Of a stretch of 64,000 nt of DNA, positions 1-64,000 are shown in pieces. Under the pieces are notes generated by a model. That model saw only the letters and a program-made list of their open reading frames with translations. It was not told where the DNA came from and did not search any database. This stretch comes from Octopus vulgaris (lineage: Eukaryota): NCBI GenBank assembly GCA_951406725.2, contig OX597820.1:64418001-64482000 (forward strand). The letters are read 5' to 3'. The first letter of the stretch is position 1; every line of letters begins with the position of its first letter. The translations under genes were made by a program, and so were the position numbers.

Positions 1-275
1 AGTAAATTAGAGATCCACAGTAGAATTTGAAGGGCTCCCGAAAAAAAATTTGCTTTACATATGTATTGGTATGTATGGCAAGAATCAGCTAGGCTTTTTT
101 CTCTTAACATTTTACATAGTTCGACCAACACAAGTTGAAAAACAAGATAGGAATTTTGAAAGACTTGTCTATAAAACTAGTTTATAAACATCGAATGGCT
201 TTGGGTGTCCGCCAAAATAAAATAGTAATCAAAGGGGCCCATAGATAAAAGCAAAAAAATGGTTGAGAACCATTG
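1..275. mobile_element. Right end of a hAT-type MITE/DNA transposon remnant, left part outside window
   Basis: Ends in GGTTGAGAACCATTG (261-275), the reverse complement of the CAGTGGTTCTCAACC-type hAT terminus, preceded by GGGGCCC/GGGTGTCCGC subterminal motifs. Confidence 0.5.
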
Positions 276-763
276 GTGTAAATGTGGTATAACATAGGGA
301 CTACTCATTTTCAAAAACAAAAAGAAAAATGGTGTTACTCTTCAGTGTGACGATATAAGGGTTCTCTCTTTACAAAAAAAGGGAAAGAAAGAGACGCTCG
401 ATAGGATGGGGCATTTTTCATGACGATTGCTCAGTATTGTTGACCGCCAGAGCAGATCAAAACAGCCTGAAACAGATAAGACGTTGAAAACGATATATAA
501 AATATACTTGATTTGAATTAGAAATAGAGACAAAAATAAATAAATAAATAGATGGATAAGTAAATAACTGAATATATAAATAAGCAAAGAAATGAAAGCA
601 ATGTTTTTATGCGAAGAATCTTAAAATTACTACTCCGTCGGTCTGTAGCCGCAAATAATGACGATGATTTTATTACTGATAAATAGTATTTAATTAAGCT
701 CAACTGACTTTTTTCTCTCATCCTTTCGAAAATACTTAATTACTGAACACTACCCCACCTATA

Positions 764-800
<37 letters not shown>

Positions 801-1571
801 GTGTATGTGTGTGTGTGTGTGTGTTTATATTCACATATATACATTGGTTTGCATCTATGTATTTATAGAAATACTTATATACACATATACACTCACATTT
901 ATATATAATTTTATTTTGCCGTGATTCATGCGCACATACCTACACTTCTAATAGATATGGGTGCGTATGTATGCTTGTGACTGTGATTTGAAGATAGAAA
1001 AGTCAGACATAAATGATAAAGCAGATGCACTTACTTATCCATTGTACTCTATTACAAGTGAAGGTCATTAAAATAATCCGATATTACCAGAAGCAAGACG
1101 TTCGAAAATAAGGTATCAATTAAACAAATGTTCTACTTGTTAAGGAAGAAGTGTATAGAAGTGATGAAGTATGGAAACAATGTTGTGGCAGGAGAGTAGT
1201 GGCAATTGTTGAGATTGTATCATCTAGTAACTTTGATGTGAAGAAAAATACAAGAGAAATAAATCGTTGAAATTTTAAATTTTCGTTAGGTAAAAAATGA
1301 GTTACAGGTAAAGTAAACAACATGACATTTCATTTCACATATATCATATATCCTTTAGAATATGTTATTGAAATATAACGTGCGTTCTATGGAGAAACGG
1401 ATGCATATATCAAAAATCGAATGAAGTCCTTACGATGGGGTTTCTTTCATTCTAAATTTACTAGGATTATGTATTGTAAACGTGAAACAAACAGAAATAA
1501 TAGATTGAAGAATGGAAGTTAGTCGATACTTTCAAGACTGGTGCTTTATTTTATCGACACTGAAAGGACCA

Positions 1572-1632
<61 letters not shown>

Positions 1633-1727
1633 GATATTATATATATACACACATATATATATATATATATATTATACATATACACATATATATACATACA
1701 TATATATATGTATATATATGCATATAT

Positions 1728-2172
1728 ATATTAATAGTTATCGCCATATTGATATGGCAGTCTATAAATATAAGACTAAAGCTGTCGCTGATTAGCTCCA
1801 AGAGGCCATCGCCTCTCGCTAGCTATATGACACACGAACCTGCATCCATTACAACCTTCGAACAGGGGAGGTCAGTAGCGACACCTGCTGGTTCTGACTA
1901 CGCTGCATTGATAAAGGGCAACATCCCTGAAACATGTCTGCAGATGTCTGACTAGTAAGGTGAAGCGGCTGACCTCCCCTGTTCGAAGGTTGTAATGGAC
2001 GCAGGTTCGTGTGTCATATAGCTAGCTAGAGGCGATGGCCTCTTGGAGCTAATCAGCGACAGCTTTAGTCTTATATTTATAGACTGCCATATTAGTGTGG
2101 CGATAACTATTAATATCCAGTAACGCTATCGTAATCTCCTTTAGAGAGACTTAGTAATTTTAATATTTCTAT
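1728..2172 (+). mobile_element. Inverted-repeat element (Penelope pLTR-like) carrying a hammerhead motif, next to (TA)n
   Basis: 148-bp arms 1728-1875 and 1969-2116 with about 5 mismatches, 93-bp spacer, about 55-bp unpaired 3' extension, then TA-rich sequence. Confidence 0.75.
1903..1943 (+). ncRNA. Minimal type I hammerhead ribozyme, U3-A8 core variant
   Basis: CTGCA-TTGATAA-AGGG caacat CCCT-GAAAC AT GTC-TGCAG: stem I 5 bp, stem II 4 bp, palindromic ACATGT stem III, GUC triplet. Confidence 0.7.
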
Positions 2173-4779
2173 CATATATATATTGATACACACATATACA
2201 TTCATACATATATATGCGTGTATATTTTGAACATACACGCATATGCAGTTCTTTTTTATTTGAAATCTTGCTCGTTTGAATCATCTCCTAACATCATATG
2301 ATCAGTAAGAAATGCCGCCTAACCTAGCAAAAGAGGGCATACTTATATACGTATGCGTGCATATAAATATATATGTGTGTGCGCGCGCACATGTGTGTGT
2401 GTGAGTTAATGTATGTAGGCATGCGTATACTTATGAATGTTTCTGTGAATATGTATATTCGTGTAGTGTGTTTGTGTTTGAGAGAAAGTGACACACAGAG
2501 AGACAGACCAACAGACAGAGGGACAGAACTGATGACAGCAAGAATATGTTGCGTAATTATACCTACAGGCGTGACATGAACCGGAAACTTGAGAATAGTT
2601 ACTGCCCTTCAATATGTCAAAAGTTGAAGAATATTACAACGAAGAAAATATCGATTGGTTGGTATGATCTTGAGTCTCTTGGTCGTACACTTTTCATATT
2701 TCACAAAAGAAATCAAAAATTATAACGAAAAGAACAAAAAACTCAAGTGGTTCCAACGCTAATAGGTGAGAGGTTATCTATATAAATAAAACTACATGTA
2801 TTTCTATTAGGATATGGCCTCATGTGATAAACTATGTGGTTGACTGCCGTGGTGTTGGCGATGGTGATAGTCGTGGTGGTGGTGGTGGTGGTGTCAGTGT
2901 GGAGTTTGGCTGACGTAAAAATGTCCAACAGGTCATGATAAATGGCTAACAGGTCCCAATGTAACCTCGCAATTCAAATCGATATAGAATATTATGGGAA
3001 GCTAACACTGCTTCAGTGGAAATGTTTAACCTGAAAATAAATAAATAAAATAAAATAAAATAAAACTAAACCTCAATAAATTAATGAATAAATAAATAAA
3101 GTGGTATATTATTTCAGCGCGCTGACAGACGTCAGGATTATCAAGGGTGACTGCAATGGATTGTAAGTACAAAAATTATGTAACTTTTAGTAGATGTGCT
3201 TTTTTTTTTAAAGGATTTGAAAGACAAGGAAAGGCGACAGGAATGGAGATTCTACAGGATCTGTATGACCGGAAGAAGTTACAGACGAATATGTTGGTAA
3301 CGTTAAACAATTGTCTTCGCCTTATTGTTTGCAACGACGCACACACACACATACACACACACGCACACATACATATACATACACACTCACCCGATATCTA
3401 GGACGGCGTTCAGAAATGGCCGCTCCACTGGTCCGCAGAATATCGCTCACAGCCCCGCTGTGAATCTCGAGCGTGCAATCAGCGTACTATACTATCGCTA
3501 CTATAATGACGCCTGTCTCTCGGCGCTGATTGCACTTGTATCATGTTGTTAAAGTTTTCCTGCAGCCTTCAGTTATATCACCCTACATAATTCTGTGTCC
3601 AACCCACGCCCCGTACTAACCACTACACTTAATTGTTCCTTATCAAAATATTGGTCATGCAGACGCCCTTCAGCTCCTGTCTTCCCCTTAGTTGTCTTGC
3701 AACGATTCAAAAGAACCCTTTATGGCCGGAATATCTCAGATTTCGGAAAGCTTATAGAAACCTGAGGTACTATATTTCCATCATACACAGTGAATATAAA
3801 AACTGTATCACATGTTAATGTTATCTATACTTATTTTCTACAGAAATCATAGCCAACACTTATTTTGTTTCGACGTTTTGTAATCGATACGCTTCATGTA
3901 AACAGCGATGAAATCGTGGTAAATTTGCGTATATGCCATATTTCATCTTCGATCTCATTGTGTTTAAATCAAACGTCTCGGATATTAAAGGTCGTAACAA
4001 AATTAGTCCTGGCTATAATTTCTATATAGAATCTGTAGAGACAACCTTAACAAGTGATGTAATAGCACTACGAACACTGTAGAACCCAGTATTGATTTAT
4101 AAAAACGCTTAATATACCTTGTAATATATTATGGTTGCATAACGAAATACAGAGGCCATACAAGTCATTAATAAACGTTGTAGACCCCTCTAATTGCACA
4201 GGATACAGAAAGTGGTATCAATTTGGGTGGCATATTATTTTCGCATACTAATATACTTCAGCGTAAAAGAACAATTCTTTGTTCCACGCACTGAGTGACA
4301 ACACAGGAACCATCATGGATAAGGTTCAATATTTGTAGACCTTGATTGCTGAAAACACTATTCTTTTCAGTTCTTCGTACTACTGATCTTCATGTTATGT
4401 TGTTTATGTTTGGTGATATTTCGATATAAACTCATCTGAAATATCTACTCAGATAGATCTGCAATCGAACACAAATATCCTCACGATTAATGAAAGAAGC
4501 TGTTTCAATGAAAAGCGTTTAAGAGATTGCCTTACCTGCTAGAAATGGCAAACAATCACCCTCAAAACAAAGCCTAAAATGTTTAAAATATAACAAACTC
4601 ACCATATAAAGTGATACAAAATAACTTGGCCCAAAATAAAAGACAAACATGTACGGCCTTGACCATCTTCAGTGGAAAGTTTTCCTTCTCTGGGTCGACT
4701 GCGCTGTTATGCAATTCGTACAATATCGAAAAAAAGGATTAGCATAAACTCTTGTTACTTGTTCACTAATAGAATAGAA

Positions 4780-5250
4780 TCTAGATTATGCCTGGCACTG
4801 TAATCTGGTTTTTCAACGTTCTCTGCTTTCATACGACTTCAAAGTTAAATCTTCGTAGAATGGCCATCTCCAATGCTTGTAGATATTTGACAGATAATCT
4901 CCGGGGAGACTATGCTGTGATCTTCTTCATTGTGTTCAGGTATGATGAATAAACAGCTTGTTATATAAAGCTTCTCTCGTCAGTATTCCGACTCCAATAT
5001 CTTTGCAATTTCCGATAAAGTTGTGTACGTCTTTGTGAAGTCTGTATGGATGTTGCGAATAGTCGTGCTGATAGAAGACTAAGAAATAATAGCATGTCTT
5101 ATTGAACAACTACATTGGATGGAGTGCCTTGACTGCCGATGGAACGCTGACTACTTTCTTTCTAATTGAGTTTTACTTAGTTTGTAACAAAACTACAGTA
5201 CGTTGTTAACGATTGAGATACGAATTATAGTGATCGAAAGAGAGGAAATA
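4780..5250 (-). mobile_element. Possible heavily decayed CR1-group LINE RT fragment
   Basis: Minus-strand pieces IRNIHTDFTKTY and RKLQRY..GVG resemble VIHLDFAKAF..KLRGLGIG of the LINE at 19.7 kb; many stops. Confidence 0.3.
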
Positions 5251-6109
5251 TGGGAAAAACGGCTAAGGTAGAAATGTGGTAAACGTGTGTTATGATATGC
5301 CTGCAATATACTTGTCAACGTATGTAGAGAACAAGAAAGAATTTTAATAACATATTTAAAAAGATAAGTTCAAATAGTGAGAGTAATACAAATGTGAAAT
5401 ATTTATTAATGTCAAAACAAAACTTGTTTGGTAATTTACAGTTATTCCAATTTAATCCGATTTACTGAAGACTACTAAAATCTTCCTGTTTTTTTTTTTC
5501 TTTTCTTTCCTTTTTTCTATTGCTAGCAAATAAATTCTTGCAAAGGAATACACCAGCATGGCTTATGCAAATATTTAGGATTCTATAGTCAGCAAGAATG
5601 AAAGATGATTTCAGTTATAAGTTGATTTCTAGAAAAGGTTATAAACTTCTATTTTCAGGTCAAAGGTGATGATGAAATAGAGCAAAATTTATTAGATATT
5701 AATGTTAAAGGTTACTAAATTAATAGCGTAGATCTTATTAATATACATTAATAAGATCCAAAGCGGTGAGCTTATAAAACAAGAAACGTTTCACAAAGTG
5801 AAGACCGTCTAGTCAGTGAAAAGATAACTAGTTTACTATATTAAATGTAATTATATAAAGAAAACATAGACAGACAGTGGCTAATAAGTTCAAAACAACA
5901 CGTAACCAATAAAATGCAAATATATTTTATTACTTCTATAAATGTCTTAGATTTCAGCTGTCGATTATATATATATATATGTATGTAGGTATGTATGTAA
6001 TTATGTATATATGTGTGTTCGTGCGCGCTCGTGTATATGTGTGTGTGTATTTGTGTGTGTATATATGTATCTATATATGCGTGTGTGCGTGTGTGTGTGT
6101 GTATATATA

Positions 6110-6110
6110 C

Positions 6111-6174
<64 letters not shown>
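6110..6174. repeat. (GATA)n microsatellite
   Basis: Directly visible perfect tetranucleotide run. Confidence 0.95.
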
Positions 6175-6178
6175 CATA

Positions 6179-6304
6179 CATACATATATAAAAGAGGGAT
6201 TGCCACTAAGTGGGCATCCAATATGTTAGAAGTAGACTTCTAGGCTGTCTTCTACTTCTAGCATATTGGATGTCCACTTAGTGGTCATCCCTCTTATATG
6301 TATG
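6179..6304. repeat. Hairpin inverted repeat, about 45-bp core arms and 14-nt loop
   Basis: 6192-6236 pairs with 6251-6295, with flanking CATACATATA/TATATGTATG pairing. Confidence 0.9.
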
Positions 6305-7051
6305 GAATATAAATTTCTGAATCGAATTGTACTCGGTGCTGCCCGCCTCCAGTACTGCAGGTAACATGTAAATCAGTAAAGCTGCCCCATGGTCGGGTTT
6401 TGGGCAACTAAAATCGTAACAAAATCCGTCAAAGCGCGGAGGAATTCGTGCGAATCGACAGACATCTTGTAATGGAGTACAAGTGTGTTTCGTTTGTGCT
6501 TGTCTGGGTTTATGTTTGTATATACATAACACACGTATACATACACACAAACACACGCTCGCACGTACGAACTCTTCCTATATTATATACACAATTAATC
6601 GTATGCCGTTCTGTCTACAATCCCTGCATAATTGCTGGTACTGGAAACCACAATTTACATTCATTTTATGGCGTAATATAACACCACGTACTTAGAAAAT
6701 TTCTCATTGACGAAAGACAGACAATTGAAAATAAGGTTCGTATTCTATATAGTCGCACAGATACACATAGGTTTAGAGAGACAAACTTAGAGCATAGAAG
6801 TCTTACATACGTATGCAAAATATACATTTCTAAGTCAGAATGTTATATAGTTCGAATTGCAAATATGCGTGGATATTTACATTGGCGCAAAACACAGGAT
6901 CGGGCACAAAAATTCACACATAGAGAAATTACCACAACAAATTTACAAGACAATCAGGCATCTACAAGTATACATTACCCCTGATATACAAAACAAGCGT
7001 GATAGTAATGAGTGGGAAATGTTACTGATGGTCTCCTTAATCCCAGCCAGT

Positions 7052-7352
7052 GGAGGCGCAATGGCCCAGTGGTTAGGGCAGCGGACTCGCGGTCATAGGA
7101 TGGGGTGATCCCTGCTGTACTCTTTCACCACAACTTTCTCTCACTCTTACTTCCTGTTTCTGTTGTACCTGTATTTCAAAGGGCCGGCCTTGTCACTCTC
7201 TGTGTCACGCTAAATATCCCCGAGAACTACGTTAAGGGTACACGTGTCCGTGGAGTGCTCAGCCACTTACACGTTAATTTCACGAGCAGGCTGTTCCGTT
7301 GATTCGGATCAACCGGAACCCTCGTCGTCGTAACCGACGGAGTGCTTCCATC
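7052..7352 (+). mobile_element. tRNA-derived SINE (family A), internally deleted, with target-site duplication
   Basis: Head GGAGGCGCAATGGCCCAGTGGTTAGGGCAGCGGACTCGCG (A box); TSD AATCCCAGCCAGTG at 7039-7052 and 7353-7366. Confidence 0.85.
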
Positions 7353-7673
7353 AATCCCAGCCAGTGTATATGATGCAAAGTTACCTTTCTTCGTTTATTT
7401 TTATGACAGGAAATATACCGTCTTTAAGCCATTTACTTAAGTCAGTCTACCTTCTAGAAATAGCAGAGGAATTACTCTGTCATCACATTGTCAGCAATAG
7501 ACCAGTAAATTCGCACATTTCATACCCTCTGTCTCGTTAAACAGTGTCACAGAATAAGAGTTATCAAATTACTGGCACAGGTAAAAGAGTTGAGATTTAT
7601 GTTTATATATTTTTATGAGGGTTTATATTTGTGCTGCAATGTAGAAGCTCATAAGATACTTGTTTATTGCCTT

Positions 7674-7727
<54 letters not shown>

Positions 7728-7755
7728 GAGAGAGAGAGAGAGAAAATTCATATAG

Positions 7756-7961
7756 TTTGTCCCCAACCATTGCCTGACAACCGATATTGGTGTGTTTACG
7801 TCCCCGTAAACTTGCGGTGTGTCAAAAGCAACGGAGAAAATAAGTACTAGACTTACAAAGAATAACTCAGTCCTAGAGTAGAATTGTTTGACTAAAGGTA
7901 GTGCTCTAGCCTGGCCCTAGTCAAATGACTGAAACAAGTAAAAGAATAAGAGAATAAAAGA
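7756..7961 (+). mobile_element. 3' half of SINE family B
   Basis: Matches the reverse complement of 15491-15650 and 37815-38000; ends GTCAAATGACTGAAACAAGTAAAAGAATAAGAGAATAAAAGAG. Confidence 0.75.
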
Positions 7962-9741
7962 GTATATATATATATATATTTTACCTATGTATATATGAGT
8001 GTGTGTGTGTGTGTTCAAGACGACGTGTGTCCCAACTGATCCGATCAATGGACAGAATTTGTCGAGTGTAGCCGTTTGTATTATAGGTACATCTCAGGTT
8101 TGACAGTTCAGTGGATCAGAGGAACGTAAAATAAAGTACATTTATCAAGGACAGAACGTGCCGGCGCGAAAAGGTGCAGAGCCGACTCCTCCATGTTTTC
8201 AAATACACGAATCGAACATTTAACCAGCTGGTTGCAAAAGAAAATTTACAAAACAGAGTTGTATTTGTTGTTGTGGTCGCCTGAAATAAAACTGTAATAT
8301 TAAAAGTCTAATTGAAATGGCTGAATGATTTCAAATAGAATGGACATATGGTTGAAAAGTTGCGGGAAATGTTTTGTAGAACAATTTGCATACCAGCATA
8401 CTATCGTTATATGTTTCAAACTCAAAAAGCGTGTTCCACTGGTGTATCATAATCAGTGAGCCATGCCTCATTTCTATAAGTGGAACATAATTCATAACTA
8501 TATTATTTCAAACGTAAATGCTTTACTGTATTAACTAAATCTGTGATGTCTGTTCTATCTTCAGAAGTTTCCGTTTTAGTGGAGTGGGAACGGGCAAAAA
8601 TTTCTTTCTATTTTGGTTGAGAAGCAAAGGGAGTTGTAGAGAGAGGAGGAGAGGAGGAGAGGTAAATAGAGTATAAAAGAAGAGAGCATATTACAGATGC
8701 AAGGACAAAAGTATAGAAAATATTTTGTATAAAATTCTTCACTTTCTACGATTATTTCCTTAAATTCAGTAAGTACGTCTATTTATACCTATACACAAAC
8801 ACACAGACACACACACAACTACGCATGCACTCATACACATATATCCATACGTACAAACATGCACACATACATACACAAACATATATGTGTGTGTGTGTGT
8901 GTGAACGTATGGCTGTGTCTGTGTCTTAGTAAATGTAAGAATGTATGCTTGTCATTGGGCACATATGTTAATGAATATTTGTATGTTTTAGTGTGAGTCT
9001 ATTTGCATATGCAGTTTTTGCTCTCTATTTCTCCTTTGGAACGACTTTGGAACGATTTTACTGAAGAAAGAAATAAAAATCTTTTCTATTTCTAAATTCT
9101 GATCTTTCTAAGTTAACAACATTCCAAGGCTTGTGTCATATTTTTGCATTCGGCAATAAAGACAAAACCCGTCATCAACCAAAAATCCTTTCCTTTCCAT
9201 TCTCTTTCATGCTGATTCAAAATATTTTGATTGAATCCATTCCTAAGTACGTTTCAAAATTAAACCCATAATATATATTGGTTGAGCAATTTATGACGGT
9301 ATAACGTCCGGGGTTACTCGTAACAACATTTCTCCCAGGTATAGAGTGAACAAACATAAGCTGTGCATGTGGAGTTGAATGTACAAATGTATTAAGAAGG
9401 TCGATGTGACTAAAGTCAGACATTCGTTTTTATTTAGTTACACACAATAATCTGATCATCTAGCGATCTAGTGAAAATAAAGCAGAATGAACAAGCTGTA
9501 ATGGCTCCATGGAGTAATAAAATAAACCAAAACAAAAAAAAAAACTATCTTGTGGGAGGTACAGAAAATGTAGGAACAGAGATGAATGAGAATAGAGAAC
9601 AAATATGTCAGTAAATCTGGGTTTTGAGTGCAGTGCATTTGCTTGTTAACAACATTAATGAGTCTCGTGATCATTCAAGTAAGAATACAATAACGCAGAC
9701 ACACACATACAGTATTATTTATATATGGGTGTATTTGTGCA

Positions 9742-9790
<49 letters not shown>

Positions 9791-9799
9791 TTATAACAA

Positions 9800-9925
9800 A
9801 ATATAAAATGGGACAAGGACGCAAAATATCCAGAAGACGATACAAAAAACACGGACGGGTCATTCGAAGCCTTTAATCTTCAGTCAAGAACCGGATCATC
9901 CTCGCAATTTCGGCTGATTAAACCA
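9800..9925. repeat. Dispersed repeat, copy 1 (copy 2 at 44998-45123)
   Basis: Shared GAAGACGATACAAAAAACACGGACGGG..CGAAGCCTT.AATCTTCAGTCAAGAACCGGATCATC...GCAATTTCGGCTGATTAA; both copies follow (TA)n. Confidence 0.8.
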
Positions 9926-10029
9926 AGCTAAGAGCATTAGATTCCTTGGAAAAAAGCTTCGAATGTATATGAAACAAGGACGGAAAAACGGACGATGTTA
10001 CACGAATATAAATACAATAATAATACGAA

Positions 10030-10079
<50 letters not shown>

Positions 10080-11142
10080 TATATATATATGAATATATGT
10101 ATGTATATGTATGCATGTATGTAGGTAAGTATGAATTTACAGATGGCCTTGTGCAGAGTTTCTGTTTTACGAAAGCTGCGCACATTATATTAATCTTTCC
10201 GAGCCTAAAAAAAATCAATTTATTGGTATACAAAAACCGTCCCTACACTACTATTTCTTGTAGAGACGTGTTTGTTAACAAATACTGCTACAAATTAGGC
10301 CTCTTCCGTTTTAAGAAACTGTACCGGAGCTAGAATATTTCCTTGTTGAATTTCGCCATTTTCCAGAGATTCTAAGCCGATATCTCATTACCAAAGTAAT
10401 GTGCAAGAGCATTGTAGCACTCAGGCAGACCGACCCTTTCATAAGTTGGTAAGAAAAATCCACTAAATGGACAGTCGTCTGTTCCATAGCAGGCATTCTA
10501 AACAAATTATCAATCCCAGAACTGACAAGGATCTCCACAACGCTTTTGTTAAAATCTCTTGAACTTTTATCCATCCAGATGAGATACTTTTGACTGAATT
10601 AGCGACATATAACGCTCTTTTCGTACGATAGTAACTTCATTACACTTGCAGATCCAATATCATTTCAAAATCGGCTGCTAATGTAGCTGCAGGTCTTATA
10701 TGTCAGCGAAAATCCTTTATTTATGTTATCTGCTCTTATGAGCAACTTCAAAGTGTTCTCTGACGCCCCTGATTCGGATATTGCTATGTATATATGTAGA
10801 CAGGGATGTAGTAATATATTTCTCATAATCGTGGCTTCTTTCCTGAGTATATCGTTTAACTTGTTCAACGAAGTAAAGCATACGAAGACGAGATATCGTT
10901 ATCTCTACTGACTCAAACTTTAACTTTGCACATATTGAATTACCTATGATATTTTATTGTTACCACATACTCACTTTATGTGCTTTGTTTACATGCTCCT
11001 TTCCTGCGGAATAGCATCCGGCGAAATGTGTCTTTAAGAAGGTGGGTGTTGAAAATTATCGAATAAGGAGCACATAAGCAAAACATACGCAAAATATGTG
11101 GTGTAAATAATGTTTGCATTATTAGAGTTGCTGCTTATGAAG

Positions 11143-11352
11143 ATGGCGAGCTGACACAATTGTTAGCACGCTGGACGAAATGCTTAGGCGTATTTTGCAC
11201 GTCGCTACGATCTGAGTTAAAATTCCGCTGAGGTCGACTTTGCCTTTCATCCTTTCGGGGTCGAGAAATTAGGTACTAGTGAAACATTGTTGTCGATGTA
11301 ATCGACTGATCCCTTTCCCCGAAATTTCAGGCCTTGTGCCTATAGTACAAGG
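11143..11352 (+). mobile_element. tRNA-derived SINE family C
   Basis: GGCGAGCTG..GTTAGCACGC..GAGGTCGACTTTGCCTTTCATCCTTTCGGGGTCGA core shared with at least 6 copies here; imperfect TSD ATTATTAGAG(TTG)CTGCTTA. Confidence 0.8.
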
Positions 11353-11908
11353 ATTATTAGAGCTGCTTAGAATTCATAAATGCACACCAGCAAATGGACC
11401 CTATACTGTTTTCATTCTTTATCACAAACCAACGATTAGAGTTCGTTTCGTAGTTACACAATTACATGGGGCTGCGCAGCTGCAAAATTATATCGAGCTA
11501 TCAACGTTTATAGTTCTCGATCACTTGTAGGGTGAGTTGTCTCACCTTGTTTGAGGAATATTGTGGGTTTTCAACTCTGGACGGCTTAAAGCGACATTTT
11601 CACTGGCGTTACTCCGTAGTTAAGGAGAGAATGAACAAAATACATACAGTAAGTATATGGTATCCATAGTGTTTGCATTATTAGAAGTGCTTATTACTCG
11701 TAATATATTTTATATTATTTCTATATCGTGGTTATGTGGTGAAAAGTTTGCTTCCCAACCTCAAGATTTCTATATTAAATACATACTGAATGAAGGTGTG
11801 CATATTTATTGTTCACAGAGTGAAACGCTTATTATAATAGACTACTACCGAATGAGTTAGGCTTCGAAAACATTTCTTTAAGGCTTTTGCAATATAATGG
11901 CACAAGAA

Positions 11909-12123
11909 GGCGGAGAGCTAGCAAAAAAGTTAGCACGCCGGGCGAAAAGCTTAGCGGCATTTCGCCTGTCTTTACGTTATGAATTCAAATTCCACCAAGG
12001 TCGACTTTGCCTGTCATCCTTTCGGGGTCGATAAAGTAAGTACGATTTGCGTTCTGGGATCGATCTAATCAACTAGCCCCCACCTCCCCCCAAATTTCGG
12101 GCGTTGTGCCTAGAGTAGAAAAG
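11909..12123 (+). mobile_element. SINE family C
   Basis: Same head and core; imperfect TSD AATATAATGGCACAA / AATATAAGAGCACAA. Confidence 0.8.
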
Positions 12124-12740
12124 AATATAAGAGCACAAACTTTAAACAAAAAGTGGAAAAGAAAGAGAGATTGAATGATATAAAGAGATACCTGGATAGC
12201 TAGATATGTTAATGGAAATGTTTAATTCTAAAATAGATCAGAGGATAAAGTTTGCATGTGGATATGTGTCGGGCAACAGGATTTGTCAAATGTCAATACT
12301 CTAATAGCCCTAAAGAGTTCAACGTTCTAACTGTTACTGTAGTTGCTGCGTTTCCAGACGTCTTGTCTTAATTGATAACTAGGTCTCTAGGATTAATGAC
12401 TTGTGGATATATTGTTAGATACGTAAGTTAAATAGTGGCTATGCCTGTACGTTGCTAAGTAAGTTGTTATATAGCTAGGTTCGTGGGGATACACTACGTA
12501 GATACACAAAGTTCTGTTCGGTTTTGTTTGATTTAGTTCGAAGTCTGTCTTGAATGATTATATTTAAGGATAAATGCATTCTATCCATGATAGCCTCACC
12601 ATATGACGGCCTCCCAATGTCAGCTTCATCACATCAGTATTTCCCAGAATGAGCGGTACAACCCGCCTGGGGCAGTGGAAAGATCCAATGTGGCGTTGAA
12701 GAAAGGTGGGGCGATAATGGAGTAACCATGTAAAAACAAC

Positions 12741-12792
12741 AAAATAAAGGGTTAATTAAGTTAATTTAATTATTTAATTAACCCTTTATTTT
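12741..12792. repeat. AT-rich perfect 19-bp inverted repeat
   Basis: AAAATAAAGGGTTAATTAA ... TTAATTAACCCTTTATTTT. Confidence 0.8.
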
Positions 12793-14080
12793 TGGTATGA
12801 ATTTACTGCAGGAAGAGATCAGTCCTTGAGGTGTTGAGTGAAGGGGCGAGGCACTAGCAATGTGGTATTGGTGTCAAGGTTGCGGCAACCCGAGAAGTTT
12901 TGGATTCACTACTCTACATTATTAATCGTGTCCTTTTTTATGTCATTAGGGTCAGGATATGATATGAAAGGAATTTTCTAGGCTTTTCAAGCAGACCGAG
13001 CGAACATAGAGATGATTTATTTTGTTCACAATAGAATAAGAAATATTAATATTGTAGATGCCGTTGTTTTTAACTTGGCAGATGAGTAAAAAAATCTATA
13101 ATCAAAAGCGTTCCAGCTCTGACCATCACAGTTTCAATTAGACATAGCTGAAAAAGAGTCAAGTCGCCCAGTGCATATTTGCCTCTTCCCTGTAGAACAT
13201 AGTGATGAGTCACCAAGTAACGAAGTATTGCAGAAATGTAAACGGTAAAGTGATATGTTTGAAAAGGAAAGCGTTGTGCATGGAAGAATGATGTAACGAA
13301 AATAGAGGTTGAAACAAATAATAGGAGATAAGCATGAAATCAATATTTATACATCTTAAAGTAGTGCATCGTTAGAAGCGGTCGAATGATGGGGCAAAAT
13401 GTCACTTTATACCTTTCCAATTTGAATTCGAATTCTGAAATGTTTGACATTGACATTGACCTCTATGGAATAATAGAATAAATAACAGTTAGGCAATCAC
13501 AATATGCCTCTTCTATTCTACAAATCAGCATATTTGTATGGCAAGTTGGATTTCACGGGAAATGGTGGCTGGCGCCTAACTCGAAAACCCGAAGCTTTAT
13601 TCGTGTTTAGGACCAGGTAGCATCCTTAATTGAATAACAATAGTAATTGAGAAATAATAGCTACCGGTATAAATAGATTTCTTGAGCTTGTTAAATAACA
13701 GAGAAGAAGCAATGGAAATAATGATACTTAACCTTTGTATTACGTTATGTCATGATGAGGAATTCATTAGAAGAGTGGAAAACGGCAGCCAAAGGAACAA
13801 GCAAAGGAAGATGATCTTAGTAATTCTTCAAATTAAGGTCGAATCTCTTATCTTCAAATGACTAATAAAACGAGAGAGATAAATGACAAAATTTTCAGAT
13901 GCAATCTGGATTTCATATAATGTGATCATAGATGGGTGCCAGCTTTATATTACGGTACCTAATTGAAAAAAGAATTATAAGGTAGGGTATAAATCAACGG
14001 CAACCACTAATCTGTCGATTTCTAGAAGGATTTTGATAATGCCATGAAAATTGTAAATAGAGGATCATCAGAAATGAATG

Positions 14081-15192
14081 CAATTCTCTAATGTTTAGTG
14101 TTCATGTTGAAATATATAAATTATATTCTAATTATTTTGTACTAGTTAATGGAGAATGATTAATATTTTTGCTGTTGAAACTAGTGTTTATTTGCCTTCT
14201 GATACATTTTGGACTGACGCAATATGATTGAAAACACAGACATATGTGGAATAGTAGATGATCTAATGTGATTTCGATTTTACCGATGAATCTGAACTGA
14301 TAACATGAAATATTCTTGCAAACATGGTTGATCTTTGTAAAAATGTCAACTTTGAATTCGGAAAGATAGAAAACTTAAATGAAAACTAATGAATATCTAA
14401 TGTGAATTTGAGATGAATACAATAATAATAAATAACCTTAATATAGTAAAACACTCTATTACAATTACTTAGGGGGTGTGGGTCTGTATCGGCTTCGAGT
14501 CCTTTTTAACCGCATTTGTTCGAAAGGCCTGCACAAGATTTTGCTGCAGATTGACAGGAGTTACAACTTTCAATTCTTTACAGTAATAACGTTCTTCAAA
14601 AGAGTGTTAACAACTTTCAGGCCAGCTCGACACCAGTGGCGGTGCAGGTGTCCCCTGTAAAATCCGCAAGTGATCTGAAACAGACGACACAAGTTATCAG
14701 GCTAATCGCTGAAACGTTTTTTACTACCCATTGCCCTGTATTTGATCATTTATAGACCTCAAGAGGAAAGGATGACAAAATTGGGACTTTGGTAGGATTT
14801 GAACTCACACACAGGGGTCTCAAACAATGTCCCTAGCCATTCTATCTACAATTCTCTAATGTTTAGTGTTCATGTTGAAATATATAAATTATATGCTAAT
14901 TATTTTGTACTAGTTAATGGAGAATGATTAATTTTTTTGCTGTTGAAACTAGTGTTTATTTGCCTTCTGATACATTTTGAACTGACGCACTATGATTGAA
15001 AGCACAGACATATGTGGAATAGTAGATGATCTAATGTGATTTCGATTTTACCGATGAATTTGAACTGATAAGATGAAATATTCTTGCTTTGAATTCGGAA
15101 AGATAGAAAACTTAAATGAAAACTAATGAATATCTAATGTGAATTTTACATGAATATAATAATAATAAATAACCTTAATATAGTAAAACACT
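14081..15192. repeat. Local direct duplication: 14081-14455 and 14849-15192
   Basis: Near-identical about 375-bp copies; the second lacks a 31-bp block (AAACATGGTTGATC...GTCAAC). Confidence 0.95.
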
Positions 15193-15490
15193 TCAATGTT
15201 CCACTTTCACATAGATAGGAGGTATTGCACGCACGAATGGATGCAATACCAGTGAGGATAAGACAAGTGTTGATAAAAATGGGGCCGCAATTTAGACATA
15301 GTGTGAATTTAACCTAAAAACATCAGCATAAATCCGACTATGAATGCCTACAGTTCAAAATTCACAATTTATTCCCATCTCTGGCAATAAAATTCAGTAC
15401 ATATACATATGCGATGTAAAAGCATTGGACGCATACCATACTAAGTCTTGCCATTACGCCGTATATAATGCAGAAAGGTATATTTACTAA

Positions 15491-15854
15491 TACTTGTTTC
15501 AGTCATGTGACTGTGGCCATGCTGGAACACCGCCTTTAGTCGAGTAAATCGACCCCAGGACTCATTCTTTGTAAGCCTGGTACTTATTCTATCGGTCTCT
15601 TTTGCTAAACACACCAGCATCGGCTGTCAAGCGATGTTGGGGGACAAACATAGGCACACAATCACATACACACACACATATGTATATATAAATATATACG
15701 ACGGGATTCTTTCAGTTTCTGCCTACCAACTCCACTCATCAGGGTTTGGTCGGCCTGTGGCTATAGTAGAAGATACTTGCTCAAAGGGCCACGCTGCGGG
15801 ACTGAACCCGGAACCATGTGGTTCATAAGCAAGCTACTTACCACACAGCCACTC
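15491..15854 (-). mobile_element. tRNA-derived SINE family B
   Basis: Minus-strand head GAGTGGCTGTGTGGTAAGTAGCTTGCTT..GGTTCCGGGTTCAGTCCC (A and B boxes), internal (TG)n, LINE-like tail. Confidence 0.85.
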
Positions 15855-16096
15855 AATGTATAATGAACGAAAGGAGAGCACAAGGAACGAATGGTAACAT
15901 GAAAGTGAACGTAGTTGTGTCACAGTTTGGGATCACGAAGTGCAACAATACTGGAAAAGGTCTATGCTGATACGACATCTGCGTTCTGTGCACGCATATG
16001 TGTGTGTGCGTCTAATGAGCGTGTGTATATACATATATAGACACACATATATATAGACACATATGCACACGTACATGCGCCCACACTCACATATAC

Positions 16097-16143
<47 letters not shown>

Positions 16144-17348
16144 CATATATACGAAACTGAGAAACTATTCTTCTTTCGAACCAATGTGCAAAACGAAAGC
16201 AGACATGGACTATCACTTATACGTTTAAAATTTACATAATATATTTTTTACATTTCTCATTTAAAAAATCTCTTCTGAAAAAAGAAAAACTACGGAACAT
16301 CAATATCTCAGAGCAGGAAGTCAGATAAATAATCAGCTATTTTTCTTATGCTAATATTTCGAGATAATATGTGGTGGAGTTGTGGGAGCTGCTGAACTGT
16401 TACGTAGCATCAATCAATCAAAGTAACTTGGAAAATATGTGTTATTAAAGATAGCAATGTATACTAATAATAATTTCTTTGTAATTAGAATAGCATCTTC
16501 AACTTTAAGTTCGCAATATTTCTTTTCTAGTCTTCGTGCTCAATCACACCACTTTTTATGATATACCGACCTAACAGCGAATCATTTTATAAATATACTC
16601 CATAATACGGATGTGCAATTTGCAAGAAGCGTTACTGTTGTAAAATCCGCCATATTTATCACAAATTATAAAATATTACGCAGGCCCGTAGAGAAACCCA
16701 AAATTACACCTTGAGCACTTGATTTAATTGAAATAGAGGATAAATAGATTCATACTCAACAATAACGATATATACATGTGTGTGGGTGTTGTGAGTGAAA
16801 TAGTTATATACATATATATAATCCCATAATCATGCGATCTATGCTAGTAAAATCGGTGCTCCCGGCAAACCGTGACGTTTAAGGTGCATGCTTATTTGTC
16901 AATACCCTATTCGAAAAATTCAGCCACTAAAAGGTATAAAAGGAAGAGGTCAGTCATTTTACTACAGTTGTCATGAACTCAACTGTCGCTTAAAACATTT
17001 GGAAGTCTGGTGATTAGTACGAATGTATGAAATTATTAATTGAACTTCATATATATTACAATTTTTTTTCTGTTTAACACACTTCAGCATTGTAAAAGAC
17101 TTTCTTTAATGAATACAACAATTAACAAAGGTGAAAACCAAACCATGTCGTAGTTTTATTCAATTGATATATTCTTCTATATACATTTACAGAAATTCGG
17201 AATATATATATATATATATATATAAGGCCAAAAGGATGAAGAAAACATCCAGAACCCAACGAAAAACAAAACCGAGAAACCTAGAACACAGGGAAACAAT
17301 GACACATGTCCAGCTCCCAACACCACAACTGAAGACCAAAGAGGTACG

Positions 17349-17906
17349 ATGGCCACAAGAAAAGAAAAGCACCCTAAAATTAATGGGAAACAGGAGGTAA
17401 AAGGCGACAAAATCAAAGTTAAAAGAAACCCTGTCCAGAGAAAACAAAAGGACCCCAGCAAGAACTATAAGGGCAAAGAAAGAAACATCTGCAAACTCTA
17501 CCTGAAAGGGGACTGCTGGTACAGCGTCGAAGGTGCGAACTGTCGCTTTGCACATCAGAGGCCCTACCAAAACCGCACGGACGCGAGACAGGGGTCCCTC
17601 CCTTGGGGAGAACAAACAGAAACAGAAAAAGAAAAAGAAAAATATAAAAGAAGGAAAAAAAGCGCACTGCCCACTCCTGAAAGACGATATGCGGATGTGG
17701 TGCGCGGTAACCCAACAAATGGCCAGCTTCACCCAGATGTGAGAAGGGCAGCAGCTGAACAGCAATCTTTTTTTGTGCATGGCACAAAAAATCGTTCAGC
17801 AGCTGACCTGGCTACAAGCACGAAGCTGGAACTACCACCAACAGATGCAAGATGGCCACCACAGACACCAACACCAACACACACACCACAAACATATTTC
17901 TACTGA
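17349..17906 (+). CDS. LINE ORF1, C-terminal part, Lys-rich with CCCH zinc finger
   Basis: CKLYLKGDCWYSVEGANCRFAH = C-x7-C-x8-C-x3-H; lies directly upstream of and overlaps ORF2; true start uncertain. Confidence 0.7.
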   Translation: MATRKEKHPKINGKQEVKGDKIKVKRNPVQRKQKDPSKNYKGKERNICKLYLKGDCWYSVEGANCRFAHQRPYQNRTDARQGSLPWGEQTETEKEKEKYKRRKKSALPTPERRYADVVRGNPTNGQLHPDVRRAAAEQQSFFVHGTKNRSAADLATSTKLELPPTDARWPPQTPTPTHTPQTYFY

Positions 17907-20761
17907 ACGTAGGAGGGCTGCTGCGCGGAAACTGTAAAAGGTAAATCTCATTCTTGAGAGACCTTGTGACATGCAATCAAGCTATATGCATGGCACTCAC
18001 AGAAACGCATCTTGAACCCGATATAGGTGATGCAGAAATACACAATCCGCAATATGCAGTCATACGCACAGATAGAAAAGGGAGGAGCCATGGTTGAGTT
18101 GCAATGTACATCCGAGATCACCTCACGCCCCAGGTCCTGTTGTCATATTCAAACTCAGTGTGTGAAACTCAAATTTTACACATAAGACAACTGAATATTG
18201 TCATATGCACTACATATCGCCCACCAGATGCCCCAAAACACTCAGGCATGTTTGAAGACTGCCTAACAAAAATAGAAGTCCTCACCAACCTTGAACAACA
18301 CAACAGTGTATTCTTCATGGGTGACTTTAACCTCCCCAATGTGGAATGGCCTGGTGGGGCAGATGCTCCCGGGGATGACACACCATCAGCAGGCACAGGT
18401 AGAGTCCCTGCTCCATCTCACAAATGCCTCTTTCATGGAGCAAATAGTTCTGCAACCAACAAGGGCAGATAATATACTGGATCTCTGCTTCACAAACAAT
18501 ATGGATATTATCCATAATGTTAATGTAATGCCGACAATGATCTCGGATCACAACATAATAGAGCTGTCTATGTATGGAACAAAAGCCCCCGTAGACACAC
18601 AGCCTATACGAAGCATCCACCATCTCTCCAACTTAAACTTTCATAAAGCCAACTGGAAGTTGATTGAGAAAGAGATCCTCGAACAGGATTGGCCTGAATG
18701 TCTCTCCACACCGGACATAAACATGAAACACAAACACTTCATGTCCATAATACAAGCCATATGTGACAAATATGTCCCAGTGTGCAGGGCCATCACACAC
18801 AAGAACAAAAACAGGATCCCTAGAGAAAGGAGGATTCTTATGAGACGACGGACAAGGATTGCGAACCGCCTGAGCAAGCACACCAAAAGTGGTGAGAAGT
18901 CTCGAAAGAATGCTAATGGAAACTGAGAAAAGTCTGCATCAGTCCCATGAAAAGGAGAGAGCAGATAAAGAAGCTTGGGTAATAGAAAATATAAAATCAA
19001 ACCCTAAAGCTTTCTTTAAGTTTGTCAAAGAGACAGCCACAGTGCACCAGAGAATAGTACCTCTCTTCCAAAAAGATGGCTCTCTCACAGGAAATCCCAT
19101 GAGGATAAGTGAAATACTGAACGAACAGTTCCAAAGTGTGTTCGCTACACCTCTAGGACACAGGCAAGTAAACAACCCAGAAGAATTCTTTGCCACTTTA
19201 CCTGCGGCCAAAGAGGCAAAAATTGAGTACATCAACATCGAAGATGATGATATCACACTAGCCATAGATGAGATTAACACAAACTCAGCTGCTGGACCTG
19301 ATGGATTCCCAGCTATCCTTCTCAAATCCTGCAAACGAGCCCTAGCAAAACCGCTACAGCTTCTTTTTCAGAGCTTTCTTGCAAGTGGTAACCTCCCAGT
19401 CAAATTGAAAGAGGGGTAATATGCCCTATCCATAAGGGAGGTAGCAGAGCAGATGCTAAAAATTATAGGCCTATCTCTCTGACCTCACGCATCAGCAAAG
19501 TCACGGAACGAATAGTCCGTAAGAAACTAATCAGGTTCCTTGAAGAAAATGACTTGCTGTCTGACACCCAGCATGGATTTCGACCTGATAGAGGCTGCCT
19601 AACACAGCTCCTGCAACACAATGACTGTGTGTTGAAACAGCTACTAAACGGCTCAAATGTGGATGTAATACATCTCGACTTTGCAAAGGCCTTTGATAAG
19701 ATCGACCATGGTATGATCTGTCACAAACTGCGTGGTCTCGGCATAGGCGGAAAACTTGGAGAGTGGCTGCACAACTTTCTAAAAGACAGAAAACAGGCAG
19801 TTGTGAGCAATGGAACCACCTCCAAGGAAACGCAAATAACAAGCGGTGTCCCACAGGGCACTGTCTTGGGGCCACTGATGTTCATAGTGGCCCTTTCAGA
19901 CATGCCTTCAGTTGCTACGATTACCACCCTTGCTAGCTATGCAGATGACATAAAAGTCTCCCACGCAATACAAAACCCAGAAAATATTGCGCATCTGCAA
20001 CAGGAGTTGGACACAATATACAGGTGGGCCCAGGAAGAATTGTAATCCCTGAGTCAAAATCAGTGCGTGACCAGGGCATTGACATGAGCAATGATGCATC
20101 TTTCCAAGTTCATATTGCTAATCTGATGATCAAATGCAGACGGCTAGCTGGATGGATTCTCCGAACTTTCAGAACAAGAGAGAAGGAGACACTGATAGTC
20201 GTATGGAAAACATTCGTCCTCAGCCGCTTGGACTACTGCTCCCAAATGTGGTCACCACACAATATAAAACTAACAGCAGAACTCGAAGCAATTCAGAGAA
20301 ACTACACAAAGAAAATCGTCTCAATGCAAAACATCAGCTACTGGGAAAGACTGAAGGTATTAAACCTCTTCTCCCTAGAGTGGAGGCGGGGGAGATATGC
20401 GGTGATATACATCTGGAAAATCCTGGAGGGTCTTGTCCCAAACTCTGGCATTCAAAGTTACCCCAACCGCAGAACGAGGCGCCACTGCATGGTGCCAAGG
20501 ATTCCAACATCACCATCAAAATACAGGTCCAGATACTGCAACAGCTTGGGTTTCAGAGGACCACAGCTCTTTAACATCCTCCCTAAATGCCTGAGAGACT
20601 TACATGGTGTGCATGTGGGTTTCTTTAAAACTAAACTGGATCTCTTCTTGTTGGGAGTCCCAGATGAGACTACCTCACGATAGGAGACGCGGATGCGGGC
20701 AGCAGCATCGAACTCCCTTGTTGATCAACTGCCACGAATCAGAGGTGGATTCACAAATTAG
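17852..20761 (+). pseudogene. LINE ORF2 (AP endonuclease + reverse transcriptase), with stops, frameshifts and an internal deletion
   Basis: APE motifs LLNVGGL, ALTETHL, YRPPD, MGDFNLP, ILDLCFTN, ISDHNII; RT motifs AAGPDG, NYRPISLT, QHGFR, LDFAKAFDK, SGVPQGTVLGP, SYADD; C-terminal SRLDYCSQMWSP. Confidence 0.93.
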
Positions 20762-20839
20762 TGTAGCTCATTCAGCGCTGGTGCCCCAGCATGGCCGCGG
20801 CCTTCGGGCTAAAACATTTTTAAGGATTTAAGGATCTAA

Positions 20840-20914
<75 letters not shown>

Positions 20915-20977
20915 ATATATTTATGTATGTATATGCATATATATATATATATACATATATATAATATATACATATAT

Positions 20978-21029
<52 letters not shown>

Positions 21030-21031
<2 letters not shown>

Positions 21032-21367
21032 GTAAAGACCCCCCTTCGGTCATGAATGACCATGGGATTGCACCTAGAAAGTTACCCTCCTAGACACAAG
21101 TCCGGGCAAGTTTGTTTATGGAAAGCTAGCAGTCGCCCATGCATACCAGCCTCCCCTCTCCACGCCACCAGTGTTATCCAAGGGAAAGGCAAAGGTCGAT
21201 ACAGCTTGGCATCTGTGACGTCGCAACTCATTTCTACAGCTGAGTGAACTGGAGCAATGTGAAATAAAGTGCCTTGCTCGAGAACACAACACGCAGCCCG
21301 GTACGGGATTCGAGCTCACAACCTCACGATCGTAAGCTCGACGCTCTAACCACTGAGCCATGCGCCT
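21030..21367 (-). mobile_element. tRNA-derived SINE family D, full length
   Basis: Minus head AGGCGCATGGCTCAGTGGTTAGAGCGTCGAGCTTACGATCGTGAGGTTGTGAGCTCGAATCCC; central GAGCAAGGCACTTTATTTCAC..CACTCAGCTGTAGAAATGAG; homologues at 39678-40207 and 50565-50698. Confidence 0.85.
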
Positions 21368-22022
21368 GTATATATATATACATATACATATATACCACTG
21401 AGCCATGCACCTGTATATATATATACATATACATATATACATGTAAACGACTTCATTGAGATGAATAAAAAACCAAAATAATGATCCGCATAAGGTTACT
21501 ATTGACGCTTCTTCAAACAGGTTGCTATGCCATCTCTTTTAACATTTTACTAATTAACTGATACAATATTATCATCTTACTATGTCATATACATTTAAGG
21601 CAACCTTTTACGTTTGGAGCGCTAATGAAGATTTGACAATGGAATAATTGAGATGAAATATAAGTTTTGGGATGTGAAATAAACACGACACTCCTAGCAG
21701 AATTTTTATCTATCATGGATTTTTCAAAAGATTACAAAAGCAGTAGAAATTTCATGAATTTGTTCTTTCCTTTTAGTTACCCCTACTTATGCAGATATCA
21801 ATAATTCTCTATAGATTTATGAATCACTGCACTTGGACATTCACTAATTTATACTTCAAGAATTTAGTCACTAATGTCGTATCCATATATGCTGATGTGA
21901 TATTTAATATTGCTGTGAATATAAACTGTAATGTTGTGTCTGGGGAGAGTCATTTTTTTTGGTGCCTTCTAATGTAACACACCCACCGGTAAAATTTCCA
22001 CTTACTTCTTATTTTTATTTTC

Positions 22023-22059
22023 CTAAAATTTTCGTTGCGTCTTGCAACCTTTTCAATAG
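22023..22059 (-). ncRNA. Minimal hammerhead-like motif, U3-A8 variant
   Basis: Minus: CTA-TTGAAAA-G-GTTGC aagac GCAAC-GAAA AT TT-TAG. Confidence 0.55.
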
Positions 22060-22669
22060 TCTTCCTTCAACACACGAACTCATATAAAGAATCCTGCAAA
22101 CCAAATCCAAATACGAAATATAAACTATAATCTTTTCCAACACTGAACCTTTTAAATAACGTTGTGGTCGAATGTTCAACGTTTTTGATCTAATTTTCAA
22201 ACCATTGGTATCATCTCACCATTCTCGCTTCTCCCTATTTTCCCGTTTCTATTCTGATCCAATGTGAGAGTGCATGTCCTAGTGGTTACGGTGTTGCATT
22301 CACGATCTCGAGGTCATGACTTCAGTTTCTACACCTGGCGATACCTTGTTTTCTTAAACGAAACACTAGCAGCTTGTTTTGCTCTACGATCACTTTGTCA
22401 CGTGATGTGTGGTGCACTGAGCACCGACCTAGGCAAAGTTGAGTTGATGGGATGAGCAAGCTAATGTACAGTGCATAGATTTGATTACTAAATCCGATTA
22501 ACAAACCGTTTGTGCGCGTTGTTCAAAAAGAAATTGCAGAACCGGCTTTCGTAGATAACGAGAGACTACTATCATTCAAAGTTTCTATAAAAGACAGGGT
22601 GGGATTTAAAAAAAGGAGAAAATATAACGATAAACGTAGGCAGAAATGAAAGAAAAAAACAAAGGTGTC

Positions 22670-22765
22670 GTCATCACACAAAATACAACTGACGTCAGAC
22701 AGAATACCGTGGACGTCACACAAAATAGCTCTGATGTCAAACAAAATACCACCGACGTCATCACC
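22670..22765 (+). repeat. 21-bp minisatellite, about 4.5 units, reading (T/R/K)QNxxDV in one frame
   Basis: ACACAAAATACAACTGACGTC AGACAGAATACCGTGGACGTC ACACAAAATAGCTCTGATGTC AAACAAAATACCACCGACGTC. Confidence 0.85.
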
Positions 22766-22807
22766 AAGGATCTTCTAATACTATCAGACTACATAATTCT
22801 AATTTGG

Positions 22808-22949
22808 GGCGGCGAGCTGGGAGAATCGTTAGCACGCCGGACGAAATGCCTAGCGGTATTTCGAATGCCGTTACGTTCTGAGTTCTAATTCAGCTGAGGT
22901 CGACTTTGCATTTCATCGTTTCAGGGTCGATTCAATAATTACCATTTAC

Positions 22950-23009
<60 letters not shown>

Positions 23010-23101
23010 GTATATATACATATATATATGTATATATAAATGTAATCGACTTAATCCATTTTTCTGTCCTTGTTTGTTCCTTGTATGTTTAGCTCCATGT
23101 G

Positions 23102-23105
<4 letters not shown>
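22808..23105 (+). mobile_element. SINE family C split by an internal (TA)n expansion
   Basis: Head and core 22808-22950, (TA)n 22951-23040, tail resumes ATGTAATCGACTTAATCC..GTCCTTGTTTG. Confidence 0.8.
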
Positions 23106-23150
<45 letters not shown>

Positions 23151-23588
23151 TAGTTTTCTATATCCCTCTAAATTGCTAATTCTGAAAAAGAGAGTGAGGG
23201 AGAGAAGCAAAGGGTGATAATTGCATTCTAATGTAAATTTCTGTCATACATTCTCTTACTTCGAACAGTAGCGGGTACTTTCAAGAACACAAAGACAATC
23301 AATCACATAATATGCAGGGAAATTTTTATAGGGATTATTTGTAGCTTGGGACCGAAACTAGGGAACTGAATCTTTACACAAGACCGTTGCATGGAGTGCG
23401 AACGACAGGTTATGGCATTATTTGGCACCTACTGTATCTCAATGATTTTCTTATAAGAATGGCGTTGACGTTATACTATAATGTGGAATGCTTCGTTATC
23501 TCAAATGCTAATTCAATACACATGTAATTCACTTGATCTGCCAATTGAATTTTCGGAGACGACATCAAAAGACATCCATCCACCCAAG

Positions 23589-23695
<107 letters not shown>

Positions 23696-23738
23696 CTCTG
23701 TGTTATGTATATATATCTAACTCTGTATATACATATAC

Positions 23739-23793
<55 letters not shown>

Positions 23794-23866
23794 TTTATAT
23801 ATATATGTATATATATATAGCTTGGTAGGTATGTGGCTATGTTATAAATTGATAGAGTGACAGAGT

Positions 23867-23901
<35 letters not shown>

Positions 23902-23932
23902 GTGTATATGTATATATATATGTATATATATA

Positions 23933-24006
<74 letters not shown>

Positions 24007-24740
24007 ACTTACCTATCTATTTACTTAACTGACTTTCTGATTTCCTTAATCCTTCCTTCCCTCTTTTTGTCCCTCCTATCCTCCTCCTTACCTCCCCATC
24101 TATCTGTCGGTCTATCTATCTATCTATCTATCTATCGTTATGCATGTCATAAATTCTCACAAATATACGCATACAAACTGTATATAACCTAATGTAAGTG
24201 TGTAAATAACATTGTTCTTCCAACAGTTGATCTGTGTATAAAGGTCTCCAGCTATGTTTCGCCCCAAGTTTCACAGCAACCGGTCATAGTAGTCCATAAA
24301 AAAAAAAGGTCTGTGTAACTTTTCAAGAGATAATGTATTTTTAATGTCGTAACAATATTAGTATCACCAATAAAATAACCGGAAAGAGAGGAGGAATACA
24401 ATCACCAATGCTACCGTCATCACTGTTCAACAACTATATAATCTCATTATCAGAATTCCGCAACAACAGCAACACTATAACAGTATCAGATATTGTGTGT
24501 TAACAACAGGTCACAGCATACAATGAATCTCATCACATTCTCCTAGTGAATCTCTTCTCGCCATTCAACGTTTCACTATCTACATCATTATGCATTCCTT
24601 CTTTCATACATACACATATATACATATACATTACACATATATATATATATATATACATATATAAATATGTGTGTGTATGCGTGTGTGTATATATACACAC
24701 ATAGATATGTATGTATGTATATATATATATATATATATAT

Positions 24741-24789
<49 letters not shown>

Positions 24790-24879
24790 GATCTATACTT
24801 ACCTCTATATGTATATGCATATATGTATATGTATACACACACACATACACATATATATGCATATGCGTATATATAGATA

Positions 24880-24915
<36 letters not shown>

Positions 24916-25115
24916 CATACATACATACTACATACATACATACATGTCTACGTACGTATGCGTGTATGTATGTTTCTGAATCTGTCTTATCTGCCTTGTC
25001 TCTCTAAAATACAACATACATACACATATACAAACACACACATGAACATACTCACAAAGAGTGAAACACAGTGACACACTACACGACATCACACACACCA
25101 CACGAACCCCCCCCA

Positions 25116-25155
<40 letters not shown>

Positions 25156-25373
25156 CAGCTCAATATATCTAATGTAATAGTATTTGTAGCTCGATAACCT
25201 GAGACGAACGTAAATAAAGCAAAAATATTGCCACAACAACAAAAGGAACAAGAAATTACATCGAGACTTTTTAAAAAGATATATTTAAAAAAAGTCCCAT
25301 AAGGTTAAGCAAGAAAGCAACGACAACAACAACAACATAAGTGCACCCACATCACCAATAATGATGAATATAG

Positions 25374-25420
25374 AAATAATAATAATAATAATAATAATAC
25401 TACTAATAATAATAATAATG

Positions 25421-25473
<53 letters not shown>

Positions 25474-25476
25474 AAA

Positions 25477-25509
<33 letters not shown>
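25374..25509. repeat. (AAT)n microsatellite
   Basis: Direct; explains the poly-I and poly-L ORFs. Confidence 0.95.
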
Positions 25510-25511
<2 letters not shown>

Positions 25512-26242
25512 AGCAAGCGGTAACAACAACATCGATCGCAAAAGAAAGTACAAGTGAAACCATACCAAATAAAATAAATCTAAGGCAATAAAAACTGAAG
25601 TGACATCAAACATAGGTCGATAATCTAGATTGATATCCACATTAAGATATGTTTTATTATTTTCTGCTTATTCTTCATACAAACATACATACATACCTAA
25701 ATATATACATACATCCATACATACATACGTAATACATACATACCTATATATATAATAGACAATTGACAGTATCTGTAAATCTTCGTAGCTGTTCACCTTC
25801 CAACATTTTCTTCCGTCTTTTTGTTATATTACTTTGTTTTCCGTTCACAAAGTGAATATATAGATAAAAACAAGCTATGTATATTTATGTGTGTGTTCCC
25901 GTCGTATTTATTATTGGTTTCGCAGTTGTTGTTGTTGAGGCTGTTGTTCTTGTTGCTATTTAGCCCCATTTTATACATGATCGAACAAATCTATAAATAA
26001 AGGCGTTCCAGTCTAGACCAATCTTCTTTTTTTCTATTAGTCTGCGAGGTAGTAGGGCCATTATAGCCGTGGCTTGAATACCTTGCTTTATACATTGCGG
26101 CTGTCTGTGGCGTGAGTTCAAGACCATACATGGACAAATTTATCTTACATACTTTCGAGTCCAATAAACACTTTTCAAGATTAAGACTGAATGAGGTATG
26201 GGTCAATTCTTCACTTGCTCTCTCTTTCCTTCTCTCTCTCTT

Positions 26243-26278
<36 letters not shown>

Positions 26279-28566
26279 ACTGTCTTCGGTTCTTATTTCA
26301 ATTCCCTTTCACACCACTCTTCGTCGGTATTCCTCTTCGAAGAAATCGTTGACAGGGCAAAAAATTGTGTCTGTCTTCTCTAACATACTCACGACACACT
26401 GTATTTCATGTTCATAGCCTACAACTCAATCTGGAATTGAAGACCTAATGCATTGGTTTTGGTATAGACAAGAATTCATTGTGCAATCTGGTTTTAAATA
26501 TTTTAAAGATGGCAGATAATAAACTAGGAAAAGTTGGCTAATACATTTCACTGTCTAAGCGAACAAGCGAATACTTCTCACATGAGACATTGTTTCAATA
26601 ATTTTCGCATGCGTAATAGGAAAACAGGGAGAATCGCTGACATGACGCTCAAAATGCTTAGAGGAATTTCATCTAGTCTCTTTACGTTCTGAGCTTACAT
26701 CATGCCGTGATCAACTCTGCTTTGCATCTTCTTTATAAACAAAAACTGGTTTTATAAACTAAAATAGCAGTTACATACCGATGTAGATGTAATCGACTTG
26801 CCTCTTCCCTCAAAATTGCTGGTTCGTGTTACATACTGCGTCGCGTTCAAGAAGAATTTTATGATCTCCATCAATTACAAGCTATGGAAACTAGGTAACC
26901 GGCCTTGTTATTCCTAGGGCTCGAGAAAAAATAGAGTTAACTAGGTTTAACATCAAATCTCAGCTCTGACCCTGTTAGAGATTCGTCTTGCTACTATCAG
27001 AACCATTTAACCGAATTCTCTACAATAGGAACAATTCAGTATTTTTGTGCAATGCTCTATACTTAAGTAAGATTTGAGACAGTTCCTTCCGTCTGAATAT
27101 GCTAAATAAATACCGTCAGATCAATATCAATAAATCAATGTAATACGAAACAAAGCACGTGATAATTTCATTTGATTATGCTTGTCCTAAGGAAAATTTC
27201 GTCAACAACTTACAGCCCAACAAAGAATTCTTGTGCTAATTTTATGCTCCAAATTACACACAGGCCGCAAACTATCTGAACTAATAGCTAAGCAATCATC
27301 GCTTTATACAAAAAGAAAATGTTTTACATGGTCTAGAATATCATTATTTTCTGTCATTCTCTTTCTTTAACATTCTCCATATCACATATATCAGATCTCC
27401 ACCCCCATTGCACACGTCATATATCTATACACCTTATGAATACATACTTTTATTTATATACTTGTATACATGCAAGTATTCTTTCATCCTTCTACCTTGT
27501 ATATCTATCACACTCAGACTTACACGCTATTTTGTATAATGTTTATTGTGATAAACGAAAAAGTGCATCGGTACGCACCATACCCGACACTAGCTATATA
27601 GTTCATAAATATAACCTTTTTATTTACAACACACAGCTGGAATATTTACCCGAGTGCAAAAATAGAATGACTTATATAACATGTAAAATTGACGGCAAAA
27701 ATATAAGGTACACACTTCACAACTCGAACAACTATGTTGGGAGGACGCTTACTACCCTCTATCGTAGGCTCATTTAAAACCATGGGTAGTTGTACCACGC
27801 TTCAGCGCACACTATCAAACATAGCTATACTGGAAAACATTAGAATAAATCACTTTCTTTCTTTATAGAATCCTCCAAAGAAATAGTAATCTGAGTATGG
27901 CATCAATTCATAGCACGAAGCAAGACAACAATTGACACAGAATATACGTTCGCCATAATCTGATTTCCATTGACGTAGCCCTTTAAGGCTTTAAGCGTCT
28001 AGATTAGGCTGGGAAATCTATATAAATGTAAGGCAGTCACTATAGAAAAGATCAGCACAAGAGACACGAACTATTCCCACTCCTGAACAGAAGAGAACGT
28101 CGAGAAAAGGTAATTAGGGGACTCCACTGTTCCAAATGAACTTTAAGAACAACTAAAAAAGCTGACAGGAAACAATGCATTACAACCCAGTAGATCACAA
28201 AATAGGATATTTTGTAGAACGGTGGTATTCTCCACATATATAATTATGTGTGTTTGTTAGAATGTGTAGGAGAGTGTGTGTATGTATGCTTTTATTTTGT
28301 GTGATTGTTGCTGTTGAGCTTTGGTTGTATGGGACTTCAAGCATGTGCTAGTGCTGAGTTGATGGACTAAGACCTTAATATTGGTACCTTGCTCCAGAGA
28401 CATCCCAGTCTAATGAAATAAACATGACACAGGGGGTCGGGAAGAATAGATATAATATAATAGCTTTTATATATATACGTATACATACATATATGCATAT
28501 ATATATATATATATGTAATATAATATAATATAATATGATATGATATAATATAATAATAGCAACAAC

Positions 28567-28601
<35 letters not shown>

Positions 28602-28677
28602 CTTAAAGAATATATTTATATTTTAAAAGATTATTTACGTATATTTATTAATTAATTATTTTATTATTGTATTTATT

Positions 28678-28762
28678 TCAGACCTGATGAGTGGCTATAC
28701 TTATATTGAACTGAATTTACTACTAATAATAATATTAAATATAGCCAGGAAAGACATGTCTT
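28678..28762 (+). ncRNA. Hammerhead-like motif with long stem II
   Basis: CTGATGA (28684-28690) G-TGGCTATA...TATAGCCA-G GAAA GACATGTC TT; stem I is poor. Confidence 0.5.
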
Positions 28763-30952
28763 TATTCTACCAAATATATACGTTTTGTTCATTATTTTGC
28801 ACATTACTTAATCATCGGTATATTATTTTTTATCAACATCAGAGCAATGATTGCCCAAGAGCATTTCATCACCCGGTCTAGTGACTGAAACCACGATCTG
28901 GTGTTCGTGAATGCAATATATATGTTTGTATGTATATGTATATCTCTGTAGATATGTGTATATATACATACAAATATATGAAGAGTGAGAGAGAGAAAGA
29001 TAAATCTGAATGAAAACACTCTAGACGCATATAAAGATTGCATATCAATCAAGGTAGCGTTTTATAAAATGCCATTGCATCAGAAATGGTTTCTAAATAT
29101 ATTTACATACATAGAACAGTTAGAAATCGGGCATTAACTTCCAAAGAAATATATGGTACATCTCGGCTGAAAGCATTATTGCTGTTGGCTCGAGTTAAAA
29201 GCGACATTCCCTGTTTAATATTGTAGAGAGAGCAATTTCGATTCCTCTTTCGTTTTTCTTTTTGTCTTTTATCACAGATTGAGATTAATAACCAGTGTAA
29301 CTTTTATCTGTAACTCGTTAATTATGACTCGAATGTTATTCCATATTCAGAAATATTAAAACAGTTTTCTTGAATCAAAAGGATATGTGCGAGCACATAT
29401 CGGAAGCATGTACTACATGTTATAAAGATAAAATATTGGCAAACTGAAATTTTCAAAATTATCTTACACGAAAATAAAAGGCATTAAATGTAGATCATTT
29501 CAACAAAAATGGCGTAATAAATTACAGCAAAATGAAATACAGAAGAAAAAGAAAAAACATTTTCAAGTTAATATTTACAAAAATGAAAAATTATCTGAAG
29601 ATGGTAATCAAAGTTTATCACGGAGCAGTTATATGAAATATTTCTCTCTCCCTCTCTGTATATCTCCTTGCTTATCGTTTTATCTGTCTTTCTCTTTCAT
29701 TTTCTCCTTTGTCTATATACATTTAATTTATACACACATATATCTATCTACACACACACAACAAATGCATATTCTCCCAAACAAAAAAGCACATATGTGT
29801 GTGTGAATGTATGTGTGTGTGTGTGAATGCATGTGTGTGTGTGTGTCACCTATTCAGCGGCTAGTTTTTCATACTTGCATGGATTGGACAGACTTCACTG
29901 AGGCAGATTTTCTTCCCTTGGAGTCTTCCTTTTGCAGGATAATAGAAAAGAATGATATTCAATTGCAGAAATTGTGCGATATCATCACAAGGCGCAAGAA
30001 ACATATACGCACTAACAAGATCAACCAGGAAGAGCGGTTTACTGCCGGATATCTTACACCATTTCACGTATCAAGTCACTTGTAATCAATGAGTGTAAAG
30101 TAAAATAGAAGAAGCAGACAGTTCTATATTTAAGAGATAAGGAATTATGTACATTATTTACATTATTGACATTTGACGGATACTTGTCATCTTCTTTGTT
30201 GTTAACAACAAATACATAAGACAAAAATTCATATATATACTGATGAAACTTTTCGTACAGATACCAATAGAGACATGCTTTTCCTGCTTATGCGTTCCAT
30301 TTACAAGCCCAACTCGACCATTAGCTTATGTCAGAAATCATACGGGGTAAATATAGTACCGCAGCATAATATAATGACAAGAGAACTAAAAAATTATCTA
30401 TATTTATAAATTGAATATATATTCATTAAAATGATTATATAAGTGGCTAGCGTATAAAAATGACCATATCGGAAAAATAAATGTTTAAGTTTATAATTAT
30501 ATAAATATAATTATGATTAAGGACGATGGAATGCCAGAAGTAGAGATCAAATGCATGTATATATTGGTACCTATTAGATTCATCAATAGATTTATCAATA
30601 TTTATATAATTTTCTGGCATATATTTTTTTTCTCGGTGTATTGCTACTGAGGATTGCAAAGTAATATTTATTACAGGGCATGAAATCTTGAGATATAGGA
30701 TTATCTGGAATTTTCAAAATCATTTCCCCCATTGCGTACCATTCGATATGGGGTTATAAATGGAGAACATATACAGATTGGATTGTAGGTATTTGACATG
30801 CACTTCCAGTGCCCTTAATCATGTTATATTTTTATAATTATATACTAAAACTTAATTTTATACATATGGTCATTTGCTATTCACTAGCCACTGATATAAT
30901 CATTTTAATGATTATGTCCCCAATTTATATGTGTGTATGTATATATATATAA

Positions 30953-31188
30953 ATATAAAAAAAGGAAATGAAGAAAATGCTGACAAAATGATTTAAGTAA
31001 AAAAAAATCTATCAGAAAGGAACTCTATCTCTCTTAAAAAAATATCTTTTGATAAGCATAACAAATGCGCAACCGGTAAAAAGAACTTTCACCTAATTAA
31101 ATACACTCTCCCTTACTTAAATCATTTTGCCAGCATTTTCTTCATTTCCTTTTTTATATATCACAACTCGTGTTCCACATCTTTTTTA
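30953..31188 (+). mobile_element. Inverted-repeat element with hammerhead-like motif, in (TA)n
   Basis: 48-bp arms 30953-31000 and 31113-31160; spacer holds TCTT-TTGATAA-GCAT aacaa ATGC-GCAA-CCGG-TA-AAAAGA (31045-31084); about 28-bp 3' extension. Confidence 0.65.
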
Positions 31189-31204
31189 AATATATATAAA
31201 TATA

Positions 31205-31236
<32 letters not shown>

Positions 31237-31802
31237 CTGTGTGCGTGTGTGTATATATATACATCTATATATATATATATATATTTATACATATGTATGT
31301 ATATATAACTATATATGTATTTATAAATATGTATGTATATGAATGTATACTCATGCGCACACGTACGCACACACACACACGCAGACACATATATATGCAT
31401 GCAGGTTTATGCAGCAATTTATATGTGGATGCACACATACATATGAAATCCATTCAAACAAGACGATGTCTACAGAAAAGAATAAGATTTGATTGATAAA
31501 GCAAAATAAAATTTGTTAAGACAGATGCTTACTCTTCTTTTTTGTTGATCAACATATCCTGGCTCTTTGGCTTGCTTTTCTTTTTTCGTACACCATCTCT
31601 CTCTCTCTCTGTCTCTCTCTCTCTGTCTCTCTCTCTCTGTCTCTCCCTTTCTCTCTCTGTCTCTCCCTTTTTTCTCACTCTCTCTCTCCCTTCTTCTCCT
31701 GCTTTTACAACGTTTTCCTGCTGTATGTTTTCGATTGGCTGCGATTATTTTCATTATTATATAGTATTTATTCATCTGCCATCTTCATCCTCGCTATAAA
31801 CG

Positions 31803-31985
31803 TTGTCATCATCATCATCATCATCGTCATCGTTGCTGTCGTCATCGTTGCTGTCGTCATCGTTGCTGTCGTCGTCGTCGTCGTCATCGTCATCATAATC
31901 ATCATCTCCTTCTTGTTCCTCTTCTTTTTCTTTTTTTTTCTTCTTCTTCTTCTTCTTCTCCTTCTATTTCTTCTTTTGCTTCTCC
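31803..31985. repeat. Compound (TCA)/(TCG)/(TTC) trinucleotide repeats with a 15-bp unit CGTTGCTGTCGTCAT
   Basis: Direct. Confidence 0.9.
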
Positions 31986-32319
31986 TACACATTCCCTACC
32001 CTAACCCACACTCCATTTTCTCCTCCTTCTGTTTCTCAATATATTCCATTTTATTTCACTTTTCTCTCTCATCTATCATTTCCTTTCTTACCATTCTTTA
32101 TATTTCTTTGTGTCAGTTTTTTCCCCTCCATGATTTTCTATCACTGCTGTTATTATTCCAGTATGTATAAATAGTATAGACTATTGGTATTTAGATTTAA
32201 TTACAAAAGGCATTTCAACTTTGTAAGATATATTTTTTCTTTATTACTAATGCTTTTGTTGCTACTCCTCTTGTTGATTGTGTTGTTGTTGATAAATTAT
32301 TATTGTCATTGTTGTTGTA

Positions 32320-32402
<83 letters not shown>
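32320..32402. repeat. (ATT)n microsatellite
   Basis: Direct. Confidence 0.95.
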
Positions 32403-33410
32403 CTGCAATTCACTACACTTACCTGGGTTAATATATTTCTGCGGAGAACAAATAAAATATAACAATGCATCTTGTGTGTGTGCGTGTATATATATATATA
32501 TATATACATACATCCATACACATATTTACACACACGCGAGGACACATACACACAGAGACACAGAAGCATAAGCATGTGTGTGTTCATATATGTATATGTA
32601 TATGTATATGTATATTTATATATATATCTATATATATATATATATATATATACGCAGAAAATTAGATAGATAAATAGATAGACTGATTCATGCATACATA
32701 ACATCCATATAAACATACATACATACTTGCATACAAAAGTACATACATATCAAATGAATACACGTAAAAAGAAGTATAAAAAGTGAGTTAAACAATGTAA
32801 AACTTGAAAGGAAAATATATTTTTATTTTTACATTTTATCACGAATGTAACTTTAACCTCGACAAAATACATCACTAGCTAAGTTAGATTGAGTTTTTGT
32901 TTTTCGTTATTTTGTTTTTATTTCGTTTCTTTTCGAGATAAAGATAAGAGACAAACGGTGAATTAGTGGTTGCAATTTCGATTGTCAGGCAATTTTTATA
33001 ATTTATCAGAAATGCATAGAGTCAGAAAGACGCAAGTACTCAGACAGACAAACTTATATTTGAATATGTGAGCTTTCATACGCATGTACATGTCTACCAA
33101 ATTTGGTCTTATATTCGTGTAACCCTACTAAAATGAAAATATGCGTAACACCCGTAGTATGCTTTAAAAGACATATACATTTCTGTCTAGCTCACAGTCT
33201 GTTATATATATATATATAAAGAACATAAGAGATAACAATGTTAGTGGCCGCAAGCTTTAAGCCGTATAGGCAAAATTAATAGATATATAAGTATTATATA
33301 TAACAAGGGCGCTATGAAGCATCAGCTTTGCAAACAATAAGAGTCAAAAATATTCCGAAGCCACATAAATTAACACTAGATTTTCACTGGCATGTTTGGA
33401 AAGAAACTAA

Positions 33411-33802
33411 GTGAATAAGGATTGCGGCTTACATCTGCAAATTTGCAAGAAGGAATACCGGTTAACCTGGTATCATAACCTGGTATCTTATACAATAAGA
33501 TGTATAGAAGGACGATGCAGTAACAAGACAATGTCATACGTAGGGGAAACGGCAAGAAGCATAGGAGAGCGGGTAAATGACATTGGAGACAACTCAAGGA
33601 AGGTAAAAGCTCATCCATTCTGTACCAACACGCCGAACAGGAACATGGGGGATCAATCAACAACATAGAAATTAAAATATTGTCCACACATAGAACAGAT
33701 GCAACAATCAGACAAATTACAGAAGCTACACACATAATAGAAAATAAACCTAGCCTGAATGGAAAACTAGAATGGAACAATAGCACACACCACAACATAT
33801 GA
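33411..33802 (+). pseudogene. Penelope-like element GIY-YIG endonuclease, C-terminal fragment with one frameshift near 33580
   Basis: NLVSYTIRCIEGRCSNKTMSYVGETARSIGERVN / HWRQLKEGKSSSILYQHAEQEH...IRQITEATHIIENKPSLNGKLEW: GIY-YIG motifs, CCHH residues, catalytic R and E, terminal PxLN; A-rich trailer to about 34390, then (TA)n. Confidence 0.85.
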
Positions 33803-34397
33803 CGGTAGAGGATCCCGAAAACATAATAAATACACATATAAATAAACAAATAGAAATAAATAACTATATATATATATTTTTTTGATTTATTATTATTATT
33901 ACTAGTATTGTTGTTATACATACATACATAAAAGCATATGTAATGATAATGATAAGTGGATGTAAACACATGAACAAAATAAGAATAAACAAAAACAACA
34001 ACAAAAACAAATTACATGAACGTATATAAACAGAATATACAAATATTACAGAATATACAAATATAAACATAAACGCACATAGAGATATAAGCATGCGCAA
34101 ATGAAGACATACAATAGAAATACAAAATGGCTGACGGTTAGAAAGGAGAGACACAAATAAGAAAGAAGTAAACAAAGGACCACTCATGCGGTCACAGGAG
34201 TGTGACGAAAGAACTCTGGCCGAAATAAGATTAAGATTAATGTAAAAAATAAATAACACTGAAGCAAAGTAACACCAAATATATAGTGCATGTATTTTTA
34301 TTGGCTAAACTGGCAAAATGACCATTCCGAAATATAACAATATCTGTTTCAACACACGACTTCACATAAAAAAATCTTGCACAACAAATATATAAAC

Positions 34398-34486
<89 letters not shown>

Positions 34487-36824
34487 AGTCATCTGAAATA
34501 ATAGTAAAATAACTAGGACGAATTTTCATGAGTGGAACAAACTTAATGATATTCTAGAATGGATTAGCCATGATGACGGTGATCATGGACTTGCTGGAAT
34601 ACATTTTAAAAGAGTAATTTAATTTAAATACTTATTGAAATATGAATTGTGTATAAAATGTAATCTTATGTGTAGGATTCCAACATATAGTAAATTCAGC
34701 TGATTATATTTTTCAATATATAAATCAGCACTAGATAAAACGAAAGCAAAGAGAGAAACATTTACGCCGTTGGTAGATAATGTGTAAGAATCAGCTAAAT
34801 ATATCTCGGATCGCATTCTATTCCCTTAAGATTAGGTGATGTAGAACACAGGGCCGGAAAGAATACCTATGCTGTTAGTTCTACACAATGCATGTTTGGA
34901 GTTTACTATGATATAATATACGTACATACATACATACATATATACATATATTCGATGGGCTTCTTTCAGTTTCTATCTACCAAATGCAACCACAAATCTT
35001 TGGTCGCCCCAAGGCTATATTAGAAGATGCTCGCCAACAGGCAGTGGGACTGAACCCGGAATCATGTAGTTGGGAATTAAGCTTCTTACCACACAGCTAT
35101 GCGTACGCATATAATGACTATATAGAGTACTGCCCTAAACGCTTTGTTTGGTGACTTGTACTTTTAGTTTATTGTAGCCTTACTTGATGGCTGTTGATTT
35201 GGAGCCAAATATTTCCATGAATGGAAGCATGGCGAAACCAACGATATCGAAATAAAAGCAACTTTAGGGGAAACGCGTTTCCGACATTCGGAAGCAGAGA
35301 CTGTTATATAATCTCTGTGCTCTGGAGAAATGTTTCTTGCTAATAACAATAGCGAACGTCATACATAGGTCGAATATGGATTCTCCATAAACAATTAATT
35401 TCAGTAGTAAAGAGTAATCTTCTCCTGGATCAAGCGAGTAATTACATTAATATGTTTATTAGTCTTCACTAATGACGGAAGAAAAAAAACAAAACAATCG
35501 TTTTGATTTCTGTCGAGTCGTCACATCTCACAGTCAATTTGTCTGTTGTTTCGGTCGATTTCCTTATTATACAGATGCAATGAGTTGTTATTCTATTTAA
35601 GTCTGTATTATAAATGTCCTAAGTAATTAGTCTGATGTTGTCAACTTTCATGATTCTGTTACAGAATATTTTTGTCTCTTATTGTATACAATGTATATAT
35701 TATCGTGATTTATCATTGTTTTTTTCCTGTTTTTAAATCATTATTATTCTGCTGAGGTCAGCATTACCGTGCTTTCACTATCATCGCTACTACGATTATG
35801 CCGTAAGATATTTATATTGTTTGCATTTATGTCAGTCTGAAATTGAATTTATTCTAATATCAGTAACGGGGAACCATCTTATCTTTCTGTCTAGCAAGAT
35901 TATTTGTTCCGTAATTATGTTGTATTTTGTCCCAAAACTATTTCCGACGCGTTGGCGCTGCTTGTTATTATGCAATTTATCTTTATAACTTTGAATAATG
36001 AAAAAGTGTTTCATCAGGAATATAAACAAGAAAATCTTCCGGCAAAACGAGTTAACACCAAGAGCCATTATTTATGAAGAATTAAAATGAAATAGAATAT
36101 GTACAACTGATACACAGATCCATAGAATCAACGTATCATCAAATTCAAGAAGCACACCATTTTGTTGAATCCCGCTTTTCAGCATAAGTGTTGTATGAAA
36201 CATGGCAAGTCTTGAAAAAGTTCAAGAGACTCTAGGTACTTTAAGTATTCAACTGAAATAAAACCAAGGTTGGTAACTATTATGCAAGCGGCAGGGAAAA
36301 TGGGATACAGGCTACAAATAAACAACTATATAAAGAGATGCATCACTTCGCAAAACATAGGTGTAACCGTAACGTATCGCATGCATATACGTTGAGCTAA
36401 AACTGGTTAAGAAACAAGAAAACTGCAAGCCATCATACTGCAAAAGAGAAAATACGATAAAATCATTATTGGAAAAACTCAGAGTCTGTAAAATTAAATC
36501 CGTCCGCAACATATCCTAGAGGCACATAATGTCATTAGTGAGGAGCGTTTGAAACATAAACAAAAAATTATGAGTATTATATAATTAATAATTAACAATA
36601 CTTACGTAATACTTTCCAGACAAATTCTTTCGTTACTAGAGACAAAAATAACTATATTCGCAAAATTGTTTCCTCAGCGGTGGACATGAACGGATGAAAT
36701 GTTGCAGACATCACAATGATTTCAGTTTCTCATACTAGACTGAATTACATCAATAAAAAAAGTTTCTGCTGACCTATTGTTAGTACATAGGTACATGGAG
36801 ATTCGGAAAAAAATATAACAACAA

Positions 36825-37803
36825 TATAGGTCATATGATCAATAAGTATCCGGGCTGTTGCCATAGTAACAAAGCTAAAACACGCAGCGTGAATCCGCTT
36901 GACCTTGAACTCTTCTGTACATGTGAAATAAGTTTTAACGTTCTAGCTCAAATCATCTCTGAAGGGAGGTGTTTAGCGGGTCATCTAGATTACCGTGCTT
37001 GGAGGAAGGGGTGTAGTGTGTAGTCGTCGCATTGAACCTGACAGAAAAAGTTGAGCAGAGAATTTGCATGAAATTCTACCAAAAGATTGGGGATGCCTGC
37101 TCAGAGGCCTACGCAAAGTTGCAGAAGGTGTATAAGGAGGAGTGCATGAGCCGAACACAAGTGTATGAATGGTTCCGACATTTCTAAAGTTGGCCGAAAA
37201 ATGTCGATAGTGACGAAAGTTCTGGAAGTCCTGCAACCAACAAAACTGAGAAGAACATCGCAGATATGCGTGCAGCTGTGAGGGGAGACCGTCGAATCAC
37301 CATCCTGAGTTGTCTGAGGACGTGTACATTAGTTACGTTTCAGTTTTGTACATTATCATTGAAGATTTGGATATGAAACGCGTGTCTGCCAAGTTTGTGC
37401 CAAAACTGATTTCAGCTGACCAAAAGCACACTCGGGTTTTAGTTGCACAAAATTTCCTTGATTATGTTGAAATGAAGAAAACTTTTTGAAAACTGTCATA
37501 ACCCCGAAACTGCCAATGACCCCGAAACAAAGGCTCAGAAGAAAGCAAGAAAGTTGAAGTACTCTAAAGACACTGTTGACCGATTTCTTCGACTACTAGA
37601 GGATTGTTCATCACGAGTATGTTCTACCTGGCCAAGCGGTAAGTAAGGAGTACTACTGTGACGTTTTGTGGCGTTTGCAGGATGCTATTCGTCAGAAAAA
37701 GCCAGAATTGCAAGCATCCGGTGAATGGAAATTGGACTATGGCAACGCACCTGCCAATTCAAAGCAGCTTGTGCAGCAGCTTTTGGCTAGGCACAGCATT
37801 CAC
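36825..37803 (+). mobile_element. Mariner (Tc1/mariner) transposon, decayed and 3'-truncated
   Basis: From about 37040: EQRICMKF..MSRTQVYEWF..DRRITI..MKRVSAKFVPKL..DPETKAQ..FFDY*RIVHHEYVLPGQAVSKEYYCDVLWRL..GNAPAN; left-TIR-like GATCAATAAGTATCCGG. Confidence 0.9.
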
Positions 37804-37814
37804 TATATATATAT

Positions 37815-38025
37815 ACTCTCTTACTTGTTTCAGTCATTTGACAATGGCCATGCTGGAGCACCGCCGTTAGTCGAACAAATCGACCCCGGGACTTATTCTT
37901 TGTAAGCCTAGTACTTATTCTAGCAGTCTCTTTTGCCGAACTGCTAAGTTACGGGGTGGTAAACACAATAGTATCTGTTGTCAAGTGATGTTGGGGGGAC
38001 AAACACAGACACAGAAACATATACT

Positions 38026-38067
<42 letters not shown>

Positions 38068-38247
38068 CATATATAGGACGGGCTTCTTTCAGTTTCCGTC
38101 TACCAATCCACTCACAAGGCTTTGGTCGGCCCGAGGCTATAGTAGAGAACATTTGCCCAAAATGCCATGCATGTGGTTCGTAAGCAAGATACCACGAACC
38201 ATGTGGTTCGTAAGCAAGCTACTTACCACACAGCCACTCCTACGCCT
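37815..38247 (-). mobile_element. SINE family B at the mariner truncation point
   Basis: Homologous to 15491-15854; head contains a duplicated CATGTGGTTCGTAAGCAAG. Confidence 0.85.
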
Positions 38248-39204
38248 ATATATACGTATATATATAATTCTTATAGATATAAGTGTGTGTGTGTGTGTGT
38301 GTAATATGCATGTATACGTATGTGTATGTGCAGGTGTTAGGAAGGTGAAACTGCTAGATAACTCATCCCAAAAGAGAAAGTGGAACCTGATGCAGTCCCA
38401 TGGCTTGCCAATTCATGTATCATTGAGCGGCCCATACTAGCCTTGAAGTTTGACAAATGATTATAAAGACGTTGATTATGATAATGATGATATAGAGGGA
38501 CATAATAAGAGAGAGAGAGAGAGAGAGAGAGAGCGACAAACAGACAGACAAACATGCAGAAAGACAGAAATACATACGTATTTAAGAAGCGTGATCATGA
38601 ATAGACACATGTTTTTGTACATGTCTGTATATCTGCCTAGGAATCTATCGCTATAGATCATTACAGAGATAACCACCGAGAAAAGTACGTGTTTAAGTAT
38701 GTAGACGTAGACGGTTATAGCAGAAAATATTGAATATAGAATTATTTTTATATAAATTGAAGTTGTATTTGAATAACATCTATATATCATTCTCTATATA
38801 TGTCTTCTTTTTCCGTTTTACTGCTATGTTTTTCTTCCTGGCCTAAACAGAGTTTTGTTTTCTAGTTATCTCTGCTTTTAAACGACTGAGATGTTCTTAC
38901 TCTAATGAAAGAATTTTATCAAAGAAAGCTGAGAAATGGAAAAGAATTAGTTGGAAAAATCGAAGGTGCTTTTTGAGTTCCTATTCTCATGACTTCTACT
39001 CACATAGTCTCCAGAATTGTCTCCAGGCGAAACAGAACATATATGTTTTCGTATGACCACAGTTTTAATGAAGCAAAATGATACTCAATGCTTTCTATTA
39101 TAATTGGCCGGTGCCATTCTTTTCTCGTTAGCTTTTGGTGAAGTAAAGGGTTAGTGCTGCATTCCTTGGAATTTCTTGCTGTGATGTAGCTTCTTTTCTT
39201 TTTC

Positions 39205-39673
39205 TTTCTGCTTCTTATTTCAGTCATCTGACTGCGGCCATGTTGGAGCATCGCCACGAAGGGTTTAAGTCGCATAATTCGACACCAGGACTTTTTTTAA
39301 CAAAACTAGAACTTATTATATGGGTATCTTTCGTCGAATCACTTAGTTATGGAGAGGTAAACGCACCAACATTGGTTATCATGCGGTGATGGGGGACAAA
39401 CACAAACACAAAGACATACAAATATAAATTTACATACATACATACTTACGTATATAATACATACATATATAAATACATACATACATACACTCATACATAC
39501 ACACATATAGACATATATACGACGGGTGTCTTTCAGTGTCCTTCCACCAACTCAACATAGAGGACTCTGGTCGGCCCTAGGATATAGTAGAAGACACTTT
39601 CGCAAGGTTCCGCGCAGTGGGACTGAACTTGGAACAATGCGGTTTGGAAGCAAGCTTCTTACCGCACAGCTAC
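39205..39673 (-). mobile_element. SINE family B, older copy
   Basis: TTTCAGTCATCTGACTGCGGCCATGTTGGAGCATCGCC tail and GGGACTGAAC..AAGCTTCTTACCGCACAGC head. Confidence 0.75.
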
Positions 39674-39677
39674 GATC

Positions 39678-40207
39678 ACATTGGTCAGTGGTTAAAAGAT
39701 CAGACTCACAATAATGAGGTTTTTAAGTTCGATTCCCTGACTGAATGTTGTGTTCCTGAACAAGACACTTTATTTCATGTTGCTCTTGTTCACTCAGCTG
39801 TAGAAATGAGTTGCAAATTCACTGGTGCCAAGCAGTATCGGCGTTTGGACTTCCTTTGGATAACATCGGTGGCGTTGAGTGGGGGTGGGAGCTGGTAAGC
39901 ATGGGCATCTGCTGGTTTTCCATTAGAAACCTATTTCTTTATTACCCACGAGGGGCTAAACATAGAGGGGACAAACAAGGACAGACATAGGTATTAAGTC
40001 GATTACATCGACCCCAGTGCGTAACTGGTGCTTAATTTATCGACCCCGAAAGGATGAAAGGCAAAGTCGACCTCGGCGGAATTTGAACTCACAACGTAAC
40101 GGCAGACGAAATACCGCAAAGCATTTCGCCCGGCGTGCTAACGCTTCTGCCAGCTCGCCATTAGAAACCCTGCCCGGACTTGTGCCTCGGAGGGTAACTT
40201 TCGAAGT
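39678..40207 (+). mobile_element. SINE family D with a nested antisense SINE family C (39932-40159)
   Basis: D sequence stops at 39931 and resumes at about 40170; TSD CCATTAGAAACC at 39920-39931 and 40158-40169. Confidence 0.85.
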
Positions 40208-40244
40208 GTGTCATCACGTGTTTATATATATATATATATATTTC

Positions 40245-40466
40245 AAAATGTGACCGCGTGTGTACCTTTGGCGATTTTTCTTTTCCTCTGTCTTCCTTTC
40301 TCTGGATCTTTCCTTTTCCTATGTTTCCGACGAAGAGCTCCGCTCGAAACGTTAAACCCTCCTTCTTTCCTTCTTTCCTGAGCGTCCAATAATACTATAT
40401 TTGTTCCACGTCCTGGCGTTGTTATGTTTTTTTGTGCTTTCTTGTTTGGATTAACTATATATATAT
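40245..40466 (+). mobile_element. Short hammerhead-bearing repeat (pLTR-like family H), between TA runs
   Basis: GTTT-CCGACGA-A-GAGC tcc GCTC-GAAAC GTT-AAAC at 40323-40357; homologous to 63250-63445 (+) and 43412-43590 (-). Confidence 0.7.
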
Positions 40467-41422
40467 GCACGTACGTGTGTTTTCGCCTGTTCCCTCCATC
40501 TTGGACTTCTTTAGGTTGTCCTAAACTAGCAGTTCGTCAAAGGGAACCGATAGAATAAGTACAACGCTTTAAACTAATATGAGCTCCATTTATTGGATTA
40601 AAACCTTCTAGATGCCAAATTGGCTGAAGTCGGAGAACTGAAATAATAGAAAGATAAAAGTTATATCCATATTTATGCACGAACATACATACTGACGCGC
40701 ACACACACGTGTCTGTATATGTATTTGTGCAAGTATGTTTATGTGTGAGACTGTTGTTATGTCAGTGTGTATGTTTGTGCGTGCGCACGTGTGTTTGTAT
40801 CCCTTCCGTGAATAGTCATTTGAAGTTTCAGTAATGGGAAATACACCAACAATGAACCACAAATAGTAAAATAAACCCTTGTTCAACTGTTTTTTAAAAA
40901 AACTCACTATGATGTTAGATGTTCAATAGAATGGTTTGGCAAATATTGAGAAATTATAGAAACGGATCACTAACCGGTGAATGATGTAAATTAACAGGCG
41001 TTTGAGCAAGTAGATTCTGTTCGAAAGTTAAAAAGTTCCATAAATGAAAATTTAGTTTATTAATATCTAAAAATTTTAACTCATACAAGGTCTTGAAATA
41101 TGGGTATAACCATGTATTAAAGTTCCCTAAAATCACAGTCAATATATTTAAATAGAATTAGATAGAATATTTTTCAATTTTAATTGCCGAATAATATTCA
41201 TATACATTCATGTTCTTACTAATTATGTAACATTATCAAAGTATGCACAAACTTTGTAGAATCAATTTTTTAATTAATACACGTTCAAAATCGCAAATGA
41301 ATACCGATGAGACTATAAAATTCTCAATCCAATACCGAATATGTGCATAATTAATCTAGCATATTACGTATAATGTTCTACATACATACTCTCTCTCTCC
41401 CCCCCCTCTCTCTCTCTATCTA

Positions 41423-41465
<43 letters not shown>

Positions 41466-42419
41466 GAGAATACGCACATATATATTTCTAAAATATTCAT
41501 TAATATTCTCTAATGTAATTAGTGCCTACTTTAACAAGAGTTATTAGTACTTACATTAATTAGAAAACGAATCTTTGAAGAATAAAGAAAGCTTTCCCTG
41601 TCGGAGAATTTATCGATAAGAAGGACCTAATGAAAAGATGTATTTATGGCAAGATCAACTTCTGTTTACCGTCTACCATAATGCTATATTACTGCGATAG
41701 TCATGCACACTTCTCTACACTTACAACAGAATTACGTATAGGAGATGAAATATTATCTTTCCTTAAATGTTCAGTTTAATATAAAAATATATTCGTACAG
41801 ACATACATAAATGAATAGACGTACGGATACCTAAGTATACAGTAATATGAGCCAAGTTACCTATATAAGAAATCCAAATAATTCATCTGCTTCATTGCAA
41901 TTAAGTCATTAAGTAATTATCCACGTGCTGATTTATATAATGTCATTATGTATATTAATATATTAATATAGATAATATATATTAATATAGATAATGACTT
42001 TATGCAAATTCACTATATTATTCACAATATACTAATATACATCAATACACGCGTTTACAAACATCGCTTGAGTACCATTATCTCGAACATGTTATTGCAG
42101 ACAATTGGAGATTGGGTTATTGCCAGAGTAAAGGAAGTTGCTGGGACAAATGGCATCTAAAAATAATCAAACAGTCAGGTGGCTGGACTGCTATTGGACA
42201 AAAATAAATCATCAATAAGGGGTGATGAGAAAATAACGTTCACAGGCAGACAACCAGCCACGACAATCGACTAATAACGAAAGATAAAAACCCAGAAAGT
42301 TTGATAAACAGAGATTCAGACAGTCAGAGCGCACAGGAGAATACAAACAAGAGATGTCTTTGATAAAATAGCTAATCAGAACTTCAACCTATATCGTAAA
42401 AGCCTACATACACAAACCG

Positions 42420-42678
42420 CCTCCATTCACAGCCCTAGGCTTTTCTTTCCACGGATGAACCTAATCTTGTTTGTTACTTTGAAAAAAATTTTTTTTTTTC
42501 TTTCTGTGATACACGATCCCTTTTGATCACTTTTTTTTTCTTCCAATCCCTTTTGATCGAAATTTTACATTTGTTTCCTTTTTTCTTCTTTTTCCTTTTC
42601 CACCTCCTAACAGAAAAGCTCTACATTTGTAATTGTCCCCTCTGTGTCCACCCCTGTGTGGCCAATAAAGAAAGTTAC
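42420..42678 (+). mobile_element. Probable non-LTR retrotransposon 3' UTR ending in AATAAA then (CTAT)n
   Basis: Pyrimidine-rich segment, CCCTGTGTGGCCAATAAAGAAA, then microsatellite; no coding part seen. Confidence 0.35.
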
Positions 42679-42774
<96 letters not shown>

Positions 42775-42874
42775 CTGTCTGTCTGTCTATCTCTCTATCT
42801 ATCTATCTATATCTATCTATCTATTTATCTATCTCTCTCTATATATATATTACCTTCCGTGTTACTAGGTATAT

Positions 42875-43405
42875 GATAAAGGAAAATGACAGCAATTGCC
42901 AAGGCAGGACGAGTATTTCAAGTCATTTATAACAATTTACTTAGGGGAATTTGAATTTGGAGTCTTACAGCTGTTTCTGGGATATCCCATGAAATAGACT
43001 AACGATTTAATCCATTACTTCAATATGAACGCATCATTCAGAATACTATGAAAACCCTGCATGAGTATGCCTGGGGATATATCTAATGGCCTATACTATC
43101 ACAGAAGTACGTACTAAGCTCTACATCCTCTGGAAAAAGATGAACTGTGAACTTTATTCTCATGTCTGTATATTTCTATCTACTTCTAGTCTTTATTCTT
43201 CTATTTTATTCCCTATAAACTGTGAATTTCTCAGTCTAGAACTTTCATACATCCATTGTCTTTGATGACAAGGTGTGCGGACATGATAGCTAATCAATTG
43301 GGATATCCCCAAAACAGCTGCAAGCCTTCAAATTCATCTTAGCCTAGTTGAATTATTGTAAATGACTAGAGATACTCGTTCTGTCTTGTCATTTTCATCT
43401 AATAT
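42875..43405 (+). mobile_element. Older inverted-repeat element with hammerhead-like motif
   Basis: Diverged arms about 42880-42990 and 43299-43400; GTCT-TTGATGA...AAAAC AGCT GCA-AGCC at 43258-43326, while the left arm keeps GAAAC AGCT GTA-AGAC on the minus strand. Confidence 0.6.
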
Positions 43406-43411
43406 ATATAT

Positions 43412-43590
43412 ATTTCAAATTTACAGAAAACAAAGACAGTTGTAGGAATAACAAGCAGGTGTATTAAGTTAATGCTCGGGAAGAACGAAAAACTCATTTA
43501 CATTTTGAGTCCACACTCTTCCACAGAAAGGATTAAGAGGAAGAAAAAAACGAAGAAATAAACGTGCAGAGTTCAACGGTCCACGCAGAT
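43412..43590 (-). mobile_element. Family H copy, degenerate hammerhead
   Basis: Minus 43532-43494: TTT-CTGTGGA-A-GAG tgtgga CTC-AAAAT GTA-AAT, followed by TTCCCGAGCATTAACTTAATACA as in the other H copies. Confidence 0.5.
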
Positions 43591-43731
43591 ACACGCGCGT
43601 GCATAAACACAAACACACATACACACACGCACGCACACAACACATACGCACACGCATGTGTATAGCTTCTACGGACTGCTCGAAGCTTGCTATTTTCCTA
43701 CACTTTAATCTTTGGATCTTACTTTTACTTA

Positions 43732-44115
43732 TCTCTCTATATATAAACGGCAGTTTGTCTGTGCGTGTTTCTGTGTGTCTGTTTGCTTGTACCCTCACCC
43801 TGACCACGGCTTTCAACCGATTCTGATGAAACTTGACACACACGTAGCCCAATGTCATAATTCAAAACTAACGCAGCGAAAATTTTGAAAAGTTCCCCCA
43901 GTTCTGAAAAAAATCGATAAATTCGACATGGGGTCGAGAATCAGAAACACAAACCACAGACTGTCTAGGGGACGCAACTCGACCCTTTTAACTCTCAAAA
44001 AAATTTACCATCATTTTTTTTCCATTTTTTTGCTATTTTTTGGCTATAACTCTCTAAAAATGCTTGTATAGTTATTTCCCTTACAAACCCGAGCAACGCC
44101 GGGCGATACTGCTAG
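43732..44115 (+). mobile_element. Non-autonomous Helitron
   Basis: A|TC start, subterminal hairpin CCCGAGCAACGCCGGG (44088-44103), CTAG|T end, no TSD. Confidence 0.85.
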
Positions 44116-44119
44116 TATA

Positions 44120-44618
44120 TCTATATATATAAAACTGTAGTTGTGTGAGTGTCTGTCCCCTTCGATTTAGATTCCTAACTACTCCCACATTTTGCGGTGC
44201 AGTTCAACCAAATTCGGGTATCTTATAGTCGTGATTCATATCGAGTCCGTCCGAGTATTAGCGCGCGACTACGATGAGTCTACGATTTTAAAAATAATTT
44301 AACATCATTTTTTATTCCATTTTAATGCATAATTTTTCGTGTGTCGATGGCGGCGGAGTTGGCGTCCATGGTCACACCTGCACCTGTTTGCTTCTCCCTC
44401 GTGAAGCTGTGGGGAAGGGAGTGTAAGGAAATCAACGTCGTAAAGCGTTGTCAAGGAGACCAGCGTTCTTTTAGAACAACGACTTCATTGCTTGAAGACA
44501 CCAAAACAGAAATGGCTAAGAAAACCCGAATTGGCATCTATAAGGGAAGTAACTCTCTAAAAATGCTTATATAGTTATTTCCCTTACAAACCCGATCAAC
44601 GCCGAGTGATACTGTAAG
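44120..44618 (+). mobile_element. Second non-autonomous Helitron, same 3' end but different body
   Basis: A|TCTATATATATAAAA start; last about 70 bp (TAACTCTCTAAAAATGCTT..CCCTTACAAACCCGA.CAACGCCG.G.GATACTG) shared with the first element. Confidence 0.75.
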
Positions 44619-46192
44619 TACATATATACATTTGTGTGTGTGTGTGTGTGTGTGTGTTTGTGTAATAGAAACAGTTTTTAAAGAAGTATAACAATCAATA
44701 TTGACTCATAATAATCATTTTTATACTTCTTATTTGTACCTCAAATAATTTATTTGTAAATATATCTTTGTTTTTTCATTTTTAAAAAACCATTACTTTT
44801 ATACCTAGTGTGTATTTTCTTTGTTTCTTTTTTCTTTTCACCTATGTATGTGTATATATATATTATGGCCGTTCCTTAATTTTGCTATATAAATATATAT
44901 ATATGTGTATATATATATATATATACATATACATACAAACAAACACACACACAAACATATATATATATATATTATTATTATTATATGTAGAAAAATAAAA
45001 ATACAAACTGGGACAAGAACGTAAAAACACTTAGAAGACGATACAAAAAACACGGACGGGACAATCGAAGCCTTCAATCTTCAGTCAAGAACCGGATCAT
45101 CGTAGCAATTTCGGCTGATTAATCATGCATATGTGGGCAAACGACGTCACGAAACGTGTACCACAAAAAATACGAAGTACGAGTACATGTGATATGAACT
45201 ATTTTTTCGAACAACGAAAGACACAAATGGAAAACAAGACAAACAACACAAAGAACAACCCGTCCTCAGTTGGTGGCTGTTTTTTCTACTTTCGTATTTC
45301 GAAACGATCCCACTATTAATGACATAAATTTTTATATCACTTTTATATCTCTTAGGCATACTTTTAAATGTCTGAATAGGAAATTTAATATTCTCACAAT
45401 ATTAGTCTTATATTGAAATATTAAATGAAGCTAACCTTGCAAGATAAATAAAACGACTTACGTAAATCACGTAGACCAATAATCTAATGGCGTGGAAACA
45501 TTGGACCACTATACAGACGACATCATATAAATAATGCTAATTATTATATGTAAATGCATTATATGCTTCACATAGATAATAGGTCTCACATTTGATTTCA
45601 TAAGTTATTTGAAAGCAATTGTAGTCGGTATCATATAACATAGAAATACAAAGCGATTCACATAAGAAGTCACGGAATAATATACAGATTATTAGAGATT
45701 TGTAATATCAGTTTTCTTTCATGTTCTGTGTAAGTAGTTCGCAGTAAATTTGGTTTAATATGCGGTGTAATAATAGTCATGGTCGTAGTAATGTTAGATA
45801 CTGGTGTAAACAGCTGGTTTTAAATGTAAATAATGTCTATACAGGTGCAGGCGTAACTAAGTTGTGAGAAGTGTGTGTCCTCACCACATATATGTGTGTA
45901 TCCAATTATATATATATATATATACAGTTCGTACTTCTGCTTGGTTTGCAATGAAATAAATATTTAACAAAATATAAAAAAAGAAATGACAACACGAAGA
46001 ATACTGAACATTTGAATGATCAACTGTTTGACCAAAGTATTTAACATATCAGTTCGGAAAACTAGTAAAAAACATCTGATCAATAAATTTGTTAACGGAG
46101 TAACCAACCCATTAACTAAGAATAGCAATAAAGGAACGAACCAGTGCGTGTGTTTACTATTACCGGCATAATGTCCCTCCCAACATCTAATA

Positions 46193-46240
<48 letters not shown>

Positions 46241-46257
46241 TCATATATATATGCATG

Positions 46258-46288
<31 letters not shown>

Positions 46289-46446
46289 ACATGTATATGC
46301 AATACAGAGATGTACATACATACATAGCAAGTGACCTGATCTAAGATCGTGTGCTGGAACGAAAACAACTGCAGCGTGGAAGATGCTTATAAGCCATTTA
46401 AGAAACTCACGAAAACCGTTAGATTCACTTCAACTTTTAAATTCAA

Positions 46447-46497
46447 TTTGCCAAAATATTTTCGTCTCTTTGCGACCGCGACCTGATCCCTGACAAA
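46447..46497 (-). ncRNA. Degenerate hammerhead-like motif, G3-C8 variant
   Basis: Minus: TTTGTCA-GGGATCA-G-GTCGC..GAGAC-GAAA ATAT TT-TGGCAAA. Confidence 0.45.
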
Positions 46498-49490
46498 ATT
46501 TGATGCAGCACGGCGGGCTTCTTTCACTTTCCATTTACCAAATCCAATCAAACACACACATACGCATACACACACACACACAGACACACGCACACACATA
46601 TCTATTTATATATGTATATATATATAAATATATATATATGTATATATATATGTATATATATATAAATATATATATTTATCTATATATATATTTATATATT
46701 TATAAGTGTGTGTGTATGTAAGTATAAATGTATGTATGTGTGTGTATATGTAGCGGTTCGGTAAAAAGGATCGATAGAATAAGTATCAGGCTGTAAACGA
46801 ATAAGTACCGGTTTCGATTCATTTCACACAAAAAAAAATTTAATAAAATCCTCAGAGCAAGGCCGCAGTATACTGACTGACATAAATCAAAGAATAAAAG
46901 AAAATCCCTTGATAACAAGAATTAAACCTCTCTGAATTCCATTGAGAAATATCTCTCTTGTTCTCGTTATACCACTTCGCCAGCTGTACATATATTACCT
47001 GGAACATTATTTCCACTCACAAACTTTCGAGAAAATACGTTATTCCGAGTATAAAATATGTCGATTTCTGATAAATATCTAAATAGCAAGGTAATGCGAC
47101 TGCATATTTTTCTAACATTGTTTTTGGAGTTGTGCTATGATAATGGTGTTGACGTAGAAAATTGAAGGCAGCTGAGTTCCTGTATGCTTTTTCTGAAGCA
47201 TAATTTTCAACTAAACATTTTGTTATGAGTGCAATTGGATTTAAATGTACGGTTAGTTGACTTCGTATAATTATGGTTAGTATTACATCTGGAAATATTA
47301 AGTTTAAATCTGGCTTGTTTTCATCTTTATTTAACGCTTAGCGATGAGGAAATTAATTGTAATAGAATAGCATAGTTTCTCAGGATTCTTCTGAAAATAT
47401 TTATGGAGTTTATGCCTCGAACGAACGTACTTATTAATTAAAGAAAAATATTGTCGCTATTGATGTTGCAACCTCTATAATTAAAATAATTAATTATACC
47501 AGCTTACATATATGATTAAGAGAATTATACTAGCGTGCAAATATCATGTTATCAAGCGAATGGAATGTAGGTTATATGATGTATTTTTGAAAATGCTTAT
47601 TTAATTTACTTCTTGTTTAAATCAAATTAAATGGTATTCACATTTAAAATTGTGTGAGTAGGATCAGCCACAATTCTATCTTTATGGTAATGCTCCTCTT
47701 TGAGACTATGTAAGCGATTATTTTATCAGTAATGGACTTGAAATCTTGCAAGTATACGTAACTTTCTAGCTGATGATCAGACATATTATTTCCCCAGAAG
47801 AAAACCGTCAAAAATAATATTATCGTTCTTCTTTTTGTTCAGGAAGCAAGTTTTGAACTTATAATGAATAGGGCTGGAACATTGCCCACAATCCCTCGCA
47901 TTCGATACACGATGAAATTTCTCAGTCAAACATCCTGGATTATTACTCATTATCCACCCCGAAAGGATTATGAAAGGTAACTTCAGTAACATCTGTATTC
48001 AGGATGCTGCGTATCGGAACAGAAATCTCAGAGCTTTCTATCCAAGTCTATCAATTATTCGTCTTCAAATTGCAGTATTCTATTCTCTCAAACTCACCCT
48101 CCAGATACCAACGGCAATATGGCTCCTAACAGACGTAACGCACTTTCATTTATACCGACCACTCAATTTCCAAACTTTAAATTTGCTTCAAAATCCCACC
48201 TGTTCTTCATTTCCAATATTTTCTTCATATTCTTAATCATTCACTTTAAACCTGATACAGTAATCTAGTGTTTCTTTGGGAACTAGTCTAGTTCTCTTTG
48301 ACTTTCATACTATTGCCATGACACAAAACGTTTTAAAGGAAATGGTAATAATCACAAATCACTGCCTCATTTACCCAGTCGATTCCTTTCCCTTTTTTGA
48401 TGGTCACTAGAACAAGTTCTGTTGAAACTGATCAAGTTACCTTCTCTGCAGATTTTCAGTGAAAGCAATAGCTGTTGCCATCTTTTTGATTTCGTTCTTT
48501 ATACGTTGAAGATGCCATCTTCCTTCACCAAATATTCAGGGACTTATATATCCAAGATGTACACGCGAAGATTACCTTCATCAGCAAGACAACCGTGGCC
48601 TCTAGCGGCAGATTCATACATGATTTACAGCAATAATAAGTATCAAATTATAGTATTTTATGATTATCGATTTTTCTTATAATGTTCTTTCACTATTCAT
48701 TACGACCACATTAAAGATGCATAATGGATATTTTAATTTATATGTTGAGTCTCCATATTTCCTGGAAATGCTTGACCAAAAGTGGACTTGGAGCATATGA
48801 CTGATTCTTCCCCATTTGTTTATCTATTTATCAAACATTAATAAAATAGACCATTGATCTATGGTAAACCAGTCGAGAAGATCCCGTCCTTTCTTATTTT
48901 TCTTACACGCACGGTACGTGATATTCTCTGAAACATTCAGATATTATTTGAGGAAGATTTTAACTCATATTTCTGGCAATTTAAGTGATCACCTAGAGAA
49001 ACTCTCATTGTAGCTTACAAGCTGAAACGAAGTTGTAAAAGGCTGAGTTGTTTTCATGAAAAGCAAAACTCTTATGTATGGTACGCAATAATTAGCGTTT
49101 AATGTAAATTTTCAGCTCAAACCCATGTAATCAAACTTGAACACAGCAGCACTTACGTAATTAATGAGTATTTGTTTTTGAGAACTGAAATATAAATGTT
49201 ACATTTGAGATACATATTAAATAACAAAAGTACCTGATACATTCTGTAACGTGATTGGTGTTAGGTAAATCAGACGACGTAATCCTACATAGTCTTCTGC
49301 TCCGTCAGATCCTTGTGAAACCGCCCAGTAAATATCAAAAAGGAAGACAGGTTATAACATGATACATATATACATTGGAACATACATGCATATAAGCAAA
49401 TATTTATGCATCAATGCATACATATATACATCTCTTTCTCTCTCTTTCTATCTCTCTCTCTCTTTCTCTCTGTCTCTGTCTCTGTCTCTG

Positions 49491-49530
<40 letters not shown>

Positions 49531-50040
49531 TCTGACAGACAAATTTATGCATGTCATAGTATGCTTATATACGTGTGCAAGTGTATATAGTTTTAGTTCA
49601 AATTATCTTTGTAAATTTAAATTAAAATCCTCTGAATTACTTTCATAAAAAGTCAGTCGTTTTAATTTCATAATTACTGAATAATTCATAGAAAATAACT
49701 CAATTTCTGTATCAAATAAAAATCCCATATCTAACATTAAATTCAAGAATCATTCAGTGTTTACCTTCTGCTTATTTTATTTTCTTATTCCTTAATTCCT
49801 TAAGTTGGTAATAGAAGTGACATATATTATTTATTATCAATTCTAAATTTGAAAATTAAATCTCTTTTCTGATAATCGATTTTTACCCTCAGAATTATAT
49901 CCATGCTCGATATAGCCTTCGCGCTGATACTGACGTTTGTGTAGTTTGGTTCATAACACCTTAATACATACATGCACAAAAAATATCTACAAACGAAGCT
50001 GACCATATTGAGAGCGAAATGTGAAAAGAACTTAATAACC

Positions 50041-50365
50041 AAAACAGCCGCAAAGTTAAAACACCATCGGATGGATATCCTTACGTGGGACAATATAGAA
50101 AATATATGTTCTGTAGGAATACGGATATGATGAGAAAAATACAAGAGAAAGAGTACGTCTACGGACCTATGATGAGGAGTTTGCAAAATAATTACCCAAG
50201 ATTCACGTTCAGTTTCATACCATTTCTTATTGGAGCAACAAGGATATATATATCAGAGCGTCTGAAGCACAGTATGGCTGAACTTGAGATCTTGTTTTAC
50301 ACGTTACAAAACTTTACGATATCTGGGACTATAAAGTTCTGCAAGGCCTTCAGGAGGTTTAGAGG
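50041..50365 (+). pseudogene. 3' end of a restriction-like-endonuclease non-LTR retrotransposon (R2/R4/NeSL/CRE type)
   Basis: KTAAKLKHHRMDILTWDNIENIC / RKIQEKEYVYGPMMRSLQ..FIPFLIGAT resembles HNRPD..K..EK..Y..L..P(IV)(IV)IGA.G. Confidence 0.65.
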
Positions 50366-50564
50366 AAGATGGTTGAAATCAGACACTTATCTTCGCGACC
50401 TTACTACCAAGTAGGTGTCCGGTAAAAATTTACTCTAAAATTTAAAAGTGAATGAGAACATACATGCATATAATCGTGCCTGCATTCATATGTACATACA
50501 TGCATATATAACTCGACAGTGTCGGTCAGAAATGATAGTGGGTGCACCTAAGAGGTAAACCTCT

Positions 50565-50698
50565 ATAGCTGACTGAACTGGAGTGACGTGAAATAAAGTA
50601 CCCCGCTCAAAAACACAACACACAATCGGGTTCGGGAAACGAACTCACAACCTCACGATCGTAAGCTCGACACACTACACTTTGAGCCATGCGCCTTC
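50565..50698 (-). mobile_element. 5' part of SINE family D
   Basis: CTCACAACCTCACGATCGTAAGCTCGAC..TGAGCCATGCGCCT matches 21314-21367. Confidence 0.75.
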
Positions 50699-50794
50699 AC
50701 TATACATACATACATACATGCATACATAAATACATACATACATACATAGATACATTGATGCATGCATACATACATACATACTTACATACATAGA

Positions 50795-51200
50795 ATATTC
50801 CTCAATCAGATCGACGAGGACCATTTAGTCATTCTTAAGGAGAACTGGTGATTGCACGGTGACTTCGTTTAAAGTGAAGAAGCGTTACGCACTGTCAACC
50901 TTACTCCGTTCCTCCTGAAAATTTCGCTCCAGTGGCAAGACCATCTCAAACAGAGAGGTGATGCAGACAGATGTACTGGATAGACAATGTATCTTGCTTG
51001 CATAATACTGCGCACTGCTCTCCACAACGGCTTCTTGAAGGATATAGGTCACTTCTACAGAGACTGTTGGGTCCTGGTTTTACAGTAACAGGTGGGAAAT
51101 CGCAAATATGTTAATTAACCTAAAGGTAGGACTCTAACTCATGCCACTATTGCATGACAGAGCAGACTTGGAAATAGCACTTGTTATAAGGTAGCGCTAC
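50795..51200 (-). mobile_element. Possible decayed mariner N-terminal fragment
   Basis: Minus pieces EQCAVL and RNFQEERSKVDSA*R..NEVTV..ND*MVLVDLIEE resemble the mariner HTH region. Confidence 0.35.
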
Positions 51201-51334
51201 ACAGCTCAATACCCCGCCGTCGGAGACGCATACACACACGCACACACACACACACTCACACATATATATTTATATAAACATATATATACATATATATATG
51301 CATGTACATATAAATTATATATATATTTATATAT

Positions 51335-51401
<67 letters not shown>

Positions 51402-51604
51402 CATCTGGTTGTGCTTATATCTGTATATATGTACGTGTGTGTGTGCGCGCGCACGCGTGTACTTCAGTATTTAGAATTTGCTATGGAAACATTTCCTAAT
51501 GAGTGACAATGTTTTCAATAAACTTAATTTACGCTGCTATTATCTAACACGGACGCTCGTTCTCTAAATGTTACTCTCCAGCAGTCTAATGAATAATATC
51601 TCTA

Positions 51605-51704
<100 letters not shown>

Positions 51705-52055
51705 ATATATGTATATATACACACATATATATACATGTATATATGTATATATATATGTATATATATATATACATATACACGTATGTAATCATATGTATGT
51801 ACATACATTTGCTTACTTATGTCGGTGTATAGCTTGTCATAATCATATTATGATTATACTGGCCAATTATGTACATATTCGCAAGGAAACTTGGGTGCAT
51901 TCTGAAATTTACGTATGAACTTAAAGTTACAAGCATATATACATATCAGAAATAGACACACATACACACAGAATCATACAATTGCAATTCGTACATATTA
52001 TAATGGACATAAACAAATAACATATATACAAACACATATAAAGTGATAGATAAAG

Positions 52056-52097
<42 letters not shown>

Positions 52098-53000
52098 TGA
52101 GTATATTTTATTGTTTTCTATATATGTTTATGTTTATGTGCATATGAATAAAAGTGTGCGCGTCAACCTACGTATCCTTATACATATACTCACCAAAACA
52201 AAATCCTTTGTTAAATACACACCATCTGCACGTTTGCCACAACTTTTTAATTAGTATGTATCGATATTAGTAGGAGGCTGTTTAATAGCCTCTCCGATAT
52301 AATAAATCCTAATTGACAAGATATTCCGCAATGCCATATAATTATAGAAAGCTTTATGTCGGATAATAAGCGCGAGGATTTGCAAAGACAAAATTGAAAT
52401 GCTCATCCTTCGAATCAACTTTCTCTAACAAAGCCAGCGTTTATGTAACGAATAAACAATACAATAGAGCGAAGCCTGAATGATCAAATGGCTGCCTAAT
52501 TTACTACTGAACTTCCGGTTAGTCATCTGCTGTGTTGTGATATACTTTCACTTCTAATTTCACTTTGGAAAACTTGTTCGTTAGAGTTAGTAATGGATGT
52601 AACGTTATATTAATAGCTGCCAACCAGTCTCCTGCCCTCAACCACCAACCTTCATTATACCATTGACATCGCTATGTTAGAGTCTGTAAAAATAACAATG
52701 GTGATGATATTTATGTATTTTGTTGAATTCATTTTGTTGGATAACTTTTTCATTTGCATACGTAATACATGAGACTCTGCACATGAAAGACTATAAACAA
52801 TCGAGTGTGTGCATGTATGCATGTATGTATGCAAGTATGTGTGTATGCCTGTATGTGTGTATGTATGTATGTATGTGTGTGTATGTATGTAAGTATATGT
52901 ATATATACATATACATGTGTGTATATATATATATGTACTTGTATGTACATATGTGTGTAGATACATATATATTCCAATATGTACTAATATATATGTACTC

Positions 53001-53050
<50 letters not shown>

Positions 53051-54235
53051 ACATATATACATATGTGTATGTACATATATGTGTGTGTGTATACATATAC
53101 ATACATGTATATATATACGTATAAATGTATACATCCATATGTGCGTATCTATGTGTATGTGTACATAATTGAAAGATGTCCTTTCGCCATTGAAAGGAAG
53201 TCTGCTCGACGATACAAATCAATATTGAAAATGTTTTCTGACATATAGACGTTTCATGCCTCTATACAATTTGAATTTAAAAAAGAAGCACTATTCTAGT
53301 AGCAAAATTGTTCAATTAAAGGTCCAGTAAAATGGTTTCCATGTTTTCGTTTTTCCTTTGTTCGATAATGACTTGCTTCGATTAAACACGAAGCCAATTT
53401 TATAAATGGAATGAGAAGGGGAATTTTGTAGAATATATTCATCTAATCACATTACTTGTATTTTGTCTCTCTGTTGCGGATGCGTGAATGTAACATGAAC
53501 ATCAACAGCAACAATAAATGATAAGGAAATAGATGAAACGGCGATTTTTCACTAAAAAGCGTTTATCAGTGAAATAGAAAGATGTAGATACCAAGTTGAC
53601 TGGTTCTCACTTCTACTTGAAATGTTTTTTCTTTTCTGTTTTTTTTTTTCAGTAAATAGTGGTGGGGAAATATCGCTTAAACATTTGCCTGTCTACATCT
53701 TATTTATATTTTTCTTTTTACGTTCTAAATAATATAAAGCTTTATTTCAAACCTCAGCTTACATTGTTGGGTGAAAAAAACTGAAATGTTTATCAGCTAT
53801 GATACATAAACGCCAGTGAATTATGTAATACGTATCACACGTGATACACAAGACAGGCAAAGACTTAAGGAATCTATTGTTGGTCTGAGTAACTAAACAT
53901 TTCACATTGTATATTAAGATGAGTTTTAACATAATGGGAACTTATTTAGTCCTGACTCTGCAAGAATTGGCTTTGTGGGACGCGGTGAACCAAAGTACTT
54001 CAGGCGTTTTATATGCGATAAAAAGGAGTGAATTTTCATGTTTTGTCACGGGGCTGCTACCTGATGTGAATTATATCTAATGCATTCTTTCCTCTCAGAG
54101 GCGTGAATGTAGGAATATGAGTGACATTTGACTGCTATTTCTAGTACGTCTAGTATCTATGGAGACACATTTGAAGCATAATGGTGCAAGCAGATGAAAT
54201 CTAACATTTCGAACAGGGTATTACACATGAATGCA

Positions 54236-54428
54236 TTTCGTCTCTCTTTACGTTCTGAATTCAAATAGCGCCGACGTCGAATTTGCCATTCATCCTTTCG
54301 GGGTCGATAAATTAAGTACCAGTTGTGTACTGGGGTCGATAAATTAAGTACCAGTTGCGTACTGGGGTCGATGTAATCGACTACCCCCCTCCCAAAAAAT
54401 TTCGGGCCTACTGCCTAGAGTAGGAAGG
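54236..54428 (+). mobile_element. 5'-truncated SINE family C with internal 32-bp tandem duplication
   Basis: GGGGTCGATAAATTAAGTACCAGTTG(T/C)GTACT twice; TSD ATTA(C/T)ACATGAA. Confidence 0.8.
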
Positions 54429-56015
54429 ATTATACATGAAGGTGTGGTGAGCATGTTGCCATGGAGATTTTACAGATTTTGATTAATAATAATGGATCTA
54501 ACTCAAAGATTCCGAACTAATAATTATATTTATCTTAAGCATAATGTCAGAATGTTTGATGGAAGGGATTTAGTCGATATCTTCGACCCCAATACGTGAC
54601 TGGTGTTGTGTATTGTCAACTTTAGAAGGAGGAATGCAAAGACACGTACCATGAGATTTGAACTTAATAAAGAGTCGGTATAAATGTCACAAGGCGTTTT
54701 TCCCGACGCTCAAACCATCCTGTCAAAATATATCTTGCTACAATATGCACAACGTCTGAAATGATTGGGAACGATGTTGATTTCATTGACTTTAGTACTC
54801 AACTGTTATTTATTTTATCGAAACCAAAATGATGAATGACAAATTAAACCTCGAATGCTTTTGAATGCCGAACATATAGCCGGAAAAATGCGTTTGAATA
54901 TTTTGTCCGGCATGCTATCTATTGTGAAAATAAATTATAAGCAGGATTTGTATCGTTGAAAAACAAAATGCATTACTTAAAAGACAATACCAAATAATCA
55001 AGACAACCCATCAACGCATACATTTTATTTTATTGTAATTCTTATTGCAATAAGCACAAGGCCTGTAGTTTTGTGGGTAGAGGCTAGTCGAGTACATGGA
55101 ACCCAATACTCAACTGGTACGTATTTTATCGACCCCGAGAGGCGTGAAATGCAAAGTCGACCTGAGTAGCATTTGAACTCAAAACTAAAGGGCGCGAGAC
55201 ATAACGCTAAGAATTATACTCACACGCTCACCATTCCCCCAACTCACCGGCCTTTGTAGCAAACTGTAATTAATTACTTACTTACATTCTGCTAGAAGGT
55301 TCGATCATGCATATTCAACGTGGTTAATGATCTTATGATGATTTATGTTTGTCCTATGCTTATGTTTTGAATATTACCATTTCTCTGGTCGCATTTACGT
55401 ATATTGTCGTTCCAAAATCTCATCCTGCCTAGGTAATTGAATCAATTATTATGGAGTATTGGTAGATCTTTGCACGGCAAAAGTGTCTGGTATTGATTTC
55501 GATCAAACGTGTTTTGGTTATTTGGACGGCTGTAATTTATCTAACTTTATCAGTCAAACACTTTATGAATATTTGCACGAGCAGAGCCTCTTAATAGCTT
55601 CACTATAAACTAACTGTTGTGTATATATAAGTCAGTAATATCATAACGTTCTCTCTACGAAACAAATTGTGGTTATTTGCCCGAGAGTAATCTCATAGCC
55701 GTATATCACCGAAATATTTGAGATGATTTACATCACAATAATTTTAGAAGTTCATTTTGTTGCACTCTTATTCTCTCTCACACTACACACACAAGGAAGT
55801 GAACTCTACTACTCACGTACATATTTCTTGTTAGCTAGGTCACTAGTATGTTATTCTCTCAATACATAAATGAATGTGTGTCTGTAGGGGGTCTGTCTGT
55901 GTATGTATGTATGTATATGTATATTGGTGTGTGTCTATATATAGATGTACACAAATGCATACGCAAATACGCAAACATACACACACATGCATACATGCAT
56001 ATTTACATACATATA

Positions 56016-56246
56016 TTTTAATTACTACCCACAAGGGGCTAAACACAGAGAGGACAAACAAGGACAGACAAAGGAATTAAGCCGCTTACATCGACCCCAG
56101 TGCGTAACTGGTACTTAATTTATTGACCCCGAAAGGATGAAAGGCAAAGTCGACCTCGGCGGAATTTGAACTCAGAACGTAACGGCAGACGAAATACGGC
56201 TACGCATTTCGCCCGGCGTGCTAACGTTTCTGCCAGCTCGTCGCCC
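56016..56246 (-). mobile_element. SINE family C, young full-length copy
   Basis: Perfect 15-bp TSD ATTTACATACATATA at 56001-56015 and 56247-56261. Confidence 0.9.
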
Positions 56247-56726
56247 ATTTACATACATATAGGCAAACAGACAGACACACACACAGTACAATAAAGCGTT
56301 CCCTTGCTGATCCATTGCGGTTAAGCATCCTAATTTATTTGAAACGTTCAATACTGAGTTCCGGATGCGGCAACAGTGAAACGTAAGTAGGGATTAAATA
56401 TCCGTACTGGTGTTTTTATCTTAATTTTCCACTATATATACATACATGCACATGCACACACACACTCGCACATTCACAGTCGCAAAAACACAAACACACT
56501 CACTTTCATATACATGTATTATATGTGTGCGTGGAGTGTACATTTTGATATATATATATATATATATACTTAATAATTAGGGTTCAGCAAATATTTGCTT
56601 TACCACATACCGAAGTTTAGAAATAGCAGCCAAAAAAACGTTAGCTATTTCTTCTACTTTAAAAAGGGACTCCCAGAAAAACCAAAGATACTTGAAAACA
56701 ATCCACACAGGCACAATATCTGGTCA

Positions 56727-56809
56727 CCTATGGACGCGCGTTTCGGAATTAGATTGGAATAAAGAATATAGACTTATACTTTACCAACCGTTTTCCCCAT
56801 CACCATAGG
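56727..56809 (-). ncRNA. Hammerhead-like motif with long stem II, inside a TA-flanked element (about 56570-57012)
   Basis: Minus: CCTATG-GTGATGG-GGAA...TTCC-GAAAC GCGC GTC-CATAGG; stem II extended by GTTGG/CCAAT, TAAAG/CTTTA, TATA/TATA. Confidence 0.65.
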
Positions 56810-58730
56810 ACTCCATCAATAATTAAATATTGAAATATTAAATTCGAAGGTACTGGAATAATTGAACATATATCTCTCCACCTAGCGGTATCAGACAGGT
56901 AGTATTCAGTGTTAGTACCGCCGAATTCAAAACATGAATGAGGTTCAATTACCTTCCCCTGCCCATTCTCGTGTGTCTTCAAATAAACTACTACAGACAA
57001 AAAATCTCCCTGATATATATATATCACACAAATAAACTAAATTTTGAACTCGATATAGTTGAAAGAACAGCTTAAAAAATTGAGTAAATACTTCTGGAAA
57101 GCGAGAAAAGTGGGCATAGGTGGCAACTGAGAGGCGGAACTTGTACCTCTCAAATACCGCCTCACCCTATTTCTAGGCTGCATTCACAGCTATCCCGCAT
57201 TGCCGTTAATTTTTTTTCAAATACCAACATGCCCAACGCTTTTCTTTTATGAGACAGATAGGCAGACAGAAAAAAAACACACACACACAGATGGCTAGAT
57301 ATATAATTACATAATAAGACAGCTAGATATGTGTGTATATATACATTATATATATACTTAGATATGTATGCATATAAATATATATATATACATGAAAAGT
57401 ATGTACATGTGTATGTATGACTATATTTAAATACAATATATGTAATATACACATATACATATTTATAATGCGTTTTTATGCGTGTGTCATGTGTACACAC
57501 ATACGTGCACATATGTCATGCATTTTCCATTTAGCAAAATGCCTTTATCAGCTTTCGACCAGAGATCACAATGACTTCAACACCATCTGGGAGTAACCAA
57601 GAAGCAACAAAAAAAAAATACCCCAGGGGTCCGTATTTTATATTATTTTGCTCTTTCTATACAACAGTTGGTCCTTCATAGTTTATATACCCACCGCGCC
57701 AATTACTCTGCGGCTATATTCCTCTCAAACATTCCTTTAATTTTTTAGTCTACTTCATGATGAAGATAGGCTGTTTCTTGACAGATCTTTAACTCTTCGA
57801 GATTTTAATTGATTTCCACTCGTGTGTTATTAGCAATTATATTTATCTTATTTAAATTTTTTTTTTTTTATATATATTTACGATGAAGAATTTTCAGTCG
57901 CTATCTTTAGTTCCTGAATCGAATGTCAGCTGTTATTCTTCAGTGCATTAGTAACGAAGAAGAATACTGTAGATTCAGTTACACAGTCACGATATCCCAC
58001 TTTGAATTCATTGTCTTTAATACTTGGTCCCTCTTATATTCCTCGTGTTGATGCATATGTGTGCCTTAACTTAACTAGCAAAATAATTTGCAGTGTATAT
58101 TGTTTTAGCGACAACGTTGTATCATACAAAGAGAGGGTATGTATGAATGTAAGAATGAATATATATATACAATAATTATAACGGTAATGCTTATGGAGAC
58201 TAGTATAACCTCAGCATTTATTTCCTTTATTTCACTATGCCATACACCATATTGTTATAGTTACGACGACCTACACGTGTTTCAACTGCAGATACTAAAA
58301 GCAGTTGCGTATCCAACAGGGCATAATTTTTTGTGCAGCTTCGTTCAGGGTCTTTCAACCAGCTAGGCTCGAAGCGAGCTGAATTTAGTTTTATATTGAT
58401 AAGTGTGCAGGGGAACGTAAGGGGAGGTTGTTCTTAACCTGAAATACAATCTGGTTGTAAACTTCTATGGTTGATCTCGGCATCACACCAGTTGTTGGCC
58501 GTAGTCAGGGTTTATCTACTTAGGTCAAAGTTTCCGTTATTGTTTTGCCAGGCTTCTTTGTATTGTATTCGATGGGTACTTAATGAACCTTCTTTCAAGA
58601 ATAGTTCCTGTAATGTATTATTTTTTAGGGTGGTTCAGTTCCATGTTAAGTTCTTAGTTATTCAGATATTTTTGTGGCGGGCTGTGATATTTATTATACT
58701 GGGTAAAGGAATATATATATATATATATAT

Positions 58731-59020
58731 AAACTACAGAGAGTCTGTGTCGGATAAGTCGACAGGATATTCATAAATACATTGGGAAAGAGGAAAAAGA
58801 TATAGGAAGATGCTTATGTAGTGTTGAGTCTACCAGTGTAAAGACTATATCTGTTTAGGCCATAGGATGTTTTTAAAAACATCCGTTGGACAAAACAGTA
58901 ATAGTTCCTACACAGATAGACTCAACACTGCATAAGCATCTTCCTGTATTTCTTTTTCCCCTTTAACAACCTATTTATGAATATCCAGTCGACGTATCCG
59001 ACACAGGCTCTGTGTAGTTT
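58731..59020. mobile_element. 290-bp foldback (MITE-like) palindrome
   Basis: AAACTACAGAGAGTCTGTGTCGGATA... pairs with ...TATCCGACACAGGCTCTGTGTAGTTT all the way to the central GGATGTTTTTAAAAACATCC. Confidence 0.85.
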
Positions 59021-59353
59021 CCTAGTAATATTCTTTTCGTAAAATATTTTCTTGATGTTTTCTTCATCTTTTCCACTGAAGCGAATGGTAACACATAATT
59101 GAATTAATGTCATTTAATTGTTATTATAATTAAATTTTTCCATGTTTTCTTACATGCTGGTAATATTGTTCGAAACGATCGTATGCTTGAATTAAAATTT
59201 TACATAAACGTTTAACATTATCTCGTCTCCATTTTGTAATTGTTAGTAGAATTTATATAAGATTTTATCCTATAAATGTTCATAACATACTTTTTACACA
59301 CACACATTTATATATATGTATCTTTATACATATATAAATATATATTTATATAC

Positions 59354-59421
<68 letters not shown>

Positions 59422-59770
59422 TTATATATATGTAACTGTATATAAATATCTATGTACCAATGTATCTCTCCCTCTCTGTATATATGTGAGTGTGTGTGTG
59501 CGTGAGTGTGTGCGTGTATGTATGCATGTATGTATATATACCTTCTTAAAAGCTCATGACTGAATCTAAATCCTTTCAAGCATGACAAATAACGAGGATA
59601 TATGTTCGCGTATAAGTATACATACTCAATTTCATTTCTCTGCCTCTATATCAGTATCATTAACTTTCTCTCTTTGTTCATTACTTATTTACACACACAC
59701 AAATACACATAGACAGAAACACATACAAACACACTACACAAAAACACATACACAGACACACACACATACA

Positions 59771-59867
<97 letters not shown>

Positions 59868-59985
59868 GTGTGTGTATGTATCTATATGAATGTTTGCAAA
59901 CATATAAAGATATACAAGTCTCTGTGTTTTGGGAGATACCTGTATACTTCCATATATATATATATAAATATACATACATACATAC

Positions 59986-60025
<40 letters not shown>

Positions 60026-60737
60026 CGTATTGTTTAACAAAGTAGATGTGGGGTAGAAATGTTGTTGAGTGGGAGGGATAGGTATATTCAGACACTAGTC
60101 GAACAGACAGACAGGCAGAAATTTCATTTCGACATTTAATATGTTTTCTGAAGAACAAGCAGTACAATTTTATTCTGTTGAGAACTTTTCAGAACCATTT
60201 CTGTCAAATCTAATCCATAACTTATTTGCTAAGTGATTTTTTTTTATCTTTTATTCCAAATTAACCAAAATCTGATAAACGTTGTTCGGAAACCGCTACT
60301 TGTCTAAGTCAGAAAGAAGTTACACGGCCCGGTGACGGTGATACACACTCGGTGTTCTTAAAAATCAAACAGGTTCAAAAGCATCTGAGAAATGTTTTGA
60401 CAGGAAGATTTAAAGACGGATTTAATTGCTCGATTTTTCTCTTAAAAACTTCAGTCAAATCTATTACTGTGAATGTAAGTATATGTATGAATGTATATAT
60501 ATCTATGTATACATGTATGTATGTACGTCTGTGTGTATGAGTTAGTGTACGTATGCCACGGCATAGTTATTACGTCTGAGAAATATTTCCTTCTTAAAGG
60601 AATTGTTATTGGTCTTCTCTTGTTTCGGGATTATATATATACACAATACATATAAAGAGAGAGAGAGCGAGAAAGAGATAGTCAGATAAATAGACAGACA
60701 TATAGGTAGATAAGTAGATAGATAGATAGACAGATAC

Positions 60738-60770
<33 letters not shown>

Positions 60771-60950
60771 GAGAGAGAGAGAGAGAGAGACTGACAGACA
60801 GACAAACGGGCAGACAGAGGTAAATGGCTAGCGAGCTAGAAATATAGATATAGACCGTTTTTTCTTAACCTCCTTTTCTGTCTTAGTTGATAACTTTATA
60901 GACAAGAAATATTTCTTCATTACGTAACTTCTTTTTTTCTTCTTATTCAA

Positions 60951-60999
<49 letters not shown>

Positions 61000-61447
61000 G
61001 ACAGGTAGATACATTTATAGATAGCCAGAGGGCGAGTGAGAGAGAGGAGAAAATAGACAGGGATAGCTAGCGTATATGTATATATGAACATTAATTCTAC
61101 TGTATGTCCAGTTACATATAAAACACAATTTAATATTAAAAAAGATAACCAGATTATATTGTATTTTTTGTGGGGTAGTTATTAACCTTTGCACACACAC
61201 ACAGACACACTCATACACACACAGGTATATATATACATGGGTGTGTATGATTGTGTATGTAAGAATATATTACACAAAGAAGTTCCAACTTTGTCCGATT
61301 TTCACTTTTTACCCACAATCTTATAATAATATAATATAATGAATTGATAGAATATTAAATGTCCATTCTGATTAAACTTGAACTTTCATGCATTAAACTA
61401 TGCCATCTTCAGCCTCATATAGTGGTGATAGTTATGTTTTACGATTT

Positions 61448-61539
<92 letters not shown>

Positions 61540-61610
61540 CAGTTAACAGTTTGGAGCTGTATACTCAACAAGCAGGAATAAGAACACCTAATTATATATT
61601 TTTAGCCAAC

Positions 61611-61689
61611 TCTGATATGATTTGACTTTTAAATGGTTTCACTTATGGCAATGAATTTCTAAAGGCATGGAATCGAAACAGCTGTCAGA
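61611..61689 (+). ncRNA. Degenerate hammerhead-like motif
   Basis: TCT-GATAT-GATT...AATC-GAAAC AGCT GTC-AGA; 3' half canonical, 5' core damaged. Confidence 0.45.
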
Positions 61690-61692
61690 AAA

Positions 61693-62460
61693 ACTTACAG
61701 AGTACATTGGTCCACAGGGTTATTCAATATGGGTGATGATAAATCTTTCGAAGTACACATTACCAGGATGGCGACAAAGTGCAGACGACTGGCTGGATGG
61801 ATCATGAGAACTTTCACAACCAGAGATAAAGAAATCATGATGAACCTTTGGATGACATTCGTCCTCAGTTACCTGGTTTATTGCACCCACCTATGGTCAC
61901 CCAACAGTCTAAAATTAACAGCGGACCTTGAAGCAATCCAGAGAATATTCACAAAGAATATCGTCTCTTTGCAACTTCTCAGCTACGGGGAAAGGCTGAA
62001 ACAGCTAAGACTCTGCTCCCTGGATAGAAGGTGGGAGTGATATTCATTAATATACATCTGGAAAATCCTGGATGGAAGTGTGCCAAATTTTGGCATTGAA
62101 AGCTACACTAATGCTGGAACAGAACTTCACAGTACCAAAGATCCCAGCAACGTTTCAGGACCAGTTACTGCAACAGCCTGGGATTCAGGGGCCCGCCGCT
62201 TTTTAATATTCTTCCAATGAACCCGAGGAATCTGCACGAAGTAGACGTAGGCGATTTTAAATCAAATCTGGAATTTTCCTGTCGAGATTCCAGATATACT
62301 TACCTCACGCCAAGAGGTGCAAATGAGGGTAGCTACATCAAACTACATTCTTCACCATGTGCCACATATTGGAGGCTCTCAGTAATAGCAGCATAGCAAA
62401 AGGGTGGTGCAACAGCATGGCCGCAGCTCTGAGCTGAAACTACAGAAAAAATTAAAAACA
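61693..62460 (+). mobile_element. 5'-truncated CR1/L2-group LINE related to the 17.2-20.8 kb element
   Basis: KCRRLAGWIMRTFTTRDKE..FVLSYLVYCTHLWSP..LEAIQR, IYIWKILDG, YCNSLGFRGP align with 20130-20760; same 3' UTR motif. Confidence 0.9.
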
Positions 62461-62496
62461 ATTATTAATCATCACTCTATTTTCTTATCTCCTTAA

Positions 62497-62533
<37 letters not shown>

Positions 62534-62695
62534 GCATGTATGCATGCATGTATGTATTTATGTATGTATGCATGTATGTATGTATGTATGTATGTATGTA
62601 TGTATGTATGTATGTATGTATGTATGTATGTATGTATGTATGAATGTATGTATGTATCTATGTGTGTATCTATGTATGTATCTATGTATGTATGT

Positions 62696-62905
62696 ATTCG
62701 AGAGGAGGACTTAAACGACATGCAAAGGTACATGAATCCCAGCTACAACTACAGCCGGCTATTACCGGTAAAGGTTTTAGTTGCCAATCCTGTACAAGAC
62801 ATTGTAGATCTTTAGCTATGCTAAAAAGTTACATTCGATCACAGCACCAATAACAGTTAAGCTTCGTGCAATGGGCATACTCGATAACGAGGGGGCAGCC
62901 ATCAT
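62696..62905 (+). mobile_element. Probable RTE-clade LINE 3' end with C2H2-like zinc fingers, in (GTAT)n
   Basis: SRGGLKRHAKVH...FSCQSCTRHCRSLAMLKSYIRSQH*, then a short UTR with hairpin CTCG-ATAA-CGAG and a microsatellite tail. Confidence 0.55.
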
Positions 62906-62989
62906 GTATGTATGTATGCAAGTAAACTCTCATTATTGTTTGCGAGATGTCAGACTTAATCTTCTAACATTTCAATCGATGAAATTAGT

Positions 62990-63470
62990 CATTGGCTTCT
63001 TTAAACGCAAAGGTCTGAGTATTTCTTGATGATGTGACAACGTAACGAAACTCCAGTGTCGCTAGAATCCATTCCTCCGATGAGCCGAGTGTGCTATGAA
63101 CACATTGTAGTCTTAGCAAATGAATGAATACTATACATCAGTTCCCAATTCCAGGTACGTATTAAGAAGTAATATGGAAAATCTCACACACGCAAGCACG
63201 CCCAGACACACATATGTGTGTATGTGTATATATATAAATATATATGTAACAACATGTGAATCGTTGGCGATTTGCTTCCTCTGCCATTCTCTGTATTGGA
63301 CTTTCTACTGTTTCTGAAGAAGACCTTTGCTCGAAACGTTAAACCATCTTTCTTTCCCTGAGCATATGATAATACGTTACATGTACCACGTCCTCGTGTT
63401 GTTGTGCCTTTTTTGTGTTTGTTCTTCTTTTGGGGGATTTACTACATATGTATATATATATATATGTATA

Positions 63471-63555
<85 letters not shown>

Positions 63556-63601
63556 GTCACATCATCAAGAAATACTCAGACCTTTGAGTTTAAAGAAACC
63601 A

Positions 63602-63604
<3 letters not shown>
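62990..63604. repeat. 50-bp inverted repeats (62990-63039 and 63555-63604) overlapping a hammerhead-like motif
   Basis: Arms differ at about 2 positions; left arm runs into TTGATGA-T-GTGAC aac GTAAC-GAAAC (63026-63051). Confidence 0.75.
63310..63344 (+). ncRNA. Minimal hammerhead motif in family H copy (63250-63445)
   Basis: GTTT-CTGAAGA-A-GACC ttt GCTC-GAAAC GTT-AAAC; canonical core, one stem II mismatch. Confidence 0.6.
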
Positions 63605-63697
<93 letters not shown>

Positions 63698-64000
63698 TAT
63701 AAGAAAATAGAGAAAACATTTAATCAGCAAACAAAACAATTGACCAACATCGGTTGATTATATTTTAATACAAAATATAAACAACCAACGTTGGTGAATT
63801 TGTTTCTCTGTTGTTTAAAAGTATTCTCCATTATCTGATTACATAAATTTAATACCTGATAAAGATTTGTTTATTCTGTTGTTACCTGTAAACTATGAGC
63901 ATAGTATCCCTGCATACATATACCCAGGAATAGCAGAGGTAATTAATATCGATAGTATACTGTTATTTCTTAGACGCTTATTACAACCGCTAAGTATGCC

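What the first reader, a model, noticed from the sequence alone, without database searches (positions are those of the whole stretch)
1728..2172. Apparently intact ribozyme in the loop of a 148-bp near-perfect hairpin
Seen: arms about 96% identical enclose a 93-nt loop holding a complete minimal hammerhead with a GUC site; the right arm continues as an unpaired tail; no ORF. Known: Penelope insertions often have an inverted partial pLTR and a short 3' extension. Inference: a young non-autonomous element whose transcript would be long dsRNA with a self-cleaving loop.
Basis: partly seen in the sequence, partly recalled or inferred. Interest (0 to 1): 0.72.

Follow-up and report, generated by a model that had tools for sequence, protein, structure and literature searches.

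The report
Back-to-back Penelope-type retrozyme insertion
This hairpin is one copy of a many-copy, protein-less 362-base repeat that carries a hammerhead ribozyme motif; its two arms likely arose when Penelope-type retrotransposon enzymes pasted two partial copies back to back, a known insertion footprint rather than a purpose-built double-stranded RNA.

Summary
The anatomy is real: 148-bp arms (143/148 matching), a 93-nt loop, a type I hammerhead motif at 1903-1943 (U3-A8 core variant, GUC at 1936-1938) and a 56-nt unpaired tail. The mobile unit, however, is not the hairpin. It is a 362-nt tandem-repeating monomer (5,485 genome matches to one 26-mer) with two fixed 3' ends 56 nt apart, inserted mostly into (TA)n. 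Of 151 sampled insertions, 89 are head-to-head inversions. Of 87 simple ones, 85 junctions are distinct, and 55 of 62 classifiable pairs carry the tail on exactly one arm. In 36 of those 55 neither arm is contained in the other, which excludes simple fold-back copying and favours two target-primed cDNAs joined at a short microhomology. The window's junction recurs in six loci of diverged subfamilies, so it looks like a hotspot. A lone copy cannot form stem III, so self-cleavage is doubtful; transcription of this locus was not shown. This is a new member of the metazoan non-LTR retrozymes with the published Penelope insertion footprint. The scan noted the same architecture in other families of this genome. 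The mobilising enzyme was not identified.

The parts
1575..1727 (.). (TA)n-rich target tract
   Evidence: sequence; 145 of 218 family 3' ends have at least (TA)4 within 20 nt
1721..1732 (+). left copy of a probable 12-bp target-site duplication (low complexity; overlaps the arm end by 5 nt)
   Evidence: 27 of 160 insertions show such a repeat of 8 nt or more against 4.6 +/- 2.3 in shuffled flank pairs
1728..1875 (-). inverted partial copy of the monomer, positions 306 to 159 (left arm; ends at the short 3' end)
1870..1875 (.). 6-nt microhomology GGTCAG at the head-to-head junction, within the monomer's own internal inverted repeat
1870..2172 (+). main partial copy of the monomer, positions 60-362, 98% identical to the family majority
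1872..1876 (+). initiator-like TCAGT; in intact monomers a TATA-like TAAATAAAA starts 24 nt before it and is absent from this copy (promoter role inferred)
1903..1943 (+). type I hammerhead motif, U3-A8 core, palindromic minimal stem III, predicted cut 1938/1939
1969..2116 (+). right arm of the hairpin (monomer 159-306)
2117..2172 (+). 56-nt tail between the two fixed 3' ends (monomer 306 and 362)
   Evidence: 52 ends at 306 and 70 at 362 among 218
2173..2184 (+). right copy of the probable target-site duplication

Best explanation
The hairpin is a single insertion of a 362-nt protein-less hammerhead repeat, likely pasted by a Penelope-like RT/GIY-YIG protein that would have nicked both strands of a TA-rich target and primed two cDNAs from two fixed sites 56 nt apart on the repeat's RNA. 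Shown: the monomer, its head-to-tail repeats, the two 3' ends, the TA targets, the head-to-head orientation, the one-tail rule and the short junction microhomologies. Inferred: one nick primes at monomer 362 and the other at 306; both cDNAs run towards the 5' end of a longer-than-unit template (uncleaved tandem RNA or a circle) from one source; their 3' ends anneal at a few complementary bases (here GGTCAG) and repair leaves an inverted pair with a duplication of about 12 bp. The ribozyme sits in the loop only because one arm happened to reach past it and the other did not. It would work as a dimer in tandem transcripts, not in this lone copy.
For: Family: 130 BLAST matches from 40 of 2,577 candidates scored; 104 exact 22-mer places; 5,485 places for a 26-mer at up to 2 mismatches, control 0. 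Tandem 362-to-1 junction in 81 of 138 insertions. Head-to-head switch in 89 of 151, none purely tail-to-tail; 55 of 62 classifiable pairs have one end at about 306 and one at about 362; 85 of 87 junctions distinct; in 36 of 55 neither arm is nested in the other. Junction overlap of 1-4 nt in 59 of 95 inverted loci; arms of one locus differ by 3.6% against 6.6 +/- 0.3% for random pairs, like direct tandem repeats at 4.2%. The genome holds young autonomous elements with a 781-aa RT plus GIY-YIG frame; 18 of 30 such loci carry the same TTGATAA core, 17 of them with GAAACATGT, and they show two 3' ends about 38 nt apart next to TA runs. In print: two RT start sites bracket the tail, and both strands are cut and extended (PMC11167929); inverted 5'-truncated copy and one-sided tail (PMC8557442; PMC3846280).
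Against: No autonomous element sharing sequence with the monomer was found among 50 GIY-YIG loci, so the partner enzyme is unidentified. The window copy is itself one of the 17 nested cases, so fold-back cannot be excluded for this locus. The tail (56 nt) is longer than the published 30-40 nt. 30 of 517 polymorphic-site comparisons disagree between arms, so some insertions may use two templates. 25 of 87 simple inversions had an end elsewhere and were left out of the end count. 5' ends do not pile up at the predicted cut (2 of 236 within 3 nt), so the DNA gives no sign of cleaved linear templates.
Confidence: 0.8

Rival explanations
1. The hairpin with its ribozyme loop is itself the mobile unit, transcribed as long dsRNA with a self-cleaving loop.
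For: The same junction occurs in 6 loci, three of them apparently of one older subfamily; two loci share another junction (L002, L003). Stems I and II are predicted to form inside the hairpin (probabilities 0.78-0.99).
Against: 85 of 87 junctions are distinct and only 5 use the internal inverted repeat. The six same-junction loci span subfamilies 79-97% identical to the reference, and L244 carries the tail on the opposite arm. The TATA-like box is missing here. Stem III cannot close in one copy.
Confidence: 0.07
2. The inverted arm was copied from the first cDNA after it folded back on itself at the internal inverted repeat (self-priming), as proposed for Penelope palindromes.
For: In this copy the short arm is nested in the long arm, and the junction lies in complementary sequence. 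Arms share derived variants (0.015 per site against 0.002). Self-priming is proposed in PMC3846280 (passage).
Against: In 36 of 55 one-tail pairs each arm holds sequence that the other lacks, which one fold-back cannot produce. It could still hold for a minority, including this locus.
Confidence: 0.1
3. The copy is the truncated terminal repeat of an autonomous Penelope-like element rather than of a protein-less monomer.
For: Most Penelope-like insertions are 5'-truncated and leave one terminal repeat (preprint 10.64898/2026.07.22.740005).
Against: Where copies extend 5' of position 1 they run into position 362 of the same unit (81 of 138); tblastn of the 781-aa protein against the family loci gave only scattered partial hits, none in a shared position next to the unit. 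Two leads from run contigs were single-copy places.
Confidence: 0.03

Closest known systems
Metazoan non-LTR retrozymes (Cervera and de la Pena 2020, PMC7229834, passages read; Li et al. 2026, bioRxiv 10.64898/2026.07.22.740005, parts 1-3 of 5 read)
   Same: Non-coding repeat of 350-390 nt as in mussel, one type I hammerhead per unit, head-to-tail copies, compact predicted circle (z -7.3 against 40 shuffles).
   Different: Here most sampled insertions are partial and inverted, with a one-sided tail; 'inverted' has 0 occurrences in PMC7229834. The core is U3-A8. Circular RNA is not shown here.
Insertion units of endonuclease-bearing Penelope-like elements (PMC8557442 and PMC3846280, passages read; PMC11167929, parts 1-2 of 4 read)
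   Same: Partial tandems, inverted 5'-truncated copy head to head, tail on one end only, two fixed 3' ends, TA-rich targets, target-site duplications of about 9-14 bp.
   Different: No RT or endonuclease frame; tail of 56 nt rather than 30-40; no sequence link found to an autonomous family.
Minimal hammerheads of Penelope-like elements, including the U3-A8 variant of Schistosoma (PMC4209133, parts 1-2 of 4 read)
   Same: Type I topology, palindromic minimal helix III, U3-A8 covariation, dimer requirement, opposite-strand pairs 100-700 bp apart already noted there.
   Different: Stem II is short (3 G-C pairs plus an A-U pair at its base) rather than 7-8 bp.
L1 twin priming (recalled, no call)
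   Same: Two target nicks prime two cDNAs that join at a microhomology and give an inversion.
   Different: L1 inversion segments do not normally overlap; here both arms cover the same sequence and start at two fixed sites.

Membership tests
Non-LTR retrozyme | Short non-coding unit with one type I hammerhead | tested here: met
   362-nt monomer; core, stem III and GUC intact in 125 of 159 segments that span it; no credible frame
Non-LTR retrozyme | Head-to-tail tandem copies with two or more ribozymes | tested here: met
   362-to-1 junction in 81 of 138 insertions; L002, L052 and L134 hold two or more ribozyme units in the same orientation. The window copy itself holds one.
Non-LTR retrozyme | Self-cleavage of the RNA | not testable with these tools
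   Only folding: a double hammerhead of two 41-nt cores is -21.6 kcal/mol against a cofold minimum of -22.0 and -8.5 per monomer
Non-LTR retrozyme | Accumulates as linear and circular RNA | tested here: inconclusive
   Only contigs of runs guessed to be RNA were available; they hold family sequence, and one crosses the 362-to-1 junction, which fits a tandem or a circle
Penelope-like insertion footprint | Inverted 5'-truncated copy in head-to-head orientation | tested here: met
   89 of 151 insertions; none purely tail-to-tail
Penelope-like insertion footprint | Two fixed 3' ends with a tail on one side | tested here: met
   ends at 306 and 362; 55 of 62 pairs have one of each
Penelope-like insertion footprint | AT-rich or microsatellite targets | tested here: met
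   145 of 218 ends next to (TA)4 or longer; no background rate computed
Autonomous Penelope-like element | Frame with RT and GIY-YIG endonuclease | tested here: not met
   none in the unit or in the window
Non-autonomous partner of a named Penelope-like family | Terminal sequence shared with an autonomous element | tested here: inconclusive
   no shared sequence in 50 GIY-YIG loci, mostly one superfamily, out of 6,136 candidates; only the ribozyme variant is shared
Canonical monomeric type I hammerhead (Rfam) | C3-G8 core, stable helix III, Rfam match | tested here: not met
   U3-A8 core, 2-nt loop III, no Rfam match

The most novel reading that the evidence does not exclude
A Penelope-like protein dimer copies a circular ribozyme RNA from two fixed start sites at once, one per target nick, rolls past unit length and joins the two cDNAs at a microhomology. 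This would explain tandems, inversions and the one-sided tail of all Penelope-like elements by one twin-priming reaction, and a 362-nt circle would be the simplest substrate to test it. I saw no such model in the 20 papers listed ('twin priming' has 0 occurrences in them).
Probability: 0.35. Interest if true: 0.6.

Novelty: new member of a known kind. Interest (0 to 1): 0.3.

Why it matters
The locus itself is ordinary. The family statistics are useful. They tie a metazoan retrozyme to Penelope-type machinery by insertion footprint, whereas the 2026 preprint argued from co-occurrence and sequence similarity. They also discriminate between models for the Penelope inversion, which PMC8557442 calls a still undefined feature of the transposition cycle: one tail per insertion and non-nested arms argue against simple fold-back. 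Hairpin loci of this kind could feed dsRNA pathways if read through, but that is untested.

Tried and rejected
Rfam: only low-complexity microRNA-like noise, no hammerhead. Sequencing runs: no holder is on record as RNA and none is kept as raw reads, so RNA ends at 1938/1939, strand, small RNAs and circles could not be examined; contigs of three runs guessed to be RNA covered the element but not the unique flanks, which were covered by a fourth run, and this is no evidence either way. Parent element: two loose ends in run contigs each led to one genomic place; 50 GIY-YIG loci share no terminal sequence with the monomer except one neighbouring insertion. The 2.1-kb ORF-bearing relatives were considered as the parent and rejected: the cassette has a flanking duplication, stacks in tandem and also sits in other repeats. 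Pile-up of 5' ends at the ribozyme cut: not seen. tRNA head: none in the window. Earlier findings by sequence: none. Literature searches listed no paper on an octopus retrozyme; subscription journals, Repbase and supplements were not seen, and the preprint's supplements are closed, so the family may be catalogued there.

Full report
Observation. The window comes from a 2.8-Gb assembly that is AT-rich and full of TA repeats; an octopus-like source is my inference and that of earlier notes, not a tool result. The arms 1728-1875 and 1969-2116 match at 143 of 148 positions and fold far better than shuffles (z -34). The 93-nt loop holds the only type I hammerhead that my descriptor found in the window. 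Its core reads TTGATAA, the U3-A8 covariant of C3-G8 that PMC4209133 reports for Schistosoma elements. Stem III is the palindrome ACATGT with a 2-nt loop, and the predicted cut is 1938/1939. Rfam does not detect it. The tail is 2117-2172.

The unit. A search with the element gave 130 matches from 40 of 2,577 candidates scored. Loci showed that the repeated unit is a 362-nt monomer that continues head to tail. To avoid the bias of that search towards hairpins I sampled by exact motifs. Set B holds 96 insertions containing a 22-mer (104 places, 100 listed). Set C holds 55 insertions containing a 26-mer, picked from the first 100 listed of 5,485 places, all on contigs C1-C2. I dropped six loci that repeated a place, L146 (twin of L145), L171/L191 and the second copy in L172. 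Median insertion length is 438 bp and median identity to the majority sequence 97%. The window copy is monomer 306-159 inverted, then 60-362.

Footprint. 3' ends cluster at two points, 306 (52 ends) and 362 (70 ends) of 218, and 145 of these 218 ends lie next to a TA run. Short direct repeats flank 27 of 160 insertions against 4.6 expected, mostly 9-15 bp, and the window has a 12-bp one. Of 151 insertions 89 switch strand head to head and none is purely tail to tail. Among 87 simple inversions, 62 have both ends at one of the two points, and 55 of these have one of each (P = 9e-10 for the earlier 49 of 55). This is the published Penelope pattern: an inverted truncated copy and a tail at one end (PMC8557442), with the tail lying between two reverse-transcription start sites (PMC11167929).

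Is the hairpin amplified as a unit? Mostly not. 85 of 87 junctions are distinct and 5 use the monomer's internal inverted repeat. A search for the window's junction gave 9 places: 6 true junctions and 3 native monomers. The six span subfamilies 79-97% identical to the reference, and one carries the tail on the other arm, which fits repeated formation at a 6-nt microhomology. Three of the six look like one older subfamily, so limited amplification there is not excluded. The junction also lies at an initiator-like TCAGT that follows a TATA-like box in intact monomers; 6 of about 10 truncations in this 26-nt stretch fall at 60-62. That suggests the main arm ran to the RNA's 5' end. The window copy lacks the TATA-like box, and a transcript starting at the initiator would exclude the left arm.

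How the inversion forms. Arms of one locus are more alike than random pairs (3.6% against 6.6% mismatch over 64 loci, which include BLAST-selected ones) and agree at 487 of 517 polymorphic-site comparisons against 357 expected, so they come from one source. Fold-back copying predicts that one arm is nested in the other. In 36 of 55 one-tail pairs the tail-less arm reaches further 5' while the other arm alone has the tail, so neither is nested; 17 are nested and 2 tie. I therefore prefer two target-primed cDNAs, joined by overlaps of 1-4 nt in 59 of 95 cases. The window copy is nested, so either route could have made it. Arms up to 2.6 units long and the lack of 5' ends at the cut (2 of 236) require an uncleaved multimer or a circle; the data do not tell which.

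Ribozyme. Core, stem III and GUC are intact in 125 of 159 segments. In the window element stems I and II are predicted to form, but the stem III pair has probability 0.0. Two cores can form a double hammerhead at -21.6 kcal/mol, close to the cofold minimum. PMC4209133 found no cleavage for single minimal motifs and low cleavage for dimers, and the 2026 preprint saw cleavage in 1 of 9 dimers. Cleavage of this lone copy is unlikely without a partner molecule.

Partner. The genome has young elements with a 781-aa RT plus GIY-YIG frame and terminal repeats of about 500 bp. 18 of 30 loci carry the same U3-A8 ribozyme type, with two 3' ends about 38 nt apart at TA runs. They share no terminal sequence with the monomer, so they are a plausible but unproven driver. 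Their clade was not determined.

Verdict. A real, young, ordinary insertion of a new retrozyme family with the Penelope footprint. Earlier notes of this scan describe the same architecture in other families of this genome; they are not independent support. Interest 0.3, carried by the mechanistic statistics rather than by the locus.

Noticed in passing
L192 2041-3759 and 4030-5616; also L173, L134, L213, L214, L221, L222, L225, L230: A 1.7-kb cassette with one 445-aa frame (CCHC knuckle; no Pfam family, no homologue at E 0.001) sits in the monomer at a fixed site just 5' of the ribozyme, with a duplication of about 17-20 bp, often stacked in tandem. 97 genome matches; 7 of 30 loci are in this family at that site, and L216, L220 and L231 appear to sit before other hammerhead repeats.
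   Followed up: partly
L094 1244-6460 and related loci L061-L110: Young autonomous Penelope-like family: 781-aa RT plus GIY-YIG frame with many open copies, an overlapping upstream frame of 479 aa without a convincing Pfam match, 504-bp terminal repeats, U3-A8 hammerhead and a tail of about 38 nt.
   Followed up: partly
window 17226-20683 (+): Frameshifted LINE with CCCH-type finger, endonuclease and RT matches.
   Followed up: partly
window 6183-6304: Second, unrelated hairpin: 54-nt arms, 89% complementary, 14-nt loop, between simple repeats; no hammerhead found there.
   Followed up: no
L172 3068-3437 and about 5470-5841: The same inverted insertion appears twice 2.4 kb apart, probably a local duplication or an assembly repeat; L145 and L146 are a similar pair 254 kb apart.
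   Followed up: no
L243, L246, L247, L248: Older subfamilies of the monomer, 79-87% identical, with altered ribozyme stems and the same two 3' ends.
   Followed up: partly
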